This document shows positions 1 to 51,537 of a DNA stretch of 51,537 nucleotides, piece by piece. Origin of the DNA: an uncultured Methanosarcinales archaeon (GTDB lineage: Archaea > Halobacteriota > Methanosarcinia > Methanosarcinales > Methanocomedenaceae); the NCBI GenBank assembly GCA_965370445.1, contig CBDUUM010000001.1:1-51537 (forward strand). The letters are read 5' to 3'. Position numbers and translations under genes: made by a program. Each line of letters starts with the position of its first letter. Within the stretch, counting starts at the first letter, position 1. Below the pieces are notes generated by a model. It made no database searches. It was not told the origin of the DNA and worked only from the letters and a program-made list of their open reading frames with translations.

Positions 1-438
1 CCTATACAAAAGTTCAACAGTTGGCAGATAAGTTTATCTTTCAAAGTCAGGTATAAACCAACAAGAGCAAAATTAGATTTTGGGATATGGAATCCAAAAA
101 GAGAATTCTATACTGAAGGAAGTAGTTCACCAGTCCCAAAAGTGGAAATGGGTATAGAAGTTAAACGTCAACGAAACCTTAGAAGAGGAGAAAAAAAAGA
201 AGAACTTAAAGCAGAAATGATTAAAGGACTTATAGAAGATTGTAAAGAATTAAATGATGATGGGAACAAAATCATACTAAAATATTTAATAATAATGATG
301 TTTTATCCAGATATTTTTACTTTAGATTTAGGAAAAGACTTGAAAAATAATATTGGTGATATTAATATTGTTTATTGTGAAATAAATAAAGAAGGTAAAA
401 ACATAACTAAAAAACTCTTTTTTCCAAAAGCGTGGTAA
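1..438 (+). CDS. Hypothetical protein, C-terminal part (5' end outside window); AT-rich accessory gene with a possible D...ExK nuclease-like motif
   Basis: Frame 1 is open from base 1 to the TAA at 436-438, so the track start at 142 is only an internal GTG. The sequence LDFGIW...VEMGIEVKR resembles a PD-(D/E)xK core. Composition is AT-rich, like the other cassettes. Confidence 0.5.
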   Translation, partial: PIQKFNSWQISLSFKVRYKPTRAKLDFGIWNPKREFYTEGSSSPVPKVEMGIEVKRQRNLRRGEKKEELKAEMIKGLIEDCKELNDDGNKIILKYLIIMMFYPDIFTLDLGKDLKNNIGDINIVYCEINKEGKNITKKLFFPKAW

Positions 439-744
439 ATAGGTCGCGATTCCATATATATTTTAAAATTGAATAGTAATCCCGAACTCAAAATACTGGA
501 CTTTCCACAGAATACCTTATTTTACACTATTTCCAACAAGCGATGCGCTCACACCCCATGGCCTGAGACGGAGCCACTCCTGACATGGCACAGACTATAA
601 TGCCACAAGCGATTCAATGATTATCTTAAACCCCATCCCTCTGCCCCTGCAATGGTGGGGGAAGCTGCATGTCAATAACGACCCATATTTCTATAAGCAT
701 TATCAGGATTTCATTACCAAAAGAGAACAACCCACCCTCTCCTC

Positions 745-861
745 TCTAAAGTAGACCAGCTCATGGCCCTCTGCGATGAACTGGAGGCCGGGCTGGTGCA
801 GGCGCAGACCGATGGCGGGAAATTGATGGAGGCTGTAGTGCATCATGTGCTGGCGGGGTGA
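745..861 (+). pseudogene. Remnant of the 3' end of a type I restriction-modification specificity subunit (hsdS-like C-terminal conserved helix)
   Basis: Translation KVDQLMALCDELEAGLVQAQTDGGKLMEAVVHHVLAG* matches the typical conserved C-terminal coiled-coil of HsdS. Upstream in frame there are stops at about 676 and 694 and no start, so only a short tail survives. Confidence 0.45.
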
Positions 862-1245
862 TGTGGGAATATTCAAGTGCGCCAGGGTGAAGGCGAGAGG
901 GGGCGGCAGGAGGGCTGAAGAAGGGATGGGGGCTGGAATCATTTCAATATTAGCCACCGAGATCACAGAGACCACAGAGAAAAGCAATAATGTTCTGTGT
1001 CCTTTATAGTTTTATAACATAGATAATATATTTTAACTGCCGCCGGCAGCTAACCAACATAACATCCACTTCGCACCCCCGGACCGCCGGATACCCATGC
1101 ATCAACGAGGCACCACTAAAGCGCCTGCCAGCCCCCACACCACAAGAGCGGGCGGAGCAGAGCGGAACGGGCACCTGGGCGGAGTGGAGGGGAGAGGGGG
1201 CGGCGGGAGAGACGAAGAAGGGAGGGGGGCTGGATTCATTTCAAC
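862..1245. repeat. GC-rich composite repeat, copy 1 (partial unit + CACAGAG palindrome variant + ATAATATATTTTAAC-GCCGCCGGCAGCTAAC junction + full unit)
   Basis: By-eye alignment: 1023-1245 aligns with 3180-3375, and 862-1010 aligns with the 3' parts of 2923-3180 and 3520-3790. Shared strings include GCGCCTGCCAGCCCC, CACCACAAG and GGGGGCTGGA.TCATTT. Confidence 0.7.
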
Positions 1246-1375
1246 AACTACTAAAATTACAAAACAGCGATGTTAAAGTTAATTTTTTATTTCAGGTAAG
1301 CATTTGAAGCTTTACAATAAACTTAAATAAGCTAGATTATAAATGGATTTAAGTCATTAATAGGATTATATTATC

Positions 1376-2095
1376 ATGAACGCCCATTATTCGTCTAAAA
1401 ACCAATTTAAGTCTATTAACTATATTCTGGATGTTTTTTCATCCGATATTTTTGAGAGTGTTACATTAGTTATGCGACCGGTAATTGGCACCGTTGATTA
1501 TCTAAGATCAATGCATAGACTTTATCAGATTCAGAAGGAATTAGATCAAATTTTAAAAATGGACTTTGAAACAAGAGAAAAATTATTGGAAGCTTTAACA
1601 GATATTATTTCAATTAATATTTATGAAGACGATCTAGGAACTATCGAAAATAAACTGGAAGATCAAATAGCTATTTTCCAGGATTTTGATGAAAGTTTTA
1701 AGAAGTTAAAATCTTTTTCAACAAACTTAGAACCCCGACAGCAAACTGAACTTTTTAGAATAACTTTAAGAAAATTAAATGGAAGAATTTCATCCATTAG
1801 GGATGAGATAAAATTTAAAATATGGGATAAAACTGAAAATACCAATCAGTTATTAGTCTTAGATCAATACTTTTTCAACATTCAGGAATTGATAAAGGAA
1901 TCCTTAAAAAAGGTGGATGATGTTGATATCTGGACAATGATAAGTGTTTCATTGCTTAGAATCGAAGCTTTTCACAGAGGAAAGATTTCTTTTCAAGATC
2001 TTCAGGATGATGTAACTGATTTGAGCTTATTTAATGTAAATGAAGAATTAATCCCAAGAAATTATAATGCTGTTTTTGAAGTCTTAGAGGCTTAA
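1376..2095 (+). CDS. Hypothetical helical protein, upstream partner of the PIN-like gene
   Basis: 239-aa ORF, AT-rich. Its stop at 2093-2095 lies 1 nt before the ATG of the next ORF. No family recognised. Confidence 0.6.
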   Translation: MNAHYSSKNQFKSINYILDVFSSDIFESVTLVMRPVIGTVDYLRSMHRLYQIQKELDQILKMDFETREKLLEALTDIISINIYEDDLGTIENKLEDQIAIFQDFDESFKKLKSFSTNLEPRQQTELFRITLRKLNGRISSIRDEIKFKIWDKTENTNQLLVLDQYFFNIQELIKESLKKVDDVDIWTMISVSLLRIEAFHRGKISFQDLQDDVTDLSLFNVNEELIPRNYNAVFEVLEA

Positions 2096-2096
2096 A

Positions 2097-2789
2097 ATGA
2101 ATTTTTCTTTTGATACTAATATCATTTTAGGAATAATTAATACTAAAGATCGACTTCATGAAACATCTATAGCTTTGATGGATAATAAACGGAATGAACA
2201 ATTGTATTTATGTCATTCAGCAATCAAGGAATCCCATAACGTACTAAGAAATAAAATAAATGAAGTAATGGTTGATATTATCAGATTTCTACCTGATATT
2301 TACCAGAGCTCCAACATCAGTACATTGGATTCCCAGGCTTTTTTGATAGAGCAGTTCAAAAACTTAAGGGCTGCAAAACCAGGACTATCTAATTTTCTAA
2401 ATCTGGTATACCATGAAATCTCTATTTTTCTTAGGGACAATGAAATAGACGATCTACCTGATTTTTTATCAGAACTGTCATTAAATCTATCAAATTCGAT
2501 CATTCTTAAAATCAAAGAGACTCATCCTGACTTTGAAATATTATTCTTAAACCATGATCGGCTCAATATTGTGAAAAGATCACTTGCTGACATTCATTTT
2601 AAGGACACAAATGATGGACGGATATTTCAAGAGTTGATGACTAATCTTGAATACATAAAACCAATTGAATTCTTCCTTGACGATAGAAATTTTGCTAAGA
2701 AATGCAAGATGGGTTTTACGAATATCGCTAATGATATGGAATTTGATGATTCTGGTTTTTCCTGTAATTTAATTCAGAATAATATCTAA
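2097..2789 (+). CDS. PIN-like nuclease domain protein with a large helical insert
   Basis: N-terminal FDTNIIL (Asp6), IKESH (Glu45), FKDTNDGRIFQEL (Asp170/173) and FFLDDRNF (Asp195/196) reproduce the four acidic positions and the T.D.dF-like terminal motif of PIN domains. Confidence 0.55.
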   Translation: MNFSFDTNIILGIINTKDRLHETSIALMDNKRNEQLYLCHSAIKESHNVLRNKINEVMVDIIRFLPDIYQSSNISTLDSQAFLIEQFKNLRAAKPGLSNFLNLVYHEISIFLRDNEIDDLPDFLSELSLNLSNSIILKIKETHPDFEILFLNHDRLNIVKRSLADIHFKDTNDGRIFQELMTNLEYIKPIEFFLDDRNFAKKCKMGFTNIANDMEFDDSGFSCNLIQNNI

Positions 2790-2922
2790 ATGAAGCATTT
2801 TAGCAGATTAAATCTGACCTTTCATCATTCTATTTATTTTATCTCATTTAGGGCTCTTTCCATGACGTTATTCACCCCATACGCTGGCGATTTTATCTTT
2901 AATTGTTTTCAAATAGAACCCC

Positions 2923-3180
2923 CACCTGCAACCACCCACCCAAGCATCCATCCCCACTTCGCACCCAAATCCCACAGGAATAATCGAAAAGCGCCTGCCA
3001 GCCCCCCTCACCACAAGGGCAGATGTAGAGCAGACCGGGACGGGCACCCGGGCAGAGTAAAGGCGAGAGGGGGGACTGGAGTTCATTGGTATCTCACCGC
3101 AAAGGGCGCAAAGACCGCAAAGGATTCTACTGCACTGGCTTTGCGTCCTTTGCGATCTTTGCGGTGCAGTATTTCATAAA
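2923..3180. repeat. GC-rich repeat unit plus CGCAAAG/CTTTGCG palindrome (copy X)
   Basis: Near-identical by eye to 3520-3790. Ends in the palindrome 3095-3166: CACCGCAAAGGGCGCAAAGACCGCAAAGG...GGCTTTGCGTCCTTTGCGATCTTTGCGGTG. Confidence 0.75.
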
Positions 3181-3375
3181 TAATATATTTTAACAGCCGC
3201 CGGCAGCTAACAAACACAACAACCATTCCGCACCCCCGAACTGCCGGATGCCCATGCATCTACGAGGCACCAGTAAAGCACCTGCCAACCCCCATACCAC
3301 AAGGGCGGGCTGAGCAGATCGGGAGGGGCACCCTGTATAAGTGAACCGAAAGGGGCAGCAGAAATCATATTCATT
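3180..3375. repeat. Junction motif plus GC-rich unit (paralog of 1023-1245)
   Basis: ATAATATATTTTAACAGCCGCCGGCAGCTAACAAACA... aligns with 1023-1245 with scattered substitutions. Confidence 0.7.
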
Positions 3376-3519
3376 CTCGGCACCCTGTTTCACATTCCTG
3401 ACTCTCCGAACCCAGGCAACATGAATCAACAAGGTTGGCTGCCACCATGCCGCCCTGACGGGCTGCGGTGGCAGGGTCATTTGAATAGCAACACCCACAC
3501 CAGGCACATATCCACGCCC

Positions 3520-3790
3520 CACTTGCACCCACCCACCCAAGCATTCATCCCCATTTCGCACCCAAAGCCCTCAGGAATAATCGAAAAGCGCCTGCCAGCC
3601 CCCCTCACCACAGTGGCAGGCGGAGCATACCGAGAGGGGCACCCTGTAAAGTGAAGATAAAGGGGCGGAAGGAGAACTGAAGAAAGATGGGGGCTGGGTT
3701 TCATTATTTGGCTCACCGCGAAGGGCGCAAAGATCGCAAAGGATTTTGTTGATTTGGCTTTGCGTCCTTTGCGATGCAATATTTCATAAA
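3520..3790. repeat. GC-rich repeat unit plus CGCAAAG/CTTTGCG palindrome (copy Y)
   Basis: Direct repeat of 2923-3180; the palindrome is at 3714-3774. The track ORFs across it (3421-3654, 3477-3779) look like artefacts of the repeat. Confidence 0.75.
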
Positions 3791-3852
3791 GCCCAATGCA
3801 GAGTATTATGATGAAAAACAGACATTAAAATTAAATTATTGTTATGCTTTTC

Positions 3853-5139
3853 TTAATTGATACCTTTGAAGATTACAACACTTTCTCGAAGTTTTTGGGA
3901 GGTTGCCCCTCCATTATTCCATCGTTTTGCATTTTGATTCGAATTTCTTAAATGTCTAAAGACTATCACTTCCTCCAAATTCCAGCCTATCTTTGAACCA
4001 ATGTCTGCTAATATTAAGTCAACAGGTATCTCAACACCTGCATATGCAGACGTAGAAACAATTATCCATAATGACGCATCATCATGTGCTTTATGCTTCA
4101 ACTTTGTTAATAGATATTCCATATCTTCAAAATACGCCTGCACCATTAAAGGAATTTTTTTATTCCATAATAGCTCTTTTCTGTTTAATATTTCATTAAT
4201 ACAATTTTGATATAGAACACCAAAATCGGTCTGGACAGGTTTTTTCCAATTAATCTGGACGTGTGAACGAATTGTTTTTAACCTTAAATCATTTAACTCT
4301 TTATTGTTATTTACAAACTTTCCCAAAAACAATTCTGGCCTATATATGTCAGTATAATCAAAGGAATTGAGATAAGGGGGGGATGTAATACATAATTTAA
4401 ATTTACTATTTAAGTGAGTGTTAATTGTCTTTCTCACATCACCACTGACTAACTTTCCTTTATTATTTAATCGATAAGTTTCGACATCTTCATGTATTAC
4501 ATCAATGTTTTTCTGAAAATCATCATGAAACATGGTTTTATTGTATGAGATATTTTCCCAGTTTTTTTTGTACCTAAGACATTTTCCATCTTTTATAGCA
4601 TTTGAATTATTCATGACCGATGAGAGTAAGCTTAATCTAAATAATTTTTTTATTTCCCGTGGCAAGTTTTCAGTTGCTTGCCATCCACCCTCAAATGACC
4701 TAATAACATCAATATTGAACAGCCACTTACTTTTTTCATCACCTTCTGTAAATGTAGAGAACCCTTCAAGATTTGATTTAGCACCCTTATTTATTCCATT
4801 TAAAACTGTACTTACATGGCTCTTAAAATGATCGGGATTTACTTTAGATTGTTTAGCATTGGCAACAAATGCCAAAAATGGATTAACTTCAAATCCAATT
4901 GAGTTATAATTTAATGAACTTGCAACGAGTGGAACTGTTCCACTACCTGCAAAAGGATCAATTATTAGATCGTCTTTTCCTAAATTCGCAGAATTTATAG
5001 CTTCCTCAACTACGAGTGGTGAAAACCCTTCCTTAAAGTGGTACCATCGATGTCTTGGTAGAACTTTTGAATGATCAAAATTAGAATAATCCTTATTCGT
5101 AAATTTGTCATGTTTTTTAAATAATGTATCTAATTGCAT
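3853..5139 (-). CDS. DNA methyltransferase (N6-adenine or N4-cytosine; SPPY catalytic motif)
   Basis: The AdoMet motif I DPFAGSGT (aa 61-68, nt 4936-4959) is followed by FEVNPF. Catalytic motif IV TSPPYLNSFDY is at aa 252-262 (SPPY = nt 4372-4383). The start overlaps the upstream ORF by 10 nt. Confidence 0.85.
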   Translation of the reverse strand: MQLDTLFKKHDKFTNKDYSNFDHSKVLPRHRWYHFKEGFSPLVVEEAINSANLGKDDLIIDPFAGSGTVPLVASSLNYNSIGFEVNPFLAFVANAKQSKVNPDHFKSHVSTVLNGINKGAKSNLEGFSTFTEGDEKSKWLFNIDVIRSFEGGWQATENLPREIKKLFRLSLLSSVMNNSNAIKDGKCLRYKKNWENISYNKTMFHDDFQKNIDVIHEDVETYRLNNKGKLVSGDVRKTINTHLNSKFKLCITSPPYLNSFDYTDIYRPELFLGKFVNNNKELNDLRLKTIRSHVQINWKKPVQTDFGVLYQNCINEILNRKELLWNKKIPLMVQAYFEDMEYLLTKLKHKAHDDASLWIIVSTSAYAGVEIPVDLILADIGSKIGWNLEEVIVFRHLRNSNQNAKRWNNGGATSQKLRESVVIFKGIN

Positions 5140-6179
5140 ATTGGTTTAGCAAACATTCTAATCGGTTTTTCAAAGTTTTTAATGGTTCTAAAATATTGTT
5201 TCTCATCTGGAATGTCCAATTCTTTATCTTGATAGTACAATCCATCAGAACAATCAATTTCAGTTGTATTAGTTTTCGTCCTTCTACGACCATCAATGAC
5301 TACTAAATATCCTTTTGTAATACAAGTGGGTGTATCGCGAGCATCTAAATCAAGATATTCTTTTAATTGTACTATCCCTTCAGTGGCTCTTGAATTGGTA
5401 TATTCTGTAGCAAAATCTCCATTATCTTTTATTGATTTTCCTAACCATTTTAATTCAATTAATGCTGCTCTATTTGCTTCTTTCCAATATACTCTAACAT
5501 CAACAGGTTTGCTTGCTCCTAAGGTATATTCACGAACTGCATCCACCCCTCTCATACTACTGCTTAAATATTGTATCAAAGATTTTTGCATAGTTTCTTC
5601 AGGTCCATTTTTAAGAAAAATGTGATTACTATCACTCCAACACTCCCTAAAACAATCACATGATGAGTTCAATATTTTTTCGGTTTTGTATTTATCAAGA
5701 GCTTCTTTTAAAAAATGATATTGAAGAGAATATATACTTGAACAGATAAAATAATTAGTAATGTCAATTTTATTAGTATTGGCATAAAAATATTCTTTTT
5801 TGTTTTCATAACAATAAAACAATGCGTTTCTATTATCAAAAATATCAGTTACATCAATATTTTCCCAAAATAATAGTCTATCATCACTAGTAATTTGTAA
5901 TACAATGATCTCAGATGATTTATCTATTAAAAAATTCTTATCATATACTGTGGTAGCTTCTTCTTCATCTAAAATATTTACATTTTCAAGCGTCGTATAA
6001 ATAATTAATTTACCATCAAAATGACTTGGTTCTAAATACCTATAAATATCCTGAACTGCTTTAGTCAATTTGGTGGTTAAAGGAATAATAGCGCTATTAT
6101 TATCAAATGCTTTATAGATCTCTAGCGTATAATTTTCTTTTCTAATTTTATCAACAAGATTTTGGTCGGGCATATTCAC
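5130..6179 (-). CDS. Hypothetical protein with a C-terminal PD-(D/E)xK-like nuclease motif (candidate effector)
   Basis: The string PEETMQKS...KPVDVRVYWKEANRAALIELKWLGK...GIVQLKEY (D227, E242, K244; nt about 5448-5501) fits the E-D-ExK-Q pattern of restriction-endonuclease folds. The N-terminal ~190 aa are unassigned. There is a 4-nt start/stop overlap with the upstream ORF. Confidence 0.55.
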   Translation of the reverse strand: MNMPDQNLVDKIRKENYTLEIYKAFDNNSAIIPLTTKLTKAVQDIYRYLEPSHFDGKLIIYTTLENVNILDEEEATTVYDKNFLIDKSSEIIVLQITSDDRLLFWENIDVTDIFDNRNALFYCYENKKEYFYANTNKIDITNYFICSSIYSLQYHFLKEALDKYKTEKILNSSCDCFRECWSDSNHIFLKNGPEETMQKSLIQYLSSSMRGVDAVREYTLGASKPVDVRVYWKEANRAALIELKWLGKSIKDNGDFATEYTNSRATEGIVQLKEYLDLDARDTPTCITKGYLVVIDGRRRTKTNTTEIDCSDGLYYQDKELDIPDEKQYFRTIKNFEKPIRMFAKPICN

Positions 6180-6769
6180 TCCCCGGAACTTAATAATATT
6201 TCATTAATATAATTCACCCAAGTGATTGCAGGAATAATTAAATCATCACTTGGAGCACCAACAGCTTCGCTTATCTCTTGGAATTTTTTATATGTATCAG
6301 ATTGGTTAAGCCAATTATTCCCGTTTATTATCTTATTTTTGTTGATTTCAGGGTCATTTAATAATGCTCGAATTGTTTGAGAATAAGGAACTAAAATATT
6401 TGTTGTACAAGAAGCATTTAAATATTCTTCGCGTGCACTTAAAGTAGCCAATTTCTTAAATTTATTAAATTCATCCGTTCCTCGAGAAGTAATTAAATAA
6501 AAGTCTCCACGTTTATCGAAAAGTCCATTTTTTATATGACGTTGTATTGCGGAGTTTAAGTCACTAGAAAAGGGGTAGCCATCTGTATCTATAATAAATT
6601 TATATTTCCAATCAGATATAGCATTTCCCTTGTATAGATATAAAATAGATGAAAAATAAGAAAAAAGATGAACCTCTTCTAACCTGAAACCATCCAATAT
6701 ATCATCCAACTTATGAGCTAAAGATAAGCTATCATAAAAAGTTTCTGGCAGAACTTGTGTGCTATTCAT
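6176..6769 (-). CDS. Small hypothetical protein (candidate middle component, possible winged-helix region)
   Basis: 197-aa ORF with 4-nt overlaps on both sides. The segment GYPFSSDLNSAIQRHIKNGLFDKRGDFYLITSRG looks wHTH-like. Its position between the ATPase and the nuclease resembles the middle components of ABC-3C/Lamassu systems. Confidence 0.45.
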   Translation of the reverse strand: MNSTQVLPETFYDSLSLAHKLDDILDGFRLEEVHLFSYFSSILYLYKGNAISDWKYKFIIDTDGYPFSSDLNSAIQRHIKNGLFDKRGDFYLITSRGTDEFNKFKKLATLSAREEYLNASCTTNILVPYSQTIRALLNDPEINKNKIINGNNWLNQSDTYKKFQEISEAVGAPSDDLIIPAITWVNYINEILLSSGE

Positions 6770-8745
6770 TTCGAACTCCCGTTTAAAGCATTTTCAATAT
6801 TACTATAGACTTGTTCAAAAAGTTTTTCGCCTTCCTGTTGAATAATTGATAAATCCGTCCAATCAAGCATTCTTTTAAACTGCATTTTTGATTTTCCACA
6901 TTTGTTTGCTAGTGAAATCAGTAGTTGTGATGCATTAATGTTAGCAGTCATAAATATATTTTGATTATAATCTTTTACAAAATATGCAAACATCTCACCG
7001 GCTCTACTTTCATAAGCAATATCTAAGGAACCTTCAGGGGTATCAATAAGCATTGTGGCTTCATTAGATTGTTTTGATAAATAAATAGCTAATGACATTC
7101 TTAAAGCAATATCTAAGAAAAATCTTTGACTTTCAGACAAATGTGAACTATCTGTTCTTGCAGTATCTTTTAATTCAAGTATCAATTTCATATTTCGATT
7201 TTTGTCTGAAAAATTAATAATTAAATCATAACCTATAAAGCTTTTTGCTAATTTTTGAAAGATAGGGACAAAATCAACTTCTGCTTCTTTATAAGCACTT
7301 TCAATTTTAGCTTGTAATAAATCATAATCTGGTTGCAATTCATCTCTTTCTTTATATTTTTCTTTAGAAATCTTATCAAATTCATCAAATTGTTCTTTAT
7401 ATGCTTTTACGACAGAATCAATACTTTCATTTCCTGTGGTTTTCGACGAAATGAATGGATTATTTTTTTCAAATAAATCTTTCTGTTTATCAATCTCAAT
7501 AAATTCATATTCGACTTTTTCGAACTCAAGCTTTTTATCAGATGACTTTAGTGTAATATTTTCAAGTTCATTGTTGCGTCTTGATATTTTATCGTCATTC
7601 TTTTCAATTTCTACTAATAATTGATTTTGTTCCTGCTCTTTATTGTCATTAATTTTGGTATTGCATAACGGACAATTTTCTTTATATAAGTTATTTTGAA
7701 TTGATTCTATTATCTGCTCACTTTTTGCACCGCAAACGATACATTCTTTCTTAGAAAGAGACATATTTATATATGCATTATTTAATAATTTAGAACGAGG
7801 TTCAGAATATATTGAGAACAGTTTTGTATGTTCTATACGCAGATGCAGAATCTCGGAATTCAAATAACTTTGCTTTTTTAGCAATGTATCATATTCAATT
7901 TTTACATTATGATATTCATTTTTAATTGCTTCATGTTCTTTAAGCAAATATTTATAATCTATTTTTATAGTTTCTTTATCTGTATTCCCTTCATAATTAC
8001 TAATAAGATTTTCTCTTTTTTTATCAATTTGTGTTGCTTGCCATCTACTATTTCTAGCATCAGATTCAAGTTTGTCCATTTTTCGCTTAATAGTAATAAG
8101 TTTCTCTGCATCTTCTGTGTTAGTATTGAAAGCAATAGATAGAGTATGGGATGAAGCATGTTTATCCCAAAATATCATTCTTCTATTTTCATCAAAAGTT
8201 AGAACATAAAGTTGTAAAAATATAAAGTATTCAAAATTATTTATGCCGATGTCGTTTGTAATTTCAGTTTCATATTTATTTTTGAGTTCTTTTGGGGTGA
8301 GATTCTCTGTAGATATGAATGGAATTTTATTATTATTATTATCGATTTTGAATATTTCTAAATATCTAAGAGAATCGATTTCAAAAAATCCACGTATAAA
8401 CTTATAATATTTATTATTAATTTTAAGAGAAATTTCGATTTCAGCATTTTTTTTATCAACAATTCTACCGTCGAAATATCTGCTAGTAAATCTCTTGTTC
8501 ACTTGAACGATTTCTTGTGGAGATAATACTTCTTTATTTGGTGCAAGAACTATCCCGGTAAGGCCATAATTTAAAGCATTGAGAAAAGTCGTTTTACCAA
8601 GCCCATTAGCTCCAGCTAAACAATAAACTCCCTCATCAATTTTCTCGTTAATTTCATAAACTTCCCCGTTTTTAGAGAAAAGAGAAAAATTTCTAATTAT
8701 TATATTTTCGACTTTAGGAAAGTTATATTTACTCATATTATTCAA
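6766..8745 (-). CDS. SMC/Rad50-like ABC ATPase with a coiled-coil insert and a double-CxxC zinc-hook-like motif
   Basis: Walker A GANGLGKTT (aa 45-53, nt 8587-8613). Long K/E-rich helical region aa ~210-500 containing CIVC...CPLC (aa 335-361, nt 7663-7743). Signature-like LSESQ (aa 536-540). Walker B/D-loop MLIDTPEGSLD (aa 565-575). Confidence 0.8.
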   Translation of the reverse strand: MNNMSKYNFPKVENIIIRNFSLFSKNGEVYEINEKIDEGVYCLAGANGLGKTTFLNALNYGLTGIVLAPNKEVLSPQEIVQVNKRFTSRYFDGRIVDKKNAEIEISLKINNKYYKFIRGFFEIDSLRYLEIFKIDNNNNKIPFISTENLTPKELKNKYETEITNDIGINNFEYFIFLQLYVLTFDENRRMIFWDKHASSHTLSIAFNTNTEDAEKLITIKRKMDKLESDARNSRWQATQIDKKRENLISNYEGNTDKETIKIDYKYLLKEHEAIKNEYHNVKIEYDTLLKKQSYLNSEILHLRIEHTKLFSIYSEPRSKLLNNAYINMSLSKKECIVCGAKSEQIIESIQNNLYKENCPLCNTKINDNKEQEQNQLLVEIEKNDDKISRRNNELENITLKSSDKKLEFEKVEYEFIEIDKQKDLFEKNNPFISSKTTGNESIDSVVKAYKEQFDEFDKISKEKYKERDELQPDYDLLQAKIESAYKEAEVDFVPIFQKLAKSFIGYDLIINFSDKNRNMKLILELKDTARTDSSHLSESQRFFLDIALRMSLAIYLSKQSNEATMLIDTPEGSLDIAYESRAGEMFAYFVKDYNQNIFMTANINASQLLISLANKCGKSKMQFKRMLDWTDLSIIQQEGEKLFEQVYSNIENALNGSSK

Positions 8746-8759
8746 TCAACCTCATATTA

Positions 8760-8810
8760 TTTTCACTATAAATAGTATACTTTACAAAAATCATTCAATT
8801 ATATAACACT
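8760..8810 (-). promoter_or_regulatory. Candidate archaeal promoter region for the four-gene operon
   Basis: On the minus strand there are TATA-like TATTTATAG (plus 8765-8773) and TTATATAA (about 8797-8806). GAGGT lies about 11 nt upstream of the ATG at 8745. Confidence 0.25.
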
Positions 8811-8913
8811 TATTAATTGATAACATAGTACGTAAACCATATCAAAAAAAGATAATGGAGCAGATAAATACCTGCTCCAAACACACCCATTAATGTCGTA
8901 TTCATATCCTCTA

Positions 8914-9093
8914 TCATTCATATGCCAGCACCTCGTTCACCGTCAACCGGGACGCTTTACAGGCCGTGTAAAAATTCGCAATGGCCGGGAAAACCAACAC
9001 GATGACCAGCCATAGCATGACCCCTGTCAGCGAAAAACCCGGGTCCAGGGGGGCATCTATAAGGACTTTCCCCGAGATATTCCCCCCAGTATA
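8914..9093 (-). pseudogene. C-terminal fragment of an FtsX-like ABC transporter permease
   Basis: A 59-codon open frame without a start ends ...FYTACKASRLTVNEVLAYE*, matching the characteristic FtsX/MacB tail (YPA.KASRL.P.EALRYE). An in-frame TGA lies immediately upstream. Confidence 0.5.
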
Positions 9094-9113
9094 TCAGCAT
9101 CAGCTATCGTAAT

Positions 9114-9900
<787 letters not shown>

Positions 9901-9910
9901 CATCATACCT

Positions 9911-9985
9911 CCCGGGCTGGTGCAGGCGCAGACCGAGGGTGGGAAATTGATGGAAGCTGTTTTGCACCACAAGCAGGCGGAGTGA
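9911..9985 (+). repeat. Second copy of the hsdS-tail fragment (direct repeat of 788-861)
   Basis: CCGGGCTGGTGCAGGCGCAGACCGAGGGTGGGAAATTGATGGAAGCTGT... aligns with 788-861 with a few substitutions. It translates to PGLVQAQTEGGKLMEAVLHH. Confidence 0.6.
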
Positions 9986-10084
9986 TAGATAAAGGAGAAA
10001 TACAATTCCTAAGTGAAAAGTGAATCAAGTTAGACTTCACATAAAGTAAAAAAAATAAAATAAGGGTCTGACACCTTATTTTTT

Positions 10085-10243
10085 CTAATTTCTTATCAAT
10101 TTCCTAAAGGTATTATGGGAAATATGGTAATTCTCTGCTACATTTCGTTCTGCAAATGCCATTGCGTCCTGGGAGGTTGTCCCTTGTGCAATGGATTCAT
10201 CTCTCATTTCATAAATCTTTGATATTATTTCAAATGTATCCAT
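10085..10243 (-). CDS. Small hypothetical protein (52 aa), not in the ORF track
   Basis: ATG at 10243 is preceded by AGGGGTTGA. Translation MDTFEIISKIYEMRDESIAQGTT...RKLIRN*. A hairpin ATAAGG-N8-CCTTAT with flanking A/T runs follows at about 10062-10090. Confidence 0.3.
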   Translation of the reverse strand: MDTFEIISKIYEMRDESIAQGTTSQDAMAFAERNVAENYHISHNTFRKLIRN

Positions 10244-10507
10244 TTTTAATCAACCCCTTTATCGACCATCCTACATTTAAAACAATTTGAAATGATTAAT
10301 ACCATTAGATTTAAAAATACTTAAAACAGTATGAAAGTTGCCCCATAATATATCGAATAAGTTATATTTTGAATATATTGATTCTAATCATATCGATTAT
10401 TTAATAACTCCCAATAATCACGGACACCTGTTATCATAATTTCCACAGTAAATCCATACCATAAAATCAATACATTTAATATATTCATTTCCAATTAACC
10501 TGATTAA

Positions 10508-11428
10508 ATGGAATCCCATATACTCATAGACTCATACGGCCGCAAAATAACAAGCCTGCGCGTATCAATAACCAGTAAATGCAATCTTAACTGTTTCTAC
10601 TGCCACAATGAAGGGCAGAGCGGCTATGAGGTAGAAATGAGTGTGGACCTTATTATCAGGATCATCAACAAGGCCGTCACCCTGGGTGTAACAAAAGTGA
10701 AGTTCTCAGGAGGTGAGCCATTGGTCAGGAAGGATTTCGAGGAAATACTCACAAGGCTTCCCAAACTTCGAAATGTTTCAGCCACAACAAACGGGGTGCT
10801 GTTATCCAAAAGAGCCAAAGGGCTAAAAGCAGCCGGACTTGACCGGGTTAATATCAGCCTTGATACACTTAACCCTGATACCTATGCTAAAATATGCGGG
10901 TGCAGCAGTAACATCCATCAGCAGGTACTGGACGGGGTATATGCTGCAGTGGATGCAGGGTTGACACCGATCAAGCTGAATATGGTGATGCTGGAAGGTG
11001 TCAATTCCGGTGAAATTAATGACATGATCTCTTTTATAAAGAATTTCGATAGGAACGTGATCCTGCAAATAATCGAACCCATGGACTTTAGCAATGACGG
11101 ATTGCTCATGGAAATGGATACCATTACGAAAGAACTGGAATCCAGGGCAACATCTGTGATCGAGCGCAAGATGCACCGCAGGAAGAAATACATGGTGGAT
11201 GGTGCAGAAATTGAACTCGTGAAGCCTATTGATAATTCAGTGTTCTGTGCCAACTGCAACCGGCTAAGGGTGACATCTGACGGTAAACTAAAGCCCTGCC
11301 TGTTGAGAAATGACAACCTTGTGGATGTAAGCCATGCCAGTGACAGTGAGCTTGAAGCTTTGTTCTATAAAGCAATGGAAAATCGTGAACCTTTCTATAA
11401 AGGCAAGCCTCAGGAAGTCAGTGCGTAA
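10508..11428 (+). CDS. moaA: GTP 3',8-cyclase (Moco biosynthesis, radical SAM)
   Basis: CNLNCFYCH radical-SAM cluster motif, GGEPL, C-terminal CANCNRLRVTSDGKLKPCL. Confidence 0.9.
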   Translation: MESHILIDSYGRKITSLRVSITSKCNLNCFYCHNEGQSGYEVEMSVDLIIRIINKAVTLGVTKVKFSGGEPLVRKDFEEILTRLPKLRNVSATTNGVLLSKRAKGLKAAGLDRVNISLDTLNPDTYAKICGCSSNIHQQVLDGVYAAVDAGLTPIKLNMVMLEGVNSGEINDMISFIKNFDRNVILQIIEPMDFSNDGLLMEMDTITKELESRATSVIERKMHRRKKYMVDGAEIELVKPIDNSVFCANCNRLRVTSDGKLKPCLLRNDNLVDVSHASDSELEALFYKAMENREPFYKGKPQEVSA

Positions 11429-12048
11429 AGTATACTTGACGTGATAAAGGTCTCGATAATAGCTGCAATGAACAATAACGGGACGATTACCGTGACAAAG
11501 AACCTGATGGCACTGAACAGTTCATATTTGAACCTGATCTCTTTTTCTTCTATCTTGAATATTTTCTGAAATGCGAGAACCCCAAGTCTCAGGCCTATGC
11601 TGGCACTGATAAATATCATGGGCAGTTCAATAATACCATGAGGCAACAAGGCAGACAGTACCACAAGTATGCCATACTCCTGTACCGAACTGAAGACCAC
11701 CACACCAATGAAAAAACCATTGACTATAATGAAGATAACAGGCCAGATGCCGAAAAATGTACCAAGCAGCATGGCAATAAAACTGTTTATTGTATTGTTT
11801 GCGAAAATGAACAGCATGATCATTGTGGGTGATTCTTCTGCGATCCAGCCGTATGTTTCTTCAAATTCCCCCATTAGCTCGTCAACGATACTTGGGTCTA
11901 AGTATCCTGCCATATATCCCGCTGCCGTTGCAAGCAGGAACAAAGTAATAATAACAAGAAGGTAGGGGCGCAGTGGTACCAGGTATGCCCTTGCCTCCGC
12001 AGTAAAACTCTTCCTTTCGACATAATAATACTGTTCGTTCTGGTTCAT
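11410..12048 (-). CDS. SpoIIM-like (DUF95) integral membrane protein
   Basis: Multi-TM protein with FANNTINSF...NGFFIGVV, typical of the stage II sporulation protein M family. Overlaps moaA convergently by 19 nt. Confidence 0.55.
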   Translation of the reverse strand: MNQNEQYYYVERKSFTAEARAYLVPLRPYLLVIITLFLLATAAGYMAGYLDPSIVDELMGEFEETYGWIAEESPTMIMLFIFANNTINSFIAMLLGTFFGIWPVIFIIVNGFFIGVVVFSSVQEYGILVVLSALLPHGIIELPMIFISASIGLRLGVLAFQKIFKIEEKEIRFKYELFSAIRFFVTVIVPLLFIAAIIETFITSSILYALTS

Positions 12049-12893
12049 ATCCCAAGCACCATCCTTATAGAGTTACGTGTGGCAGGTGCCAGGCCCAATA
12101 CTATGATCGTCAGTTTCATCAGGTCCCTGAGCCGCCTGGACTCATCGTCCTCATCGAACTGGGTATCAAGTATGAATATTACCGGAATGAATATGATAAG
12201 CTTTAGCGGGACCATGATTGCGGCCGTCCCTGTAAGGTCGATCATGAAGGTAGGTACAACGTGTTTTTCATAATATCCCAGATAATCCACACCCACAAAA
12301 GTGGATGATGCATCCAGCAGGTGTGCACATAAGATGCTGATATTGATGCGTTGTGTGAACATCGAACAACCTCTGTTCCTGGCCAGAAGGTATGCTGCTG
12401 CTGTCAGTCCGGTACCAAGAAGGACGATAACAGCGAAGTGCACAGGGTTAACGATACGTTCTGCCGATAACAGTATTCCCACGTTGACCAGTGACCACAA
12501 TATGCCAGCGGCTGCAAAGGCTTTTTTCCAGTCATTCACATATCCTGACCTGTGCAGCCTGATAGAGATAAACAGCAGCAGGACAGTTATCACAAACATT
12601 AGTAAATAGATTGGCGGGGTAATGAACAGGTATTTGATTGGCGGCTCGAACAGTTCGGCATCCTCGATTACCCTTAGAGTTGAGCCCGCGATTATGTACG
12701 GGATGATGACTTTAATAAAATCCCAGTTTACGCTTACATCCATTTTTTCAAGTAATTTTAGCACGCCGAATAAACACAAGCCCAGTAATATCGCCCATGT
12801 TATTGTATTTACCGGGTTGTAACCTGTATCATAAATGATAGGATCGATATAATATCTGTAGATAAAATCCTGTATGCCCTCACCAGTCCCCAT
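12045..12893 (-). CDS. Integral membrane protein (possibly DUF63 family)
   Basis: 282-aa ORF with about 7 hydrophobic segments and a 4-nt overlap with the downstream ORF. The family call is from memory only. Confidence 0.5.
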   Translation of the reverse strand: MGTGEGIQDFIYRYYIDPIIYDTGYNPVNTITWAILLGLCLFGVLKLLEKMDVSVNWDFIKVIIPYIIAGSTLRVIEDAELFEPPIKYLFITPPIYLLMFVITVLLLFISIRLHRSGYVNDWKKAFAAAGILWSLVNVGILLSAERIVNPVHFAVIVLLGTGLTAAAYLLARNRGCSMFTQRINISILCAHLLDASSTFVGVDYLGYYEKHVVPTFMIDLTGTAAIMVPLKLIIFIPVIFILDTQFDEDDESRRLRDLMKLTIIVLGLAPATRNSIRMVLGI

Positions 12894-12923
12894 GTTTTAT
12901 AACCTCTTACGATATTATATGGT

Positions 12924-14015
12924 ATGTATCATATGAACGAATCAAATGCGGATAATTTTAAATCAAGATGGATGCTGCTACCCAGGAATGTGGTTGTAGG
13001 CAACGGAGTGATCAACGATATCGGTAATGTTTGCAACGCTCTTAAGCTTAATGGGAATGCGTTAATTGTCAGCGGACCCACTACGATCAACAAGGCTGGC
13101 AGTACTGTCGCTAAGGTACTGGAAGATAACGGATGTAATGTCCATTCGGTAATTGTGGATAAACCCGAGATGGATGAAGTGGAAAAAGTAGAGCAGCTCA
13201 TTTATGAGATCGATGACAGTACAGGTGTTTTTTTATTGGGTGTGGGTGGTGGCAAGACTATTGATATTGCCAAACTGGCATCAAAAAAGACAGGTAACCA
13301 ATTTGTCAGCGTTCCTACTGCGGCTTCACATGACGGCATCGTATCCTCAAGAGCATCGATAACCCATAATGGGGAGACAGTATCGGTGGAGGCAGAACCT
13401 CCGGTGGCAGTCGTAGCAGATACACAGATAATAGCAGATGCACCTTTCAGGCTCCTGGCTGCAGGCTGCGGTGATATTATTTCCAAATGCACTGCGGTCA
13501 GGGATTGGGAACTGGCTCACCGTCTCAAGAATGTAACGATCAGTGAGTATGCCTCACACCTGTCCATGATGACAGCAAAGATCATGATGGACTCAGCCGA
13601 ATCGATCAGGCCCGGCCTGCCTGAATCCGCACGAACCGTAGTCAAAGCACTGGTGGCAAGCGGTGTTGCTATGAGTATTGCAGGGTCGTCCAGACCGGCC
13701 AGCGGTTCCGAGCATAAGTTCAGTCATGCACTGAACCAGGTAGCTCCAAAGCCTGCACTACACGGGGAACAATGCGGCGTGGGTTCAATAATGATGATGT
13801 ACCTGCACGGCGGCGACTGGCATGGGATCAGTCGTACATTAAAGACCATAGGTGCACCAACCAATGCAGAAGAACTTGGTATTGACCCTGAACATATTAT
13901 AGAAGCCTTGATGAAAGCCCATACTATCAGGCCGGAACGATATACCATACTTAGTACGGGATTGACTGAAGGGGCAGCAAGAAGGCTTGCAAAGATCACA
14001 GGGGTTGTAGAATAA
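12924..14015 (+). CDS. egsA: sn-glycerol-1-phosphate dehydrogenase
   Basis: [12 protein letters not shown] nucleotide-binding motif, [16 protein letters not shown] metal ligands. Archaeal lipid backbone enzyme. Confidence 0.85.
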
Positions 14016-14091
14016 TATCCGGTAATTTACGAAATACTATAATACATTATTACTTAGTGAGGATAATTAAAGCAAAACAGGAGAATGAAGG

Positions 14092-14535
14092 ATGAATGAA
14101 GATACTATTGTGACACTTATTGGCGTAAGAATGGCAAAACCAGGCGTAGAATTCATATTTAAAGGCAAAAGCAAGGATTGTAATGAATGTAATCTCAAGA
14201 GCACATGCCTGAACCTGGATGAGGGAGGCCATTATAAGATAGTTGGTATCAGGAATGCAGCACCCCTTGATTGTTCAATACATGATGGTGGTGTGCAGGC
14301 TGTGGATGTGGTTGAGGTACCATGGAAGGTATTGATAGAGAGCAGTAAAGCTTACTTGGGTTCGACCATCACGTATGAACCTGTTAACTGCGATGAGAAG
14401 GATTGCGAGATGTTTGAAATATGCCAGCGTCCCGGTCCGGTACCCGGACGAAAATACAAAATCCTGAATATTGCGGGCGAACCTGATGGTGAATGCATAA
14501 GGGATATGTCCTTTAAGGTAGTGGAAATGAAATAA
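14092..14535 (+). CDS. UPF0179 family protein
   Basis: The ITLIG...AK.G.EFIF.G....C..C..K..C.NL pattern and the ~147 aa size are typical of archaeal UPF0179 proteins. Confidence 0.65.
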   Translation: MNEDTIVTLIGVRMAKPGVEFIFKGKSKDCNECNLKSTCLNLDEGGHYKIVGIRNAAPLDCSIHDGGVQAVDVVEVPWKVLIESSKAYLGSTITYEPVNCDEKDCEMFEICQRPGPVPGRKYKILNIAGEPDGECIRDMSFKVVEMK

Positions 14536-14637
14536 GGAGCCACCGATAATTATAAGCATATCCGGTCCAATGTTGGACGACCAGATCAGGATGAATATTA
14601 TTAATTGATCATACTATTGAAAATCGGAGGATAAAAA

Positions 14638-14811
14638 ATGGGTAAAACCGGTTCAACCGAATGGGGCAGAATTAAGGGCAGAAAGGGAAAAGTCAGAATG
14701 GTTGAAAAAAGCAATCTGGAATACAAGCGCCCGGGTCCCGCACAGCGGTACAATTCAGCAGGTACAAAACGCAGACGGTTCAAGCGTTCTGAAAAAGCAG
14801 TTCAGAAATAA
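14638..14811 (+). CDS. Small highly basic protein (57 aa), not in the ORF track
   Basis: GGAGG lies 7 nt upstream of the ATG. Translation MGKTGSTEWGRIKGRKGKVRMVEKSNLEYKRPGPAQRYNSAGTKRRRFKRSEKAVQK*. It is followed directly by a hairpin + T8 terminator. Confidence 0.55.
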   Translation: MGKTGSTEWGRIKGRKGKVRMVEKSNLEYKRPGPAQRYNSAGTKRRRFKRSEKAVQK

Positions 14812-14820
14812 TCATCAATA

Positions 14821-14854
14821 TATTGCGCGTAAAATAAGCGCAATACTTTTTTTT
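14821..14854 (+). terminator. Hairpin plus oligo-T terminator
   Basis: TATTGCGC-GTAAAATAA-GCGCAATA (8-bp stem) followed by C + T8. Confidence 0.5.
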
Positions 14855-14989
14855 ATTGTACGTGAAGTAAAATTTTATGTGATTTAGGAAATCCAGGCAG
14901 CAGAAAGGATTTCATTGCTGTATATAATTCAATATGCTTTTCTACATACAGGATAGACATAGCCATCAACTACCACCGGACTCGATACA

Positions 14990-16501
14990 ATGAACGACAC
15001 CGCAAAACCCCTGATGGTACTGGGAACCGGCTCACATGTCGGCAAGAGCATAGTAGTCACAGCCCTTTGCCGCATCTTTGCCGAACAGGGATTCAATGTG
15101 GCACCCTTCAAGGCCCAGAACATGAGCCTCAATTCCTGGATAACAGACGACGGCGACGAGATAGGCATAGCACAGGCAATCCAGGCAAAAGCATGCGGCA
15201 TCCCACCCACAGCAGACATGAACCCCATCCTGCTAAAACCCAAAGGTGACCGCCAGTCCCAGGTAATCATAATGGGCAGGCCGTATGCAGACCGTACAGC
15301 CGGTGACTATTATGAATCCATTGAAGATATGATGACGGTTGTCGAGCGTGCATACAGCAGTCTGGCCAAACAGCATGACATCATTGTAATCGAAGGGGCA
15401 GGGGGTGCCGCCGAGATCAACCTGTACCACCGGGACGTGGTCAATATCGGCACTGCCAGGCTGCTTAAGCCCCCCATTATCCTTGTTGGTGACATTGAGC
15501 GGGGCGGTGTGTTCGCCAGCATCTATGGGACCATGAAACTACTACCCGACGACATCGCACCGCTGGTCAGGGGCGTTATAATCAATAAATTCAGGGGCGA
15601 CCCTGCTATACTGGAACCGGGGCTTGAGGAACTGGAAAAACTGACCGGTGTACCAGTTCTGGGTGTCATACCATATACCAAACTATCCATTCCATCAGAG
15701 GATTCTGTCTCGATCGCAGATAAAAAACAGTTGTTCAGTAGCGATAACGGCCTTGTGGATATTGCAGTCATAAACTTGCCGAGGATATCAAATTTCACAG
15801 ACTTTGAGCCCCTGGAGCAGTTATCAAATATAAGGTACGTTGAGCCGGGTGACGACCTTGGCCAGCCCGATGCACTGATATTACCGGGTACCAAGAACAC
15901 CATTGATGACCTGAAAGTGCTGCAAGACAGCGGCACAGACACCCGGATACTTGAACTTGCACATGCGGGCATCCCGGTTATAGGGATATGCGGCGGCTAC
16001 CAGATGATGGGAAAGACCATTACCGATAGTGGAATTGAGGGGAGCGCCGGGAGTGTATCCAGTCTGGACGGACTTGGGCTGCTTGATATTTCCACGGATT
16101 TTACACAATATGAAAAACAAACTGTCCGGACCAGGAAAACCGTAACAGGCACCGGCCCCATCCTGGGGAGCATCAACGGACAGCAGGTAGACGGTTACGA
16201 GATACATATGGGCATGTCAAGACTGCACAGTGATCTGCGCAATAAGATACCGGCTTTCGATGATGACGGTTGTGTCGATGTGACAGGATTGATATGGGGT
16301 ACATACATGCACGGCCTTTTCGAGAATGAGAACTTGAGGGATGCATTCCTGGAGTATCTTTATGCCAGCCGCGGACTCAAGTTCAGCAGCATCAGGGACA
16401 GGATCACACACATTGACCCCTACCACCAACTGGCACAGCACTTCCTGGCACATGTGGATATGGAAGCCGTCGAAGGCATGATAGGTTCGTCAAAGGCATA
16501 G
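14990..16501 (+). CDS. cobQ: Cobyric acid synthase
   Basis: N-terminal GTGSHVGKS P-loop-like motif, CobQ/CobB ATPase domain, and a C-terminal glutamine amidotransferase domain (GICGGYQMMG...HG). Confidence 0.9.
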   Translation: MNDTAKPLMVLGTGSHVGKSIVVTALCRIFAEQGFNVAPFKAQNMSLNSWITDDGDEIGIAQAIQAKACGIPPTADMNPILLKPKGDRQSQVIIMGRPYADRTAGDYYESIEDMMTVVERAYSSLAKQHDIIVIEGAGGAAEINLYHRDVVNIGTARLLKPPIILVGDIERGGVFASIYGTMKLLPDDIAPLVRGVIINKFRGDPAILEPGLEELEKLTGVPVLGVIPYTKLSIPSEDSVSIADKKQLFSSDNGLVDIAVINLPRISNFTDFEPLEQLSNIRYVEPGDDLGQPDALILPGTKNTIDDLKVLQDSGTDTRILELAHAGIPVIGICGGYQMMGKTITDSGIEGSAGSVSSLDGLGLLDISTDFTQYEKQTVRTRKTVTGTGPILGSINGQQVDGYEIHMGMSRLHSDLRNKIPAFDDDGCVDVTGLIWGTYMHGLFENENLRDAFLEYLYASRGLKFSSIRDRITHIDPYHQLAQHFLAHVDMEAVEGMIGSSKA

Positions 16502-16533
16502 TAGGTTAGTAGGTTGAAGGTATGGTAGGCTGA

Positions 16534-17520
16534 TCAGATATCGTTTACCAGGCACGCAACCGCATATGCAGGGAATACTTTTGAGATATCACTGCCATAT
16601 TCTTCAGATAACAGGATGCAGGTAAGTCCGGCATGCTTCGCCGCATCACGTACTATGAACTCGCCCAGTCCTGCTCCCACCACAGTATTGATGCCGTGTT
16701 GTGATGCCAGTATTCCCAGTGCCTCTGCCAGTTCATCCCTCTGGCGGTAATAAACCTGCCAGGCAATATCAATAATATCATTCAGATCCAGTTCGGCGGT
16801 ATCTGCGCACACTACCCTGGCCAGGCGTCTTGCAGCATCTTTTTGGGTCTTCCCACCGGCATCGGCTGTTTCGCAGGTGTAATCCTCCTGGCTGATATTT
16901 CCCAGCAGCAGATTGGCATCAGCGGTCTGGGCGAAAAGCTCTGAAGATAATCTATAATTGTTACTGCCCAGTCCAATTCGCTCCATCAGGGCTGCAATAT
17001 TGGTGCGGAGTATGCCCCTGTATAATAGTTCATGGCGTCCAAGCCGCTGGAAGTCTGTCGTACCAGCCAGGGGACGGCCGTGCTTTACCGGAATAAGGTC
17101 GGTAGTTGTGCTGCCCACATCAGCGAATATGCAATCACGCCCCTTTCCGGCCAGCAGGGCTGAAGCGGTCCAGTTGGCTGCTGCCAGTGACCTGATATCG
17201 CCGCTTGGATCTATGAACTCGCCCCTGTTATTCAGGTACAGTGAGCCAGGGAATACGGCATCTACGGCATCCATTATGAAACTGACACCTTGTTCCTTAT
17301 CTGTAAAACAATCTGCCAGCTCCCCTGTCATGACCACTCCAACCTTTGCGGGTTTGAGGCGGTGTATAACTTCCCCTAATACTTCGGGCAGGCGGGTATC
17401 CTTCCACATGGGAATATAATGTAGTTCAGTGATCTGTCCGTCATGTGAAGCTATCTTGGTATTGGCGCCGCCGATGTCGATGCCAATGACCGGACCGTCA
17501 GGGTTCATACTTATCCCCAT
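16534..17520 (-). CDS. Hydantoinase A/oxoprolinase-like ASKHA protein (H4MPT-linked C1 transfer pathway protein family)
   Basis: GIDIGGANTK and ADVGSTTTD phosphate-binding motifs of the ASKHA fold. Size ~328 aa. Confidence 0.55.
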   Translation of the reverse strand: MGISMNPDGPVIGIDIGGANTKIASHDGQITELHYIPMWKDTRLPEVLGEVIHRLKPAKVGVVMTGELADCFTDKEQGVSFIMDAVDAVFPGSLYLNNRGEFIDPSGDIRSLAAANWTASALLAGKGRDCIFADVGSTTTDLIPVKHGRPLAGTTDFQRLGRHELLYRGILRTNIAALMERIGLGSNNYRLSSELFAQTADANLLLGNISQEDYTCETADAGGKTQKDAARRLARVVCADTAELDLNDIIDIAWQVYYRQRDELAEALGILASQHGINTVVGAGLGEFIVRDAAKHAGLTCILLSEEYGSDISKVFPAYAVACLVNDI

Positions 17521-17697
17521 TATCTACTATATGTTAATTATTACCAATTGTGCCGGGCACATCCAGTATTTGGGATAAAACTCATCTTACCTCGATAATA
17601 TTAAATATGTTTATAGCCTGTTAAGTCCGTTATATCTCAGATATGGATCACGTATCTGATTTCAAATAATGATAATAATCCCATAAGGAGATAATGA

Positions 17698-18129
17698 ATG
17701 GCAGATTTTCGAATTATAGTTTCAGACAGCAATACAGGATTGGCACACCAGATAGAGGTATCTGGCAGCCATGCTAATGGTTTCATAGGTAGAAGTATAG
17801 GTGATGTAGTAAGCGGGGACGCTGTAGGTCTTCCGGGCTATTCCCTGAAAATAAAGGGCGGGACTGATAAGGGGGGTTTTCCCATGCGCAGTGGTCTTCC
17901 CGGTTCACCCAGGCGTAAGATACTTGTGACTGGTGGAGTAGGTTTCAATTCGCCTGTTAAAGGTATGAGACGCCGCAAGACCGTGAGGGGTGAAGAGATC
18001 TCATCTGATGTCAGCCAGATCAATGTGCTCGTAGAGGAATACGGCACCAAGTCCATTGATGAACTGCTTGGTGGCGGGGCCGGGGAAGAGGGGACGGACG
18101 AAGAGTCAACTGAGGAAGTAGCTGAATAA
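17698..18129 (+). CDS. rps6e: 30S ribosomal protein S6e (acidic C-terminal tail)
   Basis: GYSLKIKGGTDKGGFPMR...RRRKTVRG is the S6e signature. AGGAGA lies upstream of the ATG. Confidence 0.9.
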   Translation: MADFRIIVSDSNTGLAHQIEVSGSHANGFIGRSIGDVVSGDAVGLPGYSLKIKGGTDKGGFPMRSGLPGSPRRKILVTGGVGFNSPVKGMRRRKTVRGEEISSDVSQINVLVEEYGTKSIDELLGGGAGEEGTDEESTEEVAE

Positions 18130-18316
18130 GCTGCAGAAAACGTTGAGGAAGCGACTGAATAACCTACACGTTCAAAAATAGCAGATATAAAACAGGAGCA
18201 TCCATTTTAATGCCCCTGACTTTCAAGTTCCATACCAGCGACTTCTCTAATTATCTCAATATACTACTAAATACATACAAAGTATAGCAAATAAACCGCA
18301 GTGGAGGATACAAATA

Positions 18317-19045
18317 ATGGAATATGAAATAACAGGAGACAATCTCCAGCTGGTAACACTTCACGTGCAGGGGGGCGAAACAGTCTATGCCGAAGCCGGT
18401 GCCATGAACCACATGAGCAGTAATATGGATATGCAGGCCAAGGCTAAAGGCGGTCTAATGAAGGGTTTTAAGCGCATGGTCAGCGGCGAATCATTCTTTA
18501 TTACTGAATTCACAGCCCAGGGTGATGGGTTTGTAGCATTCGGAGGCAATGTCCCTGGTAAGATAGAAGCAATACCAATCAGCCCCGGCAACGAATTCCT
18601 GGCGCAGCGGGATGCGTTTTTGTGTGCCGAAAACGGAGTGGACATGGACGTAGCCTTTACTAAAAAACTGGGTGCAGGATTCTTTGGCGGAGAAGGGTTC
18701 ATACTCCAGAAATACAGCGGACAGGGTACAGTGTTCATTCACGCATGCGGCGACTTTGTAGTAAAAGACCTGCAGCCCGGTGAGACCTTAAAAGTGGACA
18801 CGGGTTCAGTTGTCGGGTTCGAATCATCTGTCCAGTATGACATTACAAGGGCAGGCGGCATCAAGACATCGCTGTTCGGCGGTGAAGGCCTGTTCCTGAC
18901 ATCACTTACAGGACCTGGAAAGATAATCATCCAGTCACTCAGCATCTCCAACCTGGCGGCTGCCCTTGCACCTCACATGTCAATAGGGGATTCGGGCAGT
19001 AGCGGCGGTGGCGGCCTGTCAATCGGCAAACTTATCGGCGATTAG
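18317..19045 (+). CDS. AIM24/DUF124 (TIGR00266) family protein
   Basis: MEYEI.G...Q.V.L.V..GE.VYAEAGAM...GEGF.LQK..G.G.VF is characteristic of the family. Confidence 0.7.
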   Translation: MEYEITGDNLQLVTLHVQGGETVYAEAGAMNHMSSNMDMQAKAKGGLMKGFKRMVSGESFFITEFTAQGDGFVAFGGNVPGKIEAIPISPGNEFLAQRDAFLCAENGVDMDVAFTKKLGAGFFGGEGFILQKYSGQGTVFIHACGDFVVKDLQPGETLKVDTGSVVGFESSVQYDITRAGGIKTSLFGGEGLFLTSLTGPGKIIIQSLSISNLAAALAPHMSIGDSGSSGGGGLSIGKLIGD

Positions 19046-19286
19046 AACAAGTAATCGGTAAACTACTTCTGCAAGGATGTTCGTATATAGCTTACTGCCT
19101 TGCATCCCACACCAGAAGCCCTGATTCTAATTATTAACTATGTGATGATGGGTGTGGGTGAGGAATTATAATCACAAATACTAAATGATGATATTCAGAT
19201 TTGGTCACTGCCCAAAATGAATTCGGAGGGCATCCATTTCTGAGATGACTTGAACGCATGTCTGCTCTGCAACATGTCTGTGGACA

Positions 19287-20486
19287 CTACAACATAAACG
19301 TATAAACAGGCGTCACTGCAGTATTGCCTGATTCATCTCTGGCTGTTATTCTGTAAAATACCCAAGTACCCGATTTGTAATCCTGTGTAGAAATACGTTT
19401 TTCGTATGTACCGTTCCCATCAGACCACATGGAACCGCTACCACTGCCACCACCATCTTCATAAATTCGCATATGTTCTAATGTTACTTCCGATATGGTG
19501 ACATTGCTTGTAACTTTTGCGCTTATCTCAACAGAAGAAGTTGCTGTTGTTGGCTTTTCAGGCGTTTGTATAACATCTGTAATGGCAAGAGAAGTTATGT
19601 TACTTCTTTCAACGTGACCTACCTGAAGGATGTATACCTCTGAAACTTTATCTCCTGCTCTTATCACATACCACTTTTCTGTGCCGTCTTCAAAAGGATG
19701 GGGAAATGTGAATGAATACTTATTATTATCAATCGAATTCACAGTTTCTTCCATACGTCCGGAACAATGTAAAGAAGCACTAACCCCCAAAAACGGAGAA
19801 CCCCCAGATATTTCTGCAATAACTGTTATCGTATCTCCTGGTTGTGGATTCTCCGGCGTTTGCGAAACACTGATTATATTAATATCACCTGATGGTGTAA
19901 ATCCCCAAATACATATTCCTGCGATTATAACAAGTACAGCGACAATGAAAACTATTGTTCTTTTGCTTTCTTTCACTGTGGAAGTAATGTCGCCTGGCTG
20001 ACCGATACCAAAATATGTTTTCACGTGTGGTCTTGTAAGATAAAATAAAATTAGCCCATAGATCACTAAGATCACTAAAAGGACAATGTACGTCACAATA
20101 TAGTGTGGCATAAAGATTTCACTTGGAGTTCGATACGAGGACAAAGTACCCAAAAGGATCAACGTTCCACGGACCTGCAAAATAATCCCAATTACGAGCA
20201 TAATCATAGCTAAAAACCAAGACCACCGTAATCCCTTCAAAAATCCATAAGCAAGCGAGAGGAGGAGTATAGCCATGATTATAGACCTAATCCATATGAT
20301 TCGCAGGAAATATGATGTCATATAAAGATACATATCGCTTGAAAGAAGAGCGATTAAATTACAAACCCCTGCTATTGCACTGATAAATGCCAATATTGCT
20401 AATATTGTCACCCCTAAAGGTCGTTTCGATATTATCATCACTTTTGATATTAGACTTGTTGCTAATTTAAAGTTATCTCCACGCAA
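19287..20486 (-). CDS. Multi-pass membrane protein with two extracellular beta-rich (Ig-like) repeats
   Basis: About 6 N-terminal TM segments, followed by the repeated pattern Q-TPE-P..(G)-T..V.A.(I/V) (aa ~205-250 and ~305-350). AT-rich. Confidence 0.6.
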   Translation of the reverse strand: MRGDNFKLATSLISKVMIISKRPLGVTILAILAFISAIAGVCNLIALLSSDMYLYMTSYFLRIIWIRSIIMAILLLSLAYGFLKGLRWSWFLAMIMLVIGIILQVRGTLILLGTLSSYRTPSEIFMPHYIVTYIVLLVILVIYGLILFYLTRPHVKTYFGIGQPGDITSTVKESKRTIVFIVAVLVIIAGICIWGFTPSGDINIISVSQTPENPQPGDTITVIAEISGGSPFLGVSASLHCSGRMEETVNSIDNNKYSFTFPHPFEDGTEKWYVIRAGDKVSEVYILQVGHVERSNITSLAITDVIQTPEKPTTATSSVEISAKVTSNVTISEVTLEHMRIYEDGGGSGSGSMWSDGNGTYEKRISTQDYKSGTWVFYRITARDESGNTAVTPVYTFML

Positions 20487-20659
20487 AGGTTTTTAATAGG
20501 ATATGACAAGTATTAAAAAACAGGATATTCATTAAGAGGGCATTAAGTCAACGACCCCGGACTTCGCTAACGCTCAAGTCCGAAGCATCTAAAGGGTGCA
20601 TGGAACTTTTGATTGAAACGAGGCACAAAATATACTCAATTTAATACATGATATTAAAT

Positions 20660-21040
20660 TTATTTTATCTGAATTAAATCTTGAATTGCATCAATTATTT
20701 CTTGAGTTTTTTGCGCATTTAATGTCCCATGTTTATTGTTTATTAAACTTTTATGAACTTTAAGTATCCAATCAAATCTAACTCGATTGTCTTTTTTAAA
20801 AGAATATCCACTCTCAATATCTGCATTGTCAATAGCAATGCAACAATCTTTTCGTAATTTACTGGTTATTGCACAACAAATAACATCATTATGAGTTGAA
20901 TTATATAAATTGTTTGATAAAATTAATCCCGGTCTTCTTTTGGAACCAGATAAATCTGAATAAGTAATTTCCAACCAGACAATATCACGTTGGTCAACAG
21001 ACAAATTAGAGGGAGTCATCTTCTTCATCCCAAATCTCAT
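20660..21040 (-). CDS. MazF/PemK-like endoribonuclease toxin
   Basis: RDIVWLEI...GSKRRPGLILSN...VICCAITS matches the PemK/MazF core (GD.v.v......G.E....RP..v.S). The likely start is an internal Met at about 21019. Confidence 0.65.
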   Translation of the reverse strand: MRFGMKKMTPSNLSVDQRDIVWLEITYSDLSGSKRRPGLILSNNLYNSTHNDVICCAITSKLRKDCCIAIDNADIESGYSFKKDNRVRFDWILKVHKSLINNKHGTLNAQKTQEIIDAIQDLIQIK

Positions 21041-21359
21041 CTATAACGTCATGAGAAAACATGAGATTTTGGACTCCTATGAGATGCCTTTTTGATAATT
21101 CGCTTTCAATAATTCCAAGGCGTTCATTTAGTATTTTATTTTCCTTTTTTAAGGCTTCAAATTCTTTAGCCAAAGTCTCTGCATCTAAAACTTTTTTTGT
21201 TTTTTCAATCTCACTTTCAAATGTATCAATTTCCCACTCTTTTGTAAGTTTACAGTCCAGATTAAAGCCGGGATCATTTTTCCCAAAATAGCCAAATTCT
21301 GGCATATAGCAATCAGAAAAATCGATACTATTCTGAGCTTTCATCTTCAAATCCCTCAT
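21006..21359 (-). CDS. Hypothetical protein, candidate antitoxin (coiled coil, acidic C-terminus)
   Basis: Lies immediately upstream of and overlapping the MazF-like ORF. Ends DEIWDEEDDSL. Confidence 0.4.
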   Translation of the reverse strand: MRDLKMKAQNSIDFSDCYMPEFGYFGKNDPGFNLDCKLTKEWEIDTFESEIEKTKKVLDAETLAKEFEALKKENKILNERLGIIESELSKRHLIGVQNLMFSHDVIDEIWDEEDDSL

Positions 21360-21636
21360 TATATTTCAATACAACTTTCAACACTTTTTCGAGGGTTTCT
21401 GGATTAAAAGTGTCAATATTTAATATATTCTGTTCCATTTTTTCTTTATTTGGATGGAATATACTAATGATTTCACCTTTATTATCATCTTTCAAATCAA
21501 TGAGTTTTAAATTAACAAAATAAAGATCCCTTCCCATAGCTTTGTCCATTGCACCTAAAAATCTATCATCAAAAATATTTCTTAGATTTATTCCCTTTAT
21601 TTGGACTTGAGTGGGTTTAGGTTCTTCTATGACCAT
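21328..21636 (-). CDS. Hypothetical protein, first gene of the MazF-like module
   Basis: 102-aa ORF overlapping the next ORF. AT-rich. No family recognised. Confidence 0.4.
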   Translation of the reverse strand: MVIEEPKPTQVQIKGINLRNIFDDRFLGAMDKAMGRDLYFVNLKLIDLKDDNKGEIISIFHPNKEKMEQNILNIDTFNPETLEKVLKVVLKYNEGFEDESSE

Positions 21637-21982
21637 ATTTTCACCGGTTTAATTTTAAATGAAACGGATAATTAGTGATAATGTTAGGGACAGACCGTAC
21701 ATAATCCTTTTGTTAGTAGGCAATAAACAATTTATAGTTTTCTATGTCGCTACAATTGATACACTGAATTAATTGAATGGGTGCCTAGAAATAGATTACA
21801 TAAAGGATGCACAATTAGCCATCCCTGCAATAACTATCCCTGTTCTAAAGTACAATGTCTTCAAACAACATAATACTAACCTAATTACGAATCTCAGATT
21901 ATTGCAACCTGGCCTGTATAGCGATTTCAGGGAAGTATTCTCTATATCATATGATTGTAAGATGCGCCCAGAAGCTAACATC

Positions 21983-22369
21983 TCACACCAAAAACCCAAT
22001 CAAATCTTTGCTCAATCGAGTCTCCATTTCTAACTCGGATATTATCTCTTCCTTGGATTTTCCTTCCTTCTTCAATTCATTAATCCTATCAATTATCTGG
22101 GTTTTGATCTCATAGTATTCATTGATATCCTTCCTATGTCCCCACACATCGCCTTCCAGCAGGGCGATATTCCGCATTTCAAGGAACATCAACGTTGATT
22201 TGGAGATAGTACTTATGTATGAAGTTGGGATGTGGATACCTTTCAGACCGGGACACGTTTGAACCAATGTAAAAATATCTTTGTTTGATGGTCTGAATGT
22301 TAAATGGGCAATCTCTTCATTTCCAATTGTGGGAATCTCATCTTTCGAACTTACAACTCTGATTTTCAT
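21983..22369 (-). CDS. Hypothetical protein (possibly the small Methanosarcinales-restricted DUF1699-like family)
   Basis: 128-aa ORF. The pattern MKIRVVSSK...HL.FRPSN.DIF.LVQ.CP.L..I..P.SY recalls that family from memory only. Confidence 0.45.
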   Translation of the reverse strand: MKIRVVSSKDEIPTIGNEEIAHLTFRPSNKDIFTLVQTCPGLKGIHIPTSYISTISKSTLMFLEMRNIALLEGDVWGHRKDINEYYEIKTQIIDRINELKKEGKSKEEIISELEMETRLSKDLIGFLV

Positions 22370-22619
22370 ATATTAACATTGTAAAGAAAAGTATTTAAGA
22401 GCATCGGTTTTTAGAAATTCGGCTATAGGATGCGCCCATAATCAAACATTTAGTGAATAGAATGAGTCTGGGCACATCAAGCGCCCCAAAAAACTTCGAA
22501 GGGGATTAGGAAGAAAAGGGCGCATAATATGAAAAGATGGGGTGTGATTTATAGGCTTCGGCATCTAAAACTGGTTAAATTGTAGGATAGTAGCCAGTAT
22601 AATCAACAATTTTAAAAGA

Positions 22620-23804
22620 TTAGAATAACAAAACATCAACCACAGTGCCTACCCCGTATCCTTCGATATTGGGCGGCACCACCACATATCCATCGGCCCT
22701 GGCAACAGAGCTCAGTATCCCGGCACCCGATACCATTAATGGTTCAACTTTTCCCTGCCTTATTTGTACACGCACAAAAGTGTGATATCCCTGGCGGGAT
22801 GTGATCTTTTCCTTAAGAGGCAACCGTATCACTGTTGGTGGCTGTTCAGGGAAATGTCCGAGTATCCTGATAGCCTCCTTCCCGAACACCAAAAGTGCAA
22901 TAAGACCTGCAACAGGATAACCTGGCATACAAAGCACTGGCTTATTGTCCACAACACCCAGGGCCGTGGGTTTGCCAGGGCTAATAGCCACGCCGTGTAC
23001 CAGCAGTTCACCTAAAGTTTCTATGGCAGCAGGTACATGGTCACGCTCACCCACTGACGTGCCGCCGCTGATGATGATCATATCGGCATCTGAACCTGCC
23101 AGTATGGACTGCTCTATGAGTCGTGGGTCATCAGTGACTATCTCACTGACCCTGGGGACACCGCCCATTTTTTTGACAAAGGAGGCAGTCATCAGGCTGT
23201 TGGTCTCCCATACCTGTCCGGGCTCCAGGGGTGCCCCCCTTTCCACAACTTCTTCACCTGTCGGTATAATCTCAATCAGTGGCCGGTGGAATACCTCTAC
23301 ATCCACGATACCACTTGATGCCAGTACTGCCAGGTCCCATGGACGCAGCTGGTGTCCGGCACTGAAAAGTCGCTCTCCTGCGGCCACATCTTCACCGATC
23401 CCACCTACATGTTTTTCCGGGTGTACCTGTGCCATAACCTCAACTACACCATCCATATATCTGGTATCTTCCAGCATTACAACCGCATCAGCACCAGTGG
23501 GCATGGCCGAACCGGTATGAACCCTCTGGCAGGTGTCAGGACTAACATCTTTTTCTGTCAGTGTAAAGACAATCGGTGATGATGTGGATGCACCAAGGGT
23601 ATCGGCAGCTTTTACTGCATACCCGTCCATGGCAGCACGCCTGTAATGGGGCACGTCACAGTCGGCAACTACTTCAGAAGCAAGCACCCTGCTTTCAGCA
23701 TTTTCAATGGGAATGCTCTCGATACTTTTTATTGGCTGGATTATATCGAAAAATGTCTTTCCTGCAGTATCCAAATCCACTCGTGACCTGAACAATTTAT
23801 CCAT
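22620..23804 (-). CDS. moeA: Molybdopterin molybdenumtransferase
   Basis: The R.A.DGYAV, HTGS.MP.GADAVV and ISGGTSVGE.D motifs are typical of MoeA. Confidence 0.9.
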   Translation of the reverse strand: MDKLFRSRVDLDTAGKTFFDIIQPIKSIESIPIENAESRVLASEVVADCDVPHYRRAAMDGYAVKAADTLGASTSSPIVFTLTEKDVSPDTCQRVHTGSAMPTGADAVVMLEDTRYMDGVVEVMAQVHPEKHVGGIGEDVAAGERLFSAGHQLRPWDLAVLASSGIVDVEVFHRPLIEIIPTGEEVVERGAPLEPGQVWETNSLMTASFVKKMGGVPRVSEIVTDDPRLIEQSILAGSDADMIIISGGTSVGERDHVPAAIETLGELLVHGVAISPGKPTALGVVDNKPVLCMPGYPVAGLIALLVFGKEAIRILGHFPEQPPTVIRLPLKEKITSRQGYHTFVRVQIRQGKVEPLMVSGAGILSSVARADGYVVVPPNIEGYGVGTVVDVLLF

Positions 23805-23813
23805 AAACTTCCC

Positions 23814-24098
23814 TCAGCCGCCAGATACTGGCGGGAATAAGGCAATCTCGTCGCCCTCATTAAGTACAGTATCCAGGCCGTCCTTGTCCTTTACACTGAT
23901 GCCGTTGACCATAACATGGATGAATGGGTGTATCTCGCCGTTTTTGATGATCAGTTCTCCGAGACCGTCATATTTCCCTGTGAGAATGTCTATTACTTCA
24001 CGAAGATCACTGCCGTCGGCTTCGATTTTTGCTTTTCCTACCTGTTCCCTGAGGTTTGCGAATAATTTTATTGTAACTTTAACCATATGACCTCTCAA
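23814..24098 (-). CDS. MoaD/ThiS-family ubiquitin-like protein (possible SAMP) ending in Gly-Gly
   Basis: C-terminus ...EIALFPPVSGG*. The KLFANLRE start region fits the family. The probable true start is at MVKVTIK (about 24086). Confidence 0.8.
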   Translation of the reverse strand: MRGHMVKVTIKLFANLREQVGKAKIEADGSDLREVIDILTGKYDGLGELIIKNGEIHPFIHVMVNGISVKDKDGLDTVLNEGDEIALFPPVSGG

Positions 24099-24286
24099 GT
24101 TAATGCTGTAATTATAAATATTTGCTTCGGGTTTTTGCTTTCAATCTATAATATAACTTCAAGAGTTTATCAAAAAAATTGAGAAAATGGCGATTTGAAT
24201 AATCCTGGAAAAAAAGATTGTGTTCAATGAACTTTGAAGGGAAAATATTATTGCTCATGGTCATTAACAAGTAATATAATATTGAT

Positions 24287-24604
24287 GTGTGGGTGTGTTC
24301 ATGGATGATAAGAAAACAGAACGATGATGTCGATGAGGTCAGTACCGGAACAATAATCATAATCATTGGCCTTTTGTTGATCTTATTTGCACCCGTTTTC
24401 TCTGATTTTTTTTATGTTCCCAGGGAAATAACAGGATATGAAGATAAAACCACCAGAATAGGGAGCAGTATTTCTCAGTTCGCCTTTATTTCGATAGGTA
24501 TATTAACGATCTTTATTGGATGTTGTATCCTTTTCAGGAATTTTATGAATATTACTATTGACTACCTGATGGAAAAGTTGAGTATAAAGAAAAGTGGTCA
24601 GTGA
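24287..24604 (+). CDS. Small two-TM membrane protein (hypothetical)
   Basis: 105-aa ORF with two hydrophobic helices. AT-rich. Start uncertain. Confidence 0.35.
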   Translation: MWVCSWMIRKQNDDVDEVSTGTIIIIIGLLLILFAPVFSDFFYVPREITGYEDKTTRIGSSISQFAFISIGILTIFIGCCILFRNFMNITIDYLMEKLSIKKSGQ

Positions 24605-24684
24605 TTGCACCATATATATGTTTTAAAATTAGATAGTGTGATTTAAATACTTTTTTAGCCCAATCTTCAAAAAAGCCGCAAAAT

Positions 24685-25644
24685 TCACCCGTTTTTATGT
24701 TGTTGCAGCACCCTTACACTCACATCCATACAGCTTTTAAGTATCGCCTGGATATCTCCCCCCTCCACATCCAGCCCAGCAGCACCATCATGTCCCCCGC
24801 CCGTACCGCCATACACCTTGCTAACCTCCTGCATGATCTGGCCCAGGTTCACACCGTCATCAATGGCAGTGCGTCTTGCCCGGCCGCTAATCCTGATAAC
24901 ACCTTCTTTATCGGCACCCACGAAAGACACATCTGCACCGATATGGGTCAACATACCTGCCGCAGTACCTCCGAAAGAACTTATAGTACTGGTAGCAATG
25001 ATATGTTCGCCTACACGCTGGATCTGCGCCCTCATTGCAGCTTTCAGGATGGCTATCCTCATACTGATATCCTGGGGCGTGGATGCTAATATATCCACCA
25101 CCTCCCCATATTCCACTCCGCTGGTCTCTATGATCTCTGCCAGTGTCCTGAATGACTGGGGTGAAGCATATTTAAAATTACCTGTATCAGTGATAATACC
25201 GGTAATAAGGGACATGGCAGACTTCCTCATGACAGGAGCACCCATACTCTTGATTATTTCAAACACAATTTCTGCAGTAGAACTGACACACCTGTGTATA
25301 TAAAATTCAGCACCATCTTTTATTGAGCACGTGGAATGATGGTCCACGACAGCGTATTTTGTTAACTTTATATCGTTGAGCTGCGCCTGTGTGCTTGTAT
25401 CCACAACTACAGTAAAATCATAATTGGAAGGATCAGGATTTACAACCACATTGATCTCAAGTGCATTGATCAACATCTTGCCAACACGGTTGCATCCATC
25501 CACCAAACCAACGACTCCCCCTACAGCTTCAGCTAACGTATAGGCACTTCCTACTGCATCCGGGTCTGCATTCCGGTGACAGAGAAATAGGATATTTGAA
25601 TAATCCAGGAGCCGGTTATAAAAACCGAACTCATCGACTTCCAT
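24685..25644 (-). CDS. DHH-family phosphoesterase (NrnA/RecJ-like)
   Basis: CHRNADPDAVGSA, VVDHH and GGGHDGAAG (DHHA1) motifs. Confidence 0.8.
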   Translation of the reverse strand: MEVDEFGFYNRLLDYSNILFLCHRNADPDAVGSAYTLAEAVGGVVGLVDGCNRVGKMLINALEINVVVNPDPSNYDFTVVVDTSTQAQLNDIKLTKYAVVDHHSTCSIKDGAEFYIHRCVSSTAEIVFEIIKSMGAPVMRKSAMSLITGIITDTGNFKYASPQSFRTLAEIIETSGVEYGEVVDILASTPQDISMRIAILKAAMRAQIQRVGEHIIATSTISSFGGTAAGMLTHIGADVSFVGADKEGVIRISGRARRTAIDDGVNLGQIMQEVSKVYGGTGGGHDGAAGLDVEGGDIQAILKSCMDVSVRVLQQHKNG

Positions 25645-25670
25645 GGTATGATACCTAAAAAAACTGAAAT

Positions 25671-26033
25671 TTATTCAGCATGCATTCCCGGTGAACCCAC
25701 AGACGTCTTGAGTTGTTCCTGTAATTGTGTAAATCTCTTATGGATCCGTTCTTCCTGCCTGACAATTGTCTGGAGTCTAAGATCAAGGGTTTCTTTCTTT
25801 TCCTTTAAATCCTCGACAACATTGCCTTTCTCGGCTTTTATCATCAAATTGCCAATATTCTTAAAAACAGTTACATCGTCATTTATTGTTTCAAGTTCAT
25901 CAAGAGCCATATCAGACTCTTTAACCATGATCTCTAACTGGTTTTTTTGCTGCGCCAAAGCCTGGGCCTGTTGCTGTACCTGCTGCAATTGCGCAATCTG
26001 GTTCTGGACCTGTGGTGGTAATTCTCCGCTCAT
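25671..26033 (-). CDS. pfdB: Prefoldin beta subunit
   Basis: Two coiled-coil arms (QIAQLQQVQQQAQAL... and LDLRLQTIVRQEERI) flank a beta hairpin. Size 120 aa. Sits in the superoperon context. Confidence 0.85.
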   Translation of the reverse strand: MSGELPPQVQNQIAQLQQVQQQAQALAQQKNQLEIMVKESDMALDELETINDDVTVFKNIGNLMIKAEKGNVVEDLKEKKETLDLRLQTIVRQEERIHKRFTQLQEQLKTSVGSPGMHAE

Positions 26034-26088
26034 TAAAATTCACCTATTCATATATCAATTTGATTTCATTCATGCCACAATAGTACTT

Positions 26089-26298
26089 CTAGCTTTCTAT
26101 TGTCGCATTCATCTCATCCGCTATCCTTATAAGTCGCAGCCATCCATTCAAGGCAGCCCTCATGGATACTATATCTTCTGAACATATCCTTAGAACCAGG
26201 GAATTGCCCTGTATCCCCAGTTCTGTAGCACTGCGTTGATGAGTAGCTTCCAGCTCAGGCTTGAGGGACCGATACACTACCTGAACGTCTCTCTCCAT
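26089..26298 (-). CDS. pcc1: KEOPS subunit Pcc1-like protein (start uncertain)
   Basis: VVYRSLKPE...SLVLRICSEDIVSMRAALNGWLRLIRIA fits the Pcc1 pattern. Similarity appears to continue about 13 codons upstream (YKGEFDLEIKSEFVFE) with no canonical start. Confidence 0.55.
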   Translation of the reverse strand: MERDVQVVYRSLKPELEATHQRSATELGIQGNSLVLRICSEDIVSMRAALNGWLRLIRIADEMNATIES

Positions 26299-26410
26299 TT
26301 CAAAAACAAACTCTGATTTAATTTCCAGATCAAACTCTCCTTTATAGTCCTGAAAAGGAAAAATAAAAAAATCGGAGAGTATCTTGTACCCTCCTGAAAA
26401 TAACCTTGTG

Positions 26411-26548
26411 TTAGACTGCTTCTACCCTTTTTACCAGGGTGGGTCTTTGTTTTATCAGTATGCGGTGTCCGCAATAAGGACATCGGATACCCATGGCCTC
26501 ATAGTCGATCTCGACCAGACGCTTACAACGGGTGCAGAAATATACCAT
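26411..26548 (-). CDS. rpoP: DNA-directed RNA polymerase subunit P (Rpo12), 45 aa, not in the ORF track
   Basis: [45 protein letters not shown] has the CxxC...CxxC zinc ribbon and sits at the canonical position after rpl37ae. Confidence 0.8.
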
Positions 26549-26571
26549 TTATCAGTTCACCTGTGAATTAT

Positions 26572-27069
26572 CTACAATGTATCGTCAGCAATATCCGTAG
26601 CTGTAGTATCTATTTCCGTTTCCACTTCAGTATCTACTACTGTATCTACTTGTGCATCCATTTCAACTTCTGCTTCAACATCAGTTGCAACTTCTGATAC
26701 AGCATCTACTTTAGTTTCCACTTCCTGAGTAGTCTCTTCGGCTTCAATGGTCCCGGGTGTGATACCTTCCAGTTCCTCATAGACAATGTCGGGTTCTGTT
26801 GCCTTCTTAACAGACCTTGCTGCAACAAGCCCTACAGATGTCTTTGGTACATATGTACCGCCTGAAAAAGTATAATCACATTTCTTACAGTTCCAGATAC
26901 CAGTATCGGTACGGCGGATTGCAATAATACCGCACCTTGGACATTTATATCCCTGTCTCATACGTTCTTCGATATCGGCAACCAGTTTCCGGTTCTTCCT
27001 GCCGTAACGGACCCCGAACCTGCCTGCTGACCGGGTCTTGTGACCTTTACGGGTATATTTTTTTGCCAT
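26572..27069 (-). CDS. rpl37ae: 50S ribosomal protein L37Ae (L43e) with a ~70-aa acidic C-terminal extension
   Basis: RFGVRYGRK...CPRCG...WNCKKC zinc ribbon in the first ~92 aa. The tail is rich in E/D/T/V. Confidence 0.9.
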   Translation of the reverse strand: MAKKYTRKGHKTRSAGRFGVRYGRKNRKLVADIEERMRQGYKCPRCGIIAIRRTDTGIWNCKKCDYTFSGGTYVPKTSVGLVAARSVKKATEPDIVYEELEGITPGTIEAEETTQEVETKVDAVSEVATDVEAEVEMDAQVDTVVDTEVETEIDTTATDIADDTL

Positions 27070-27073
27070 AATC

Positions 27074-27853
27074 CTAAATCTCCAGGAATTTTTCTCTCAT
27101 ATCCTGTGCCTTTTTACAGGCCACTTCTACTATGTGGTTGATCTGGTCCGGTGATAACGACCCATTGCCGCTCTTCTGCATGCCGGCAAGTGCGCCTTCC
27201 TGATTGGATATCACAGTTAACTTGGTGTTTGCGACCCTTTCTTCCTGAAGGGATGGGTCAAATACAATTCCGCCGCCTACATCCACAGCAGTTACAGATA
27301 CGGGTATATCCCTTATTGGTAACGGTGCATCTTCACCCAGTCCATAACGCTCTGCCGGAATTGTAGCTGTAAGCAATGCAGCTATCGAACCAAGTGCAGC
27401 AGCATCCATTATATTACCGCCATCATCCAACACATGTATGTCGATGAAAATCATCCAGACCTTTTCGCCCTCAGTAATGCACAGCTTCTTTAAATCTATT
27501 GCGCCGGATTCCCTGATGCCTCGATCAGTCACCCTGGCGAGTTCTACGGCATTCTCCCTGGGAGGGCCTGATTCGAATTCAGGGGATGCAAGAGGTATAA
27601 GTTCCAGGCTGGTAATTAACACGCCTACATCAGGTGTATCAGGGAAAGGAGTTCCCGGGCTGATCTTTACACCGGCAATTAATTTAGTATCGCCAATTTC
27701 CACACGGGCCGAACCTTCTGCCTTTGCTATTACACCAGTTTCAATCTTAATTTCCCTGGTCTCGTCAAACGCCCGGCCGTCTGCACGCTCACCCTTCAGC
27801 ATTAGATTATACAGTTGGTCCTTCTGGATTATTGAAACTATTTCCTTATTCAT
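27074..27853 (-). CDS. rrp42: Exosome complex component Rrp42
   Basis: RNase PH-like: [13 protein letters not shown]...AEGSARV. I prefer the start at MNKEIV (27853), which overlaps the rrp41 stop by 8 nt. The track start at 27898 is probably too far upstream. Confidence 0.85.
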
Positions 27854-28838
27854 TGGAACTCTCCTCCTCACTCTCATCCATTTGACCGTCGGTCTCATCA
27901 GCGTTTTCTACAGTATCGGGAACCTCTTCGCTGGAATCTTCCGACTCCTCCACGTCTCCTGCCTTTACGGTATCTTCAGTTTCTTCGGCATCTCCGGTTT
28001 CGTTGGTATCGTCAATTTTTTCGGTATCTTCTGTTACCTCAACCGGAGTGACGTCTTCGGGTTCCTCTGGTACATCTTCCTTGACATCCTCTGCAGCAGT
28101 GACCTCAGTGCTCGACACCTCTGTTTTCTTAGCATAATAATCGATCAGTGCCTTCCTTTGCATTTCATATACCTGCCTGCACCCTTCCTGTGCCATTTCC
28201 AGGCCCTGCCTGAACTCCTCTTCAGTAAGGTGACCGTCCATCTGGAGCAGTGTGATCTTGCCGTCTGGTGTCATTGCTATAGGCATATCTGCCTGGCCGT
28301 AATTGTCCTCATCCTTGTTCAAATCCAGGACAAGAGTATCATCGACCTTTCCGACAGCACACGCTGAGACCAGTGACCTCATCGGGATTCCTGCATCTGC
28401 CAGGGCAATGGATGCTGCATTAAGGGCCGCCGTCCTCGTACCTGCATCTGCCTGCAGGACCTCCACAAAAATATCTATTGCAGATTTAGGGAAATATTCA
28501 GTGAATACCTGGTCCTCAAGAGCTTCACGGCTTACCTTTGAAACTTCGATACTGCGGCGGTCAGGCCCGGGACGCTTGCGGTCCTCTACCGAAAAGGAAG
28601 CCATATTATACTTATACCTTACAATAGCCCTATTGGATTTTTGCTGGTGCCTGGGGTGTACTTCCCTTGGACCGTAAACTGCTGCCATTACCTTATTTTT
28701 ACCGAATTCAAGATAACACGAACCATCAGCCCGGCTCAATACGCCGACCTCGATTTTAACATCCCTTATCTCGTTGGCCCGCCTTCCGTCAGAACGAATG
28801 CCATTTTCATCTATGAACTTTTCTGGTTTGTCTGTCAT
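27846..28838 (-). CDS. rrp41: Exosome complex exonuclease Rrp41 with a ~95-aa acidic C-terminal extension
   Basis: [11 protein letters not shown]...[10 protein letters not shown]...DAGTRTA RNase PH motifs. The tail from about aa 235 is E/D/T-rich. Confidence 0.9.
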
Positions 28839-28874
28839 TTACAATTCCTCTCTTTCCTCTCTCAACTCAATCAA

Positions 28875-29588
28875 TCAGTCCAGTAGTTCATCCAAAATCT
28901 CTGAACCTGCCGGTTTCACTGTTTCTGGTTCTTTTTCCACATCTCCTTTTAAAAAACCACTTATCCGATTAGTGAGTCCATCAATATGAGCTTCATTTTC
29001 AATAATCTGTATCGCTTCTATAGCCTTATCCATATCGCGGTCTTTGCCAGTTATCCAGATAACTCCGTTCTGGCCCACAATGATATCGCAGTTAGTCTCC
29101 TTTTTCAACATAGATATCATGGATCCATTTCTCCCGATCATCCTTGGCACTATTACTGCTGAGACCTGGACAATCCTTCCACTGGTTATAGGTCTTAACT
29201 TGTTGTTCCTCATTGTTAGTTCTACTTTCATGGAACGTGAAACATTCTTAACCATAACGAGCACGGATGAACCAACATCCAGGTATTTAACCATGTCAGA
29301 GGAATCAATGCGTCTTGGATATTCAGACACATTAAGCAGCCCATCATATGGTGATTTGATATCCATTATCCAGTTCGAAAACGTAATCTCACTCACAGTG
29401 GCCACAATCAAATCCCGATCCTGCGGAATATATTTCCCTGATAAGGAAACCACCCGTATCTTATCCTTTTCACTTGCAAGTCCGTAAAGATTTGAATAAA
29501 CCTTTCCTTCACTCACAAAGGTGCCATCTCCTGCTTTCTTGATATCGTCAGAAAGAAAATCGCCAGGCACCACAATGTGTTTATCCAT
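28875..29588 (-). CDS. rrp4: Exosome RNA-binding subunit Rrp4 (S1 + KH)
   Basis: VVPGD start, S1 region, and KH motif IGRNGSMISMLK. Confidence 0.85.
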   Translation of the reverse strand: MDKHIVVPGDFLSDDIKKAGDGTFVSEGKVYSNLYGLASEKDKIRVVSLSGKYIPQDRDLIVATVSEITFSNWIMDIKSPYDGLLNVSEYPRRIDSSDMVKYLDVGSSVLVMVKNVSRSMKVELTMRNNKLRPITSGRIVQVSAVIVPRMIGRNGSMISMLKKETNCDIIVGQNGVIWITGKDRDMDKAIEAIQIIENEAHIDGLTNRISGFLKGDVEKEPETVKPAGSEILDELLD

Positions 29589-29630
29589 TTTTTATAACCT
29601 CAACCTGATAATCTTGTAATAATTCGAATT

Positions 29631-30332
29631 TCATTTAAGGATCTTTATATCTGCATTTCCTTTGGTCAGGTGATTAACCAGACCGAACAGGTCATCCTGT
29701 AAACCTGCAGGTATTGTGACCACGCCAATCCACGAACCATCCTTTTGCCATTCCTCTTTTGTGAGTGTGCCGAATTTAGATAAAGGACCATAAGCTTTCG
29801 GGGCATAATCCGTACCGATCTTTATTGCGATACTGATCTCTTCAAAACGTATAGGGATTATTGGGCGTATCGCCTTCATCACGATATTCACCTGGTCATC
29901 CACGCTCTTCATGGCATCAATATGCACACCCGCCTCTTCCATGGCATGTTCGATCCTCATAGGCGGATGCGGGGTCTTGGTCTGGGGATTAATGGCATTG
30001 GCAGCGATTATGCTGATTATCTGGCGTTTTTTGTCTTCAAGTATCTTTTTCCGCTGCTCTGTTGTCAGGTGTATCTCACCATGCAGGATGATCTGCCTGG
30101 CAATTTCAAATGTATCCTGTGTCTTGAATGTATTATCAATATCCTTTTCTGCAGGACGGTCGCCCTTACTGGCATCTTCAAAAACGTCTTCAACTGCCAG
30201 TATCTTTTCCATGTCTATCTCTTCACCCCTTTTCATAGAAAAAGCTGCATCCGGGTCTACATATACTTCGAACTGCTTCCCACCTTTCTTAAGCCTGGCA
30301 ATTACGGCATTATCCAGTGTGACCATGATCAA
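29631..30332 (-). CDS. sdo1: SBDS-family ribosome maturation protein
   Basis: The ARLKKGGKQFEV.VDP N-terminal FYSH domain pattern, plus its conserved position between psmA and rrp4. Confidence 0.85.
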   Translation of the reverse strand: MIMVTLDNAVIARLKKGGKQFEVYVDPDAAFSMKRGEEIDMEKILAVEDVFEDASKGDRPAEKDIDNTFKTQDTFEIARQIILHGEIHLTTEQRKKILEDKKRQIISIIAANAINPQTKTPHPPMRIEHAMEEAGVHIDAMKSVDDQVNIVMKAIRPIIPIRFEEISIAIKIGTDYAPKAYGPLSKFGTLTKEEWQKDGSWIGVVTIPAGLQDDLFGLVNHLTKGNADIKILK

Positions 30333-30356
30333 ACCAACAATTTGTATTGAGATCGG

Positions 30357-31178
30357 TTATTCTTTCCCGGTCTCTTCTTCGGTTATCTCTTCACTTTCAA
30401 CATCTTCAACAGTTCCGGTTTCTTCTTCACTTTCAGCATCTTCTTCCTTTGAATGGGCTTCCAGTATCACATTGACATAATCGGCAACTTCTTCGGAACT
30501 GAGTTTCTTGAACTGCTTGGTCTCAAGTTCAACCACACCTACCTCAATGGTAGAAGCATCAAACTTGTCCTCTGTTGTATTATGAAGAGCTTCCAGACCA
30601 AGTAAAATTGCGTCCGTGAGCTTGATGTCATCGGTATACTTCTCTTCAAAGACTTCCATCACCTCGGCCCGGCCTGCACCTATTCCGGTAGCTTTGTATT
30701 CAAGCAGGGCACCGCTGGGGTCGGTCTCGAAGAGCCTTGCCACACTATCATCCACACCGGCGATCAATAATGCCGTTCCAAAGGGCCTGACGCCGCCGTA
30801 CTGGGTATAAGTCTGCTTAAAATCACAGATCTTCTTAGCCAGTACTTCCACGCCAATGGGCTCATCATACGATACTTTATTGATCTGGGACTCTACCCGC
30901 GCCCTGTCGATCAGTGCCCTGGCATCAGCCACAAGACCAGATGTGGCTGCACCCATATGATCATCTATCTGGAATATCTTTTCAATAGAATCAGCTTCAA
31001 GTAATTTACTTGTTATTCGTTTATCTACAAGCAGTACAACGCCGTCTACTGCTTTTACTCCTATTGCCGTTGTTCCGCGTTTGACAGCTTCCCTGGCATA
31101 TTCCACCTGGAACAACCTGCCGTCAGGACTAAAAACCGTTATCGCCCTATCATATCCCATTTGAGGTGCCATCTGCAT
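30357..31178 (-). CDS. psmA: Proteasome alpha subunit (acidic C-terminal tail)
   Basis: [21 protein letters not shown] signature. The start overlaps the pop5 stop by 1 nt. Confidence 0.92.
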
Positions 31179-31735
31179 TATACATCAATCTCCTTATTTT
31201 TAATATCAAAAACCGTAATACCAAAATATCTGGTATTAGAACGATTTAGTATTTCTAAAGAATGTGGGTCCTCTGACAACAAATCAATTTCGTTATTATT
31301 CCGGTTTACTATTTTGCCGGAAATAGTCCCCACATCTATGATCATCTTACTTTCTTTTATTGTTTGGGTTCTTTTTCTCTCAGGTTCGGGCTCATTTATG
31401 TCTTGCGTTAGTAAATACTTTTCTGTCGCTCCCCTAACGGTTCCCGATACACCCAGTACCTTTATCCTGCTCCGCATCCCTTTTATAGATGTTACGGTTG
31501 CAAGCACAGCCCTTGTTTCCCATATCTTATCCACCCTACACTGGATTATACCTTTATTATCCTCAAACGACAGAAGACGGATACCCATTTCACTGCTCCC
31601 TGCATCTCCGAGAAGTGTCGCTGCACAAAAGAGTATTTCATTTATGAGGTCCCGCCTTGGTATGTCCCCTTCTGATGTTACGGAAATGGCCAGATACCTG
31701 TTCGATTCTCTCAAAGTAGGGGGCAGGACCTTCAT
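31178..31735 (-). CDS. rnp2: RNase P protein component Pop5 (Rnp2) with a ~60-aa C-terminal extension
   Basis: LPPTLRE.NRYL...LLG..G......L..F.......I.RC pattern in the first ~120 aa. An extra AT-rich tail follows. Confidence 0.7.
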
Positions 31736-32451
31736 TGTATCACTTCCACTCCATCCATAATGCGGTTGTTATTCCGGTTCCTGTTAATAATAGAGCCGGG
31801 TACCGTTGATAGTGCATGTAATGCTTCTTCCCGGGTCATACCCATTAGCATTCCCAGTGCTATCATCTCCCTGGGTCCGCGCAGGTCATAGTGTGACCTG
31901 GCATTACTGGTGATGACCATAGGTGCGTCAAATTTACGTGCCAGCCTGGCATTCTGCCTGGTGGCAGTGAGTATCCTGACCCTGCTGCCCCCCCGGTGCC
32001 ATATCAGGGCATCTATATTGAAATCAATGGCCACGCCGTTATCTGCCGCCGCTTTAGATAATACATGGTTCAGGGGTTTACCTTGGGATGCAGGGTGGGC
32101 AAGTATATCTACGCGCCCATTCTCCACAGCCCCGCGATTTATGTCCTCGTTCCCCCCGCTGACACTGATGATATCCACTTTATTTTCTGACCTGTTTATA
32201 TATTTGTTCAGTTTGGATACATTATCCGCTTGGATCTCGATTCCGGTATATATCTCAAAATCCATGGGCATTGGCATGGTGATGTCAGTACCACCAAACG
32301 TATTGGCAGGGTTTATAGAGGTCAGGCAGATGCCTGAATATCCCATATCTTTTGCTTCCAGTATCATCCTTGATGGGGAGTCTGCATAGTCAGGCAGTGT
32401 ATGGACGTTAAGGTCATAGAAGTTCGAACTCTTTATTATGCCCATGATCAT
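31732..32451 (-). CDS. rnp3: RNase P protein component Rpp30 (Rnp3)
   Basis: TIM-barrel/PHP-like protein of 239 aa. Sits at the conserved position upstream of pop5 with a 4-nt overlap. Confidence 0.75.
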   Translation of the reverse strand: MIMGIIKSSNFYDLNVHTLPDYADSPSRMILEAKDMGYSGICLTSINPANTFGGTDITMPMPMDFEIYTGIEIQADNVSKLNKYINRSENKVDIISVSGGNEDINRGAVENGRVDILAHPASQGKPLNHVLSKAAADNGVAIDFNIDALIWHRGGSRVRILTATRQNARLARKFDAPMVITSNARSHYDLRGPREMIALGMLMGMTREEALHALSTVPGSIINRNRNNNRIMDGVEVIQ

Positions 32452-32906
32452 TCTCCCTCGCCTAAAAGTGACCGGGCGATCTGTATCGCTTTATCGGCCC
32501 TGGCCGGATAAGCTTTTATTTTCATCCGTACAAGGATGGAATCGGATTTTGTAGTCGTCATCAATTTGCCCAGATATGCTTCCTGCTTATTAAACCTGAT
32601 GTACAGGTTGCAGTCATCATCCACTCGATTTTCCAGTTCGGCTGCAAGCCGGGAAATACCTGCAGGCCCCAAGTGTTCCCTGATACGATCAAACACATAC
32701 TGGCAGTCTTTGTTCCGTTTAAACTCGGCCTCCATCACGATAATGGGGTTGCCGTGGTATCCTGTTGTGATGGTCTCATGCACGCTGGTTGTATCTTTTT
32801 TTCCGGATTGTCCCGGAGGTGGGAGAAGTAGCTTCAGGGCTGATCGTACTTTTTCCGGGTCTTCCGTGGCCTGTGCACTTGTGCGCAGATGGATATAATG
32901 AATCAT
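32448..32906 (-). CDS. Predicted exosome-associated RNA-binding protein (COG1325/DUF54-like)
   Basis: The N-terminus IHLRTSAQATEDPEKV and the location between rpl15e and Rpp30 match the conserved superoperon gene. Confidence 0.5.
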   Translation of the reverse strand: MIHYIHLRTSAQATEDPEKVRSALKLLLPPPGQSGKKDTTSVHETITTGYHGNPIIVMEAEFKRNKDCQYVFDRIREHLGPAGISRLAAELENRVDDDCNLYIRFNKQEAYLGKLMTTTKSDSILVRMKIKAYPARADKAIQIARSLLGEGE

Positions 32907-32992
32907 TCCTGCATCTAATTTTCATTTAAAGTACAATAAATTGCCCGCTATAAGAGATAGTTGACCGGGCAATCAGGTTTGTTTAAAACCTG

Positions 32993-33022
32993 AAAAAAAT
33001 GATGTGAGGTCACAGACCTCAC
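32993..33022 (-). terminator. Hairpin plus T7 immediately after the rpl15e stop
   Basis: Minus strand: GTGAGGTC-TGT-GACCTCAC (8-bp stem, overlapping the TGA stop), then ATCA + T7. Confidence 0.45.
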
Positions 33023-33609
33023 TTACCTAAATTACCGCGTGACCTTATGCTGGGCCTAGTCTTTTCAGTACCTTTGCCGCGTTTGCGCTGGCCTCTGCCC
33101 TTTGTTCCGGCACTTGTCTTGCCCCTGAAGACCCGTCCTTTCTGGTTGGGATGGCATAGCCAGTTCAATTTGGGGTCGTTCTTGATGACCGGATGTGACG
33201 TGTCCACCATGATGATCTCGTACCATTTGTGTTTACCGTCCTCGCCTACCCAGTATGAGTTGAGCACTTGCAGGTTGGGGAATTTGCGTCCTGCCCGCTC
33301 TTCTGCAATGCGCTGGATGCTCTTGCCGCGGGTGATCTTGCTCATACCCATACGCTTGGTCCGGCGGCCCCTGATATATCGTGATTTCCGGGCACTGCCC
33401 CGCCTGATACCGGCCCTGACCATGACTATACCCTGCTTGGCCTTGTAGCCCAGGCTGCGGGCGCGGTCAAGCCGTGTGGGTTTGTCTATTCTCTGTACTG
33501 AGGCTTCACGTCTCCATTCCTGGAGCCTGTGCCATCTGAGTTCGTGTACATATGTTGAGTCAGGTTTCTTCCAGGCATCCCTGATATGACTATACATTGA
33601 TTTTGCCAT
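33019..33609 (-). CDS. rpl15e: 50S ribosomal protein L15e
   Basis: [12 protein letters not shown]...[15 protein letters not shown]...YWVGEDG.HKW.E is the L15e signature. Confidence 0.92.
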
Positions 33610-33914
33610 GTTTCGTTATCTCCTAATTAGTTTCCAGGTTTCACGGTTCAGCCCTTGAAGGGGCTACATTCCTGCGGGACGTATCCCGCCTATGAAACTG
33701 GCATGTAGTGAGAGAATTATAGATACCTTAATGGGTAATAAAGGTTGGGGATGGAATTTGGTACCACACACTGCCTCACAATCTACTGAAAAAATAGTAC
33801 GCTCGTTTGCGCTTCGGGCTGTGGCTGCCGATACTCAGGAACTCGGCACAGCACTTCTCAAGGTGAAATAACCCCACTAAAAAAAACCAAGGCATCCTCA
33901 AGTCCTGACCGGAC

Positions 33915-34946
33915 TCAGAAATACCCTTTCTTATGCATCAACTCGGCATTCAGCACACTGGCACCTGCCGCGCCCCGAATAGTATTGTGTCCCATCACTA
34001 TGTACCTGATACCTTCCCGTATCCGGCCCACAGACACACTCATGCCGTTGCCGGCATTCCTGTCCAGCCTGGGCTGGGGTCTGTCAGGTTCATCCCTCAC
34101 GATAATCGGGTTCTCAGGCTCGGTGGGCAGGTCTGAAATTCCAGGGTCAAAGTCCAGAAACGCTTGGCGCACCTGTTCGGGTGTAGGGTCATCCGCCATG
34201 CCAGCCCACAATGCCTCCAGGTGCCCGTCCATCACAGGCACACGGTGACAGCTTGCACTGATATTAAAATCAGCAGGGATTACCTGGCTGCCGTCGAACT
34301 CGCCAAGGAGCTTCAGAGGTTCACTCTCCACCTTCTCCTCCTCACCGCCGATATAGGGCACCACATTCTCTAGTATAGCCATACCAGGGATGCCGTCAAA
34401 ACCCGCACCCGAAATGGCCTGCATGGACGCAATATTCACATTCTCAAGCCCGAACTGCATAAGGGGCTTCAGTGTCAAAGTGAACATGATTGTAGTGCAA
34501 TTAGGATTTGTCACGATACATCCGTCCCAGCCGCGGTTGTCGCGCTGTACATCGATCAGCCCCAGGTGCTCCGGGTTGACCTCAGGGATCATCAGAGGTA
34601 CATCTGCCTCCTTCCGAAACGCTCCTGCATTGCTGGCAACCACACAGCCCGCCTTGACAAAATCAGCTTCCACTTTCTTTGCGAAGTCCGCCGGCAGTGC
34701 AGAGAACACAAGGTCAGCATCCACTGCTCCAACATCAACCGGTACCACTTCGACATCGGCTGCTTCTTCAGGCATCTGTGACTCCAATCGCCAGTTGGCA
34801 GCGTCACGGTATTTCTTTCCTGCAGAACGCTCCGAGGCTGCCAGGGCAGTGATCTCGAACCAGGGATGTCTGGCAAGAGCCTCAACAAACCTCTGTCCTA
34901 CTGCTCCTGTTGCACCTAATACAGCTGTTTTGATTGTTTCAGTCAT
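33915..34946 (-). CDS. asd: Aspartate-semialdehyde dehydrogenase (archaeal type)
   Basis: VLGATGAVGQRF, active-site TNPNCTT, CHRVPVMDGH. Confidence 0.9.
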   Translation of the reverse strand: MTETIKTAVLGATGAVGQRFVEALARHPWFEITALAASERSAGKKYRDAANWRLESQMPEEAADVEVVPVDVGAVDADLVFSALPADFAKKVEADFVKAGCVVASNAGAFRKEADVPLMIPEVNPEHLGLIDVQRDNRGWDGCIVTNPNCTTIMFTLTLKPLMQFGLENVNIASMQAISGAGFDGIPGMAILENVVPYIGGEEEKVESEPLKLLGEFDGSQVIPADFNISASCHRVPVMDGHLEALWAGMADDPTPEQVRQAFLDFDPGISDLPTEPENPIIVRDEPDRPQPRLDRNAGNGMSVSVGRIREGIRYIVMGHNTIRGAAGASVLNAELMHKKGYF

Positions 34947-34988
34947 TGGCCAAGTTCCGGAAAAAGTAAAAAAATTAAATTTTGATCA

Positions 34989-35162
34989 TTAATTCGATGA
35001 AATTGCGGCAGTTGGACATGCATCTACGCACAATCCGCAATCAGTGCACTCATCACTGATAACCGCAATGTCATCGTCATTCATTGAAATGGCTTCCTGT
35101 GGACATTCATCCACGCAGGTTCCACATCCTACACATTCATCTATATCTACTTTCACTGGCAT
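34989..35162 (-). CDS. 2x[4Fe-4S] ferredoxin (57 aa), not in the ORF track
   Basis: [57 protein letters not shown] has two CxxCxxCxxxCP motifs. Confidence 0.8.
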   Translation of the reverse strand: MPVKVDIDECVGCGTCVDECPQEAISMNDDDIAVISDECTDCGLCVDACPTAAISSN

Positions 35163-35223
35163 GTTTTTTTTCTCAAACCAGGCACGTTGATATGTTGGCC
35201 GATTTGAAAATATATCTGTGTGC

Positions 35224-35403
35224 CTATTCTTCTAACGAAATTGCTTCAGTGGGACATGCATCCACACACATTCCACAATCTGTACACTCGTCCGCATTTA
35301 CCACAGCAATATCATTATCGTTCATTGAGATGGCTTCTGCAGGGCATTCATCCACACATGTTCCGCATCCTGTACATTCATCAACATTTACTTTTGCTAC
35401 CAT
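35224..35403 (-). CDS. 2x[4Fe-4S] ferredoxin (59 aa), a paralog of the previous one, not in the ORF track
   Basis: [66 protein letters not shown] lies upstream of the ATG. Confidence 0.8.
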
Positions 35404-35542
35404 ATAATTTCTCTCCTTTCATGCCCGGTATATAAATCCAGGTCAGGAATAACAAAATGAAGAGATAAAATAAATACCTTACGATTATTAACCAGCATTC
35501 ATCAGGAAGGCATTTAACTAAAACCTCTCATAAGTGAAGTGA

Positions 35543-36616
35543 ATGAACCAGAACCACGCATTTAACGGCAAACTGGACGGCCATATCGTGAAACTGGAAC
35601 CTGATACTAAGGAGACACTTTACAACACCAGTTTCTATGGTAATCCAAAAGAAGATTCCCTTGAACTGACCCTTATCGAAGCTGCCTACCTCACTTACAA
35701 AAACAAGATCAAGGTCACCAGGGATAAGAAGGAACTTGATCTCAAGGACCTCATCAGCTATGCAAGTAGGGAAAAAGAGAATTTCGAAGTAAAATACATC
35801 GTCTATAAAGATATGCGTGAAAGGGGTTATTTCATAAAACCCGGCGTCACAGATTTCAGGGTATATCCCAGAGGTGGCCGGCCCGGTAAGACCCCTTCGA
35901 AATATTTCGTGTACGCACTCTCCGAGCGTAATCCCATGCCCTTGAAAGACCTGGTACGCCAGCTTGAGACCACAGCCAACATGCGCAAGGAACTTGTGAT
36001 TGCTGTAGTGGACGAAGAAAGTGACATCACCTTCTACGGTGTGAAGCTTCGCACAATGACAGGCGATATGAATGAAAATGTCCCAGGTCCGGGTATAAAG
36101 GCCACCCTCTTAGAAGACAGGGTCATGGTCTGGGATGCCGACGCCTCTGCCCTGCTGCATAAACAATTCTTTTATGGTAAACCCTTAGATGAAGTCCGCC
36201 TCCAGTTATCATTAGTGGAGGCAGCATATTTACAGGAGAAAAAGGTACTGGACCTCATGGACAGCAGTGGGGATAATTTACTTGCCAGCATGGAATTTGC
36301 TGATAATGCAATCAATGTGGAAAGCGATTTCCAGGAAAAACTGGCAGTCTACAGGGACCTCAGGAATTCGGGGATGGTAGCCAAGACCGGGTATAAATTC
36401 GGCACCCATTACCGGGTTTATAAAAAAATTGACGGACTGGATAGGATGATGCATTCCCAATTCCTTGTACATGCAGTGAACATCGAACATGTGTTCAACC
36501 TGCCCCAGCTATCAAGGGCGATCAGGCTTGCCCACAGTGTGAGAAAACAGATGGTTTTTGCCTGGCAGCGGGGAGAAGAGATCATGTATCTGGAGATCGG
36601 CAGGATAAAGATGTAA
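35543..36616 (+). CDS. endA: tRNA-splicing endonuclease, duplicated-domain (alpha-prime2) type
   Basis: Two tandem EndA-like halves. The catalytic-half motifs are YRVYKK and H..FLVH, with a degenerate first half (FRVYPRGG). Confidence 0.85.
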   Translation: MNQNHAFNGKLDGHIVKLEPDTKETLYNTSFYGNPKEDSLELTLIEAAYLTYKNKIKVTRDKKELDLKDLISYASREKENFEVKYIVYKDMRERGYFIKPGVTDFRVYPRGGRPGKTPSKYFVYALSERNPMPLKDLVRQLETTANMRKELVIAVVDEESDITFYGVKLRTMTGDMNENVPGPGIKATLLEDRVMVWDADASALLHKQFFYGKPLDEVRLQLSLVEAAYLQEKKVLDLMDSSGDNLLASMEFADNAINVESDFQEKLAVYRDLRNSGMVAKTGYKFGTHYRVYKKIDGLDRMMHSQFLVHAVNIEHVFNLPQLSRAIRLAHSVRKQMVFAWQRGEEIMYLEIGRIKM

Positions 36617-36623
36617 TAAGAAT

Positions 36624-37673
36624 TCAGTCGTGCCTGCTTTCCATCTTCTTCCCAAACATTTCCACAAGTCCGAAACATCCGGTAAGCATCATATCCCCGT
36701 GAGGTGCTGCAAATTCCATATCAAGCACTGAATCTTCCATAATCTGGCGGTTTGGACCTGTCACTATCACTGATTCGATGTTTGAGAACCCTACGGCCTG
36801 CCGGATATAACAACCGTGCCCACCATCATTGAAAATATCATCAAACCCAAGTTCTCCATCACATAACCGCCTGATAAGTTCGTCCATCTTTTGTGCATCC
36901 ACATATCGGGTGTGATGCTCGAACAATGCCAGCATCCTGTTCTCTGCCACCACGGCAGCAAGGGTATGCCCGTTACCGATGTTCACAACAACCACCGGGC
37001 CACCGGTACTGCCTGCCAGCGCCCCGCAAATGGCAGCAGGCCCCGTATCCATGAGCAGTACATTGTTTTTGTGATGTTTCAAGCACCCCATGACTGCCTG
37101 CATCCTGGAAAGGTGGGGCGGCACCTTATTCAAATAAGCGAACCGCTCCAGTTCACCGCCCTGCTCCAACAGTTCCTTGAAATGCCGGAACCTGAACACG
37201 CGATTGCTCATATTAGGTGCCTCTCCGTGATCCTGTACTGCCACTGCAAAGTCCCTGGGCATTTGTGTCTCGAACAGCCCCAGTGCTGTGCCAAGGGCAT
37301 GAGTATCCACATCACACATCTCGATCTGCACTGCCCCCCCGGGTACCGTGTCCTTCTTGCCCAGCAGAGTCACACCCATTTGCGCCACTTTCTCCAGGTT
37401 ATCGTGCAGGGTCAGGGCAGCATCAGGATGGGCATAGACCTTCAACCCCGTCTTGATATGTTTATGTGCAGCCTTGCCCGAGGGACCGCCGCCCATGGTA
37501 GTACCTGTGAGGAAGATATCACGCCCAGCATCTGTGGAATGGCTGATGCGCTGTGCAATTATCCTGGTCTGGGATGGCAGCACCATCTTGATATTATTCT
37601 CAATATGCTGTGTATTGTCGTACAGCAGTATATCCTGTGTACCTTTTCCTACGTCAATAGCCATTATCTGCAT
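36624..37673 (-). CDS. ASKHA-fold protein (DUF1786-like)
   Basis: MQIMAIDVGKGTQDILLYD and LLMDTGPAAI motifs. I prefer the Met at 37673 over the track start at 37796, which would overlap the divergent moaB. Confidence 0.45.
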   Translation of the reverse strand: MQIMAIDVGKGTQDILLYDNTQHIENNIKMVLPSQTRIIAQRISHSTDAGRDIFLTGTTMGGGPSGKAAHKHIKTGLKVYAHPDAALTLHDNLEKVAQMGVTLLGKKDTVPGGAVQIEMCDVDTHALGTALGLFETQMPRDFAVAVQDHGEAPNMSNRVFRFRHFKELLEQGGELERFAYLNKVPPHLSRMQAVMGCLKHHKNNVLLMDTGPAAICGALAGSTGGPVVVVNIGNGHTLAAVVAENRMLALFEHHTRYVDAQKMDELIRRLCDGELGFDDIFNDGGHGCYIRQAVGFSNIESVIVTGPNRQIMEDSVLDMEFAAPHGDMMLTGCFGLVEMFGKKMESRHD

Positions 37674-37716
37674 AGAATAGATTAATTCATATAATCCATG
37701 ACACATAAATCTCTTC

Positions 37717-38289
37717 ATGCCCTGGGACAATACGCCTGCACAACACAAGAAGAATGCTCCAGCAATAGTGAAATTCGCAATTATTACAGTAAGCACATCC
37801 AGATATGAGACTTACGGCAGTGTATCCGGGCCCCAGCTTGCCGATGACATATCAGGAACGGTCATGATAGACCTGATATCGGGTTCAGGTTTTGAGGTCA
37901 AAACATATTCACTGCTGCCTGACAATGAAACTTTGATTGCCGGGCATGTCCGGGAATTGACAGGCACAGATATGGGTGTAGATATCGGTCTGGAAATTGG
38001 TGCAGATATTGATGCTATCGTTATCAGTGGCGGCACCGGTCTTGCGCCAGAAGACGTGACCCTGGAAGCGGTGGAACCACTTTTTGATAAGACCATTCCC
38101 GGTTTTGGTGAACTGTTCAGGCTGAAAAGCCTGGAAGATGTGGGAACTGCTGCTATGCTCTCCAGGGCATCTGCCGGGATCGTGGGTAGATGCGTGGTAT
38201 TCTGTTTACCAGGCTCACCGGCAGCGGTCGAGCTTGCCTTAAAGGAGTTGATTATTCCCGAGGCACCCCATATCATAAAGCACATTTGA
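37717..38289 (+). CDS. moaB: Molybdenum cofactor biosynthesis protein B (MoaB/MogA family)
   Basis: FAIITVSTSR...ISGGTGLAPEDVT...FCLPGSPAA are the MoaB motifs. Confidence 0.8.
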   Translation: MPWDNTPAQHKKNAPAIVKFAIITVSTSRYETYGSVSGPQLADDISGTVMIDLISGSGFEVKTYSLLPDNETLIAGHVRELTGTDMGVDIGLEIGADIDAIVISGGTGLAPEDVTLEAVEPLFDKTIPGFGELFRLKSLEDVGTAAMLSRASAGIVGRCVVFCLPGSPAAVELALKELIIPEAPHIIKHI

Positions 38290-38467
38290 TAGATTGACAG
38301 GGTATATAGTGCGATTCGCCAGAACTTAAACGAAAACTATATCTAACAATGTAAACTACAAAAATATAATCTAATAAATATAGAGTAAACATCTGTGTAC
38401 GTTTGTGGAGTGTATTGAGCTTCCAAATCGGTGATTTACAATTATATGTTTGAAATGGAGGATGTGT

Positions 38468-39286
38468 ATGCAGGGAAATCAAAACTTTGATAATGATGTT
38501 GTAGGAAAACGGTATAGACTGAGGGATATGATAGCTCACCAGTCACATATGATAACTTGTGTTCTGCTTTTAATTACAGGACTGTACATGGCTATACAGT
38601 TCAATACTTGTAGCTTACATGCATGGGAATTGATGTCATATCAAACCCTCCGTCTAATTCATGTGATTGCAGGTATCCTGTTCTTGGTGATCAACTGGAC
38701 ATTTATACCGTTCAATCTGATAACCAGCGGTCACCTGTTGAATGACTTATTCGGCCTGAAAGATTTTGCCAGGCTTTATCAAGCCATTGTTGGCGTATTT
38801 AAACCCCCTGAGGAATATCCAAAATACACGATTTACGATAAAACTACTGGTCATTATAAAAATAAACTTCATCCGGGCTATAAACTTATGGTGGTATTTG
38901 AAGCAATGGCCATTCTCTTTATCGGACTGACAGGCATCATAATGATAGACCTGAAATTCGGATTTATGAATTTTGATATACCTGTATGGAATAATTTTAT
39001 GGCCTGGTTCGTTAATGACATAACCGGTAGTGCAGCTGCATTTATTGGTATGAGCGGAGTTGAACTGATCAGGATGATACACTTGTGGGCAACATACTGG
39101 TTCGTGCTTGAACTCATCATTCATCTGGGATTCCTGGGAACAGATCCGAGGATGTCACAAAATGTTAAGGCCTTGTTCTTAACCGGTAAGGAAACTATGA
39201 ACGAATATGTAGATGTTGTTGAGGGTGCACACGAAGAACATAAGAAAAAACCACGGGAGAAAAGACCACTGATTGTATTCAGGTGA
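38468..39286 (+). CDS. Membrane b-type cytochrome (FdnI/PhsC/Ni-hydrogenase cytochrome b-like)
   Basis: About 5 TM helices with conserved-looking His residues in the TMs (HQSHMITCVLL, RLIHVIAGI, MIHLWATYWF...IIHLGF). GGAGG lies 6 nt upstream of the ATG at 38468. Confidence 0.55.
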   Translation: MQGNQNFDNDVVGKRYRLRDMIAHQSHMITCVLLLITGLYMAIQFNTCSLHAWELMSYQTLRLIHVIAGILFLVINWTFIPFNLITSGHLLNDLFGLKDFARLYQAIVGVFKPPEEYPKYTIYDKTTGHYKNKLHPGYKLMVVFEAMAILFIGLTGIIMIDLKFGFMNFDIPVWNNFMAWFVNDITGSAAAFIGMSGVELIRMIHLWATYWFVLELIIHLGFLGTDPRMSQNVKALFLTGKETMNEYVDVVEGAHEEHKKKPREKRPLIVFR

Positions 39287-39418
39287 ACACTTGACAATAA
39301 TGAGTACCTACTCAACGATGTGCTATCCATATGCTATGATTAAAACGAAAAGTTAATATTAGCATAAGGGAGATGGAAATCAATAATTATACACAAAATA
39401 TTGAAAGGAGGAGAAAAA

Positions 39419-40357
39419 TTGAAGCAAATTAAAGTTTTGCTATTATTAATAGTAATATTCTCAATGGTCACTATGGTTCAAGCAGAAGTGGCACAATATG
39501 AGACAGTAAGCAAAATGGCAGAAGACACGAACTGTAAGGCGGTCTGCCATAACCAGGATACGCATGTGATGCATGAATCGACATCAGCCACATGCCAGGG
39601 ATGTCACGGTACAACATTGACCGACCGGCAACCTTCATGTTACAAATGCCATACAGGTTCGATACATAATGTTCACATTAAATCGGTACAAACTGAGGAT
39701 TGTTCGTACTGCCATACAGGGCTTGATAGTTTACATTTGGAAATGATGTCAGATACCCTGTGTGCACACTGCCACGGTGACCTGCTGGACGTTCACGGCG
39801 GACCAACAGAATCCTGTGACAAGTGCCATGGTTCAGCAGCGAATATTGTTTCACCAGTTACAGGCGCGGGCGATGTAATTGTCTGCCAGGCCTGCCATGT
39901 TTCCGCAGAGGTTGCGGTGCTTCATGGCGAGGCTTCTGATCCGAATTCATGTTACAAGTGCCATAGGCCTGGTTCTGTCAATGTGAGTGCAAGTGAGATT
40001 CCTCACTTTATCCATATTCCTGATGTGTCATGTGAAAAATGCCACATCGACCAGGGTACGGGAAAGATCATGATCCCGGAATGTGTACTATGCCACAGTG
40101 TTGAAACACTTCACGGATACAACCAGATATCCCTTAAAACCTCCAGTACCGGTTTAAAGTGTTCGGTATGCCACCCAATGGTAGCGGATGATAAACCAGC
40201 AACATCAGCACCAACTTCGGTCCAAACTACCACAGCAGGACCTGCAGACACTCCAATCGAAGGTGACGATGGACCTTCCGGGGTTCCAGGGTTTGGAGTC
40301 TTGATGGCATTGACATCACTGGCTATGTTATTCGTGATCAGGAAGAACAAGAATTAG
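39419..40357 (+). CDS. Undecahaem c-type cytochrome with a signal peptide and a PGF-CTERM archaeal sorting signal
   Basis: 11 CxxCH motifs counted in the translation. N-terminal hydrophobic signal. The C-terminus has a T/P-rich linker, then PGFGVLMALTSLAMLFVIRKNKN. Probable TTG start at 39419, after GGAGG at 39407-39411. Confidence 0.85.
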   Translation: MKQIKVLLLLIVIFSMVTMVQAEVAQYETVSKMAEDTNCKAVCHNQDTHVMHESTSATCQGCHGTTLTDRQPSCYKCHTGSIHNVHIKSVQTEDCSYCHTGLDSLHLEMMSDTLCAHCHGDLLDVHGGPTESCDKCHGSAANIVSPVTGAGDVIVCQACHVSAEVAVLHGEASDPNSCYKCHRPGSVNVSASEIPHFIHIPDVSCEKCHIDQGTGKIMIPECVLCHSVETLHGYNQISLKTSSTGLKCSVCHPMVADDKPATSAPTSVQTTTAGPADTPIEGDDGPSGVPGFGVLMALTSLAMLFVIRKNKN

Positions 40358-40373
40358 AATTTAACTGCCTTCC

Positions 40374-40410
40374 GGAAGATAGTTATTCTATCTTCCATTC
40401 TTTTTTTTTA
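40374..40410 (+). terminator. Strong hairpin plus T9 terminator (between convergent genes)
   Basis: GGAAGATAG-TTATT-CTATCTTCC (9-bp stem) followed by ATTC + T9. Confidence 0.55.
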
Positions 40411-40453
40411 TTTATAATATTATATGATGAATGATTTCCTTCATCTTTCATCA

Positions 40454-41113
40454 CTATATCAAGTTCAGCATCCTTCTTTTAATCCCCAGGCATGCCTGGT
40501 AGAATTGGATTCCAAGTGGAGTCCTGGTGCCATGTACCACAGTCTTTCCATCCCTTATTGCCTTAAATATGGCCTCGACCGACGGCTCAGCATCAATTTC
40601 AGTATAAGCCCTGCCCACCATCCCCACAAAATGAGCATCACTGTTACCCAGCATAGGCAGACCCAGAGTCTCTGCCATCTTCACTGCCCGTTCATTGAAT
40701 TTACCAAGGATGAACCTGGAGTTCAGGACCTCGATAGCATCCACATCCAGGTCAGATACATCGCCCAAACTTTTCGGGTAGCCCTTGAAGGGGTGGGGTG
40801 CCACTATAAGACATTCATGCTCCCTGGCCATTTTAATAATGTCGTTTGGATCTGAATTTATTGGGAACGCTTTATCTGCACCCAATACCAGCAGATGACC
40901 ACGGTTAGTTGTTACCTCGATCCCGGGAACTATCACCAGGTCAAGACCCATTTCATCTACCAGACGCCTGGCTTCAAGCGATCCTTCCACTGTGTCATGG
41001 TCACAAATAGCAATTCCGTCCAGTCCTGCCATAATGGCCCGTTTTAGGATTGCTGCTATCGGCGAGGAACAATCCTTTGAATAACAGGAATGGATGTGTA
41101 GATCAAGTCGCAT
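40454..41113 (-). CDS. PHP-domain metal-dependent phosphoesterase
   Basis: LDLHIHSCYS.DC N-terminal motif, CDHD, SDAH. Confidence 0.75.
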   Translation of the reverse strand: MRLDLHIHSCYSKDCSSPIAAILKRAIMAGLDGIAICDHDTVEGSLEARRLVDEMGLDLVIVPGIEVTTNRGHLLVLGADKAFPINSDPNDIIKMAREHECLIVAPHPFKGYPKSLGDVSDLDVDAIEVLNSRFILGKFNERAVKMAETLGLPMLGNSDAHFVGMVGRAYTEIDAEPSVEAIFKAIRDGKTVVHGTRTPLGIQFYQACLGIKRRMLNLI

Positions 41114-41292
41114 TGGACTAAGTAATGTGAGAAGTGTTAAAAAAGATTTCGAACATTACCTTTTTGTTCATTCAGCCCACTAACTCCCTTAATCTATCAT
41201 AAGTAATAAATAATAACTAAACAATTACGAATCACTTCTCATCATCGGTTAAGAAAATAACACATTTTATATTAATTTGGAGGAAGCTTTAC

Positions 41293-41838
41293 TTGAAGGA
41301 AATACGTATCCACGGGCGCGGTGGACAGGGTTCAGTTACAGCCGCCGAACTGCTGGCAGTGGCCGCATTTGAAGATGGAAAATATTCCCAGGCATTCCCT
41401 GTCTTTGGGGTGGAGCGGAGAGGCGCTCCTATAATGGCTTTTACAAGAATCAACGAACAATTCATCAGGCTTCGCAGCCAGATATACGAACCTGATTATG
41501 TGATCGTACAGGACGCCACGCTCATCGAGACAGTGGACGTGGCATCGGGTGCTAAGCCTGGCGGTAAGATATTGATAAACACTGAATTTTCACCTGATAC
41601 CTTCGACCTTGACACAGAGGCAGAGGTCATAACAATAGATGCAACCAGGATTGCCCTTGACATTATCGGGCGCCCTATTGTAAATACAATTCTCCTGGGT
41701 GCCTTTGCTGGTGCCACAGGCGAAATCAAGGTTGAAAGCATCCAGAACGCTGTAGAGCAACGCTTCCCCGGTAAAGTGGGCGAGAAGAATTCCCAGGCCG
41801 TGCTTGAAGCTTATAACCGCATGGGGGCGGGACAATGA
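41293..41838 (+). CDS. porG: Pyruvate:ferredoxin oxidoreductase gamma subunit
   Basis: [10 protein letters not shown] motif. TTG start after GGAGG. 4-nt overlap with porD. A VOR assignment cannot be excluded. Confidence 0.88.
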
Positions 41839-42095
41839 AAGTTACAATCGGCGGAGCTGTAAAGCCCGGTACTACCAGGGTCAACAAGACCGGCGGCTGG
41901 AGGAATTTCAGGCCCCTGTACCACAAGGACAAGTGTGTCAGGTGCGGACTGTGTTCGTTGTTATGCCCGGACAGCAGTATCCACGAACAGGAAGACAAGT
42001 ATGTTACCTTTGATTTTGATTACTGTAAAGGCTGTGGCATCTGTGCCAATGAATGTCCCAAGGATGCCATAGAAATGGTGCTGGAGGAGAAATAA
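41835..42095 (+). CDS. porD: Pyruvate:ferredoxin oxidoreductase delta subunit (2x[4Fe-4S])
   Basis: [12 protein letters not shown] and [12 protein letters not shown] motifs. Confidence 0.9.
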
Positions 42096-42096
42096 T

Positions 42097-43290
42097 ATGT
42101 CTGGAAAAATGACAGTGGTAGAAGGTTCTTATGCAATAGCCCATTCTGTAAAGGTTTGCCGGCCTAATGTAATATCGGCATATCCAATCACACCACAGAC
42201 CCATATAGTGGAAGACCTGTCACAGTTCATGGCTGACGGTGAAATACCCAATTGTGAATATATCAATGTAGAGAGCGAGTTCTCTGCAATTTCCGCACTG
42301 GTAGGTGCCAGTGCTACAGGCGCCAGGACATATTCGTCCACATCTTCCCAGGGACTGGAACTGATGCACGAAGTGCTGTTCAATGCTTCAGGTATGCGAC
42401 TGCCAATTGTTATGACAGTAGTAAACCGGGCTGTTAGTGCACCCATCAGTATATGGAACGATCACCAGGACAGCATATCCCAGCGTGATACAGGCTGGAT
42501 ACAGTTATATGCGGAAAATATCCAGGAAATGAGCGATATGACAGCCCAGGCTTACAAAGTAGCAGAGGATAAAGATGTCATGCTGCCAGCCATGGTCTGC
42601 ATGGACGGTTTCATCCTGTCGCATGTATTTGAACCTGTAATACTGCTGGAACAGGAACTGACAGACGAGTTCCTGCCCTCCTATGACCCGGAGCATGTGC
42701 TTGACACCAGTAACCCATTGTCATTTGGCACTTTTGCTGATCCGTCAGCTTATACTGAATTCAGGTACCTGCAGCAAAAAGGAATGGATGTAGCTCTTGG
42801 TAAGATAGAAAAGGCTGCCGAGGATTTCAAGAAGATATTCGGCCGTTACTACGGTGGACTCATTGAACCATATATGGTAGAAGATGCCGATATCCTGTTA
42901 ATGGCCATGGGCTCGGTGGTAGGCACTATCAAGGATGTAATTGATAAAGCCCGCAGCCAGGGTATCAAGGTGGGCCTGATCAAGGTCAGGACGTTTCGGC
43001 CTTTCCCTGTGGAAGCCATACATAGTGCGGTCTCAGATGCCGCCATCGTCGTGACCCTGGATAAGAACATTTCAATTGGCCTGAATGAAGGTGCCTTGTT
43101 TACCGAGGTTAAATCCTGCTTATATAATTCAGATATCAATGTACCTGTGATGGGCTTCATGCTGGGACATGGAGGGCGTGATATCCCTATGAGTACTATT
43201 CAAATGATCATAGATAAAGCTGCACAGGCCATAAAATCCGGTATTAAGGTTGAGAGTGAATATGCAGATCTGCGAGGTGAACTCTTATGA
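42097..43290 (+). CDS. porA: Pyruvate:ferredoxin oxidoreductase alpha subunit
   Basis: G..A.A......[13 protein letters not shown]-terminal pattern. Size 397 aa. Confidence 0.9.
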
Positions 43291-44159
43291 GCAGACTGGC
43301 GCCAGGCCATAGGGGATGTGCGGGCTGCTGCGATGCCATGGCAGCTAATTTCGTACTGGAAGCGGTAGGAGACGATGCAATAGTTGTAAATCCCACCGGC
43401 TGCCTGGAAGTGATGACCACGCCGTACCCTGAGTCAGCCTGGGAAGTGCCCTGGATACATTCATTGTTCGAGAACACCGCATCTGTAGCTTCGGGTATTG
43501 AGGCGGCCCTGCGGGCACTTGGACGTAAAGGTGATACAAAGGTCATAGCCATGGGTGGCGACGGCGCTACAGTGGATATAGGAATACTTGGAATATCAGG
43601 GGCTTTCGAGCGCGGTGACGATATCACCTATGTGTGTATCGATAACGAGGCATACATGAACACGGGTGTACAGCGCAGTGGAGCCACTCCATTTAATGCT
43701 TCAACTACAACCAGCCCGCCCGGAAGCCAGAGTTTTGGTAACTCCAGACCCAAGAAGAATATGCCTGCTATTATAGTAGCCCACGGTTCGCCTTATGTGG
43801 CCACTACATCAATTTCCTACCCGAAAGACATGATGCGCAAGGTCAAAAAGGCAGTGGATATTGAAGGTGCTACTTATATCCATACCCATGCTCCATGTGC
43901 AACGGGCTGGAGGTTTGATACCTCCAAGACCGTAGAGATCGGTAAACTTGCAGTCGAGACGGCACTGTGGCCCTTGTACGAGATGGAGGATGGTGAGATC
44001 ACTTCAGTCAGGAAGGTAAAAAAGCCAAAGCCTGTGGAAGAATATCTCAAAGCACAAGGCAGGTTTAAGCACTTGTTCACAATGGAAGGCGGGAAAGAGG
44101 AGATATCCAAGATACAGGATATTGCTGACTGGAACGTTGAGCATTACGGCCTGTTGTAA
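43287..44159 (+). CDS. porB: Pyruvate:ferredoxin oxidoreductase beta subunit (TPP-binding)
   Basis: GHRGCAGCG-like motif and [10 protein letters not shown]...[12 protein letters not shown] motif. Confidence 0.9.
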
Positions 44160-44401
44160 CAATCCATGCTCACAGAATGAATGTGAAAATAATATATTGG
44201 AAAAGAGGGCAAAAGTCAAGTTTATGAACGGGATATGAGGGGATAAATAATACTCAACTTTTGCCAATATATATATTAAACATTATAGTTTATTAAGTTT
44301 TCTTTTGTTTATCAAGTTATGCCGAGAGATTCAAATTAGCTCCAATATCCAGCACTTCTAATTTGACAAGCCATAAAATAAGCCATAAAACAATTGGATA
44401 A

Positions 44402-45019
44402 TTATTGTTGATCCATCTCATCCCAGATGCGTAAAAACCGCTGCAGTGCCGTAAAGTGGGACGTGATTGCAATCACCACGATAACCCAGCCCAGCAGTTG
44501 CATAGAATATATCTCAAAAGGGTAAACAACATTTGCGGCAGTGACCATAATTATAAGTGCCAGCCGGTCTGCCCGTCCCATAATTCCGCCATAGTCCCGC
44601 CCTACTCCTACAGCCTGGGCCTGGGTGCCCATGTAGCTTGTTATCAGCACTCCTGTAATGGCAGCCGCTCCTATCATCCAGTGGGCATATCCGGCAAAGA
44701 ATATACCACAGATGATGAGGGTATCGGCATACCTGTCAATAACATGGTCCAGCAGGTCGCCCCGGTCTGACTGGATGTTCTTCTGGCGTGCCATCACGCC
44801 ATCCACGGCGTCAGTGAACGAATTCAATATAACGAATACCAGGGCTGCAGCCAGGTACAACTGGCTGTCTGGGGAATAATAGTAAGATACACCTGACAGC
44901 AGCGCAAATATAAGTGAGAGCATAGAGACCTTGTTCGGGGTCAGTCCCATGCGGGAAAGGGCAGAGGCTGAAGGTTCCAGGATAAAGCTAATATACGGCC
45001 TGTAGGTGTTGAGGGTCAT
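44402..45019 (-). CDS. CDP-alcohol phosphatidyltransferase (archaeal polar-lipid synthase, e.g. archaetidylinositol-phosphate synthase-like)
   Basis: DAVDGVMAR...GDLLDHVIDRYAD matches D(x)2DG(x)2AR...G(x)3D(x)3D. Multi-TM. 1-nt overlap with the upstream gene. Confidence 0.8.
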   Translation of the reverse strand: MTLNTYRPYISFILEPSASALSRMGLTPNKVSMLSLIFALLSGVSYYYSPDSQLYLAAALVFVILNSFTDAVDGVMARQKNIQSDRGDLLDHVIDRYADTLIICGIFFAGYAHWMIGAAAITGVLITSYMGTQAQAVGVGRDYGGIMGRADRLALIIMVTAANVVYPFEIYSMQLLGWVIVVIAITSHFTALQRFLRIWDEMDQQ

Positions 45020-45564
45020 CAGAACACCTCCTCGCTCCAGTCGAACCGCCCTGGCAGATACCTTTCCACCTGCTCAAAGTTCCCGGCTGCCAGGTGCCCG
45101 ATTATCGAATCCACCAGGATGGCAGCGTCTTCGGGTGAGGATGTGGTGGTCTCTACTTCATAGACCCTGTCATGCTTTTGGGTGGTTTCAACCAGTATCA
45201 CATCTAGTGCTTCTGCTTCCATGTTTTCCCTAACCTTTTCCTTGAAATATGCCCTATCCTCAAGCCTATGGGCCAGTACGCCGGGTCTGGTCCGCAGCAC
45301 AATGACCGCATCGCTCCCTTTTAGGTAGTGGGATAAGTGTCCTTCAATGATTATTGTTACGGTCTCACCCTTTACCAGTTCATCTACCCGGTCCTGGACC
45401 TTTTCCATATCTGCCACAAGAGAACCGCGTATTTCATCCTTTCCGGTATGCAGCCCTTCATCAGTTATCATCCGGTTAATATCTATGATCCTGTACTTCT
45501 TACCCAGGATGCGGCATATGGTGGTCTTACCAGTGCCGGGTGTGCCTGTCAATGCGATTATCAT
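45019..45564 (-). CDS. Fap7/adenylate kinase isoenzyme 6-like NTPase
   Basis: MIIALTGTPGTGKTT P-loop. Size 181 aa. Confidence 0.65.
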   Translation of the reverse strand: MIIALTGTPGTGKTTICRILGKKYRIIDINRMITDEGLHTGKDEIRGSLVADMEKVQDRVDELVKGETVTIIIEGHLSHYLKGSDAVIVLRTRPGVLAHRLEDRAYFKEKVRENMEAEALDVILVETTQKHDRVYEVETTTSSPEDAAILVDSIIGHLAAGNFEQVERYLPGRFDWSEEVF

Positions 45565-45616
45565 AGGAAGTACCTGTCAATGCAATTATAGTCAAAAACC
45601 GATCAATTCAAACTAT

Positions 45617-45736
45617 CTTTGCGGACTTTGCGCTCTTTGCGGTGACCAAAATCATACACCGCAAAGGACACTCACCTCCTACGGAGTTGAGTGCCTGCTA
45701 CGCCTGTAGGGCGTGCAGGTCGCAAAGAGCGCAAAG
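45617..45736. repeat. CTTTGCG/CGCAAAG palindromic element (third locus)
   Basis: CTTTGCGGACTTTGCGCTCTTTGCGGTG...CACCGCAAAGG...CGCAAAGAGCGCAAAG. Same 9-nt-spaced heptamer as 3095-3166 and 3714-3774, here in a housekeeping intergenic region. Confidence 0.65.
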
Positions 45737-45777
45737 TGTTCGGGATATATGTCAACGATATTATGTTCTTGACTACA

Positions 45778-46875
45778 TTATAATTGTAATATACGGGTCA
45801 GTGCGTCCACAAGCCTGGTATTCTGGGCAGGGGTGCCTACAGTTATCCTTATCAGGCTTTCTCCCGCATCCCTGAATGATGTGCAGTCACGTACAATGAT
45901 GCCCTCTTCCAACAACGCTTCCATGACATCTTTGCTCTTTTTGGGAGATACGTCGATCATAATGAAGTTCGCTTCAGAAGGAAATACCCTGCAATGACCA
46001 GATAATCCATCATACAAAAACTGCCTGCCTGTTAGCACATTCTCGATAGTCCTTTTCCTGTAATCAATGTCCTGCAGGGCTGCCAGTCCTGCTGCTACAG
46101 ATATCCTGCTGATGGCAAATGGGGTGGTCACCTTCATATATTCCCTGTTTATCCACTGCGGCACCACGGCATAACCAACCCTGAGACCTGCAAGTCCCAT
46201 AGCCTTGGACATGGTACGGCCCACAATGAGATTATCATATTCTGTCACCAGGCCCGTAAGGCTCCTGTCTGCGAACTCCACATAGGCCTCGTCAAGGAAC
46301 ACAAGCGCTCTGGTGGATTCGACAATCTTCCTGACATCGGCTTCTGGTACAGTGTTGCCTGATGGGTTATTGGGTGAGACAAGGTAAATAAAACGTGTGG
46401 AATCGCTGAGTGCCGAGATCACCGAGTCGGTATCCACGCTGTAATCGGGCAGCCGCTTCACATAGACCGGCAACCCGCCTGCCGACCTGGCAGTGATCTC
46501 AAAGTATGAAAAAGTAGGGGTGGGGATAATTACATCCGTACCAGGCTGCACGAAGAGTCGCATCAGTGTATCAACCACACCGTCCATACCTGAACCTAAA
46601 ACCACATTATCTTCCGGATAACCAACATAGTCTGCAAGGGCACACCTGAGTTCGGCAGCGTCTACCGAAGGGTACACGCTGATGGTATCAGCCATGTTAC
46701 GCACAGCTTCGACTGCCATGGGCGAGGGACCCAGCGGGTTCTCATTCGAGCCCAGTTTGATGATATTAGCGGGTTCAATACCGTAGCCAGCCGCTATCTC
46801 CTCTGTGGATTTGCCAGGTACGTACTCTTTAATTCCCTTGATAGAGTCCTTTATGAATTCCTTAGCATGCGTCAT
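45778..46875 (-). CDS. hisC: Histidinol-phosphate aminotransferase
   Basis: Class II aminotransferase: LGSNENP, SPNNPSG, and the PLP lysine context RTMSKAMGLAGLRVGY. Confidence 0.88.
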   Translation of the reverse strand: MTHAKEFIKDSIKGIKEYVPGKSTEEIAAGYGIEPANIIKLGSNENPLGPSPMAVEAVRNMADTISVYPSVDAAELRCALADYVGYPEDNVVLGSGMDGVVDTLMRLFVQPGTDVIIPTPTFSYFEITARSAGGLPVYVKRLPDYSVDTDSVISALSDSTRFIYLVSPNNPSGNTVPEADVRKIVESTRALVFLDEAYVEFADRSLTGLVTEYDNLIVGRTMSKAMGLAGLRVGYAVVPQWINREYMKVTTPFAISRISVAAGLAALQDIDYRKRTIENVLTGRQFLYDGLSGHCRVFPSEANFIMIDVSPKKSKDVMEALLEEGIIVRDCTSFRDAGESLIRITVGTPAQNTRLVDALTRILQL

Positions 46876-48047
46876 TCTGCTCTCTCAATGCCCTGCGCCA
46901 CAACGTCTGTCACTTTATCTATCTGCTCCTGTGTTATCACCAGGGGTGGCACGAATCGCAGCACAGAGTCTGACGTACAGTTAAGCAGTACACCGTTCTC
47001 CCTTGCATAGTCGACAACAGGCCCGCATTTGACTGCCAGTTCCATGCCTACCATCAATCCCTTTCCCCTGATCTCCCTGACAGCTTCCAGTTCAAGTTTT
47101 TCAAGTTCATCTACCAGGTAACGTCCCATCCGGGCCGACCTGTCTACCAGACCCTCATCTTCTATTACCTTAAGTGATGCCAGGGCAGCCGCACATAACA
47201 GTGGCCCGCCGCCAAAGGTGGCTGCATGGTCACCTTTTTGCATCTTTGAAGCGGTCTCTTCCCTTGCCAGTAGTGCACCCATGGGCAATCCACCTGCCAT
47301 TGCCTTGGCCGTTGTCATGATATCGGGTACTACACCTGAGTGTTCACGTGCGAACCAGCGTCCGGTCCTGCCCATGCCGGTCTGCACCTCGTCAAATATG
47401 AGCAATGCACCTGCATCGTCACAGATATCCTTTGCCGCTTGCAGGTAACCGTCATCGGGAACGCGGATACCTCCTTCACCCTGGATAGGTTCCAGTATCA
47501 GGGCGGCCGTGTCTTTGTTCACGGCACCTTTCAGTGCCTCCACATTGCTGTAGGGTACAAACTCCACCTTTTGGATGAGAGGTTGGAAAGGCTCCCTGTA
47601 TTGCAGCTTATGGGTCACGCTCAGCGCACCCATGGTCCTGCCGTGGAAACTGTGTTCTGCAGCCACAAAATCGGTTCGTCCGGTGGCCCTGCGGGCAAGT
47701 TTTAACGCACCTTCTACAGCTTCGGTTCCTGAATTGCAGAAGAATACACGGTCCATGCCTGTTTTGGGTACAAGCCGGGCCGCCAGTTCGGCTTGCTGAT
47801 GGGTATAATATATGTTCGAGACATGAATAAGTTCTGCTACTTGCTTGCTAACCGCTTCCACTACGGCCGGATGACAGTGGCCAATATTATTGACCGCAAT
47901 CCCTGCTACGCAATCTATGTATTCCTTACCCTGGCTGTCCCTGACCAATGCACCCTGTCCGCTCGTAATTGCTATGGGCTGGCGGGTATAGTTTTGGAAA
48001 ACATACTTCGAATCCATTTCAATGATATCCTGGTATAAGTCTTTCAT
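46872..48047 (-). CDS. argD: Acetylornithine (or LysJ-type) aminotransferase, class III
   Basis: FCNSGTEA, DEVQTGMGRTG, TTAKAMAGG. Confidence 0.88.
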   Translation of the reverse strand: MKDLYQDIIEMDSKYVFQNYTRQPIAITSGQGALVRDSQGKEYIDCVAGIAVNNIGHCHPAVVEAVSKQVAELIHVSNIYYTHQQAELAARLVPKTGMDRVFFCNSGTEAVEGALKLARRATGRTDFVAAEHSFHGRTMGALSVTHKLQYREPFQPLIQKVEFVPYSNVEALKGAVNKDTAALILEPIQGEGGIRVPDDGYLQAAKDICDDAGALLIFDEVQTGMGRTGRWFAREHSGVVPDIMTTAKAMAGGLPMGALLAREETASKMQKGDHAATFGGGPLLCAAALASLKVIEDEGLVDRSARMGRYLVDELEKLELEAVREIRGKGLMVGMELAVKCGPVVDYARENGVLLNCTSDSVLRFVPPLVITQEQIDKVTDVVAQGIERAE

Positions 48048-48127
48048 AGGTTCCTCATATCAGTGATATAAGTTTTACGTGATAAAATCTTTGATGGAAC
48101 CCGGTTGGGAAAATAAACAGCAGGACA

Positions 48128-48493
48128 CTAAACCAGGTTTTCCACACTTTCGGCAGCTTTCTTCAACTCATTTAAAATAAGACCTAAGCCCCCTTCTTTG
48201 CTGGCCAGTACCACAATCAGGGCATTGGGACCGGCAGAATAGGTGATCAAGCTGTTCTCATTGGTTTCCACAACAATTGAATTAGGCGCTTCCTTGCTGA
48301 GTCTCTTTGTAGTGGACTCTGCAGACATATGAAGTGTGGCTGCCAGGGCTGCAAAGGCCTCACTGTCCGAATCCTGGGTGGCCCTGGATACCATTAACAG
48401 TCCATGTCTGGAGATTATGGCAGATAGCTTGATATCACCCAATGAATCCAACTGGATTAAAATTTCTTCAAGGTTTTCCTTCAATGTTACCAT
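48128..48493 (-). CDS. Roadblock/LC7 domain protein
   Basis: Size and alpha-beta-alpha pattern (AIISRHGLLM...SLITYSAGPNALIVVLA). I prefer the Met at 48493, directly after the upstream stop. Confidence 0.6.
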   Translation of the reverse strand: MVTLKENLEEILIQLDSLGDIKLSAIISRHGLLMVSRATQDSDSEAFAALAATLHMSAESTTKRLSKEAPNSIVVETNENSLITYSAGPNALIVVLASKEGGLGLILNELKKAAESVENLV

Positions 48494-48494
48494 A

Positions 48495-48842
48495 TTACAT
48501 CCCACGTCTCCCAACTGCATTTATGGCTATGTGTAATATGAAAATAAAATATATTACAGTAATCTGGAATACAGTGAGAGATATTTTCATAATAAGGACC
48601 ATATCATCTTCTAGTGGGGGATCGATCAAATATTCGATTACTGCTGCAATAAAGAAAAAGATCGACCCGACAAACATTATATTAAATGCTTTAATAATCT
48701 GGTTATATTCAAGGAACAACCTGGACCGGATGACATCGGCATCTGTTTTTCTCATAGTGGAAGCTATCAAGAAAAAGATTACCACGATTATCAGCCGGAC
48801 AATGAAATCAATTGCATCGAAAATAAAAAAAATATTATCCAT
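48495..48842 (-). CDS. Small membrane protein (hypothetical)
   Basis: 115-aa ORF with 3 hydrophobic helices. AT-rich. Abuts the roadblock gene. Confidence 0.4.
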   Translation of the reverse strand: MDNIFFIFDAIDFIVRLIIVVIFFLIASTMRKTDADVIRSRLFLEYNQIIKAFNIMFVGSIFFFIAAVIEYLIDPPLEDDMVLIMKISLTVFQITVIYFIFILHIAINAVGRRGM

Positions 48843-48964
48843 TTATTTTTCCTCGTATCTGAACCGGCACTCTTGTTCAATATTGCTCCTTATCTATCGT
48901 TCAATACCATATATTTTACTTCAATTTACGCTTTTGGAAATTACTTTGGAAATTATGATTTTTT

Positions 48965-50254
48965 TCACACAAACATGCCTTCTGAAACTGTATTTGAGCT
49001 ATTTTTATTGAGCAGGACCTTTGATATGGCACTTTCCATATCGTCAACCTCAACTTGTTCCCTCGCTTTTCGAATGGCAAACATCCCTGCCTCTGTAACA
49101 ATGGCCTTTAATTCAGAACCGTTAGCCCCTTCAGTGATCTTTGCCATATAATTAAAGTCAATGGTCTTCGAAAGCGCCATATTCCGGGTATGTATACCCA
49201 GGATATTCGCTCTGGCCTCCTTGTCTGGCATAGAGACTTCTATGAACCTATCGAACCTTCCCGGCCGTAACAGTGCCTGGTCAAGGATATCCAGCCTGTT
49301 TGTGGCTGCCAGCAGCCTTACCTCGCCCCTGGGATTGAAACCATCCATCTCGGACAGTAACTGCATCAAAGTACGCTGTACCTCCCGATCACCGGCAGTG
49401 GCACCGTCATACCGACTGGCTCCGATAGAATCCAGTTCGTCAATGAAAATGATGCTGGGCGCCTTATTATGGGCAAGTTTGAACAATTCCCTGACCATGC
49501 GTGCCCCTTCACCTATGTATTTCTGGACCAGTTCTGAGCCAACGATACGCAGGAAAGTGGTACTTGTATGATTTGCCACTGCCTTTGCAAGCATGGTCTT
49601 CCCGGTCCCTGGTGGGCCGTAAAGCAATACACCATTGGGTGGGTCTATGCCGATCTTTGTAAAGGCTTCGGGTTTGGTTAAGGGCAGTTCTACAGCTTCC
49701 CTCAGTTCCCTGATCTGCTCATCAAGTCCTCCAATTTGTGTGTAATCCACATCTGGTGTTTCTATGACCTCTACACCTTTGAGAAGGGCACTTGTGGATG
49801 AAGGAAGCACTCCCACTACTGCCAGGGTTTGCTGGTTCATGGCCACCTGGGCCCCTGGTTCCAGGTCAGATTCTCTTATAAATTTAGACATCCCAACTAC
49901 AAACTGTGGTCCGGTGCTGCTCCTTACTACCAGTTTGTCATTTTTAAGAACTTCAGCTATGGTGCCTACAATAAGAGGTGAGTTCTTCAAGTTATCCAGT
50001 TCATTGGTAAGTGTCCTCAAATCCCGTTCAAATTTTATTTTTTGAGACTCAGCATAACGTTTCTCTGATTCGATCTTATGATTTTGCTCCCTAAGGATGT
50101 GATTCCTTTCTTCCAGCTGGTGCATCCTATCAATAAGATATCGTGAAAAATCATCATTTCTGAGTTCTGGTGGTATGTCGACAGATAATCCTTTTACACT
50201 GTCATCTTCAATGATCCCTGTCATATTTAATCTCCGAATAATATTTAAGTCCAT
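48965..50254 (-). CDS. pan: Proteasome-activating nucleotidase
   Basis: N-terminal coiled coil, OB region, and AAA+ motifs [16 protein letters not shown]. Confidence 0.92.
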
Positions 50255-50287
50255 ACGATATATAGCCTTTTCGAAGGTTGAATTATA

Positions 50288-50779
50288 ATGCAGTGTGAAA
50301 TATGCGGCGTAGAGATTATTGGATCTGCAAGGAAAGTAGTTGTGGAAGGAACAGAACTTGATGTTTGTGGCAATTGTTCCCAGTATGGTAAGGCACCCCA
50401 GGGTTGGACCCCTGTTTCAAGAAAGGTTGCACCTGTTGCAGCTACCCCAAAACCCAAACCTGGTATAAAAAAAACCAAACGCCGAACTCTTGATGATATG
50501 GATGATGAGATTGTATCAGATTATAGCAGGATCATCCGTGAGGCCAGGGAAGCAAAGGGATGGACACTTGAGGAACTCGGCCTGAATATCAAAGAAAAGG
50601 CAGCCCTGATACGTAAGATCGAGCGTTCTGAGATCAAACCTGAAGATAATTTGCGAAAGAAACTTGAACGCAGCCTGGAGATCAAACTCACCGAACGGGT
50701 CAGCCATGATATCATGGAGCATGGAACCGGGTTCCAGGGCACCACGCTCGGAGACATTGTCAAAATTAAACGAAAGTAA
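50288..50779 (+). CDS. mbf1: Multiprotein-bridging factor 1 family transcriptional regulator (Zn ribbon + HTH)
   Basis: MQCEICG...CGNC zinc ribbon, followed by an XRE-type HTH ([22 protein letters not shown]). Confidence 0.8.
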
Positions 50780-50895
50780 AAGGTACGACCCAATCTTTTC
50801 TAATTATTATTGATACATTTGCCATTTCTGGTAGATATAATCTATAAGATTATGTACTCAAGTTAATCCGACCGAAGGGAGGATTTTCTTGTTTC

Positions 50896-51273
50896 TTAAT
50901 AATCCTGGTATTCCTCATCGCTTCCGGTACCCAATTCCATTTCAGGCATTTCGTCAATGTCTTTGGCAAGTAATGAAAACACATTATGCCTTGGGCTTAC
51001 TATTATAATATGGGCAGGGGGATGGATTTTTTTTAACCTTCCAATGGCTGAACTTGCATGGTCTCCCAGGGGAACTACTGCAGCTGAATTGCAGTTTTTC
51101 CTGAGGTTGGTGTGCATTACATCCTCCAGTACTTTATCTGCCTTTCCAGGGTCCATTTTTTTCGGGCTATCATCGAAGGATAGATGACCGTACCTGACCA
51201 GGTCCCTGAGTGCCACATTTACTTTTGTGGTGTTCTCGCCCCTTATTACTGCAAACGATTGCATTTTTAACAC
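50896..51273 (-). CDS. Hypothetical protein
   Basis: 125-aa ORF with native-like composition and an acidic C-terminus. No family recognised. Confidence 0.45.
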   Translation of the reverse strand: MLKMQSFAVIRGENTTKVNVALRDLVRYGHLSFDDSPKKMDPGKADKVLEDVMHTNLRKNCNSAAVVPLGDHASSAIGRLKKIHPPAHIIIVSPRHNVFSLLAKDIDEMPEMELGTGSDEEYQDY

Positions 51274-51450
51274 TCCCTTATCCCTTAGAAAGGATTGTAT
51301 TTATTTCTATATATGTTTTTCAGAACAATACGAATATTTATAATAACATATTTTGTATCAAATACTTAAGTTCTTTGTTTTGTTCACGATATATGATTCT
51401 TACCAAAGCCTGCCTAAAATAGTTGAACTCAAATAGCGAACCTATGAATT

Positions 51451-51537
51451 GCTAACTACTGAACTGGTAACTACTGAACTGCTAACTACTGAACTGGTAA
51501 CTACTGAACTGGTAACTACTGAACTGGTAACTACTGA
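51451..51537. repeat. 15-bp tandem repeat, at least 5.8 copies, running off the window end
   Basis: Units G(C/G)TAACTACTGAACT at 51451, 51466, 51481, 51496, 51511 and 51526. Only position 2 varies. Confidence 0.9.

Follow-up and report, generated by a model that had tools for sequence, protein, structure and literature searches.

What an SMC-like ATPase, a small middle protein and a nuclease have to do with a DNA methyltransferase (MTase) is the question raised by four closely packed genes on the minus strand of an archaeal contig, at positions 3853-8745 of the window (the whole 51,537-nucleotide stretch of DNA that was analyzed). The present study suggests that these genes encode what looks like an undescribed kind of restriction-modification (R-M)-type immune system. 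Specifically, the reading that we favor, at a probability of roughly 0.6, is that an SMC-like sensor forms the core of an ATP-dependent restriction complex and that methylation, probably as N4-methylcytosine (m4C), serves as the self mark. The initial annotation of this DNA had classed the locus as a Lamassu/ABC-3C-like system and had offered, as a second possibility, an ATP-dependent restriction system of a new sort, with an SMC protein in place of the helicase; it is this second possibility that we prefer.

The four ORFs, whose coordinates and strand were confirmed by an ORF check, run from 8745..6766 (659 aa), 6769..6176 (197 aa), 6179..5130 (349 aa) and 5139..3853 (428 aa) and, because each has hundreds of homologs, are on comparative grounds real genes. 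Overlaps of 4, 4 and 10 nt had been proposed between them. As read from the sequence, the first and last of these stand: the ATPase and middle-protein genes overlap by 4 nt (ATGA, with GGAG 7 nt upstream), and the nuclease and MTase genes by 10 nt (ATGCAATTAG). The remaining 4-nt overlap, between the middle-protein and nuclease genes, requires a GTG start for the nuclease. A 2-nt gap is more likely at this junction, because an ATG at 6173, two codons 3′ of the GTG, has a properly spaced GGGGAG, coincides with the N termini of the homologs (MPDQ/MSDQ) and is also the choice of the gene callers, giving 347 aa. The ATPase probably starts at the ATG at 8736 (656 aa) rather than at the TTG at 8745. 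The cassette does lie in an AT-rich block, as had been noted, with a G+C content of 29.1% versus 45.3% for positions 10508-51537. Upstream, the AT-rich region 8746..8880 (minus strand) contains a TATA-like TTATATAA at 8799-8806 and TTTATA at 8767-8772, and composition breaks near 8880; this region is presumed to hold the promoter and the 5′ edge of the island. A T-rich tail at 3795..3852 (minus strand), which follows the MTase stop codon and adjoins a G+C-rich repeat, is presumed from its sequence and the repeat boundaries to be the terminator and the 3′ edge. The decayed native gene reported beside the locus is indeed present, in two pieces, and is a pseudogene of the methionine-gamma-lyase type; profile searches gave no support for the PIN cassette and hsdS remnant also claimed for the neighborhood.

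The largest protein (6766..8745, minus strand) is an SMC/Rad50-like ABC ATPase, in agreement with the initial annotation, and resembles short LmuB. Its best PADLOC match is LmuB (PDLC03859, a model without a curated cut-off), with an E value of 7.4e-19 and residues 13-582 aligned to positions 6-553 of the 611 in the model; the remaining PADLOC LmuB models match partial stretches only, mainly the P-loop. In Pfam, SMC_N and AAA_23 fall short of threshold, and both halves of the ATPase head give marginal Rad50 matches. The motifs, all with checked coordinates on the minus strand, comprise Walker A GANGLGK (8593-8616), a four-cysteine CxxC...CxxC apex (7663-7743), the signature SESQ (7126-7137) and Walker B LIDTPE (7033-7050), and they are invariant in 19 homologs, including K51 of Walker A and the four-cysteine apex. 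Hallmarks of short LmuB are thus present in a length of ~660 aa, a Walker B of the form hhhhDT (LIDT) and two CxxC motifs. The middle protein (6176..6769, minus strand; 197 aa) has a winged-helix-like N-terminal half and a helical C-terminal half in an AlphaFold model of pLDDT 89.7, for which Foldseek returned only weak matches, all of the PadR/MarR type. None of its 34 members belongs to a Pfam, NCBIfam or PADLOC family, and none matches PADLOC LmuC or a Pfam middle component, LmuC being reportedly too divergent for sequence methods. Its gene always lies between those of the ATPase and nuclease, and the protein is presumed to be an adaptor or DNA-contact subunit.

The third protein (5130..6179, minus strand; probably 347 aa) combines an unmatched α/β N-terminal domain with a C-terminal PD-(D/E)xK domain. 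The assignment to this nuclease superfamily made in the initial annotation is upheld by a catalytic D227...E242-x-K244 triad (5448-5501, minus strand) that is invariant in 29 homologs, and by the expected fold: the structural model (pLDDT 92) matched, weakly, only restriction-fold nucleases in a Foldseek search of the PDB (SfsA, Hjc, PaqCI and the Avs3 nuclease). The protein has no Pfam (E<=1), NCBIfam or PADLOC family and no PADLOC LmuA match, yet its own family comprises 495 representatives at 50% identity, each of ~350 aa. The MTase (3853..5139, minus strand; 428 aa) matches Pfam PF01555 above threshold (E 2.8e-14) and, over nearly its full length, PADLOC MTase_II (PDLC03224; E 4e-60). Its motif I, DPFAGSGT (4936-4959, minus strand), precedes motif IV, SPPY (4372-4383, minus strand), and both (as DPFxGSGT and SPPY) are invariant in 18 cassettes. 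It is predicted to be an amino-MTase, probably acting on N4 of cytosine, and comparison of homologs found no hypervariable target-recognition region. Every residue singled out in the initial annotation, namely K51, D227/E242/K244 and SPPY, is invariant among homologs.

Across 25 genomes from about ten phyla, the four cassette genes are the sole genes in common, which bears out the claim that they form one unit, and 21 of these 25 loci of the close family are complete and in unchanged gene order. Adjacency of the MTase, on which the initial annotation had staked its proposal, is conserved in 21 of the 25 close loci and in 7 of 7 distant proteobacterial loci, through four gene arrangements. In an IMG/VR prophage the MTase gene comes first, beside baseplate and tail-fiber genes; it is convergent, with overlapping 3′ ends, at the loci of Burkholderia pseudomallei and Lysobacter and at related loci from metagenomes (7/7 examined); and at two loci a single MTase is common to two paralogous ATPase-middle-nuclease trios. 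Since rearranged loci still contain all four parts, the MTase linkage is best read as functional, not fortuitous. Restriction genes and modification genes typically stay linked in this way when their arrangement changes. Moreover, pairwise distances among the four proteins correlate (r 0.56-0.94), with the MTase evolving most slowly. Decay appears asymmetric, albeit in small counts: the ATPase or the entire restriction arm is broken beside an intact MTase at L014, L024, L028 and L033, and the reverse, a truncated MTase beside an apparently intact trio, occurs only at L023. The cassettes are found in islands of low G+C content, and their neighbors often include integrases, relaxases, toxin-antitoxin genes or an Mrr gene; their distribution is patchy, their genes are frequently pseudogenized, and transfer between Methanosarcinaceae and Bacteroidota is seen at 55-80% identity. 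The cassette is horizontally acquired and recurs as a unit in bacteria, archaea and a prophage.

What is observed directly is the four genes with their catalytic motifs, the LmuB-like character of the ATPase, and the inheritance of all four genes together as the one unit that the loci conserve. From this we infer a mechanism in which the MTase would mark host DNA, probably with N4-methylcytosine, at a motif conserved throughout the family. A dimer of the LmuB-like ATPase, with its coiled coil and four-cysteine zinc apex, would join the winged-helix middle protein and the PD-(D/E)xK nuclease in an ATP-dependent complex, which may scan DNA as Lamassu, Rad50 or Wadjet do and cut DNA that lacks the mark, thereby providing defense. 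The four-gene unit, the linkage through rearrangement, the correlated distances, the invariant active sites, the asymmetric decay, the LmuB match and the island setting all count for this R-M reading, and the conservation of the ATPase and middle protein, with catalytic motifs intact, may argue against an autonomous nuclease. Against it counts L023, because active restriction beside a truncated MTase should be lethal, barring a second MTase elsewhere in that genome. The lack of a variable target-recognition region in the MTase also counts against it, as the specificities of most R-M families diversify, and so does the absence of the family from plasmid and isolate-phage collections. None of the profile libraries searched, a resource that the initial annotation had named for a check, has a system of this composition, and no description of it was found in the searchable literature, a scope without REBASE, DefenseFinder and the ABC-3C paper. 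We place at about even odds the broader proposal of an unrecognized class of R-M-type immunity, in which a short-LmuB-like SMC/Rad50 complex of ATPase, winged-helix subunit and PD-(D/E)xK nuclease is paired with a dedicated MTase whose self mark is probably m4C, and which has spread horizontally in Bacteria, Archaea and prophages, with variants that have two trios per MTase.

Tolerated loss of the MTase at L023 would be easier to accommodate if the cassette mediated Lamassu-type abortive infection, with the ATPase sensing phage DNA ends or replication intermediates, the nuclease released to kill the cell, and the MTase an accessory that, for example, restrains autoimmunity or regulates the operon epigenetically. 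To our knowledge, however, where a DNA MTase is obligately linked in a defense operon, no role but self-marking has been established for it. The LmuB match and short-LmuB hallmarks of the ATPase, and a three-part layout in which a nuclease and a small HTH-like protein accompany the ATPase, much as reported for Lamassu, fit this explanation, and the published toxicity of overexpressed Lamassu makes a protective partner conceivable. But the 197- and 349-aa proteins match no LmuC, LmuA or ABC-3C middle-component model, so that membership in Lamassu/ABC-3C, as first annotated, is not sustained; no methyltransferase figures in the description of the more than 3,800 Lamassu systems that have been catalogued, and the stem "methyl" was not found in the text of three Lamassu/SMC-immunity papers. 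We therefore regard abortive infection of this type as unlikely. Under an inverted logic, the target of the nuclease complex would be methylated DNA; under a guard logic, the complex would keep watch on the MTase and be triggered once a phage anti-restriction protein blocks that enzyme (compare PrrC with EcoprrI). There are precedents in the published discussion of PrrC, where ABC ATPases inside R-M loci can be guards, and in Ambrosia, a reported RM-like system of an MTase and a modification-dependent nuclease. In the window, however, the MTase is co-transcribed and translationally coupled with the nuclease, so that a nuclease directed at methylated DNA would turn on the host itself, while a guard requires a primary restriction enzyme and none is conserved nearby; both forms seem improbable. 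A nonimmune role, whether as an SbcCD/Rad50-like module that serves DNA repair or chromosome maintenance and whose MTase is epigenetic, or as a purely selfish addiction cassette, can draw on the marginal Rad50 similarity, on the published proposal that LmuB-type proteins derive from SbcCD and on the ability of postsegregational killing alone to sustain R-M-like cassettes, but is made very doubtful by the patchy, transfer-driven spread, the island, mobile-element and prophage contexts, the frequent pseudogenization, and the failure of profile searches and neighborhoods to yield an Mre11/SbcD partner.

SMC-family defense systems such as Lamassu and Wadjet are believed to distinguish foreign DNA from that of the host by its shape, ends or replication state, whereas R-M, BREX and DISARM rely on chemical marks. 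If the R-M reading is true, the combination of an SMC-type sensor with a methylation mark would bridge the two modes of discrimination, and the cassette would offer an accessible system in which to study what keeps SMC-like complexes away from the host chromosome, as well as a new ATP-dependent nuclease and MTase pair, possibly m4C-specific, for the enzyme toolbox. Two of the four proteins, the middle protein and the nuclease, represent families unannotated in the libraries searched. On the practical side, the cassette occurs in Burkholderia pseudomallei, Ralstonia, Bacteroidales and methanogens, in which unrecognized restriction barriers hamper genetic manipulation. The cassette is worth experimental follow-up.

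Wadjet (JetABCD) and SbcCD/Rad50-Mre11 likewise pair an SMC-family ATPase with a nuclease and recognize DNA by shape or ends, and Rad50/SbcC also has a CxxC zinc motif at the coiled-coil apex. However, the window proteins include no kleisin/KITE/Toprim set (JetA/B/D), no Jet match and no Mre11/SbcD phosphoesterase, the ATPase has ~660 aa against ~1100 aa for the MukB-like JetC, and the cassette differs from both systems in its much shorter coiled coil, its two CxxC motifs per chain and its MTase. With BREX, DISARM, MADS and Hma it has in common that a mobile defense cassette joins a methyltransferase to partners of the ATPase and nuclease types, and that self-marking is presumed. PADLOC found no PglZ, BrxC/BrxL, DrmA/B, mad1-8, Hma helicase, DndB-E or PbeABCD signature, only weak partial matches of the ATPase N terminus or MTase motif I to PbeC, mad3 and mad2 (E 1e-5 to 1e-3; mad3 at 9e-4 and mad2 at 2e-5 being at the P-loop or motif I level), and no further conserved neighbors were found beyond the four genes.

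As in Type I, Type III and BsuMI/LlaJI-like Type II systems, the MTase is passed on as a unit with a PD-(D/E)xK nuclease; M and R genes are co-directional, convergent or divergent, the MTase is the more conserved, and the restriction genes decay first. Core traits of Type II R-M are found in the AdoMet-binding and SPPY motifs of the MTase and its conserved linkage to a restriction-fold nuclease. Profile searches detected no SF2 helicase/translocase (HsdR, Res), HsdS or McrB-type GTPase in the four proteins, nor was a helicase or HsdS gene conserved in the neighborhoods. Unlike these R-M systems, the cassette has as its NTPase an ABC ATPase of the SMC/Rad50 type, which bears a coiled coil and zinc apex, and its MTase has no variable target-recognition region. 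Lamassu type II/ABC-3C systems, including DdmABC of Vibrio cholerae, have the order LmuA-LmuC-LmuB, in which LmuA joins an N-terminal effector domain to a conserved C-terminal LmuB-binding domain (CTD), and LmuC reportedly resembles HTH regulators, its short form being described as HTH-like. Foldseek matched no Lamassu chain in the PDB, the copy used being possibly without such chains. The cassette resembles these systems in its SMC/Rad50-like ABC ATPase, which at ~660 aa has the Walker B hhhhD[T] and the pair of CxxC motifs known from some short LmuB proteins, and in its nuclease effector; the model of its ~200-aa protein has an HTH-like fold of the kind reported for short LmuC. Yet its nuclease domain is C-terminal, behind a novel α/β domain, rather than N-terminal and followed by a CTD; its gene order is B-C-A, unlike the usual effector-first A-C-B, as the initial annotation recognized; and whereas Lamassu is lmuA-(lmuC)-lmuB without a modification gene, the order ATPase-middle-nuclease-MTase adds a fourth component, an obligately linked DNA MTase.

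The four minus-strand genes lie at exactly the coordinates given in the initial annotation and encode an ATPase (659 aa; 8745..6766), a middle protein (197 aa; 6769..6176), a nuclease (349 aa; 6179..5130), and a DNA methyltransferase (MTase; 428 aa; 5139..3853). The block has a G+C content of 29.1%, compared with 45.3% for the remaining contig. Overlaps of 4, 4, and 10 nt had been proposed for the successive junctions, and two of these stand as read from the sequence: the ATPase/middle junction is ATGA, with GGAG before it, and the nuclease and MTase genes overlap by 10 nt. The 4-nt overlap between the middle and nuclease genes, which requires a GTG start for the nuclease, does not fare as well. 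Because the ATG at 6173 is preceded at proper spacing by GGGGAG, agrees with the N-termini of the homologs, and is picked by gene callers, a 2-nt gap is the more probable arrangement. For the ATPase, the likely start is the ATG at 8736, also the gene callers' choice. These start-codon corrections are small, and the operon-like packing of the four genes is real. The contig is archaeal, as indicated by a Euryarchaeota eL15 leader and by the nearest copy of the cassette, which is in a Methanosarcinaceae MAG. The leader (Rfam eL15-Euryarchaeota ribosomal-protein leader; 33640-33688, minus strand; 48.1 bits) is the sole Rfam match in the window, in which no tRNA genes were found.

G+C-rich repeats (700-1250, 2870-3340, 3480-3790, and 9912-9986), made up of 63-163 nt blocks with 85-92% identity, flank this cassette and a second AT-rich cassette and have no further copies in the 51.5-kb window, a layout that resembles a cassette array or a recombination hotspot. 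The second cassette (29.7% G+C; 1376-2789, plus strand) consists of two adjacent genes encoding proteins of 239 aa and 230 aa, neither of which has a match in Pfam, NCBIfam, PADLOC, or the PDB, and in other genomes the pair shows no linkage to the four-gene system. The 230-aa protein begins with a PIN-like FDTNIIL motif and is a candidate PIN protein. Translation of the 75-nt repeat copies at 788-862 and 9912-9986 gives ...LVQAQT(D/E)GGKLMEAV..., which we take to resemble the conserved C terminus of HsdS; the translation gave no profile match. Profile searches lend no support to the neighbor labels "PIN cassette" and "hsdS remnant." The native-gene decay that had been noted beside the locus is, by contrast, borne out by a pseudogene of a methionine-gamma-lyase/cystathionine-synthase-type PLP enzyme at the island edge (9114-10005, minus strand), of which two fragments survive, covering model positions ~56-170 and ~290-391 of ~390, with the N terminus and middle missing.

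A locus scan using one genome per species found relatives of the nuclease encoded at 25 loci, in Methanosarcinaceae, Bacteroidota, Chlorobiota, Acidobacteriota, WOR-3, Campylobacterota, Desulfobacterota (Syntrophobacteraceae), Binatia, and Chloroflexota. Across them, tblastn combined with all-against-all ORF clustering recovered exactly four recurring gene clusters and no other. The order ATPase–middle–nuclease–MTase is complete in 21 of the 25 loci, including one (L024) in which the ATPase is split into two ORFs; among the four exceptions, L016 is cut at a contig end and L014, L019, and L023 are decayed. The four proteins show correlated pairwise identities (r 0.56-0.94), the MTase being the most conserved of them. 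The nuclease had no matches in the plasmid and isolate-phage collections. A 36-kb prophage (L041; IMG/VR UViG_3300030433_003509) carries the genes at 3728-8747 in the order MTase–ATPase–middle–nuclease, with an ATPase identity of 31%. Its cassette lies directly upstream of baseplate and tail-fiber genes, a site typical of defense cargo carried by phages, and a second DNA MTase fragment is found at 2958-3731.

A more distant proteobacterial clade comprises at least 296 clusters from Burkholderia, Ralstonia, Lysobacter, and Azospirillum, in which identity to the window proteins is ~23% for the ATPase and 30-33% for the MTase. The trio here encodes an ATPase of 665-675 aa, a middle protein of 202-233 aa, and a third protein of 300-363 aa with an invariant D...ELK motif. 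The third protein appears to be homologous to the window nuclease family, to which hhalign with small alignments gives a moderate link (probability 73%, E 3e-5); the middle proteins gave a weak alignment by the same approach (E 0.011), and single-sequence hhalign of the window proteins against those of Burkholderia and Azospirillum was uninformative. In all seven distinct loci examined the MTase lies on the strand opposite the trio, and in most loci it is convergent with the third-protein gene, with overlapping 3′ ends. Two proteobacterial loci (L032, 1946-11916; L038, 6170-14969) contain a single MTase and two paralogous trios, ~27% identical to each other, which are in tandem in L038 and on either side of the MTase in L032, suggesting a modular design in which each restriction trio reads the one methylation mark. 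Because the linkage outlasts inversion and reordering over large distances, these comparisons provide strong evidence that the four genes act jointly. A fortuitous MTase adjacency is ruled out by the conserved four-gene loci together with the alternative arrangements, including that of the prophage; the association of the MTase with its neighbors, raised in the initial annotation as a point to check, is conserved in 21 of 25 close loci and 7 of 7 proteobacterial ones.

The ATPase has Walker A GANGLGKT (K51), Q178, the signature LSESQ, Walker B LIDTPEG, and, midway along the long insert, C335/C338/C358/C361, all of which are invariant in 19 homologs. Its Pfam matches (MukB, SMC_N, and AAA_29) are all subthreshold, and a profile search of the PDB returned marginal Rad50 matches to the P-loop and signature, in both halves of the ATPase head. 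The sole strong match is the PADLOC model for LmuB, the SMC/Rad50-like ATPase of Lamassu (PDLC03859; E 7.4e-19), over almost the full length. Short LmuB proteins were described in a 2025 Lamassu phylogenomic study as having a Walker B of the form hhhhD[Q/S/T/E] and up to two CxxC motifs, and the window ATPase, with ~660 aa, LIDT, and two CxxC motifs, fits this description.

The AlphaFold model of the middle protein (pLDDT 89.7) has a winged-helix-like N-terminal half and a helical C-terminal half, with only weak PadR/MarR-type neighbors in a Foldseek search of the PDB. Since short LmuC proteins, the middle components of Lamassu, are reported to be HTH-regulator-like, the modeled HTH-type fold points to a likeness to LmuC rather than to a sequence-family match. 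A "Panacea/SocA" UniRef label on one homolog was not reproduced by Pfam across the family. D227, E242, and K244 of the nuclease are conserved without exception across 29 sequences, and its model (pLDDT 92) comprises a poorly conserved alpha/beta N-terminal domain, without convincing relatives in Foldseek, and a C-terminal PD-(D/E)xK domain with weak, generic restriction-fold matches. For both proteins, sequence and profile searches of the PDB gave no convincing match, and Foldseek against a PDB copy that may not include Lamassu structures returned no Lamassu, Wadjet, or other defense chain. These two window proteins match no Pfam, NCBIfam, or PADLOC family, nor does any member of their alignments match a Pfam family; two of the four protein families of the cassette carry no annotation.

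The MTase scores above the Pfam threshold for PF01555 and hits the PADLOC model for Type II MTases, PDLC03224, at E 4e-60. Two of its motifs are invariant, with motif I (DPFxGSGT, residue 61) lying N-terminal to motif IV (SPPY, residue 253). In amino-MTases, SPPY favors N4-cytosine over N6-adenine, and N4-cytosine is the predicted target. The absence of a variable target-recognition region from the MTase suggests that the whole family shares one conserved motif, which is unusual for restriction–modification (R-M). Discrimination could then depend on how densely the DNA is marked, as in BREX-like systems, instead of on cutting at specific sites.

We favor an R-M-type system, with a probability of roughly 0.6. 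The MTase would mark the host genome, and a dimer of the LmuB-like ATPase, the winged-helix protein, and the nuclease would assemble into an ATP-dependent complex directed against unmarked DNA, with the nuclease N-terminal domain, the winged-helix protein, and the MTase as candidate readers of the mark. R-M logic predicts an asymmetry of decay, and the pattern appears to follow it, albeit in small numbers: the restriction arm is broken with the MTase intact in four cases, and the converse is seen in one. L014 has lost the ATPase and middle genes and has a truncated nuclease, and the ATPase is split in L024 and in L033 from Azospirillum. In the fourth, a metagenomic locus (L028, 438-2408, corresponding to window 6766-8745) that is otherwise identical to the window cassette, a single substitution over 5.4 kb creates a nonsense codon that splits the ATPase into ORFs of 422 aa and 190 aa, so the restriction arm is naturally knocked out. 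In L019 the whole cassette is decayed. The main observation against R-M logic is L023, from a Binatia MAG, in which the MTase is cut to ~60 N-terminal residues (10945-11200) while the trio retains all catalytic motifs; the loss may be recent, may reflect a mis-assembly, or may be offset by a second MTase elsewhere.

Three rivals are less likely. An abortive system of the Lamassu type, in which the MTase would be an accessory, would fit the LmuB-like ATPase but not the absence of the LmuA effector architecture. The others are a methyl-directed or guard system and a non-immune repair or addiction module, both of low probability.

Neither the four proteins, as judged by profile libraries, nor their conserved neighbors include signature genes of Types I/III, BREX, DISARM, MADS, Dnd/Pbe, or Wadjet. 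PADLOC matches to MADS, Hma, BREX, DISARM, Dnd/Pbe, Septu, Gabija, and Wadjet are at the level of the P-loop only, and an assignment to any of these systems is rejected. Full-text literature searches, whose scope did not extend to the ABC-three-component (ABC-3C) paper of Krishnan et al. 2020, found no system of the same composition, and three Lamassu and SMC-immunity papers, one of them surveying >3,800 Lamassu systems, nowhere mention a methyltransferase. It is rather unlikely that the system is already catalogued beyond the literature searched, and, as far as we know, an architecture combining an SMC-type ATPase with R-M-like self-marking is undescribed. Of the Lamassu/ABC-3C-like assignment in the initial annotation, the LmuB-like ATPase holds, whereas the LmuA architecture and the operon layout without a modification gene do not, which by the tests run would place the cassette outside Lamassu; the likeness of the middle protein to LmuC speaks neither for nor against membership. 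Collectively, the comparative analyses indicate a genuine four-component cassette that is conserved and mobile, with a demonstrated MTase linkage, which would function most like a Lamassu system joined to R-M.
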